Both the position numbers and the translations under genes were made by a program. From Actinomycetes bacterium (lineage in GTDB: Bacteria > Actinomycetota > Thermoleophilia > Gaiellales > Gaiellaceae), in contig JANMWV010000016.1 of the NCBI GenBank assembly GCA_031394165.1, forward strand, positions 1 to 31,120: a stretch of 31,120 nucleotides of DNA. Direction: 5' to 3'. Below are positions 1 through 31,120 of this stretch, piece after piece (positions within the stretch are counted from its first letter, which is position 1; each line of letters begins with the position of its first letter). The notes under the pieces are model-generated. The model ran no database searches, was not told the DNA's origin, and worked only from the letters and a program-made list of their open reading frames with translations.

Positions 1-118
1 GATCGTAGAGCTCCTTCTTCTCGCGCACCTCTGCGAAGAGCCCGTTCGCCTCGTCCTCGGCGAAGACGTCGAGCTGGCGCGCGATCAGGTCGGCGCAGCG
101 GCGGCGCGTGTAGATCCT
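1..118 (-). CDS. Hypothetical protein, partial (runs off the window edge); start codon uncertain
   Basis: Open frame with GC-typical codons reading (R)IYTRRRCADLIARQLDVFAEDEANGLFAEVREKKELYD..., directly downstream of the glycosyltransferase. No ATG/GTG near its apparent 5' end (AGG at 118-116; CTG at 88-86). Confidence 0.45.
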
Positions 119-1173
119 GCGATCTCCTCGTAGATCGCAAGATGCGCGCGCGCCGCGGCGTCCCACGTCAGCTCCTCGCGCGCACGGTGCGCACCAGCAC
201 GCGCCTCCTCGAGCGCGGCGGGGTCGGTCAGGAGCTCGTGCACTGCCGCGGCGAGCGCCGCCACGTCGCCGGGCGCCACCACGCGCCCCGCGCCGAAGCG
301 GCGCACGGGCTCCGCGACGCCGCCGACGTCGTATGCAACCGCCGGGACTCCTGCGCCGAGTGCGCGCAACAGCGCGCCGCTCTGATCGAGCTCCGGCTTG
401 TACGGGAAGAGCGCAATCGTCGCGTCGCCGAATGCGCGGTCGACCTCGGCCGGCACCAGGTAGCCGAGCCGCCACTCGACGTCGAGCCCGGCGGCGGCGG
501 CGCGGTACGGCTCGAGTGGCTCGAGCGGGTCGCCGACGATGAGCAGGCGCGCATCGCCCGCGCGACGGACGGCCTCGATCGCATCGCTGAGTCCCTTGTA
601 CGGCCGGATGACGCCGAAGCAGAGGACGGTGCAGCCGTCGTCGGTGCGCGTCGGGTCGCTCGGGAAGACGGGATGAGGCACGACGCGCAACCGCGCGGCG
701 TCGACGCCGATGCCTTCCAGAGTGGCCCGGCCGTTCTCGCTGTGCACGACGACGCGGTCGAAGCGGCCGAGCAGCGTCCGCCACAGGCCGACGCGCTTCG
801 CCGTGCGTCGCGGCAGCAGGTCGTGCGCGGTGAAGACGGACGGCAGGTGCGGCCGGAAGAGGCGCGCGTCGAGTTGCGGTGCCGCGAGCCACTGGAGATG
901 CAGGACGTCGGCGCGACGGCGTCGCAACGCGGCGAGCCCGGCCGAATGCTCGGCCGCTTTCAGCGGCACGCGCAGGGGGGAGCGCTTGAAGAGCCGCGAC
1001 GACAGCGGATAGAAGAGCTCGGTGCGCGTGTAGCCGTCCGGCGCCGGCACCGGTCCGAAGCGGAAGCGCGACGTCACCAGCTCGACTTCGGCGCCCGCGC
1101 GCCCGAGCGCGGCCGCGAGCTCGTGGTCGTAGGTCGGCGTGAAGGCGGGCGGATCTGCGAGGAGCACGCGCAT
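85..1173 (-). CDS. Glycosyltransferase family 4 (GT-B fold)
   Basis: 3' part of ORF 85..1923. Real start ATG at 1173 (MRVLLADPPAFTPTYDHELAAALGRAG). GT4-like segments: VFTAHDLLP, CFGVIRPYKG, LFPYKPELDQSGALLRALGAGVPAVAYDVGG. Confidence 0.88.
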   Translation of the reverse strand: MRVLLADPPAFTPTYDHELAAALGRAGAEVELVTSRFRFGPVPAPDGYTRTELFYPLSSRLFKRSPLRVPLKAAEHSAGLAALRRRRADVLHLQWLAAPQLDARLFRPHLPSVFTAHDLLPRRTAKRVGLWRTLLGRFDRVVVHSENGRATLEGIGVDAARLRVVPHPVFPSDPTRTDDGCTVLCFGVIRPYKGLSDAIEAVRRAGDARLLIVGDPLEPLEPYRAAAAGLDVEWRLGYLVPAEVDRAFGDATIALFPYKPELDQSGALLRALGAGVPAVAYDVGGVAEPVRRFGAGRVVAPGDVAALAAAVHELLTDPAALEEARAGAHRAREELTWDAAARAHLAIYEEIAGSTRAAAAPT

Positions 1174-1182
1174 CTGCAGCCG

Positions 1183-1189
1183 TAGGCTA
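1183..1189. promoter_or_regulatory. Putative overlapping bidirectional -10 elements (TAGGCT on +, TAGCCT on -)
   Basis: TAGGCT at 1183-1188 lies 6 nt before GTG 1195. Its minus-strand partner (complement of 1184-1189) lies 10 nt before ATG 1173. No Shine-Dalgarno in the 21-nt spacer. Confidence 0.55.
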
Positions 1190-1194
1190 CGCCC

Positions 1195-1908
1195 GTGCCC
1201 CTCCTCGTCCGTACGTGGAACCTCTTCCACGGCAATGCCGTCCCGCCCGGGCGCCGCGCGTATCTCGAGGCGATGGTTCGGCTCGCAACCGCCGACGAGC
1301 CCGACGTGGTGTGTCTCCAGGAGGTTCCGCTGTGGGCGCTCGAGCGCCTCGGCGACTGGAGCGGCATGTCGGCGGCCGTGGCCGTCGCCAGGCGGCCGCT
1401 GCTCGGCAGCGCCGCGCTCGGCGCCGTGCTGACGGACGTTCATCACGGTCTGCTGCGCTCGGCGCTCACCGGCCAGGCGAACGCGATCCTCGTCCGGCGC
1501 GGGGTGGGCGTGCAGGACGAAGAGCTGCGGCAGATCAGCGGTCGCGGCGAGGGCGAGCGCCGCGTCTGCCAGGCGCTGCGCATCGCGGAGGCCGGCGTAG
1601 TCGGCAATTTCCACACCACGGCCGCTCACGCCGACGAGCAGTTCCGGCGCGCCGCGGCGTTCGTCGAGGAGCTCGCGGCGGGCGACGAACCGGTGATCCT
1701 CTGCGGCGACACGAATGTCTTGCCGGTAGACGGGCGCACCTATGACGAGCTGCGTGAGCGCGCGTACTCGGAGCCGGGTCACGGAATCGACCAGATCCTC
1801 GTACGCGGTGCGCCGTCGACGCCGGCCGTCGCGTGGCCCGAGGAGCGCCGCCGCGTCGACGGCTGCCTCCTCTCGGATCACGCACCGGTAGAACTCCACG
1901 TCGGATGA
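1195..1908 (+). CDS. Endonuclease/exonuclease/phosphatase (EEP) family protein
   Basis: Motifs TWNL, CLQEV, GNFH, LCGDTN, IDQIL, SDHAPV. ATGA overlap with the next gene. Confidence 0.88.
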   Translation: MPLLVRTWNLFHGNAVPPGRRAYLEAMVRLATADEPDVVCLQEVPLWALERLGDWSGMSAAVAVARRPLLGSAALGAVLTDVHHGLLRSALTGQANAILVRRGVGVQDEELRQISGRGEGERRVCQALRIAEAGVVGNFHTTAAHADEQFRRAAAFVEELAAGDEPVILCGDTNVLPVDGRTYDELRERAYSEPGHGIDQILVRGAPSTPAVAWPEERRRVDGCLLSDHAPVELHVG

Positions 1909-2975
1909 CCTTCGAGGAGGCACGCGCCCAGTTCCCGGTGCTCGAGCGTTACGCGTATCTCAACGCGGGCACGAACGGGCCGGTGCCGAAGACGAGCGCC
2001 GACGCGATCATCGAGCAGACGCAGCTCGACCTCGCACGAGGCCGCAGCGGCACCGCATGGATCGAGCGCCTCTTGGCCCTGCGCGAGGAGGCGAGGCTCG
2101 GCCTCGCAGCGGTGATCGGCGCCGAGCCGTCGCTCGTCGCGCTCACGGACTCGACGTCGCGCGGTTGCTCGATCGTGCTCTCCGGTCTCGGGCTCGGCCC
2201 CGACGACGAAGTCGTGATAACCGACCAGGAGCACTTCGGGCTGACGGCGGCGGTACACGCGTCGGGTGTTCGCGTGGTGATTGCACGGGAGGCGACCGAA
2301 GACGGAATCCTCGCCGCGATCTCGCCGCGCACTCGTTTGGTCGCGACCTCGCAGGTGCTCTGGACGACGGGACACCGCCTCGACCTCGAGCGGATCCGCG
2401 AGGACGGCGGTGTGCCGGTGCTCGCCGACGGCGCACAGTCCGCGGGCGCGATTCCCGTCACGGCGGGCGACCTCGACTTCTACACGGTGTCGGCGCAGAA
2501 GTGGCTATGCGCGCCCGAGCCGAGCGGCGCGCTCTTCGTGCGCGATCCCGAGCGGCTGCAGATCGCTGCGCCCGGGTATCTCTCGCAGACGTCCTACGAG
2601 CCGACGGGCGCGTTCGTACCGAAGGACGGCGCGCTGCGCTTCGACTCGGGCTGGCTCGCAACGCCGGTGCTGCGCGGCCTCATCGCTGCGCTTGCAGTAC
2701 ATCCCGAGTGGCGATACGGGCGCGCGACCGAGCAGGCCGCGCGCTGCAGCGAGCTGCTCGCGGAGCGCGTCGAGGTCGTGACGCCGCCCGGCCACTCGAC
2801 GCTCGTGTCGTTTCGTCCCAACGGAGATCCAACAGAGCTCGTCGCGCAACTCGACGAGCAGGGAGTGATCGTGCGCGAGCTTCCGGGACGGAATCTCGAG
2901 CGTGTGTCGTGCGGCTGGTGGACGAGCGAGGACGACCTGCAGCGTCTCGCCGCCGGCGTCGCTGCCGCCGGCTGA
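1905..2975 (+). CDS. Aminotransferase class V, PLP-dependent (C-S lyase / EgtE-CefD-like)
   Basis: YLNAGTNGP, DQEH, ADGAQSAG, SAQKWLCAPEPSG (PLP lysine). Lacks the C-terminal RxGxHC motif of Csd/SufS desulfurases. ATG at 1905 in an ATGA overlap. Confidence 0.82.
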   Translation: MTFEEARAQFPVLERYAYLNAGTNGPVPKTSADAIIEQTQLDLARGRSGTAWIERLLALREEARLGLAAVIGAEPSLVALTDSTSRGCSIVLSGLGLGPDDEVVITDQEHFGLTAAVHASGVRVVIAREATEDGILAAISPRTRLVATSQVLWTTGHRLDLERIREDGGVPVLADGAQSAGAIPVTAGDLDFYTVSAQKWLCAPEPSGALFVRDPERLQIAAPGYLSQTSYEPTGAFVPKDGALRFDSGWLATPVLRGLIAALAVHPEWRYGRATEQAARCSELLAERVEVVTPPGHSTLVSFRPNGDPTELVAQLDEQGVIVRELPGRNLERVSCGWWTSEDDLQRLAAGVAAAG

Positions 2976-2976
2976 G

Positions 2977-3537
2977 CTACGCGGGCAGGCCGAGCTCGGC
3001 CGAGATCGGCCGGAGCGCCTCGACGACGGTGCGAATGTGGTCGTCGAGCTCGACACCCAGCTCCTCGGCGCCCTTGAAGACATCCTCACGGTGGACGCCC
3101 GCGGCGAACGACGGCTGCTTGAGCTTCTTGCGTACCGACTTCGGCTCGAGGCCCTCGAGCCCGGTCGGCCGCACGAGCGCGCACGCGTGCACGAAACCCG
3201 AGAGCTCGTCGCACGCGAAGAGCACCTTCTTCAGCGGCGTGTCGCGCGGCAGCCCGAGATGCTCGGCGTGCGAGAGGACAGTGTCGATGACCTCTTCCGG
3301 ATACCCCTCGTCACGCAGGATCGGCGCACCGTCCTGGGGATGCTTGTCGAGCGTCGGGTGCATCTCGTAGTCGAAGTCGTGCAGGAGCGCAGCCACCCGC
3401 CAGAGCTCCTCGTCGCCGCCGAGCTGACGGGCGTACGCGGCGGTCGACGCCTCGACGGCGAGGGCATGACGGCGCAGCGATTCGCTCTGCGTGTACTTCG
3501 TGAGCGTCTGCCACGCCTGGTCACGGGTCGGAGCCAT
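2977..3537 (-). CDS. HD/HDIG-domain metal-dependent phosphohydrolase
   Basis: 3' part of ORF 2977..4641, start ATG 3537 (MAPTRDQAW...). Motifs RRHALAVEA, LLHDFDYE, SHAEH, ACDELSGF. Confidence 0.85.
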   Translation of the reverse strand: MAPTRDQAWQTLTKYTQSESLRRHALAVEASTAAYARQLGGDEELWRVAALLHDFDYEMHPTLDKHPQDGAPILRDEGYPEEVIDTVLSHAEHLGLPRDTPLKKVLFACDELSGFVHACALVRPTGLEGLEPKSVRKKLKQPSFAAGVHREDVFKGAEELGVELDDHIRTVVEALRPISAELGLPA

Positions 3538-3545
3538 CGGCTGGC

Positions 3546-3552
3546 TAGCATA
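3546..3552. promoter_or_regulatory. Putative overlapping bidirectional -10 elements (TAGCAT on +, TATGCT on -)
   Basis: TAGCAT at 3546-3551 is 8 nt before the murA ATG. The minus-strand TATGCT (3552-3547) is 9 nt before the HD-gene ATG. The 22-nt spacer has no SD. Confidence 0.6.
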
Positions 3553-3559
3553 GTCCGCC

Positions 3560-4861
3560 ATGGCCGTCGCATCCGCCGTTGCCGATGCCTTCGTGATCGA
3601 GGGCCGTCGCCCGCTCAACGGTCGCATCCGGGCGGCCGGCAACAAGAACGGCGCCTTGCCGATCATCTGCGCGTCGCTGCTCGCGAGCGAGCCGGTGTCA
3701 TTGTCCAACGTGCCGCGGATCCGCGACGTCGACACGATGCTCGAGCTGCTCGCCGATCTCGGCGCCGAGGTGGGGTGGACCGGACCGAACGACGTCCGCC
3801 TCGACACGACGAACGTCGAGAAGTGGGCGCCCGACGAGGCGCTCTGCCGGCGCATTCGCGCGTCGTTCCTGCTCGCCGGGCCACTCCTCGCACGCTTCGG
3901 CAAGGCCACCATGCCGCCGCCCGGCGGTGACGTGATCGGCAGGCGAAGGCTCGACCCGCACATCCACGCATTCGCCGAGCTCGGCACGGCAATCGAGTTC
4001 GGCGAGCGGTATGCAATGACGACCGAGGGGCTGCGAGGCGCACGCGTCTTCCTCGACGAGGCGAGCGTCATGGCGACGGAGAACGCCGTGATGGCCGCCG
4101 TGCTCGCACACGGCGAGACGGTGCTGGGCAACGCCGCGTGCGAGCCGCACGTCCAGGACCTCTGCCGTTTTCTCGTCTCGATCGGGGCGAGCATCGACGG
4201 GATCGAGTCGAACGTGCTGCGCATCACCGGCGTTGAGCGACTCTCCGGCGGCGCCTGGGCGATCGGCCCCGACCACATCGAGGTCGGCAGCTTCATCGGC
4301 ATGGCGGCGATCACGGAGGGGGACGTCACCATCGAAGGCGTCCGGCCAAGCGATCTGATCTCCATCGTCCCCGCGCTCGCGAAGCTCGGCGTGCGTGTCG
4401 AGGTGGGCGACGACTCCGTGCACGTGCCGCTGCGCCAGTCGCTCGTCGTGCAGGACGACCTCGGCGGGATGATCCCGAAGATCGAGGACGGCCCCTGGCC
4501 GGCGTTCCCGTCGGACCTCACGTCGATCGCGGTGACGGTGGCGACGCAAGCGTTCGGGACGGTGCTCATGTTCGAGAAGATGTTCGAGAACCGCCTGTTC
4601 TTCGCCGACAAGCTCGTGTCGATGGGCGCACGGATCATCATCTGCGACCCGCACCGCGCAGTCGTGACAGGACCGACACAGCTGCTCGGTCAGCGGATGG
4701 AGAGCCCGGACATCCGCGCCGGCATGGCGATGCTGCTCGCTGCGCTCACCGCCGAAGGGCAGTCGACGATCGGAGCGGCACACCAGATCGACAAGGGGTA
4801 CGAACGCATCGACGAGCGCCTCCGCGCGCTCGGCGCGTCGATCGAGCGCGTCGACGTCTAG
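3560..4861 (+). CDS. murA: UDP-N-acetylglucosamine 1-carboxyvinyltransferase (Cys->Asp active-site variant)
   Basis: GNKNGALP, RIRASFLLAGPLL, PGGDVIGRRRLDPH, SVMATEN, ACEPH, PWPAFPSD, FENR, DIRAG, KGYE. Confidence 0.95.
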   Translation: MAVASAVADAFVIEGRRPLNGRIRAAGNKNGALPIICASLLASEPVSLSNVPRIRDVDTMLELLADLGAEVGWTGPNDVRLDTTNVEKWAPDEALCRRIRASFLLAGPLLARFGKATMPPPGGDVIGRRRLDPHIHAFAELGTAIEFGERYAMTTEGLRGARVFLDEASVMATENAVMAAVLAHGETVLGNAACEPHVQDLCRFLVSIGASIDGIESNVLRITGVERLSGGAWAIGPDHIEVGSFIGMAAITEGDVTIEGVRPSDLISIVPALAKLGVRVEVGDDSVHVPLRQSLVVQDDLGGMIPKIEDGPWPAFPSDLTSIAVTVATQAFGTVLMFEKMFENRLFFADKLVSMGARIIICDPHRAVVTGPTQLLGQRMESPDIRAGMAMLLAALTAEGQSTIGAAHQIDKGYERIDERLRALGASIERVDV

Positions 4862-4872
4862 CGGCGAGCGCC

Positions 4873-6420
4873 CTAACGCCTCGAGCGCGCCGTGCCGAGC
4901 GAGACCGTCAGCGGCACCGACGTCGCGGTCGAGACACCCGAGGTGTCGAGGGCGGCGACCGAGAACGCATAGGAGTGGCCCCGCGCGAGCGTCACCGTCG
5001 TGCTCGTCTGCGGCGTTGCAGCCAGCACGCTCGTCGCCGGGCCCGAGTCGAGGCTCAAGGAGAGCGAGTACCGCACCGCGCTCCCGCTCCAGTTCAGCCG
5101 CAGCGTCGTGTGGACGCGGTTGCCCGACAGCAGGACACCCGGAGCCCGCGCCTGCGCCCGCGCGACGGCCGCGGCGGCGTCGACGATGCCGAAGCCGAGG
5201 TCCGGCGCCCAGCGTCCCGCGCCCGTGGCCGTCTCCTTCAGGATCTGCGCCACCTCCTGCGCCGTGAGCGACGGATTCGCCGCCCAGACGAGCGCAGCGG
5301 CGCCCGACACCTGCGGCGCGGCGAACGAGGTGCCGCTCGCGTATCCGTACTCGCCGCTCAGCGCACCGGGCAGCGGGCTGCGCGGATAGGCGGCGGAGGT
5401 CGCGAGCTGCGACACCGCGCCGAAGACGTTCTCGCCCGGGGCCGCCAGCGAGATCCAGGAGCCCGTGTTCGCAAACGACGCGCGCGCGCCCGCTGCAGTC
5501 GACGCCGTCACCGCGAGCCCGGATCCGCCGACGCCGTCCGAGCCGGCGGGCTGGAGAAGCGCGGCCGGATACTCGACCGGGTTTCCCTGCGCGAATTCGT
5601 TGCCGACGGCCGCCACGAGCAGCGCACCGCGCTGCACGGCGTACTGAATCGCACGCTTCTCCGTCACCGACGTGGTCGGGCCGCCGACGCTGAGGTTCAC
5701 GATCTTCGCCCCGTGATCGACCGCGTAGACGATGCCGGCAGCTTCGTCGACATCGGTGAAGACGCCGCTCGCGCTCCCCGACTTGACGACCAGCAGTTGG
5801 GCGTCGCCGCCCGCGCCGGCGATTCCGTCGGCATTCGTCACGGATCCCGCGGCGAGCGAGGCGACGAACGTGCCGTGACCGTTCACGTCGCGCACGTCGC
5901 CGGTGCCGGTGCGCGTGTTGTAGGCGTGCGGCGTCTTCGCGGCGATGTCCGGCGCCATGAGGTCGGCGCCCGTGTCGATGACAGCGATCTGCACCGACGC
6001 TGCCGCTCGCAGGACCGACGGCGCAACGGTGTCAGTCCGCGTGACGCGGTTCTGCCACTCCCAGACCGCGCGCGGCGTCAGCGACGCGAGCGTGACGCCG
6101 GGCTCGGCAACGGAACTGCGCGACACCTCGCGCTGGACGAAGCGGATACCCCGCGCGTGCCGCAGCCTCGCAGCGAGCGCGGGCGCCGTCGTCCGCACCT
6201 CGGCGACGCGCAGCGCGGGAAGCATTCGCACCACGACCGCAGGCTCGGTGCGAAGCGCCGTCTCGAGTGTCCGCTCGGATGCATAGCCGACGGCGAACCG
6301 CAGCGACGCGTGCCCCGGGTGAGCGCGCGCAGGACTGGTGCGGCCCGGCGGGGTCGCAACGGCGACTCCCCCCACGACGACCACGAGCACTGCCGCAGCT
6401 ACGCACCGCATACGTCCCAT
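4873..6420 (-). CDS. Secreted S8 (subtilisin-like) serine peptidase with a C-terminal Fn3-like beta domain
   Basis: Triad motifs AVIDTG, HGTFVASLAAG, GTSFAAPQVSG; oxyanion AAVGN. Hydrophobic N-terminus MGRMRCVAAAVLVVVVGGVAVA. Alternative start at 6411. Confidence 0.9.
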   Translation of the reverse strand: MGRMRCVAAAVLVVVVGGVAVATPPGRTSPARAHPGHASLRFAVGYASERTLETALRTEPAVVVRMLPALRVAEVRTTAPALAARLRHARGIRFVQREVSRSSVAEPGVTLASLTPRAVWEWQNRVTRTDTVAPSVLRAAASVQIAVIDTGADLMAPDIAAKTPHAYNTRTGTGDVRDVNGHGTFVASLAAGSVTNADGIAGAGGDAQLLVVKSGSASGVFTDVDEAAGIVYAVDHGAKIVNLSVGGPTTSVTEKRAIQYAVQRGALLVAAVGNEFAQGNPVEYPAALLQPAGSDGVGGSGLAVTASTAAGARASFANTGSWISLAAPGENVFGAVSQLATSAAYPRSPLPGALSGEYGYASGTSFAAPQVSGAAALVWAANPSLTAQEVAQILKETATGAGRWAPDLGFGIVDAAAAVARAQARAPGVLLSGNRVHTTLRLNWSGSAVRYSLSLSLDSGPATSVLAATPQTSTTVTLARGHSYAFSVAALDTSGVSTATSVPLTVSLGTARSRR

Positions 6421-6556
6421 CAGGGCCGAGGACTGACCGTACGCCCGGATCCCCCACCAGGGGAGGGCCGTTCGGCCTATCTTTGCAACCCGCAATCGCA
6501 CCCGGGAAACGGCGCCGGTCCGACTCCTGCGGGCTCCTGTAGCCTGCGCTTCGAGC

Positions 6557-7087
6557 ATGGGAGCACCCGAGCAGGCAGCCGGACGGAGCGGGATCCGCGT
6601 GGAGCTTCGCGGCAGCGGCTCCGCGACCGTCGAGACCGGCTTGCCGGTGCTCGACCGCCTGCTGGAGCGGCTCGTCGAGTACGCCCGCTTCGACGTCACC
6701 CTCGAGGTCGAGCCGGGCACCGCGGAGGCCGAGGTCTCCGAGGCGGGCAGCGCGCTGGGCCGCGCGCTCGCCGGCCCACTGCGCGAAGGCCGAGGCTACG
6801 GCTCGGCGATGATGACCTCGTCCGAGGCGCTCGCGAACGTCGTGCTCGAGACGTCCGAGGCACCGCTGCTCGTCTCGAACGTCGATCTGACGGAGGCGCG
6901 CATCGGTGGGCTCGGCACGGACGTCGCGCGCCGTTTTCTCGAGCGCTTCACCGAGGGCGCCGGCGTGACGTTGCACGTGCGGCTGTTGAACGGCAAGGAC
7001 ACCCAGCACGTGCTCGAGGCGATCTTCAAGGCGCTCGGCGTCGCACTGTTGCAGGCTTGTGAGAGCAAAGGAGACGAACGTGGCTGA
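6557..7087 (+). CDS. Imidazoleglycerol-phosphate dehydratase (HisB/IGPD)-like protein, degenerate metal ligands
   Basis: Fold-typical segments VETGLPVLDRLL, FDVTL, SALGRAL, GYG...EAL, LHVRLLNGKDTQHVLEAIFKALG. The canonical DHM, HHxxED and first H of NxHH are not conserved. Confidence 0.75.
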   Translation: MGAPEQAAGRSGIRVELRGSGSATVETGLPVLDRLLERLVEYARFDVTLEVEPGTAEAEVSEAGSALGRALAGPLREGRGYGSAMMTSSEALANVVLETSEAPLLVSNVDLTEARIGGLGTDVARRFLERFTEGAGVTLHVRLLNGKDTQHVLEAIFKALGVALLQACESKGDERG

Positions 7088-7469
7088 CAAGACCGTCGTG
7101 CGCACCGAAGCGGCGCCTGCGCCGTTCCAGGGAGCGCCGTATTCGCAGGCGATCCGCCTCGGCGACTTCGTCTTCGTGTCGGGCCAGCTGGCGCTGAAGC
7201 CCGGCGACAAGGAGCTTTCGGGCGGGACGATCGAAGAGCAGACGCAGCAGGTGTTCGCGAACCTCGCGGCGGTCCTCGCCGCGGCCGGGACGAGCCTCGA
7301 CAAGCTCGTGAAGACCACGGTCTTCCTCCAGAACCTCGACGACTTCCAGGGAATGAACTCGGTGTACGCAGCGCACGTCGGCGACCGGCCACCGGCGCGC
7401 TCGACGGTCGAGGTGGCGAAGTTGCCGTCCGGCGCGCTCGTCGAGATCGAAGCGATCGCGCATCTCTAG
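7080..7469 (+). CDS. ridA: RidA/YjgF/YER057c/UK114 family reactive-intermediate deaminase
   Basis: APYSQAI, FVSGQL, KTTVFL, MNSVY, PPARSTVEVAKLPSGALVEIEAIA (catalytic Arg present). GTG at 7080 preceded by the SD AAAGGAGA. Confidence 0.9.
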   Translation: MADKTVVRTEAAPAPFQGAPYSQAIRLGDFVFVSGQLALKPGDKELSGGTIEEQTQQVFANLAAVLAAAGTSLDKLVKTTVFLQNLDDFQGMNSVYAAHVGDRPPARSTVEVAKLPSGALVEIEAIAHL

Positions 7470-7481
7470 AACCCCGCCCCC

Positions 7482-7615
7482 AGACGGCTGAGACCACGAC
7501 AGTGCACGCCTGGATGGTGGCTCATGCACTGCGCCGTGCGGCCGATCCAGCCTCGGCAAGGCAAACCAGCCTTACCTTCGGCTGACTCGTCCACACGGCT
7601 TGGCCTGAGCCATCC
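7482..7615 (-). ncRNA. Candidate structured non-coding RNA (three-way junction), family unassigned
   Basis: Helices found by hand (plus coordinates): 7483-7496/7601-7614; 7533-7541/7591-7599; 7548-7552/7580-7584; 7555-7562/7569-7576; 7499-7510/7519-7532. Non-Watson-Crick positions are A-C on + and therefore G-U on -. Confidence 0.6.
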
Positions 7616-7648
7616 CCAGACGCACCCCGCCGCGGCCTCAACCATCTA

Positions 7649-7655
7649 GAGAATG
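7649..7655. promoter_or_regulatory. Putative bidirectional -10 (GAGAAT on + for cca; CATTCT on - toward the candidate RNA)
   Basis: GAGAAT at 7649-7654 is 6 nt before GTG 7661. Same 1-nt-offset geometry as at the other divergent pairs. Confidence 0.4.
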
Positions 7656-7660
7656 GGCAC

Positions 7661-9094
7661 GTGAGGCAGGAGCTCGAAACCTACGTGCGCGGCCTAGACC
7701 TCGACGCGTATCTCGTCGGCGGTGCGGTGCGAGACGAGCTGCTCGGGCTCGACTCCTCGAAGGACGCCGACTTCCTCGTGCCCGGGCTCGACACCGAGGG
7801 GTTGAAGCAGAGGCTCGCGCCGCACGGCCGCGTCGAGGACCTCGTCGTCGCAAACCGGCTCGTGGGCGTCCGCCTCCATCCACGCGACAAGACGGTTCGC
7901 AGACTCGCGCCCGCAGGCATCGAGTTTGCCCCGCCGCGCAAGGAGGTGAGCACCGGCCCCGGCCGGCACGACTTCGAGATCGTCGCCGACCCGGCGCTCA
8001 CGGTGGAGGCCGATATGCGCCGCCGCGACTTCACCGTCAACGCGATGGCCCGACGCCTCTCGACGGGCGACCTCGTGGATCCGCTCGACGGCCGGCGCGA
8101 CCTCGAGCTACGGATCCTGCGCACCGTCTCGCCGCAGAGTTTCGCCGAGGATCCACTGCGACTCGTCCGTGCGCTGCGCTTCGTCTCCCAGCTGGGATTC
8201 GAGCCGGATGAGTCGACCGTGCGGCAGATGCGCGAGGAGGCGGCGTCGGTGAAGCTCGTCTCCGGCGAGCGCATCGGCGGGGGCCTGCACGCGGACGGAA
8301 TGGGCGAGTTGTCGAAGCTGCTGCTCGGACGCGAGCCCGCCCGCGCGCTGAGGCTCGCGCGCGACACCGGTGTGCTCGTCGAGCTTCTGCCGGAGTTCGA
8401 GCGGGCAATCGGCTTCGAGCAGGAGAGCCGATATCACGACCTCACGGTCGACGAGCACACGTTCGCGGTCGTCCAGTTGGCGGCCGACGCCGACATGTCG
8501 CTCTCCGTGCGGCTCGCCGCGCTGTTCCACGACCTCGGGAAGCCGCAAGTCGCCTGGCGCAGCACGGACGGCCGCCTGCACTACTACGCGAAGCCGGGCT
8601 ATTCGCAGCGCAGCCACGAGCAGGTGGGCGCCGATCTGGCGGCGGGCGCCCTGAGACGCCTGCGCTATCCGAACGCGCTCCGCACCCGGGTGACGCGCAT
8701 CGTGCGACACCACATGTTCCAGATCGGCCACGGCGACGCGCTGCGAGCGCGGCGGTTCCTCGCGAAGCACGGCGACGAGCTCGCCTTCGAGCTCGTCGAC
8801 CACAAGGAGGCGGACTTCCGCGGCAAGCGCAGCGCGAGCGAGGCTCCGGTCGCCGACCTGGAGAAGGTGGACCGCTTCAGGCAGACGCTCGAGCGGGAGC
8901 TGAAGAGCCCGCACCGCCTCGGCGATCTCGCCGTCGACGGCAACGACCTGATCGAGCTCGGCTTCGCTCCGGGCCCAGAGCTGGGGCACGCGCTGCAGGC
9001 GCTGTTGCACGACGTGGTGGAAGACCCCGCGACGAACACGCGCGACAAGCTCCTGCGTCGCGCGCGCGCACTTCTGCGAAGCTCTGGCACGTGA
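7661..9094 (+). CDS. cca: CCA tRNA nucleotidyltransferase (class II) with HD domain
   Basis: YLVGGAVRD, DADF, DMRRRDFTVNAMA, FAEDPLRLVRALRF, YHDLTVDEHT, LFHDLGKP, C-terminal LAVDGNDLIELGFAPGP. Confidence 0.88.
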   Translation: MRQELETYVRGLDLDAYLVGGAVRDELLGLDSSKDADFLVPGLDTEGLKQRLAPHGRVEDLVVANRLVGVRLHPRDKTVRRLAPAGIEFAPPRKEVSTGPGRHDFEIVADPALTVEADMRRRDFTVNAMARRLSTGDLVDPLDGRRDLELRILRTVSPQSFAEDPLRLVRALRFVSQLGFEPDESTVRQMREEAASVKLVSGERIGGGLHADGMGELSKLLLGREPARALRLARDTGVLVELLPEFERAIGFEQESRYHDLTVDEHTFAVVQLAADADMSLSVRLAALFHDLGKPQVAWRSTDGRLHYYAKPGYSQRSHEQVGADLAAGALRRLRYPNALRTRVTRIVRHHMFQIGHGDALRARRFLAKHGDELAFELVDHKEADFRGKRSASEAPVADLEKVDRFRQTLERELKSPHRLGDLAVDGNDLIELGFAPGPELGHALQALLHDVVEDPATNTRDKLLRRARALLRSSGT

Positions 9095-9825
9095 GTGGCG
9101 TCGGCCTCGTCGACTGGGACGCTCCCGGGCCGTACCGCGTCGCGTTCTCGACGCGCCTGGGCGGCGTCAGCGAAGGCGCGTTCGCGTCGCTCAACCTCGG
9201 CATCCTCACGGAGGACGATCCTGCAAGCGTCGTCGAGAACCGCACACGTCTCTGCGACGCCGTCGGCGCCGATCCCGACGGAGCGACGATGGCGTGGCAG
9301 CGGCACGGCTCGACCGTGACCGAGGCGCAGCCGCGCGGCATCGTCACGCCCGGCACCGTCTACGGCCACTGCGACGGACTCTGGAGCGACGAGCCGGGCC
9401 GCGCCATGCTCCTGCTCGCGGCGGACTGCATCCCGATCGCGATCGCACGTGCGACCGACGAGTTCCCGGCGGTCGGGATCCTGCACGCAGGCTGGCGCGG
9501 ACTACTCGCGGGCCTCGTCGGCAACGGCGTCCGCGCACTCGGTGGACGCGACGTCGCGGCGGCAATCGGCCCGAGCATCGGCCCGTGCTGCTACGAGGTG
9601 GGGGAGGAGGTCGCGACGCCGTTCCGCGAGGCGTTCGGCGACGACGTCGTCCGCGACGGCAAGCTCGACCTGTGGACGTCCGCCGAGCGCGCGCTGCGCG
9701 CGGCCGGCTGTGTGCACGTCGATCGGTTCGACATCTGCACCTCGTGCAACGCCGACCGGTACTTCTCGCATCGGCGCGACCACGGCAAGACGGGCCGGCA
9801 GGGTGTCATCGCCTACGTCGCCTGA
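9091..9825 (+). CDS. pgeF: PgeF/YfiH/YlmD peptidoglycan-editing / purine nucleoside phosphorylase-like protein
   Basis: FSTRLGGVS, SLNLG, QRHG, ADCIPI, HAGWRG, IGPSIGPCCYEV, CTSC, FSHRR, GRQ. GTGA overlap with cca. Confidence 0.92.
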   Translation: MSGVGLVDWDAPGPYRVAFSTRLGGVSEGAFASLNLGILTEDDPASVVENRTRLCDAVGADPDGATMAWQRHGSTVTEAQPRGIVTPGTVYGHCDGLWSDEPGRAMLLLAADCIPIAIARATDEFPAVGILHAGWRGLLAGLVGNGVRALGGRDVAAAIGPSIGPCCYEVGEEVATPFREAFGDDVVRDGKLDLWTSAERALRAAGCVHVDRFDICTSCNADRYFSHRRDHGKTGRQGVIAYVA

Positions 9826-10420
9826 CGGGATCGCCGAGCGCTACGCGGCGCTGCAGGCCGAGGTCGGCCCGTCGGTCACCGTCGTGGTCGCGACGAAGTA
9901 CCTCTCCGTCGACGAGTTGCAGTTGCTCGTCGACGCGGGCGTCACCGTCGTCGGCGAGAACCGCGCGCAGGATCTCGAGGCGAAGCACGCGCGCTACGGC
10001 GCTGCGTTCCGTTGGCACTTCATCGGCCATCTCCAGAGCCGCAAGGCGAAGATCGTCAACGCGACCTGCGAGCTGTGCCACTCGCTCGATTCTGCGTCGG
10101 CCGCGGGCAAGCTCACCATTCCGGCCCTCGTCGAGGTCAACCTCTCCGGCGAGGCGAACAAGTCCGGCGTCGCGCCGGACGAGCTCGGTGCGTTCCTCGA
10201 GCTCTATCCCGACGTGCGCGGCCTGATGACGATGCCGCCGCCGGCGGCCGATCCGGAGGCGTCGCGGCCGTACTTCCGGCGCCTGCGCGACCTGGCCGGC
10301 CGGCACGGCCTCCGGGAGCTCTCGATGGGCACGAGCCAGGACTACCGAGTCGCCGTCGAGGAGGGCGCGACCTACATCCGGGTCGGCTCGTCGATATTCG
10401 GCAACCGGCGACCGCAGTAA
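9803..10420 (+). CDS. yggS: PLP homeostasis protein YggS/YlmE
   Basis: VATKY, VGENRAQD, WHFIGHLQSRK, HSLD, VEVN, KSG, GLMTMP, LSMGTSQDY, GATYIRVGSSIFG. Start uncertain (GTG 9803). Confidence 0.9.
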   Translation: MSSPTSPDGIAERYAALQAEVGPSVTVVVATKYLSVDELQLLVDAGVTVVGENRAQDLEAKHARYGAAFRWHFIGHLQSRKAKIVNATCELCHSLDSASAAGKLTIPALVEVNLSGEANKSGVAPDELGAFLELYPDVRGLMTMPPPAADPEASRPYFRRLRDLAGRHGLRELSMGTSQDYRVAVEEGATYIRVGSSIFGNRRPQ

Positions 10421-10431
10421 GATTCCGCGCC

Positions 10432-11013
10432 ATGGGCTTCGCCGATGTCTGGAACAAGACCCTCGTCTACTTCGGGATCGCCGAGGAAGAGGATTGGGAC
10501 GAGGAGGGCTACCTCACCGACGAGGAGCTGCAGCGCGTCTATGCGGACCGGCCGAACGTTCGCCGGCTCGCGCCCCGGCGCCGCGGCCGCGAGGAATTCG
10601 ACGATTGGACCGACCCCGAGTCGTCGGCGCCCTCGGGTCGCACGAGCGTCCTGCGGCCCGCTCCCGAGCCGCGCCGCCTGCGCGGTGTCGAGAGCGTCCC
10701 GCGGGGTGGGAGTGGCGGCGGGGGCGGCGGCTCCGCCCGCGTGCACCTCGTGCTGCCGCGCAGCTTCAACGACGCGCAGCAGATCGCCGACCGCTTCAAG
10801 GAGGGCGTGCCGGTGATCCTCAACCTCCAGGGCTGCGACCAGGACCTCGCCAAGCGACTGATCGATTTCGGGAGCGGTCTCACGTACGCGCTCGACGGCG
10901 GCATGCAGCGCGTCGCCGACAAGGTGTTCCTCCTCACGCCGCGCAACGTCGAGGTCTCCGCAGAGGAACGAGCGCGTTTGCTCGAGCGCGGAGGGTTCTT
11001 CAACCAGGCCTAG
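10432..11013 (+). CDS. sepF: Cell division protein SepF
   Basis: N-terminal amphipathic MGFADVWNKTLVYFG. C-terminal domain PRSFNDAQQIADRFKEG-PVILNL...RLIDFGSGLTYALDGGMQRVADKVFLLTPRNVEV. TAAGAT -10 candidate 8 nt upstream. Confidence 0.93.
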   Translation: MGFADVWNKTLVYFGIAEEEDWDEEGYLTDEELQRVYADRPNVRRLAPRRRGREEFDDWTDPESSAPSGRTSVLRPAPEPRRLRGVESVPRGGSGGGGGGSARVHLVLPRSFNDAQQIADRFKEGVPVILNLQGCDQDLAKRLIDFGSGLTYALDGGMQRVADKVFLLTPRNVEVSAEERARLLERGGFFNQA

Positions 11014-11054
11014 GAGTTTCGCCCTCGGCCGCGAACGCCTCTGGGATGGGCGTA

Positions 11055-11357
11055 ATGGCCACACTCACGTTGCTCGCTGACGCGGTCGACCAGGCGAAGA
11101 CGTTCGTAAGCGTCTTCATCACGGTCTACACCCTCGTCATCTTCGCGTACATCATCACGAGCTGGCTGCGGCTGCCGTACTCGCCCTGGCTGAACAGGAT
11201 CCAGCGCTTCCTGTACGACGTGTCAGAGCCCTATCTGCGGATCTTCCGGCGGCTGCTCCCAGCTTTGGGCCCGCTCGATCTCTCACCGATCGTCGGGATC
11301 GTCGTGCTGATCGTCATCCGAGAAGCGCTGTTGCGGATCCTGGATCTGTTCCACTAA
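11055..11357 (+). CDS. yggT: YggT/YlmG family membrane protein
   Basis: IITSWL...LYDVSEPYLRIFRRLLP...LDLSPIV. Position between sepF and divIVA. Alternative start at 11046. Confidence 0.9.
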   Translation: MATLTLLADAVDQAKTFVSVFITVYTLVIFAYIITSWLRLPYSPWLNRIQRFLYDVSEPYLRIFRRLLPALGPLDLSPIVGIVVLIVIREALLRILDLFH

Positions 11358-11370
11358 GAGGGGAGACGAG

Positions 11371-11823
11371 ATGGCACTCACACCGGTCGAGATCAGACAC
11401 ATGACTCCGGGCACGGGGCTCTTCGGCTACCAGCGCGCGGCCATGGACAGGCTGCTCGACGAGATCGCCGCGAGCTTCGAGGATGTCTGGCGCGAGCGCG
11501 CCGACCTGGCGGACAAGATCGAGCAGCTCGAGACGGACCTCGTGCGGTACCGCGAGCTCGAAGGCCTGCTGCGCACGACGCTCGTCTCCGCAGAGCGCGC
11601 GTCGGCGGAGTTGAAGGAGCAGGCGCGCCGCGAGGCAGACCTCATCCTGGGCGAGGCGCACGCCGAGGCGCGGTCGGTGCATCGGAACGCGCGCGCCGAG
11701 AACGAGCGGCTCGTCGCCGAGTCGCGGAAGCTGCGTGCGCAGCTCCGCGCCGCCCTCGAAGCGGTCGAAGAGGTCGAGGACACCTGGCCCGCGGTCAAGG
11801 CGTCGGAAGCCGAAGCCGCCTAA
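11371..11823 (+). CDS. divIVA: DivIVA-domain coiled-coil protein
   Basis: MALTPVEI...FGY...DRLLDEIA followed by heptad coiled coil. SD GAGGGAG upstream. Canonical position after yggT. Confidence 0.82.
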   Translation: MALTPVEIRHMTPGTGLFGYQRAAMDRLLDEIAASFEDVWRERADLADKIEQLETDLVRYRELEGLLRTTLVSAERASAELKEQARREADLILGEAHAEARSVHRNARAENERLVAESRKLRAQLRAALEAVEEVEDTWPAVKASEAEAA

Positions 11824-11846
11824 GACCCGCGAGTACACTGGGACGC

Positions 11847-12158
11847 ATGACGGCGGCGTCCACACGACTGCGACTGCGCGTCAGCCCCGGCGCGGGTCGA
11901 GCGCAGATCGTCGGCCGGCATGGAGACGCGTGGAAGATCCGCGTCACCGCCGCTCCCGAGAACGGCCGCGCGAACGAAGCCGTGCTGCGCCTGCTCGCCG
12001 ACGTCCTCGCGCTGCCACGCGACGCGCTCGCACTCGTCTCGGGCCACGGAGCCCGGGACAAGATCGTGGAGTTGACCGGGCTGGGGCCGGCGCTCGCCGA
12101 GCGCCGCCTTGCCTCCGCCGCCGCGCCAAGCCGAGGCAGAAAGGACAGGCGCTCATGA
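11847..12158 (+). CDS. DUF167/YggU family protein
   Basis: LRVSPGA, WKIRVTAAPENGRANEAV, LVSGHGARDKIV. TACACT 7 nt upstream of the ATG. Confidence 0.88.
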   Translation: MTAASTRLRLRVSPGAGRAQIVGRHGDAWKIRVTAAPENGRANEAVLRLLADVLALPRDALALVSGHGARDKIVELTGLGPALAERRLASAAAPSRGRKDRRS

Positions 12159-12517
12159 GCATCGACAACGAGCAGTTCCGCACGACCCTTCTCGAGGAGC
12201 GTGCGCGCGTGGAGCGCGCGATCGCGAATCTCCGCGACGACCATCCCAGCGCGAGCGCCGACGAGGCCGAGGACACCTCGAGCGACAACCATCTCGGCGA
12301 CGCCGCGGCGGTGACGCTCGATCGCGAGATCGACTACACGCTCGAGGAGAACTCGGGCCAGGTGCTCGTCGAGATCGACGCCGCCCTGAAGAGGATCGAC
12401 GCGGGGACGTTCGGGATCTGCACGGCGTGCGGCAAGGAGATCGCGCCGGAGCGGCTCGAGGCGTACCCGTGGGCGTCGCTCTGCATCGACGACGCGCGGC
12501 TGGCCGAGCACCGGTGA
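12155..12517 (+). CDS. DksA/TraR-family C4-type zinc-finger protein (YteA-like)
   Basis: Coiled coil with tip DNHLGDAA, then IDAALKRIDAGTFGICTACGKEIAPERLEAYPWASLCIDD. ATGA overlap with the DUF167 gene. Confidence 0.88.
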   Translation: MSIDNEQFRTTLLEERARVERAIANLRDDHPSASADEAEDTSSDNHLGDAAAVTLDREIDYTLEENSGQVLVEIDAALKRIDAGTFGICTACGKEIAPERLEAYPWASLCIDDARLAEHR

Positions 12518-13143
12518 CCGATGGCCCGCTGACGGATCGGGCGCCCGCACGGCCCGCTCGCTCACCCGACGTTCGCCCCCCTGACGTTCGTGTCGGGTCG
12601 ATGCAGAACGGCCTGGCGCCGGTCTCCGTCGCCGAACGCTCCCTCGGAGCCGGCGCGACCCACTGGGTGAGCCTCGCCGCGATCGCGTTCGCGGCAGTCG
12701 CAGCGGACCAGCTGACGAAGTGGACCGTCACGAGCCACCTGAGACTCGACGAGGGCCATCACATCCTCGGAATCTTCTGGATCCACCACGTACAGAACTC
12801 GGGCATCGCGTTCGGGCTCTTCTCGAGTGCAACGGCGGCCGTGATCGCGCTGACCGCGATCGCCGTCGGCTGGATGCTGCTCTTCTTCGCCCGGTCGGGC
12901 GCGCGGCATCCGGTGCTGCCCGTCGCGCTCGGGCTCGTGATCGGCGGCAGTGCCAGCAACCTGCTCGACCGAGTGCGGCTCGGCTACGTCACCGACTTCC
13001 TCGACCTTCGCTACTGGCCGGCCTTCAACCTCGCCGACAGCTTCATCGTGATCGGCGTCGGCATCCTCTTGACGACGCTCCTCGCGGGGGAGCGGGAGCC
13101 GCGCCGGGCGCGGCACGCACGTGATGCGGCTGCACGTCCCTGA
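12514..13143 (+). CDS. lspA: Lipoprotein signal peptidase II
   Basis: ADQLTK, QNSGIAFG, SNLLDR, GYVTDFL, PAFNLADSFI. GTGA overlap. About 45-aa N-terminal extension; start could be later (ATG 12601). Confidence 0.92.
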   Translation: MTDGPLTDRAPARPARSPDVRPPDVRVGSMQNGLAPVSVAERSLGAGATHWVSLAAIAFAAVAADQLTKWTVTSHLRLDEGHHILGIFWIHHVQNSGIAFGLFSSATAAVIALTAIAVGWMLLFFARSGARHPVLPVALGLVIGGSASNLLDRVRLGYVTDFLDLRYWPAFNLADSFIVIGVGILLTTLLAGEREPRRARHARDAAARP

Positions 13144-14017
13144 GGGCGCGGCAGGCCGCAGGCTCGACAGCTTTCTCGCTGAGCTGCCCGAAATCGGCTC
13201 CCGCGCGGTCGCTGAACGCCTGCTCGGTGGGGGCGGCGTGCTCGTCGACGGCCGCACGCGGCTGAAGAGCCACAAGCTCGCAGGTGGGGAGGAGCTCGAG
13301 TTCGAGCCGCCGCCCGCGCCGAAGAGCACGCTCGAGCCGGAGGCGATGGACCTCTCGGTGCCGTACGAGGACGAGCACCTCCTCGTCGTCGACAAGCCGT
13401 CGGGCCTCGTCGTGCACCCGGCGCCGGGACATGCGGCCGGAACGCTCGTGCACGGGCTGCTCGCCTACGACGTCGAAGGTGGCGACGAGCCCGACCGTCC
13501 CGGCATCGTGCACCGGCTCGACCGCGACACGTCGGGCCTGCTCGTCGTCGCCCGCTCGCCCGAGGCGCACCGCCGCCTGCAGGAGCTCGTGCGTGTGCGC
13601 GGGCTCACCCGCGAGTACACGGCGCTCGTCGTCGGCAGGCCGCGCTCGCGTGCGGGCAGGATCGACGCGCCGATCGGACGCGACCGCAGCGACTCGCAAC
13701 GGCACTCGCTCGACACGGACACTCCCCGCGACGCCGTCACGCACTTCGAGGTCGAGGAGCTGCTCGCACGCCACGCCCTGCTGCGTGTCACGCTCGAGAC
13801 GGGCCGAACGCACCAGATCCGCGTCCATCTCCAGTCGATCGACCTGCCGGTCGCCGGCGACCCGACCTACGGGCGCCCCGGCGAGCTCGGCCTGACGCGG
13901 CAGTTCCTGCACGCGGCGCGCCTCGCGTTCGAGCATCCGTTCACGGGCGCGCCGGTCGACGTCTGCTCGCCGCTGCCCGCGGATCTCGAAGCCGCGCTCG
14001 CCGCCGCCCGCGCGTGA
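13121..14017 (+). CDS. rluD: RluA-family pseudouridine synthase with S4 domain (RluD-like)
   Basis: RLDSFL, YEDEHLLVVDKPSGLVVHP, RPGIVHRLDRDTSGLLVVA, LETGRTHQIRVH, GDPTY, RQFLHA. Follows lspA. Confidence 0.9.
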   Translation: MMRLHVPEGAAGRRLDSFLAELPEIGSRAVAERLLGGGGVLVDGRTRLKSHKLAGGEELEFEPPPAPKSTLEPEAMDLSVPYEDEHLLVVDKPSGLVVHPAPGHAAGTLVHGLLAYDVEGGDEPDRPGIVHRLDRDTSGLLVVARSPEAHRRLQELVRVRGLTREYTALVVGRPRSRAGRIDAPIGRDRSDSQRHSLDTDTPRDAVTHFEVEELLARHALLRVTLETGRTHQIRVHLQSIDLPVAGDPTYGRPGELGLTRQFLHAARLAFEHPFTGAPVDVCSPLPADLEAALAAARA

Positions 14018-14766
14018 GGACGTTCGCAGCGTTCCGGCGCCGGTGGGAGCCGCCGCGCGACGGCTCGCCGCACGACGCCGTAGAGGAATTCGTCGAGACG
14101 AAGCTCTCCCGCTACGCGGACGACCGCGACCATCCCGCCCGCGAGGGCACCTCGCGCCTCTCGCCGCTCATCGCCTCCGGGGAGGTCACGATCGCCGATT
14201 GCGCCGCGGCTGCGCTCGGCGCACGGCCCTCGCCGGGCCGGGAGAAGTGGCTCGCCGAGCTCTGCTGGCACGACTGGTTCGAGCACGTGAAGGACTCCGG
14301 CTACGACGCGCCCCGGCTCGAGCCGCGCTGGGACGCGCCGGGCGAGCGTTACGAGCGCTGGGCCGCCGGCCTCACCGGCTTCGCGTTCGTCGACGCCGGC
14401 ATGCGGGAGCTCGCGGCGACCGGCTGGATGCACAACCGCGCGCGGATGGTTGCCGCGAGCTTCCTCGTCAAGCATCTTCACCTCGACTGGCGGCTCGGCG
14501 AGGCGTGGTTCGCCGAGCACCTGCTCGACTACGCTCCCGCCCAGAACGAGGGGAACTGGCAGTGGGTGGCCGGCACCGGCATCGACGCGCAGCCCTGGTT
14601 CCGGATCCTGAACCCCGAGCTCCAGCGCGCCCGGTTCGACCCGGACGGCGCCTATTGCAGCCGTTTCGTTCCCGAGTGGGGGACGGCGGCCTACCCGGCG
14701 CCGATCGTCGACCTCGGGTCCGAGGCGGCGGTCGCGAAGGAGCGGTTCCGGGCCGCCTCCGGCTAG
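14014..14766 (+). CDS. DNA photolyase FAD-binding domain protein lacking the N-terminal antenna domain
   Basis: GTSRLSP, ELCW, TGFAFVDAGMRELAATGWMHNRARMVAASFLVK, DWRLG, LLDY...NEGNWQWVAGTGID, RILNP, FDPDG. Only 250 aa; GTGA overlap with rluD. Confidence 0.88.
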   Translation: MRTFAAFRRRWEPPRDGSPHDAVEEFVETKLSRYADDRDHPAREGTSRLSPLIASGEVTIADCAAAALGARPSPGREKWLAELCWHDWFEHVKDSGYDAPRLEPRWDAPGERYERWAAGLTGFAFVDAGMRELAATGWMHNRARMVAASFLVKHLHLDWRLGEAWFAEHLLDYAPAQNEGNWQWVAGTGIDAQPWFRILNPELQRARFDPDGAYCSRFVPEWGTAAYPAPIVDLGSEAAVAKERFRAASG

Positions 14767-14890
14767 ACTGGCGCTTCCCAGTCACTTCTCCCCGGCGGAT
14801 CAGCGCCGTGGCGCGGGTGCCGGCCTCTGAGGCCGGTGCGCCCCGGGCCCCGCCGGCAGCAGCACCCAAACCAACCTGGAAGGAGCACCA
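14764..14890 (+). promoter_or_regulatory. rpsB promoter (-10 TAGACT) and structured 5' leader, likely S2-responsive
   Basis: TAGACT at 14764-14769. Pairings CCGGCGG 14792-14798 / CCGCCGG 14850-14856 and GGGTGC 14815-14820 / GCACCC 14862-14867 are crossed (pseudoknot). Hairpin CCGGCCT-CTG-AGGCCGG at 14820-14836. SD GGAAGGAG. Confidence 0.55.
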
Positions 14891-17381
<2,491 letters not shown>

Positions 17382-17392
17382 GAGGGCGAGAC

Positions 17393-17956
17393 ATGAAAAC
17401 CGTCGAGGAGCTGATCACGGACGCGCAGACGCGGATGCAGAAGTCCGTCGAGCACGCACGCAACGAGTTCAACACCGTGCGCACGGGGCGCGCATCGGCC
17501 GGCCTCCTCGACCGCATCGACGTCGACTACTACGGCACGAAGACACCGCTGAAGCAGCTGGCGACGATCGGCGTTCCGGAAGCGCGGATGCTGACGATTC
17601 AGCCGTTCGACCCCAGTTCGATTCGCAACATCGAGAAGTCGATCATGGAGTCCGACCTTGGATTGACGCCGTCGAACGACGGCAAGATGATCCGGCTGCC
17701 GATTCCGCAGCTGACCGAGGAGCGCCGCAAGGAGCTCGTGAAGGTCGTGCGCGGGCTCGCCGAGAATCACCGCATCGCGGTGCGCGAGATCCGGCGAGAC
17801 GCGATGAAGGGACTGAAAGACCTCGTCGACGGGGGGAGCGTCGGTGCGGACGAGGAGCATCGCGCCGAAGAGCAGGTGCAGAAGCTGACCGCGGACCACA
17901 CGAAGCAGATCGACGAGCTGCTGAAGCACAAGGAAGCGGAGGTCATGGAGGTCTAG
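17393..17956 (+). CDS. frr: Ribosome recycling factor
   Basis: VRTGRAS, VDYYG, LTIQPFD, LGLTPSNDG, IPQLTEERRKELVK. Confidence 0.97.
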   Translation: MKTVEELITDAQTRMQKSVEHARNEFNTVRTGRASAGLLDRIDVDYYGTKTPLKQLATIGVPEARMLTIQPFDPSSIRNIEKSIMESDLGLTPSNDGKMIRLPIPQLTEERRKELVKVVRGLAENHRIAVREIRRDAMKGLKDLVDGGSVGADEEHRAEEQVQKLTADHTKQIDELLKHKEAEVMEV

Positions 17957-18843
17957 TGAGTCTCCTTCCGCGTACCGACGCCGAGCCCGGCCCCGGGGCC
18001 GAAGGCTCCCCCAGCGAGCACATCGGGGGGCGGGTCCGGGATCATGACCTTCCCTCGAACCTGCCCCCCGGGGCCGAAGGCTCCCCCAGCGAGCACATCG
18101 GGGGGCGGGTCCGGGATCATGACCTTCCCTCGGGCCTGCCCCCCGAGCACGGCCTGCCGGAGGTCGCCCGCGCCGTGGCGATCATCATGGACGGCAACGG
18201 CCGCTGGGCGAGCGCCCGGGGCGTCGGCGTCGCCGAGGGCCATCGCGCCGGCTCGCGCGCGCTGCGGCCGGTCGTCGAGACGGCGATCGACCTCGGTGTG
18301 GAGTCGCTCGTCGTCTACGCCTTCTCGACCGAGAACGGGTCGCGCTCCGTCGAAGAGGTCGAGGCGTTGATGGAGATCTTCGGCGAGACGATCGACCGTG
18401 AGCTCTCCGACCTCGCAAAGGAAGGCGTGCGCACGCGCTTCGTCGGACGGCGGGACCGCGCGCCCGACTGGCTCCAGGTCAAGCTCTCGGACCTCGAGGC
18501 CGCCACGGCGGGGGAGACGCGCCTCAATCTCTGGGTCGCCTTCGACTACGGCGGCCGCGCCGAGCTCGTGGAGGCCGCGCGGCGCATCGCCGAGAGCGGC
18601 GTCGACCCGAGCAACATCGACGAGTCGGTCGTCGCGCGGCATCTCTACGCGCCCGACATGCCCGATCCCGATCTCGTCATCCGCACCTCGGGCGAGCTGC
18701 GCGTGTCGAACTTTCTGCTGTGGCAGTCCGCGTACGCCGAGTTCGTCTTCGTCGACACGCTCTGGCCCGACTTCGGGCCCGACGAGTTTCGCGCCGCAGT
18801 CGAGGACTATGCGAGCCGCCGCCGCCGATTCGGCGGACGATGA
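17956..18843 (+). CDS. uppS: Undecaprenyl/cis-isoprenyl diphosphate synthase with a repeat-containing N-terminus
   Basis: VAIIMDGNGRWA, GH, YAFSTEN, DYGGRAE, PDPDLVIRTSGELRVSNFLLWQSAYAE, LWPDF, RRFGG. Confidence 0.93.
   Translation: MSLLPRTDAEPGPGAEGSPSEHIGGRVRDHDLPSNLPPGAEGSPSEHIGGRVRDHDLPSGLPPEHGLPEVARAVAIIMDGNGRWASARGVGVAEGHRAGSRALRPVVETAIDLGVESLVVYAFSTENGSRSVEEVEALMEIFGETIDRELSDLAKEGVRTRFVGRRDRAPDWLQVKLSDLEAATAGETRLNLWVAFDYGGRAELVEAARRIAESGVDPSNIDESVVARHLYAPDMPDPDLVIRTSGELRVSNFLLWQSAYAEFVFVDTLWPDFGPDEFRAAVEDYASRRRRFGGR
17991..18140 (+). repeat. Tandem duplication, 2 x 75 nt (73/75 identical), in frame, encoding (PGAEGSPSEHIGGRVRDHDLPS[N/G]LP)x2
   Basis: Copies at 17991-18065 and 18066-18140 differ only at AA/GG near the unit end. 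The unit contains short palindromes (GGGGCC-GAA-GGCTCC; CCCCC...GGGGG; TCATGA). Confidence 0.95.
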
Positions 18844-19640
18844 CCGGCTTCATCTCTCGCATCCTCGTCGGTGTGATCGGCCTTCCCGTCGTGCTCGGCG
18901 CGGTCTGGGTCGGCGGCTGGTGGCTCTTCGGCCTCGTCGCTGTCGCCGGGATGATCGCCGTGCACGAATTCGTGCAGATGGCGCGCCCGCTGCGCCCGCT
19001 CGCGCCCGCCGTGTACCTCGGCGTGCTGCTCTCGCTCCTGGGCGCACAGACGAGCGTCGTCTGGATGCTGGGCGGGGCGCTCGGGACCTTCGTGCTCGCC
19101 TTCGTGCTCAACGCGTTCGCGAAGACACGCGCCCCGTCGACCGTCGCGATCGGTGCGACGGTGCTCGGCGCAACCTGGATCGGCCTCGGCCTCGGCCATA
19201 TCATGCTGCTGCGCGAACTGCATCACGAAGCGCGGCTCGTCGCGTTCACCGTGTTGATCACCGTGTGGGCAGCCGACACGTTCGCGTACTTCGCGGGCCG
19301 CCTGTTCGGCCGGCACAAGCTCGCGCCGTCGCTCTCGCCGGGCAAGACGTGGGAGGGATTCGTCGTCGGTTCGCTCGCAGGCATCTTCGCGTCGTTCATC
19401 GCCCTCTACGACACGCGCGACACGTATCTGTCCAGCTGGCAGGCGGTGATCCTCGGCCTGGTCGTCGTGCTCGCGGCCGCGGCGGGCGACCTGTTCGAGT
19501 CAATGCTGAAGCGCGACATGGAGGTGAAGGACACCGGCCGGCTGCTCGGCGGGCACGGCGGCGTGCTCGACCGCATCGACTCGCTGCTCTTCGCGGGCGT
19601 CGCCGCCTTCTACCTCGTGCTCGCCTTCGGCTACGTATAG
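18840..19640 (+). CDS. cdsA: Phosphatidate cytidylyltransferase
   Basis: Multi-TM protein; WAADTFAYFAGRLFGRHKLAPSLSPGKTWEG, GDLFESMLKR...KDTGRLLGGHGGVLDRIDS. ATGA overlap with uppS. Confidence 0.95.
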   Translation: MTGFISRILVGVIGLPVVLGAVWVGGWWLFGLVAVAGMIAVHEFVQMARPLRPLAPAVYLGVLLSLLGAQTSVVWMLGGALGTFVLAFVLNAFAKTRAPSTVAIGATVLGATWIGLGLGHIMLLRELHHEARLVAFTVLITVWAADTFAYFAGRLFGRHKLAPSLSPGKTWEGFVVGSLAGIFASFIALYDTRDTYLSSWQAVILGLVVVLAAAAGDLFESMLKRDMEVKDTGRLLGGHGGVLDRIDSLLFAGVAAFYLVLAFGYV

Positions 19641-20275
19641 ACGCGCTCGAGCAGCGAGCGGTCACCCGGCAGGCCGTGCGACGGGAGAACGAGCTCGACG
19701 GGGAGGTCGAGCAGCGCCCGGAGCCGTTCGATCACCAGCTCCCGCGTCACGTTCTTTCGGCCGCCGAGATGGATGTCCATCCCTTCGCCGAAGTCGGACA
19801 GCGAGTCGCCGCAGATGAGTGCGCCGGCCGACGGCAGCCAGAGGATCAGGTCGTTTTGCTCGCGCCCCGCGAAGGCGTGCATGCCGAACGGCCACTCGCC
19901 CGGCCCGTGGAAGTGCGCGTCGCCTTCGCCGGCACGAAGCCACGCGAGGTCGTCGCTCTCCATTCCGCGAACACGCTCGGGATCGATGCCGAACTTCTCG
20001 ACCCAGTCCTCCCACGTGTCGGCCGGAGGCGTGTGGACGGGCACGCCGCGATCGCGGACGAGCGCGCGCGCGTCACGTTCGTGGTACGGCGCCGTGAGCA
20101 CGATCGCGGTCGCCCTGCGGGCGAGCTCGTCGGGAACCGCGAGCGGGTCGAAGAGCAGAAACTCGTCGCCGACCTCGATCGCATACGAGGAGACCTCCGG
20201 CGGCCACCATTGCTCCTCGTTCCAGTCCGGGTGGTGCGACTGCCAGTGCCAGACGCCGGGGCGGACCTCGTGCAT
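19631..20275 (-). CDS. Metallo-beta-lactamase-fold-like protein with degenerate metal motif
   Basis: Start ATG 20275 (MHEVRPGVWHW). LLFDP, LTAPYHERD in place of THxHxDH, ALICGD, LVLPSHG. Its 3' end overlaps cdsA by 10 nt. Confidence 0.65.
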   Translation of the reverse strand: MHEVRPGVWHWQSHHPDWNEEQWWPPEVSSYAIEVGDEFLLFDPLAVPDELARRATAIVLTAPYHERDARALVRDRGVPVHTPPADTWEDWVEKFGIDPERVRGMESDDLAWLRAGEGDAHFHGPGEWPFGMHAFAGREQNDLILWLPSAGALICGDSLSDFGEGMDIHLGGRKNVTRELVIERLRALLDLPVELVLPSHGLPGDRSLLERVYT

Positions 20276-20643
20276 CAGTCGACGGCGAGCAGATCGACGA
20301 CGAAGACGAGCGGCTCGTGCGGCTGGATGGCGCCGACCGCGCCGCGCGCACCGTAGGCCAGTGCCGACGGGATCGTCAGCCTGCGCCGGCCGCCGACCTT
20401 CATGCCGGCGACGCCCTGGTCCCAGCCGGGGATCACCTGGCCCTTGCCGAGCTTGAACCGGAACGGCTCGCCGCGGTTCCACGATGCGTCGAACTCCTCG
20501 CCCGTGCGGAAGGCGACGCCGACGTAGTGCACGGTCACGGTCGTGCCGGCGACAGCCTCGTCGCCGGAGCCCTCAACGAGGTCGTCGATGCCCAGGTCGA
20601 ACGGGATGTCGCCGTCGGGTTTGGCGATCTCCGGGCGTTCCAC
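20275..20643 (-). CDS. FKBP-type peptidyl-prolyl cis-trans isomerase
   Basis: GTG 20643. VTVHYVG, FDASWNRGEPF, GQVIPGWDQGVAGMKVGGRRRLTIPSALAYG, LVFVVDLL. Confidence 0.95.
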   Translation of the reverse strand: MERPEIAKPDGDIPFDLGIDDLVEGSGDEAVAGTTVTVHYVGVAFRTGEEFDASWNRGEPFRFKLGKGQVIPGWDQGVAGMKVGGRRRLTIPSALAYGARGAVGAIQPHEPLVFVVDLLAVD

Positions 20644-20649
20644 GTCGGG

Positions 20650-20656
20650 CAGAGTA
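20650..20656. promoter_or_regulatory. Putative bidirectional -10 (TACTCT on -, CAGAGT on +)
   Basis: TACTCT (20656-20651) is 7 nt before the FKBP GTG. CAGAGT (20650-20655) is 6 nt before the MBL GTG. 18-nt spacer. Confidence 0.5.
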
Positions 20657-20661
20657 CAACC

Positions 20662-21381
20662 GTGGAGCAGATCAGCGAGCACGCGTGGTGGATGGAGCCG
20701 GGCCCGCCGGACCGCCCGTCGCTGTGCGCAGTCGTCGGCGAGCGCCGCACGCTCGCGCTCGACGCCGGCGCGTCGCGCGCGCACACGCGCGCCTTCCTCG
20801 CCGGGCTGCCGGCGAAGCCGTTCGGGGTCGTCTACACGCACTCGCACTGGGATCACGTCTTCGGCGGTGTCGAGATCGGCGGCCTGGTGATCGCGCAGCG
20901 TCTCACCGCCGCGAAGCTGGCCGAGCTCGCTGCGCGCGACTGGAACGACGACGCGAATGTGAACGACCACATCCGCGAGGAGCTTCCGGCGCCGCGCGAG
21001 ATCGAGATCGCACCCGCCGACATCGTGTTCGACGACGCGATCGAGGTCGCCCTCGGCGGCGTGACCGTTCGCGTCGAGCACGTCGGCGGCGATCACTGCG
21101 ACGACGCGTGTGTCGCCCTCGTCGAGCCGGACGGGGTGCTCTTCGTCGGCGATGCGCTCTGCGCCTCGCCGGCCAACGTCATGACCGCAGAGAAGGCGCT
21201 CCCGCTCTTCGACCGGGTCCTGGCGTACCCGGCCTCCCGCTACGTCGAAGGACACCATCCGGCGGTGACGTCGCGCGCCCAGCTGGAGGCGCTGATCGGC
21301 AAGGCACGGGCGGCCGAGCAGGGCGCAGGCGACCCCGAGGACGAGGACGCCCGCTACTTCCTGCAGGCGTTCATACACTGA
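20662..21381 (+). CDS. Metallo-beta-lactamase fold hydrolase
   Basis: GTG 20662. LALDAG, YTHSHWDHVFG (HxHxDH), GGDH, LFVGDAL, EGHH. Confidence 0.88.
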   Translation: MEQISEHAWWMEPGPPDRPSLCAVVGERRTLALDAGASRAHTRAFLAGLPAKPFGVVYTHSHWDHVFGGVEIGGLVIAQRLTAAKLAELAARDWNDDANVNDHIREELPAPREIEIAPADIVFDDAIEVALGGVTVRVEHVGGDHCDDACVALVEPDGVLFVGDALCASPANVMTAEKALPLFDRVLAYPASRYVEGHHPAVTSRAQLEALIGKARAAEQGAGDPEDEDARYFLQAFIH

Positions 21382-21385
21382 GAGA

Positions 21386-22447
21386 ATGAAGCGAGTCGCC
21401 CTCCTCGGCGCAACGGGCTCGATCGGGCGTCAGGCGATCGAGATCGTCGCGGCGCATCCGGAGCTCGAGCTCTGCGCGGCCGCGTCGGGCTCGACGGCGC
21501 TCGACGACGTCGACGCCCCGCTGAAGCAAGTGGGCGGCGACCTCACCGAGCTGCTCGAGCGCGCGCAGCCCGACGTCGTCCTCAACGCCGTCGTCGGCTT
21601 CGCGGGCGTGCACGCCACGCTGTGGGCGCTCGAGCATGGCGTCGACCTCGCGCTCGCGAACAAGGAGAGTCTCGTGGCTGCCGGCGAGCTGGCGCTCGCC
21701 GCTATGGCGCGCGGCGGCGGCAGAGTGCTCCCGGTCGATTCAGAGCACTCGGCGCTCTTCCAATGTCTCGAGGGGAGAGATTCCGAGCACGTGCACTCCC
21801 TGGTGTTGACCGGCAGCGGCGGTCCGTTCCGTGGCTTCACCCGCGACGACCTCGCCGCCGTCACCGTCGAGCAGGCGCTCGCACATCCGACGTGGCGCAT
21901 GGGCCCGAAGATCACGGTCGACTCGGCGACGCTCGCGAACAAGGGACTCGAGTTGATCGAGGCGCACTTCCTCTTCGGCATCCCGTACGACCGCATCGAG
22001 GTCGTGCTCCAGCCGACGTCGATCGTGCATTCGCTCGTGCGCTTCCGCGACGGCGCAACGCTCGCGCATCTCGGCTACCCCGACATGCGCGTGCCGATCT
22101 CGTACGCGCTCACGTATCCGGAGCGTGCCGAGACGCCGCTCGCTCCGCTCGACTTCTCGTCGCTGACGCTCGAGTTCCAGCAGCCGGACAGCGAGACGTT
22201 CCCGATGCTCGCACTCGCGCGCAGCGCGGGGGAGACCGGCGGCACCGCGCCGTGCGTCTTCAACGCAGCCAACGAGGTCGCCGTCGCAGCGTTCCTCGCA
22301 GGGCGGCTCCCGTTCCTCGGCGTCGCCGAGGTGGTCGCAGACGCGCTCGCGCGCCTGGACGGCGCAGCGGCGCGCGACGTCGACGAGCTGCTCGAGGCCG
22401 ACGCGTCGGCGCGACGTCTCGCCGAGCAGGGGGTGGCGGTCGCATGA
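21386..22447 (+). CDS. dxr: 1-deoxy-D-xylulose 5-phosphate reductoisomerase
   Basis: LLGATGSIG, LANKESLV, PVDSEHSA, SGGPF, HPTWRMGPKITVDSATLANKGLELIEA, PDMRVPI, NAANEVAV. Confidence 0.96.
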   Translation: MKRVALLGATGSIGRQAIEIVAAHPELELCAAASGSTALDDVDAPLKQVGGDLTELLERAQPDVVLNAVVGFAGVHATLWALEHGVDLALANKESLVAAGELALAAMARGGGRVLPVDSEHSALFQCLEGRDSEHVHSLVLTGSGGPFRGFTRDDLAAVTVEQALAHPTWRMGPKITVDSATLANKGLELIEAHFLFGIPYDRIEVVLQPTSIVHSLVRFRDGATLAHLGYPDMRVPISYALTYPERAETPLAPLDFSSLTLEFQQPDSETFPMLALARSAGETGGTAPCVFNAANEVAVAAFLAGRLPFLGVAEVVADALARLDGAAARDVDELLEADASARRLAEQGVAVA

Positions 22448-23673
22448 CGTGGGTCGTCGTCGCCTTCGGTCTGTTGCTGCTCGTCTTCCTGCACGAGCTC
22501 GGCCACTTCTCGGTCGCGCTGCTCGTCGGCGTCCGGCCACGCAGCTTCTACGTCGGGTTCCCGCCCGCGGTCTTCAAGGTGCAGCGCAAGGGCATCGAGT
22601 ACGGGCTCGGCGCCATCCCGCTCGGCGGCATGGTCCGCATCCCGGGCATGAACCGCCCCGCGGGTCGCGACATCGAGGCGTTCATGGCGGGCGCGCTGCG
22701 CGAGGACCCGGGGTTGGCGCCGCTCGTCCAGGGCGCGCGGCGTGCGCTCGAGGCCGAGGACTTCGCGGCCGCGCGCGAGCTGCTTCCCGCGCTCAGAGAC
22801 GAGCTCGAGCGCGCGCAGCTGAGCACGCCTGCGCGGCGCTCCGCGACCCGCGCGCTGCGCGACCTCGACGAGGGAACGGGCCTCGATGCGTACTGGCGGC
22901 AGCCGACGTGGAAGCGGATCGCCATCATCGCGGCGGGGCCGGTCGCGAACATCCTCGTCGCGTTCGTCATCTTCTTCGCCGTGTTCGCAACCGGTGCGCC
23001 GTCGCAGAAGCCGAGCACGAAGGTGGGGCAGGTCGAGCGCAACACGCCGGCCGCCGCGGCGGGCCTGCAGGCGGGAGACCGTGTCATTGCGGTCGACGGC
23101 CGGGCGGCAAAGACCTTCAACGCGGTCTCGACGCTGATCCGCGGCAGCCGCGGCAGGCCGATCACCGTCACGGTGCTGCGCGACGGTCACGCGGTCACCC
23201 TCGGCCCGCGGAAGACGATCCAGGTGCAGAAACGGTGGATCTGGGGATTCGTGCCGGCCGAGCAGCTCGTCTCGTATCCGCTCGGCACGAGCCTCGGCAA
23301 GGCGGCGGACGAGTGCTGGCGCGTCGTCGCGGCGACGGGCAGCGGCTTCGCCGGCATCTTCCGGGCGAAGGAGCGCGCGCAGATCTCGGGGCCCGTCGGG
23401 ATCGTTCGCACGTCGCAGGAGGCGTTGAAGGCCGGGTTCAGCTGGTATCTGCTGCTGCTCGGGCTGATCAGCATGTCGCTCGCCCTCCTCAACCTGCTGC
23501 CGCTGCTGCCGCTCGACGGCGGCCACATCCTGTTCTCGCTGATCGAGTCCGTGCGCCGCCGGGCGCTCGCCCGCGAGGTCTACGAGCGCGTCTCGATGGC
23601 GGGCATCGCGCTGATCCTCGTGCTGATGTACATCGCGCTGCACAACGACTTCTCGTCCGGCCCGCCGCGGTAG
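22444..23673 (+). CDS. rseP: RseP/RIP site-2 metalloprotease (M50) with one PDZ domain
   Basis: HELGH, AIPLGGMVRIPGM, AAGPVAN, TPAAAAGLQAGDRVIAVDG, SGPVGI, NLLPLLPLDGGH. ATGA overlap with dxr. Confidence 0.94.
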   Translation: MTWVVVAFGLLLLVFLHELGHFSVALLVGVRPRSFYVGFPPAVFKVQRKGIEYGLGAIPLGGMVRIPGMNRPAGRDIEAFMAGALREDPGLAPLVQGARRALEAEDFAAARELLPALRDELERAQLSTPARRSATRALRDLDEGTGLDAYWRQPTWKRIAIIAAGPVANILVAFVIFFAVFATGAPSQKPSTKVGQVERNTPAAAAGLQAGDRVIAVDGRAAKTFNAVSTLIRGSRGRPITVTVLRDGHAVTLGPRKTIQVQKRWIWGFVPAEQLVSYPLGTSLGKAADECWRVVAATGSGFAGIFRAKERAQISGPVGIVRTSQEALKAGFSWYLLLLGLISMSLALLNLLPLLPLDGGHILFSLIESVRRRALAREVYERVSMAGIALILVLMYIALHNDFSSGPPR

Positions 23674-23737
23674 GCGCCGAGCTTCAGCGTCTACTGAGCC
23701 TGGAGTTCGCGCGAAGCCCCGGGCTAGACTGAGGCCG

Positions 23738-24871
23738 ATGGCGAGCACGCGTCAGATCTCGGTGGGAGGCGTCACGATCGGCGGCGGCGCGAACGTCGTC
23801 GTCCAGTCGATGACGCTCACGAAGACGCACGACGTCGCGGCGACGGTGGCGCAAATCGCCGCGCTCGCGTCCGCCGGCTGCGAGATCGTGCGCGTCGCGG
23901 TGCCAAAGCTCGAGGACGCGGAAGCGCTGCCACGCATCGTGCGGCTGTCGCCGCTGCCCGTGATCGCAGACATCCATTTCAACGCGAGCCTCGCGCTGAA
24001 GGCGATCGAGGGCGGCGTCGCTGCGGTGCGCATCAACCCCGGCAACATCGGCGGGCCCGACAAGGTCGCGCTCGTCGTCGAGGCCGCGAAGCGCGCGGGC
24101 ATCCCGATGCGCATCGGCGCCAACTCCGGCTCGCTGCCGAAGCATCTCTTCGAGCTCGCGCAACAGGATCAGGCCGAAGCGCTCGTCGAGGCGGCGCTCG
24201 AGGAAGTGCGCCTGCTCGAGAGTCTCGACTTCCACGACTTCAAGATCTCCGTCAAATCGAGCCACGTGCCGACGATGATCCGCGCCTATCGGCTGCTGTC
24301 GGACAAGGTGCCGTACCCGTTGCACCTCGGCGTCACCGAGGCGGGCACGCCGTTCTCCGGCTCGATCAAGTCGGCGGTGGGGATGGGCGCGCTGCTCGTC
24401 GACGGCATCGGCGACACCCTGCGCGTCTCGCTGACGGCCGACCCGGTGGAGGAGATCAAGACCGCATTCGAGATCCTCAAGGCGCTCGGCCTGCGCGAGC
24501 GCGGCCCGGTGATGATCGCGTGCCCGAGCTGCGGCCGCGACAACGTCGGCGTGCAGACGCTCGCCGAGAAGGTCGAGGAGCGGTTGCACACGTATCCACA
24601 GCACTTCGAGGTCGCCGTGCTCGGCTGCGCGGTGAACGGTCCCGGCGAGGCCGGCGACGCCGACTTCGGCATCGCAGGCGGACGCGATGTCGGCTTCGTG
24701 TACTCGCACGGCCGCGTGCTGAAGAAGGTCTCGTCCGACATCCTCATCGACGAGCTCTTCTCCGAGATCGACAAGTGGATCGCCGAGGGGATGCACCGTC
24801 CGAAGCGACTCAAGATGGCGAAGCCGGCCGCGCTTGCGATGGCCGAAGCATCGTTGATTCCGGTCGAGTAG
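23738..24871 (+). CDS. ispG: 4-hydroxy-3-methylbut-2-en-1-yl diphosphate synthase
   Basis: VQSMT, GCEIVRVAVP, IADIHF, RINPGNIG, RIGANSGSL, YPLHLGVTEAG, GIGDTLRVSLT, CPSCGR, GCAVNGPGEA. Confidence 0.97.
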   Translation: MASTRQISVGGVTIGGGANVVVQSMTLTKTHDVAATVAQIAALASAGCEIVRVAVPKLEDAEALPRIVRLSPLPVIADIHFNASLALKAIEGGVAAVRINPGNIGGPDKVALVVEAAKRAGIPMRIGANSGSLPKHLFELAQQDQAEALVEAALEEVRLLESLDFHDFKISVKSSHVPTMIRAYRLLSDKVPYPLHLGVTEAGTPFSGSIKSAVGMGALLVDGIGDTLRVSLTADPVEEIKTAFEILKALGLRERGPVMIACPSCGRDNVGVQTLAEKVEERLHTYPQHFEVAVLGCAVNGPGEAGDADFGIAGGRDVGFVYSHGRVLKKVSSDILIDELFSEIDKWIAEGMHRPKRLKMAKPAALAMAEASLIPVE

Positions 24872-24887
24872 CCTGCCCGGACAACAG

Positions 24888-26549
24888 ATGATCGCCCGAG
24901 CATCTCAGCTCTTCATTCCGACGCTGCGCAACGACCCGGCGGACGCCGAGGCGGCCTCGCACAGGCTGCTCGTGCGCGGCGGCTACATCCGCCAGGTGAG
25001 CGCCGGCCTCTGGACGTACCTGCCCCTCGGCTGGCGTGTGCATCGCAAGGTGGAGCAGATCATCCGCGAGGAGATGGACGCGATCGGCGGCCAGGAGATG
25101 TACGCGCCCGTCCTCACGCCTGCCGAGCTGTGGGAGACGAGCGGGCGGTATCCGATCCCCGAGGTGTTCAAGCTCGAGGACCGCGGCGGCCGGCGGTTCG
25201 TGCTTCCGCTCTCGCACGAGGAGTCGTTCACGTTCCACGCGACGGAGCTGCAGTCGTACAAGCAGTTGCCGCAGGCCTGGTACCACTTCCAGACGAAGGA
25301 CCGCGACGAGCCCCGTCCGAAGGCCGGCCTGTTGCGCGTACGCGAGTTCGTCATGAAGGACGCCTACTCGTTCGACCGCGACGAGGCGGGGCTCGACGAA
25401 AGCTACCGCAAGCACGGTGAGGCCTATGCGCGCATCTTCGAGCGCTGCGGGCTCGCCTTCCAGCGCGTCCTGGCGGAGTCCGGTCTGATGGGCGGCTCCG
25501 AGAGCGAGGACTTCCTCGCGCCTGCAGCAGCCGGCGAGAACATGCTCGTGACGTGCGAGAGCGGCGACTACGCGGCGGACATGGACGTCGCTCGAGGCAT
25601 TCCGCGTGCGCCGGAGTTTCCCGAGGCGCTCGACGCTCCTGTCGAGATCGAGACGCCCGGCGCCGACACGATCGAGAAGCTCGCCGTCTTCCTGCAGATC
25701 GACGAAGCCGCGACGTCGAAGGCGATGCCTGTGACGACAGCCGGTGGAACGGTCGTGCTCGCGCTCGTGCGCGGCGACGACCGCTTGTCGGAGGACAAGC
25801 TGCTCGAGGCGCTCGGCACGGATTTCCGGCCTGCGACGGCCGACGAGATCAGCGACGCGTTCGGTGCAGGCGGCGGATCGCTCGGGCCCGTCGGCTTCGC
25901 GGGCGAGGTCGTCGCAGACGAGGCGCTGCGCGAGGGGCAGTTTGTCGCCGGAGCGAACCGCGACGGCTGGCATCTTCGCGGCGTCGAGGCGGGTCGCGAC
26001 TACGAAGCCCGTTTCGCCGACATCCGCGCGACGAAGGAAGACGACACGTGCCCCAACTGCGGAGGCAAGCTCATCGTCCAGACTGCGATCGAGCTGGGGC
26101 ACATCTTCAAGCTGGGCACCGACTACTCCGTCCCGTTCGGAGCAACGTTCCTCGACGAGGACGGAAGCGAGAAGCCGCTCGTGATGGGCAGCTACGGCAT
26201 CGGCCCGGGGCGCGTGATCGCGGCGATCGTCGAACAGCATCACGACGAGCGCGGCATCGCATGGCCGGACGAGGTCGCCCCGTACGACGCCCACGTCGTC
26301 GCGCTCACCGGAGCCGACGAGATCGCGCTCGCCGCGGCGGAGGCGCTGTCCGCGGCGGGGCTCGACGTGCTCCTCGACGACCGCGCGGCGCGGACGGGCG
26401 AGAAGTTCGCGGACGCAGACCTCGTCGGCGCGCCCATTCGCGTCACGGCCGGCAAGAAGAGCCTCGAGGACGGGATGGTGGACGTGCGGAACCGCACGAC
26501 CGGCGAGGAGACGCGGTTAGCGGTTGCGGAACTTGGCAAGAGGGTCTGA
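24888..26549 (+). CDS. proS: Proline--tRNA ligase (bacterial type with editing insertion)
   Basis: SHRLLVRGGYIRQ, LWETSGR, HEE, RDEPRP...LLRVREFVMKDAYSFD, IELGHIFKLG, MGSYGIG, GEKFADADLVG. Confidence 0.96.
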   Translation: MIARASQLFIPTLRNDPADAEAASHRLLVRGGYIRQVSAGLWTYLPLGWRVHRKVEQIIREEMDAIGGQEMYAPVLTPAELWETSGRYPIPEVFKLEDRGGRRFVLPLSHEESFTFHATELQSYKQLPQAWYHFQTKDRDEPRPKAGLLRVREFVMKDAYSFDRDEAGLDESYRKHGEAYARIFERCGLAFQRVLAESGLMGGSESEDFLAPAAAGENMLVTCESGDYAADMDVARGIPRAPEFPEALDAPVEIETPGADTIEKLAVFLQIDEAATSKAMPVTTAGGTVVLALVRGDDRLSEDKLLEALGTDFRPATADEISDAFGAGGGSLGPVGFAGEVVADEALREGQFVAGANRDGWHLRGVEAGRDYEARFADIRATKEDDTCPNCGGKLIVQTAIELGHIFKLGTDYSVPFGATFLDEDGSEKPLVMGSYGIGPGRVIAAIVEQHHDERGIAWPDEVAPYDAHVVALTGADEIALAAAEALSAAGLDVLLDDRAARTGEKFADADLVGAPIRVTAGKKSLEDGMVDVRNRTTGEETRLAVAELGKRV

Positions 26550-26551
26550 GG

Positions 26552-26848
26552 ATGACGCGGCGCAAGCGATTTAGCGAAGAGCCCTTCGGAGCGACGATCG
26601 AGACACTGATGGCCGAGGTGGGGGTCACGTACCGGGAGCTGGCGGCCCGGACCGGGCTCTCCGCCGGCTATCTCAACCATCTCGTGCACGGCAACCGGCC
26701 CGTGCCGTCGACCGACGTCGTGCGCGTCCTCGCGGAGGCACTCGGAGTCGACGCGGACCATTTCCGCGAGTTCCGGCTGCGCTCGATCACCGAGCGGCTC
26801 GAGGCGATGCCGGACCTGATCGACCGGCTCTACAAGCGCCTGGCGTAG
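26552..26848 (+). CDS. XRE-family helix-turn-helix protein
   Basis: GVTYRELAARTGLSAGYLNHLVHGNRPVPS...LAEALGV. ATG 2 nt after the proS stop. Confidence 0.85.
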   Translation: MTRRKRFSEEPFGATIETLMAEVGVTYRELAARTGLSAGYLNHLVHGNRPVPSTDVVRVLAEALGVDADHFREFRLRSITERLEAMPDLIDRLYKRLA

Positions 26849-26887
26849 CGGCCCCCCGCGGGCGGCCAGGTATCCTGCCGCGTACTT

Positions 26888-26962
26888 CGGGGTGTGGCGC
26901 AGCCTGGTTAGCGCGCTTGTCTGGGGGACAAGAGGTCCCGAGTTCGAATCTCGGCACCCCGA
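26888..26962 (+). tRNA. tRNA-Pro(GGG), CCA not encoded
   Basis: Acceptor stem CGGGGTG/CACCCCG, D-arm GCGCAGCCTGGTTAGCGC, anticodon arm CTTGT-CTGGGGG-ACAAG (anticodon GGG), T-loop GTTCGAAT, discriminator A followed by CT. Confidence 0.96.
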
Positions 26963-27066
26963 CTCGACCGCTCCTCCGTGCGTCGGCACGCGGCCGGGCG
27001 CGCCGCCTGTGGCCCTCGTTCGGGGAGTGCCGGGAACCGGCTGCGCGCGCCATACTGCGTTCGGCC

Positions 27067-27507
27067 TTGGCAAAGACCTCCGACATTCGGCTGCTCGATC
27101 TGCTCGCCGAGACGGCGCGGGAGCTCGCCGACCGCCTCGACGCGACCGCGAGCAGCATCTCGCGCGTGATCGGCGACGTGCTGATCCAGGTTTCGGAGTT
27201 CACACCCGACGGCCGGACGCTGATGATGGGACAGGGCTACCTCGTGCCCGACTATCCGCTCACGCAGGTCGTGCTGACGTCGGGGCAGCCGCGCGCCTTG
27301 ACGCTCGCCGATGCCGACGTCGACGCCGCGGAGGCGCGCGTGCTGCGCGACCTCGGGTTCGCGTCGCTGCTCATGCTCCCGCTCGAGATCGGCGGCAGCG
27401 TCTGGGGCCTCGTCGAGGTGTATCGCGCCGAGCCGCTGCCGTTCACCGCCGAGGACGTGCGCGTGGCGGCGGAGATCCTTGCCCGCACCTCCGTGCGCGC
27501 GGGCTGA
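27067..27507 (+). CDS. Standalone GAF-domain protein
   Basis: ASSIS..., YPLTQVVLTSGQPRAL...D.DVDAAE...LGFASLLMLPLEIGGSVWGLVEVY...PFTAEDVRVA. Likely start TTG 27067, with CATACT 10 nt upstream. Confidence 0.75.
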   Translation: MAKTSDIRLLDLLAETARELADRLDATASSISRVIGDVLIQVSEFTPDGRTLMMGQGYLVPDYPLTQVVLTSGQPRALTLADADVDAAEARVLRDLGFASLLMLPLEIGGSVWGLVEVYRAEPLPFTAEDVRVAAEILARTSVRAG

Positions 27508-27513
27508 GAACCT

Positions 27514-28523
27514 CTAGCGGCGACTGACGACGACGTCGGCCGAGCAGCCGGCGACGAGCGCACGCAACGGCTCCGCGACGCCGCGGAGCTGCGGGTGCGA
27601 CGCGGCGATCTCGATCGGCGGCCACACCTCGATCCCGAGTGACGCGGCGCCCTCGTCGGACCCCATCGACAGCAGCGCGTCCACGGTGAGGACGTCGCGG
27701 CGACCCGCCTGGCGGCGCGCGATCCCGTCGAGCTCGCGCAACTCCTCGAGCGGGTCGATGCGCACGTTCGAGTCCGAGCCGATGCAGATCCCGACCGCAC
27801 GGTGCAGCAGCCGCTCGACCGGAAGGAAGCCGTCGCCGAGATTCGCCTCCGTCGTCGGGCACGCGCACACGCGCGCGCCGGCCTGGCCGAGCAGGTCGAG
27901 CTCGCGCCCGTCGGCGTGCGTCGCGTGCACGACGGTCGTGCGAGCCGTCAGGCAGCCCGTGTCGGCGAGCAGCTCGATCGGGCGCACGCCGTGCTCTGCG
28001 ACGCATTCCTCGATCTCGCGCGGCTGCTCGTCCGCATGCACGTGCAGGGGGAGACCTTCAGCCGCGGCGTAGCGGCCGAGCTCCTCGAGCCAGTCGCGCG
28101 GGCAGGCGCGGACCGAGTGCGGGGCGACGCCGACGCGCGCGCCCGTGCTGCGCAGCTCCTCGAGCCCGCGCAGGTACTCGGCCACCGACTCCTGCCGGAA
28201 GCGGTCGAGCCCGCCGCGCCCGTAGGCGACGTAGAGCAGCACGAGCTCGACGCCGGCCTCTGTCCCGCCTCGACGGCCGCGTGGGCCTCCGCGAGCCCGA
28301 GGTAGTGGAACTCGCCGACGGCCGTGTAGCCCGCGTCGCGCATCTCGCCGTAGACCGCCGCGTACTCCGTCCGGACACGTCCCGGGGTCTGACCCCGGGC
28401 GAGGTCGAGCATCGTGTCCCGCCAGGCCCAGAAGTCGGCGCCCTCGGCGCGTCCCCGCAACGCGCGCTGGAACGCGTGGCTGTGGGCGTTGACAAACCCC
28501 GGCAGCTGGTATCTGTCCTCCAC
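27514..28523 (-). pseudogene. Formimidoylglutamate deiminase (HutF)-like amidohydrolase, split by a 1-nt frameshift near 28264-28266
   Basis: Frame A (start GTG 28523): PGFVNAHSHAFQRALRG, GYTAVGEFHY. Frame B: APHSVRA, HVHADEQ, VVHATH, CPTTEANLGDG, GSDSN, stop at 27514. One extra G in GCGGGACA would join them into about 336 aa. May be a sequencing error. Confidence 0.8.
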
Positions 28524-28529
28524 CTGGGA

Positions 28530-28536
28530 GAGGATA
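28530..28536. promoter_or_regulatory. Putative bidirectional -10 (TATCCT on -, GAGGAT on +)
   Basis: TATCCT (28536-28531) is 7 nt before GTG 28523. GAGGAT (28530-28535) is 6 nt before GTG 28542. 18-nt spacer. Confidence 0.5.
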
Positions 28537-28541
28537 CGCAG

Positions 28542-29504
28542 GTGCTGCGGCGCCTCCTGGTCGTGGGGCTTGCATGGGCATCCCTCGGCGGGCCCGCGTC
28601 AGCCTGGGCCGGGACGGTGGCGATCTTCTACTACCCCTGGTACGGCACCCCGGCGCGCGACGGCGCGTGGCAGCACTGGAACCAGAACCGCCACCGGCCG
28701 CCGGGCGATCTCTACTCGCGCTTCTATCCCGCCCGCGGCCCGTACTCGAACGGCGACCCCGCCGTCGTCGACCAGCAGCTGGCCGAGATTGCGGCAGCCG
28801 GTGTCGACGAGGTCGTGTCGTCCTGGTGGGGGCGCGGCTCCGGCGAGGACTCTCGGCTCCAGCTCGTGCTGGCCACGGCACGGCGTCACCACCTGCAGCC
28901 GGCGATCCACATCGAGCCGTATCAGGGCCGCTCGGCGGCGACGGTGCTGCTCGACCTGAAGTACCTCGCGGCGCTCGGCGTGCACGACGTGTTCGTGTAT
29001 CACCCGCGCGACCTTGCGGCGGCCGACTGGGCTGCGATCCGGCCACAGCTCCCCGCCGGCGTGCGGCTGTTCGCCGGCACGGAGCTCGTGGGCTTCGCGG
29101 CGGCCGGCCTCTTCGACGGCTTCTACACGTACGACTTCATCAACTACGGCGGCGGCAAGTTCACGCGGCTCTGCAACCAGGCCCATGCGGTGCACCTGCT
29201 CTGCGCGCCGAGCGTCGGCCCCGGCTACGACGGCGTCCGCGCCGGCGAGGCGCCCGTGCTGAGCGGCCGCCGCGACGGCGTCACCTACGACAACCTCTGG
29301 ACGGCGGCGCTCGCCGCGAAGCCGGACCTGGTGACGATCACGAGCTACAACGAATGGGGGGAGGGGACGCAGATCGAGGCGTCTGCCCCACGGCAGGGCT
29401 ACCGCAGCTACGACGGCGCCTGGGGCCTCGTCGGCGCGGCCGCCCAGACGGCGTATCTGACGCGCACGGCGTACTGGGCCGGGCGCTTTCATTCGTCCCC
29501 GTAG
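28542..29504 (+). CDS. Secreted glycoside hydrolase, GH99-like (endo-alpha-mannosidase/mannanase family)
   Basis: Signal peptide-like [74 protein letters not shown]. Confidence 0.8.
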
Positions 29505-29515
29505 AATCGTCGGGG

Positions 29516-30067
29516 ATGGCCAGCCGCGCCGTTCCCGCTCCGCTCGCCCAGCTGCCGAACGCGCTCACACTCGGCCGGCTCGCGCTGATCCCCGTCTTCG
29601 TCGTCTTCATGGTGCAGGCGGGAGTTGCGCACTCCTGGCCCGCCGGGATCGTCTGGCTCGTCGCCGGGATCACCGACCAGATCGACGGGTTCCTCGCACG
29701 CCGCTGGCAGGTCGAGTCGCGCTTCGGCAAGATCGCCGACCCGCTTGCCGACCGGTTGATGATCGACTCCGGGGTGATCCTGCTCGTCGCCTACGGCCGT
29801 CTCTCCTGGGTCTGGCTCGCGATCATCGCCGCCCGCGACCTGCTGCTCTTCGTCGGTTGGCGCGTGCTCACGCCCCGGGGAATCGACCTCGACGTCAACG
29901 TCATCGGCAAGGCGGCCACCTGGCTGCTCTATCTCGGGCTGGGCTCCCGCATCGTCACCCACAACCACACGGCCTGGCCGCTCTGGATCTTCTGGACCGG
30001 CCTCGGCATGGCCGTCGTCGCGGCGCTGTTCTACGTGCGCGACGCGTGGAAGGCGCTGCGGGCATGA
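29516..30067 (+). CDS. CDP-alcohol phosphatidyltransferase (PgsA-like)
   Basis: [10 protein letters not shown] and the signature [33 protein letters not shown] 8 nt upstream of ATG 29516. Confidence 0.92.
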
Positions 30068-31120
30068 AGGCCGTCGTCATGGCGGGCGGCGAGGGAACCC
30101 GCCTGCGTCCGCTCACCTCGAACCAACCGAAGCCGATGGTGCCGATCGTCGGCAAGCCGTGCATGGAGCACACCCTGGAGCTGCTGAAGCGCCACGGCTT
30201 CGAGGAGGTGATCGTCACGGTGGCGTTCCTGCCGCAGGCGATCCGCTCGTACTTCGGCGGCGGTGAGGCGCTCGGCATGGACGTCGGCTACTCGGTCGAG
30301 GAATCGCCGCTCGGCACCGCCGGCTCCGTGAAGCTCGCGGCCGCAAGGCTCGACGACACGTTCCTCGTCATCTCCGGCGACGCACTGTGCGACCTCGACC
30401 TCACGCGCCTGGTCGAGTTCCACCAGGAGAAGCAGGCAGCGGTGACGATCGGCCTCAAGTCGGTCGAGAACCCGCTCGAGTTCGGGATCGTCGTCACCGA
30501 CGAGGAGGGCCGCGTCGAGCGCTTCCTCGAGAAGCCGTCGTGGGGCCAGGTGTTCTCCGACACGATCAACACCGGCATCTACGTCGTCGACGCCGAGGTG
30601 CTGCAGCACGTCCCGAAGGACCGGCCGTACGACTTCTCGAAGGAGCTCTTCCCGCTGCTGCTCGAGATGGGCCGTCCGATCTACGGCTTCGTCATGGACG
30701 GCTACTGGCAGGACATCGGCAACCTCGATCAGTACCGTCAGGCGAACTTCGACGCGCTCGACGAGCGCGTGCGTCTCGACATCCCCGGCATCCGGATCCG
30801 GGGGAACATCTGGGTGGGGGAGGGAGTCGACCTGCACGACCTCGACGCGATCGAGGGCCCGGTGTACGTCGGCAACTACTGCCGCATCGCTCCCGACGCG
30901 ACGGTCGGGCCGTACTCGGTGCTCTCGACGAGCGTGACGCTGCGCGAGCGCGCGCGCGTCGCGCGGTCGATCGTCGACTCGTCGACATACATCGGCCGCG
31001 GCGCCGTCGTCGAAGGCGCGATCATCGGCCGAGCCTGCGACCTGCGCGCGCACACGCGCGTGCACGAGGGCGTCGCGATCGGCGACGAGGTGACGATCGG
31101 TGCCGAGAGCGTGATCATGC
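30064..31120 (+). CDS. Sugar-1-phosphate nucleotidyltransferase, mannose-1-phosphate guanylyltransferase-like, with hexapeptide repeats (partial, runs off the window)
   Basis: Not in the ORF track (open-ended). Translated from ATG 30064 (ATGA overlap): [67 protein letters not shown], then left-handed beta-helix repeats. Confidence 0.88.

Follow-up and report, generated by a model that had tools for sequence, protein, structure and literature searches.

A one-strand hairpin in the ridA-cca spacer of a Gaiellaceae genome is very probably a copy of a mobile MITE with ends shared by an IS982-family insertion sequence

The structured stretch between the ridA-like and cca-like genes of the window (the whole 31,120-nt piece of Gaiellaceae DNA analysed here) is very probably one copy of a mobile MITE, a hairpin repeat whose ends are common to an insertion sequence (IS) of the IS982 family. 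A MITE is a non-coding, non-autonomous transposon, and the one described here is a new family, in a poorly studied class of bacteria, of an already known kind of element. Very probably, an IS982-family DDE transposase mobilises it in trans. The copies also carry a pattern of base changes which supports the view that the single-stranded fold of the minus strand is under selection, and that the element is more than a plain DNA palindrome.

The unit has 166 nt on the minus strand (Table 1), and its bounds come from the alignment of 12 copies in the same genome together with their flanks. The earlier note had drawn the structure from 7482 to 7615, and this cut off the 5' 32 nt. With covariance model R1, which was built from the 12 own-genome copies, the window copy aligns over model positions 1-165, and its fold energy on the minus strand is -121.7 kcal/mol. 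Along the inner module follow, in order, CCAAGC, a covarying stem of about 20 bp, an internal loop with an invariant C-G and a G.A, an 8-bp stem, a UGGUU-type loop and GCGCMGYG. The 5' half of the core holds GUGCGU, GGGGAUG and CCAAGC, all of which are also present in a second subfamily, B. The wobbles of the core are kept with few exceptions: across 72 copies, pair 25-150 is UG in 71 and pair 26-149 is GU in 69, and the three wobble pairs of GUGCGU/GCGUGC are retained in 67-71. CACCA is invariant in 71 of the 72, and the motifs UGGU and ACCA, between which the earlier note had seen a possible kissing interaction, are near-invariant, with ACCA paired within the hairpin. The internal core motifs of the MITE read GGGGATGG/CACCATCC. 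The dinucleotide TA is absent from the element consensus.

Table 1. Features of the MITE copy and its surroundings in the window (positions of the window; strand of the feature).
Feature	Position	Strand	Remarks
Complete 166-nt MITE copy, subfamily A	7482-7647	-	single hairpin with 69 pairs, 12 of them G-U; R1 score 170.9 bits
5' terminal inverted repeat AGATGGTTGAGGCCGCGG	7630-7647	-	matches the left end of the C6 IS, AGATGATTGATGCCACGG, and related IS ends
3' terminal inverted repeat ...GTGGTCTCAGCCGTCT	7482-7499	-	pairs with the 5' repeat; matches the IS right end
Conserved 77-nt inner module	7527-7603	-	model R2 bit scores: 83.7 (minus strand), 21.3 (plus strand)
Core 5' half, most conserved, GTGCGTCTGGGGATGGCTCAGGCCAAGCCG	7596-7625	-	24 consecutive invariant columns in the 12 own copies
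Core 3' half CGGCGCAGTGCATGAGCCACCATCCAGGCGTGC	7502-7534	-	near-invariant wobbles U.G and G.U with the 5' GUGCGU
Apical loop UGGUUU	7563-7568	-	CUGGUUGC, CUGGUUUGC or GUGGUU... in most of the 72 copies
TA at the cca-side junction	7647-7648		the other junction (7481-7482) is TG on the sense strand
GAGAAT, -10-like box of cca	7649-7654	+	6 nt upstream of the GTG at 7661; host sequence outside the element
ridA-like ORF, upstream neighbour	7059-7469	+	from the ORF list; element antisense to the ORF
cca-like ORF, downstream neighbour	7661-9094	+	from the ORF list; element antisense to the ORF

The ridA-cca spacer in the window is 191 nt long. A consensus scan for promoters and terminators over positions 7000-8200 found none, including in or at the element. 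The MITE is non-coding: among the 72 copies its length is 165-167 nt, the frame is not conserved, length variants shift the frame and there is no codon periodicity. A 59-aa ORF at 7466-7645 was considered as a small protein and rejected; the reading frame that begins with the ATG at position 3 stays open in just 14 of the 72 copies.

The assembly of this genome (3.35 Mb in 608 contigs, 69.8% G+C) holds 12 close copies with 78-89% identity. When aligned, they share the sharp bounds AGATGG...CCATCT at 165-167 nt, and the terminal inverted repeats AGATGGTTGATGCC... and ...GGCATCAACCATCT delimit every copy sharply. In all 12, it is the same strand that gives the better fold. When one genome per species was scanned with an exact pattern, 25 further full-length copies came to light, in five MAGs with the label Gaiellaceae or Actinomycetes. 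In those five MAGs, R1 gives 21-85 matches per genome, counts which include reverse-strand matches to the same copies, and across the order it has matches in 35 of 151 genomes and 18 of 41 genera. A BLAST search for the element found nothing in 40 relatives, and by BLAST it is absent from 24 same-genus genomes. Since R1 does find copies in the order, the family is too diverged for BLAST, and the blank is a limit of sensitivity. The comparisons below use 72 unique copies, namely the 12 of the own genome, the 25 found via the core pattern and 35 found via the covariance model alone, which are therefore unbiased for the core. Of the 72 loci, no more than 2 form an orthologous pair, and the rest are at non-orthologous sites. 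Rfam gave no relevant match at the locus, at gathering thresholds or even at E<=10, or in 14 divergent relatives (E<=1). The motif is undescribed, a possibility that the earlier note had raised.

The locus itself can be seen with and without the element. By tblastn, ridA orthologues with 75-87% identity adjoin cca in same-genus genomes, and cca orthologues at 65-80% identity are found in 29 of 30 of them. We examined 12 orthologous loci in the genus, and in most of them the spacer is only 21-57 nt long and has no element. We also aligned Logan assembler contigs from four public DNA runs to the window. One metagenome contig (run X4, 1220 nt, depth 35) joins position 7479 to 7649 with GG between them, and its two sides, of 55 and 302 nt, differ from the window at 0 and 4 positions respectively. 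It represents the empty-site allele of a close relative. The allele reads ...GCCC-GG-GAGAAT and is without TA. Because the window copy has TA at one junction only, with TG at the other, and the empty allele has no TA, no clean target duplication is shown at this locus. The summed contig depth over the conserved core is about 20 times that of the flanks.

The same comparison bears on transcription of cca. GAGAAT or GACAAT lies 6-7 nt before the cca start in 12 of 12 same-genus orthologous loci without the element. The earlier note had taken CATTCT at 7655-7650, on the minus strand, for a candidate -10 box that points into the structure. CATTCT is the reverse complement of the conserved GAGAAT, and it is better read as the -10 box of cca itself, which probably serves a leaderless or near-leaderless transcript.

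The likely source of the transposase is in the same genome. We searched this genome for the terminal 17-18 nt outside the known MITE copies. The search gave an end pair 981 bp apart on contig C6 (G000:C6:922-1902), a 169-nt element on contig C341 with identical ends and a different interior, and several end-only mini-elements of about 48 nt. The C6 element is an IS of 981 bp with one ORF (288 aa), 18-nt terminal inverted repeats and CTAG on both sides. Its protein scores 142 bits with NCBIfam NF033520 (IS982 family equivalog, cut-off 130) and 66.9 bits with Pfam PF01609 (DDE_Tnp_1). Members of the IS982 family are about 1 kb in length and have one ORF and inverted repeats ending in a conserved 5'-AC-3' (PMC7335449). 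The C6 IS agrees with the family in size, in its single ORF and in having inverted repeats, and the terminal AC typical of IS982 is missing from the partner IS, whose ends read (CT)AGATGATTG.... Seven further relatives of the transposase, 54-83% identical and from other genomes of the order, start with an end of the CTAGATGATTGAT(G/T)CC type, which is CTAGATGAGTAGTTCC in two. CTAG is present at both ends in all five of the related ISs whose right end was recovered. The end variants of the MITE track those of the ISs, for example ...GATTCCACGG.

The flanks of the MITE copies point to the same kind of target. Of the 72 copies, 51 have TA at the left junction, 40 have it at the right junction and 29 at both, whereas TA accounts for just 1.0% of all dinucleotides in this genome. 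One base further out, C predominates on the left side and G or A on the right side, which indicates a CTAG-like target. Such a TA/CTAG site is palindromic, and a duplication is therefore indistinguishable from terminal sequence. Element ends very often overlap the TAG stop codon of the neighbouring gene, as judged by crude GC3-based gene calls. The anatomy of a mobile element is thus seen in ends identical to those of an IS, in dispersed copies of uniform length, in TA/CTAG flanks, in absence from orthologous spacers and in an empty-site allele.

We propose that the DDE transposase, which may be that of the C6 IS in particular, binds the terminal inverted repeats and inserts the MITE at TA within CTAG-like sites. 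In a genome of 70% G+C, such sites would mostly be TAG stop codons and intergenic DNA, and this would account for the landing place just upstream of the cca -10 box. At the thresholds used, no IS982-family transposase was found in G047, G048 and G110, which are well assembled and have many copies each. Among the 151 genomes, 35 are positive for the MITE and 13 for the transposase (the unpublished G094 included), with an overlap of 5, which is about what chance would give. A partner IS was not found for the ends of subfamilies B and C; when a full-length IS with subfamily-B ends was sought in G047 and G048, the search returned only MITE ends and end-only mini-elements of about 48 nt. Orphan MITEs are common.

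The structure is strongly specific to one strand. For the spacer at 7470-7660, the fold energy is -137.6 kcal/mol on the minus strand (z -11.9 against shuffles) and -84.6 kcal/mol on the plus strand, which bears out the minus-strand structure claimed in the earlier note. The minimum-energy fold is a single rod, which also uses the 32 nt at 7616-7647. None of the pairs of the window copy is an A-C opposition. Its longest unpaired runs are 6 nt, in the apical loop, and 3 nt. Over the family, the sense strand is the more stable one in 72 of 72 copies, with a mean of -120.7 versus -90.8 kcal/mol, a gap of about 30. For 62 consensus pairs over the 72 copies, 3752 cells are Watson-Crick, 605 are G-U, 12 are A-C and 94 are other. 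The 35 core-unbiased copies have 309 G-U versus 3 A-C, and the minority variant is G-U in 38 columns and A-C in 10. In the model-fitted alignment, pairing extends to 94.7% of cells, and both partners vary in 51 of the 69 pairs (762 cells). Not one of 500 shuffles equals any of the pairing measures, and slid controls pair at 31-43%. The 72-copy alignment was fitted to the structure, and an independent MAFFT/RNAalifold run recovers the identical helix. These comparisons support selection on the minus-strand fold over a DNA palindrome, as the earlier note had argued from the one copy.

The shape of the fold differs from what had been proposed. Pairing across the family supports the single hairpin and not the stems P1 and P3 of a three-way junction. 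Though P1 and P3 do form in the window copy (13 of 14 and 10 of 12 pairs), the share of paired cells in the 71 other copies is only 63% for P1 and 73% for P3, versus 97% for the corresponding stems of the long hairpin. Two of the four G-U positions cited in favour of the minus strand (7485/7612 and 7493/7604) lie in P1 and are thus unsupported by the family. The third arm, P2, fares well: it is the tip of the hairpin, it pairs in 92% of the cells of the other copies, and its GAA/GA internal loop and UGGUUU loop are present as described.

Recent changes give a finer view. The one orthologous pair of copies, with flanks about 89% identical, has 12 differences, of which 4 are wobble-compatible changes in pairs, 2 break pairs and 6 are in unpaired columns. 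Bases private to one copy make 13 double compensatory pairs, but also 17 broken pairs versus 6 G-U. The excess of broken over G-U pairs among private changes suggests that the constraint may fall on propagating lineages and not on each resident copy.

The inner module has a wider distribution than the MITE as a whole. Subfamily B, found in G047 and G048, has diverged ends (AGAGGYTTGATGTG...) and the same architecture as subfamily A. GUGCGU, GGGGAUG, CCAAGC, CACCA and the UGGUU loop are all present in it, and between the two subfamilies there are many compensatory changes. Distant relatives retain the inner 77 nt or so only: CCAAGC or GCGAGC, a covarying stem of about 20 bp, an internal loop, an 8-bp stem and a GG-containing loop, where the internal loop has an invariant C-G pair and adjacent G and A. 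The module also lies inside TA-flanked MITEs of about 300 nt with quite different ends (GGAGACTGTCAAAG... and AGAGCTGGTTTCGG...), and in all it is carried by MITEs with at least four different end types. A second covariance model, R2, was built on the inner module. In the own genome it detects at least 30 loci, of which 12 belong to subfamily A, 6 to subfamily B and 12 to a third subfamily, C, with ends AGTGGTTTGGCC..., and it finds copies in another order of the class as well.

We suggest that the constraint on one strand acts on the sense-strand transcript. This role at the level of RNA is the most likely of the readings that we considered, and we hold it with about as much doubt as confidence. 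A cut-and-paste DDE mechanism offers no reason for a structural constraint on one strand. RNA of the sense strand would arise by read-through from neighbouring genes and would form a double-stranded hairpin of about 80 bp. The hairpin could then alter the fate of the transcript, for example by RNase III-type cleavage, pausing or stabilisation. Between co-directional genes, 37 copies are antisense and 16 are sense (p=0.0055), a count that uses crude GC3-based gene calls and in which a few loci are orthologous. This bias fits selection against the stronger sense hairpin in host mRNAs. As most copies are antisense, the host mRNA receives the weaker antisense hairpin, which is consistent with the RNA reading. 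Tentatively, and with more doubt, we extend the idea to the 77-nt module, which may be a functional single-stranded element, most likely RNA, that is carried across the class by MITEs with unrelated ends and is kept either for the spread of the elements or as a portable regulatory hairpin of the host. If this is true, the module would be a widespread undescribed structured-RNA motif carried by transposons.

A single-stranded DNA stage could leave a similar trace. Y1/HUH transposases of the IS200/IS605 or REP-associated (RAYT) type read a hairpin on one strand only, so G-T would be tolerated and A-C not, and the strand-specific pairing, the covariation and the private mutations, which suggest constraint on propagating lineages, are all as expected for such a stage. 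Y1_Tnp (PF01797) genes are also present in 5 of 5 MITE-rich genomes, three of which are without an IS982-family transposase; yet Y1 genes are common in bacteria, and 6 of 14 control genomes are positive as well. Beside the two Y1 genes of the own genome there is no copy, terminal repeat or loop motif of the MITE. Moreover, the MITE differs from REP/RAYT and IS200/IS605 elements in its 18-nt inverted repeats, the sequence of which is that of the ends of a DDE-type IS, and in the symmetric TA/CTAG flanks that it shares with that IS. IS200/IS605 and REP elements insert next to a fixed tetranucleotide, and they are not known to have terminal inverted repeats, a target duplication or flanks of the CTAG/TA type. 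We therefore regard handling by a Y1/HUH enzyme as improbable.

Slightly less credible still is a DNA palindrome without any single-strand function, in which pairing would result from template-switch (quasipalindrome) correction together with recent common descent, and the core would be a double-stranded binding site for the transposase or a host protein. Template switching can yield apparent compensatory changes without selection. In addition, the core GATGGCTCAGGCCA resembles the terminal repeat GATGGTTGATGCCA, and subfamily B has the 8-mer GTGCGTGC on both arms in direct orientation. However, neither template switching nor common descent is strand-specific, and the ratio of G-U to A-C is 605:12, with 38 versus 10 among polymorphic columns. 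The core also stays unchanged while the terminal repeats change between subfamilies A, B and C. Mutation bias tied to host transcription or to the replication strand was considered as a cause of the G-U excess and set aside as unlikely, as the orientations of the copies would predict the opposite sign: most copies are antisense to their neighbours, and deamination of the non-template strand would be expected to give A-C and not G-U on the sense strand.

The reading of the earlier note, a free-standing sRNA gene of the chromosome that has a promoter of its own, points away from cca and is perhaps 6S/Ms1-like or acts on the CCA-adding enzyme, would suit a strong minus-strand fold with no assigned family, but it is hardly tenable for a dispersed, mobile, multi-copy repeat with IS982-type ends that is missing from the same-genus ridA-cca spacers and from the empty-site allele, whose proposed -10 is the box of cca, whose three-way junction finds no support in the family, and which has neither the central bubble of 6S RNA nor a match to RF00013 at E<=10, when a better, if sub-threshold, full-length 6S candidate is found on another contig (G000:C2:13566-13729; 37.1 bits, below the 46.4 cut-off).

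There are several known systems to which the MITE can be compared. The Cardinium endosymbiont of Oedothorax gibbosus has an IS982-derived MITE of about 240 bp, which its authors derived from the parent ISCca4 (PMC9769881). Like that element, the present one is short and multi-copy, has no transposase gene and is bounded by inverted repeats that closely resemble those of an IS982-family IS of its own genome. Unlike it, the present MITE has an interior with no relation to the IS, which folds into a covarying hairpin on one strand, and its module recurs with other end types; the main text of the Cardinium paper does not mention hairpins or secondary structure (PMC9769881). Another comparison is bcr1 of the Bacillus cereus group, which has about 155 bp, direct repeats of 5 bp and a fold of two stem-loops that resembles a cruciform, and which is transcribed (reviewed in PMC3184786). 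The two have in common the properties of a mobile element, non-conserved positions and compensatory changes that keep the fold at the level of RNA. The present MITE, in contrast, has a single hairpin, TA/CTAG flanks and a candidate DDE partner, and the public runs listed as containing this stretch are DNA runs. ERIC and Correia/NEMIS elements, of Enterobacteria and Neisseria, are intergenic imperfect palindromes of 100-160 bp with terminal inverted repeats and a TA-type duplication. When co-transcribed they make long RNA hairpins, and orientation-dependent effects on mRNA have been reported. By these properties they are alike in kind to the present MITE, and they are unrelated to it in sequence and host. 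NEMIS is pictured in the same review (PMC3184786). Finally, 6S RNA (RF00013) is similar in length (about 165-190 nt) and in being a mostly double-stranded rod. The MITE differs from it in that it lacks the large central bubble that closing and terminal stems flank in 6S RNA, gives no match to the model (RF00013 against 7380-7720, E<=10), and is multi-copy, patchy and mobile.

These results remove a false annotation as an sRNA or 6S-like RNA. They also supply a clean natural data set, since there are dozens of diverged copies per genome with near-perfect pairing on one strand. The data set serves the question of why a MITE of the cut-and-paste type shows RNA-like constraint, and whether MITEs are a vehicle for regulatory hairpins, a question that has stood since ERIC, Correia and bcr1 were described. 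In genomes of the Gaiellales type, the covariance models R1 and R2 pick out hundreds of copies. Placed as they are on stop codons and promoters, such repeats can fragment an assembly and mislead the analysis of intergenic DNA. In the window, R2 also gave weak matches at 18018-18154 (E 0.016-0.06), which are generic hairpins and not copies.

The probable partner of subfamily A of the MITE, i.e., an intact IS982-family insertion sequence on a contig of the same genome, has CTAG on both sides, and its ends lack the final AC described as typical of this family. The terminal repeats it shares with subfamily A are also found on further non-autonomous elements in the genome, one with an unrelated interior and several with little beyond the two ends (Table). 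Another genome, G047, has similar mini-elements of 48 nt with subfamily-B ends.

The inner module, the conserved 77-nt hairpin part of the MITE, is carried by other MITEs as well. In genomes G058 and G026 (loci L099-L106), it is found in TA-flanked MITEs of about 300 nt, where a second conserved hairpin comes after it. These MITEs have two end types, GGAGACTGTCAAAG... and AGAGCTGGTTTCGG... At one orthologous locus, a subfamily-A copy is found in the genome under study (L007, contig C377) whereas G047 has a subfamily-B copy (L072), with flanks that are 81-87% identical. These different subfamilies at a single locus point to independent hot-spot insertion or to replacement. Two 75-nt palindromic repeat units at 18018-18154 (+) of the window match the module model (R2) only weakly (E 0.016 and 0.06) and look like unrelated hairpins.

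The ridA-cca spacer, where the window copy lies, is enlarged in four same-genus relatives (L045, L054, L050 and L048) by different material: in one, 225 nt that include short CCAGACCCGGG-like repeats; in another, a 105-nt stretch rich in hairpins; and in two, insertions of about 750-1000 nt. Insertions seem to land in this spacer repeatedly. On its cca side, GAGAAT or GACAAT is kept 6-7 nt 5' of the cca start codon (loci L042-L054). This suggests that cca has its own promoter directly after ridA and that its transcript is leaderless or near-leaderless.

Elsewhere in the genome, the 6S RNA model gives a full-length match (37.1 bits, E 7e-6) that is under the gathering score of 46.4 bits and is plausibly a divergent 6S gene.

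Table. Features of the window and of the genome under study (G000)
Feature	Location	Strand	Remarks
GAGAAT-type box and cca start	window 7649-7661		box conserved in 12 same-genus genomes
IS982-family insertion sequence, intact, 981 bp	G000:C6:922-1902 (L055)		288-aa transposase, 18-nt inverted repeats
169-nt non-autonomous element	G000:C341:1200-1368 (L056)		same terminal repeats, interior unrelated
~48-nt elements	G000:C158:1672-1719; C176:2465-2514; C578:2097-2148		same terminal repeats
6S RNA candidate	G000:C2:13566-13729 (L124)	+	covariance match, sub-threshold
tRNA gene	window 26888-26962	+	Rfam RF00005, 63 bits
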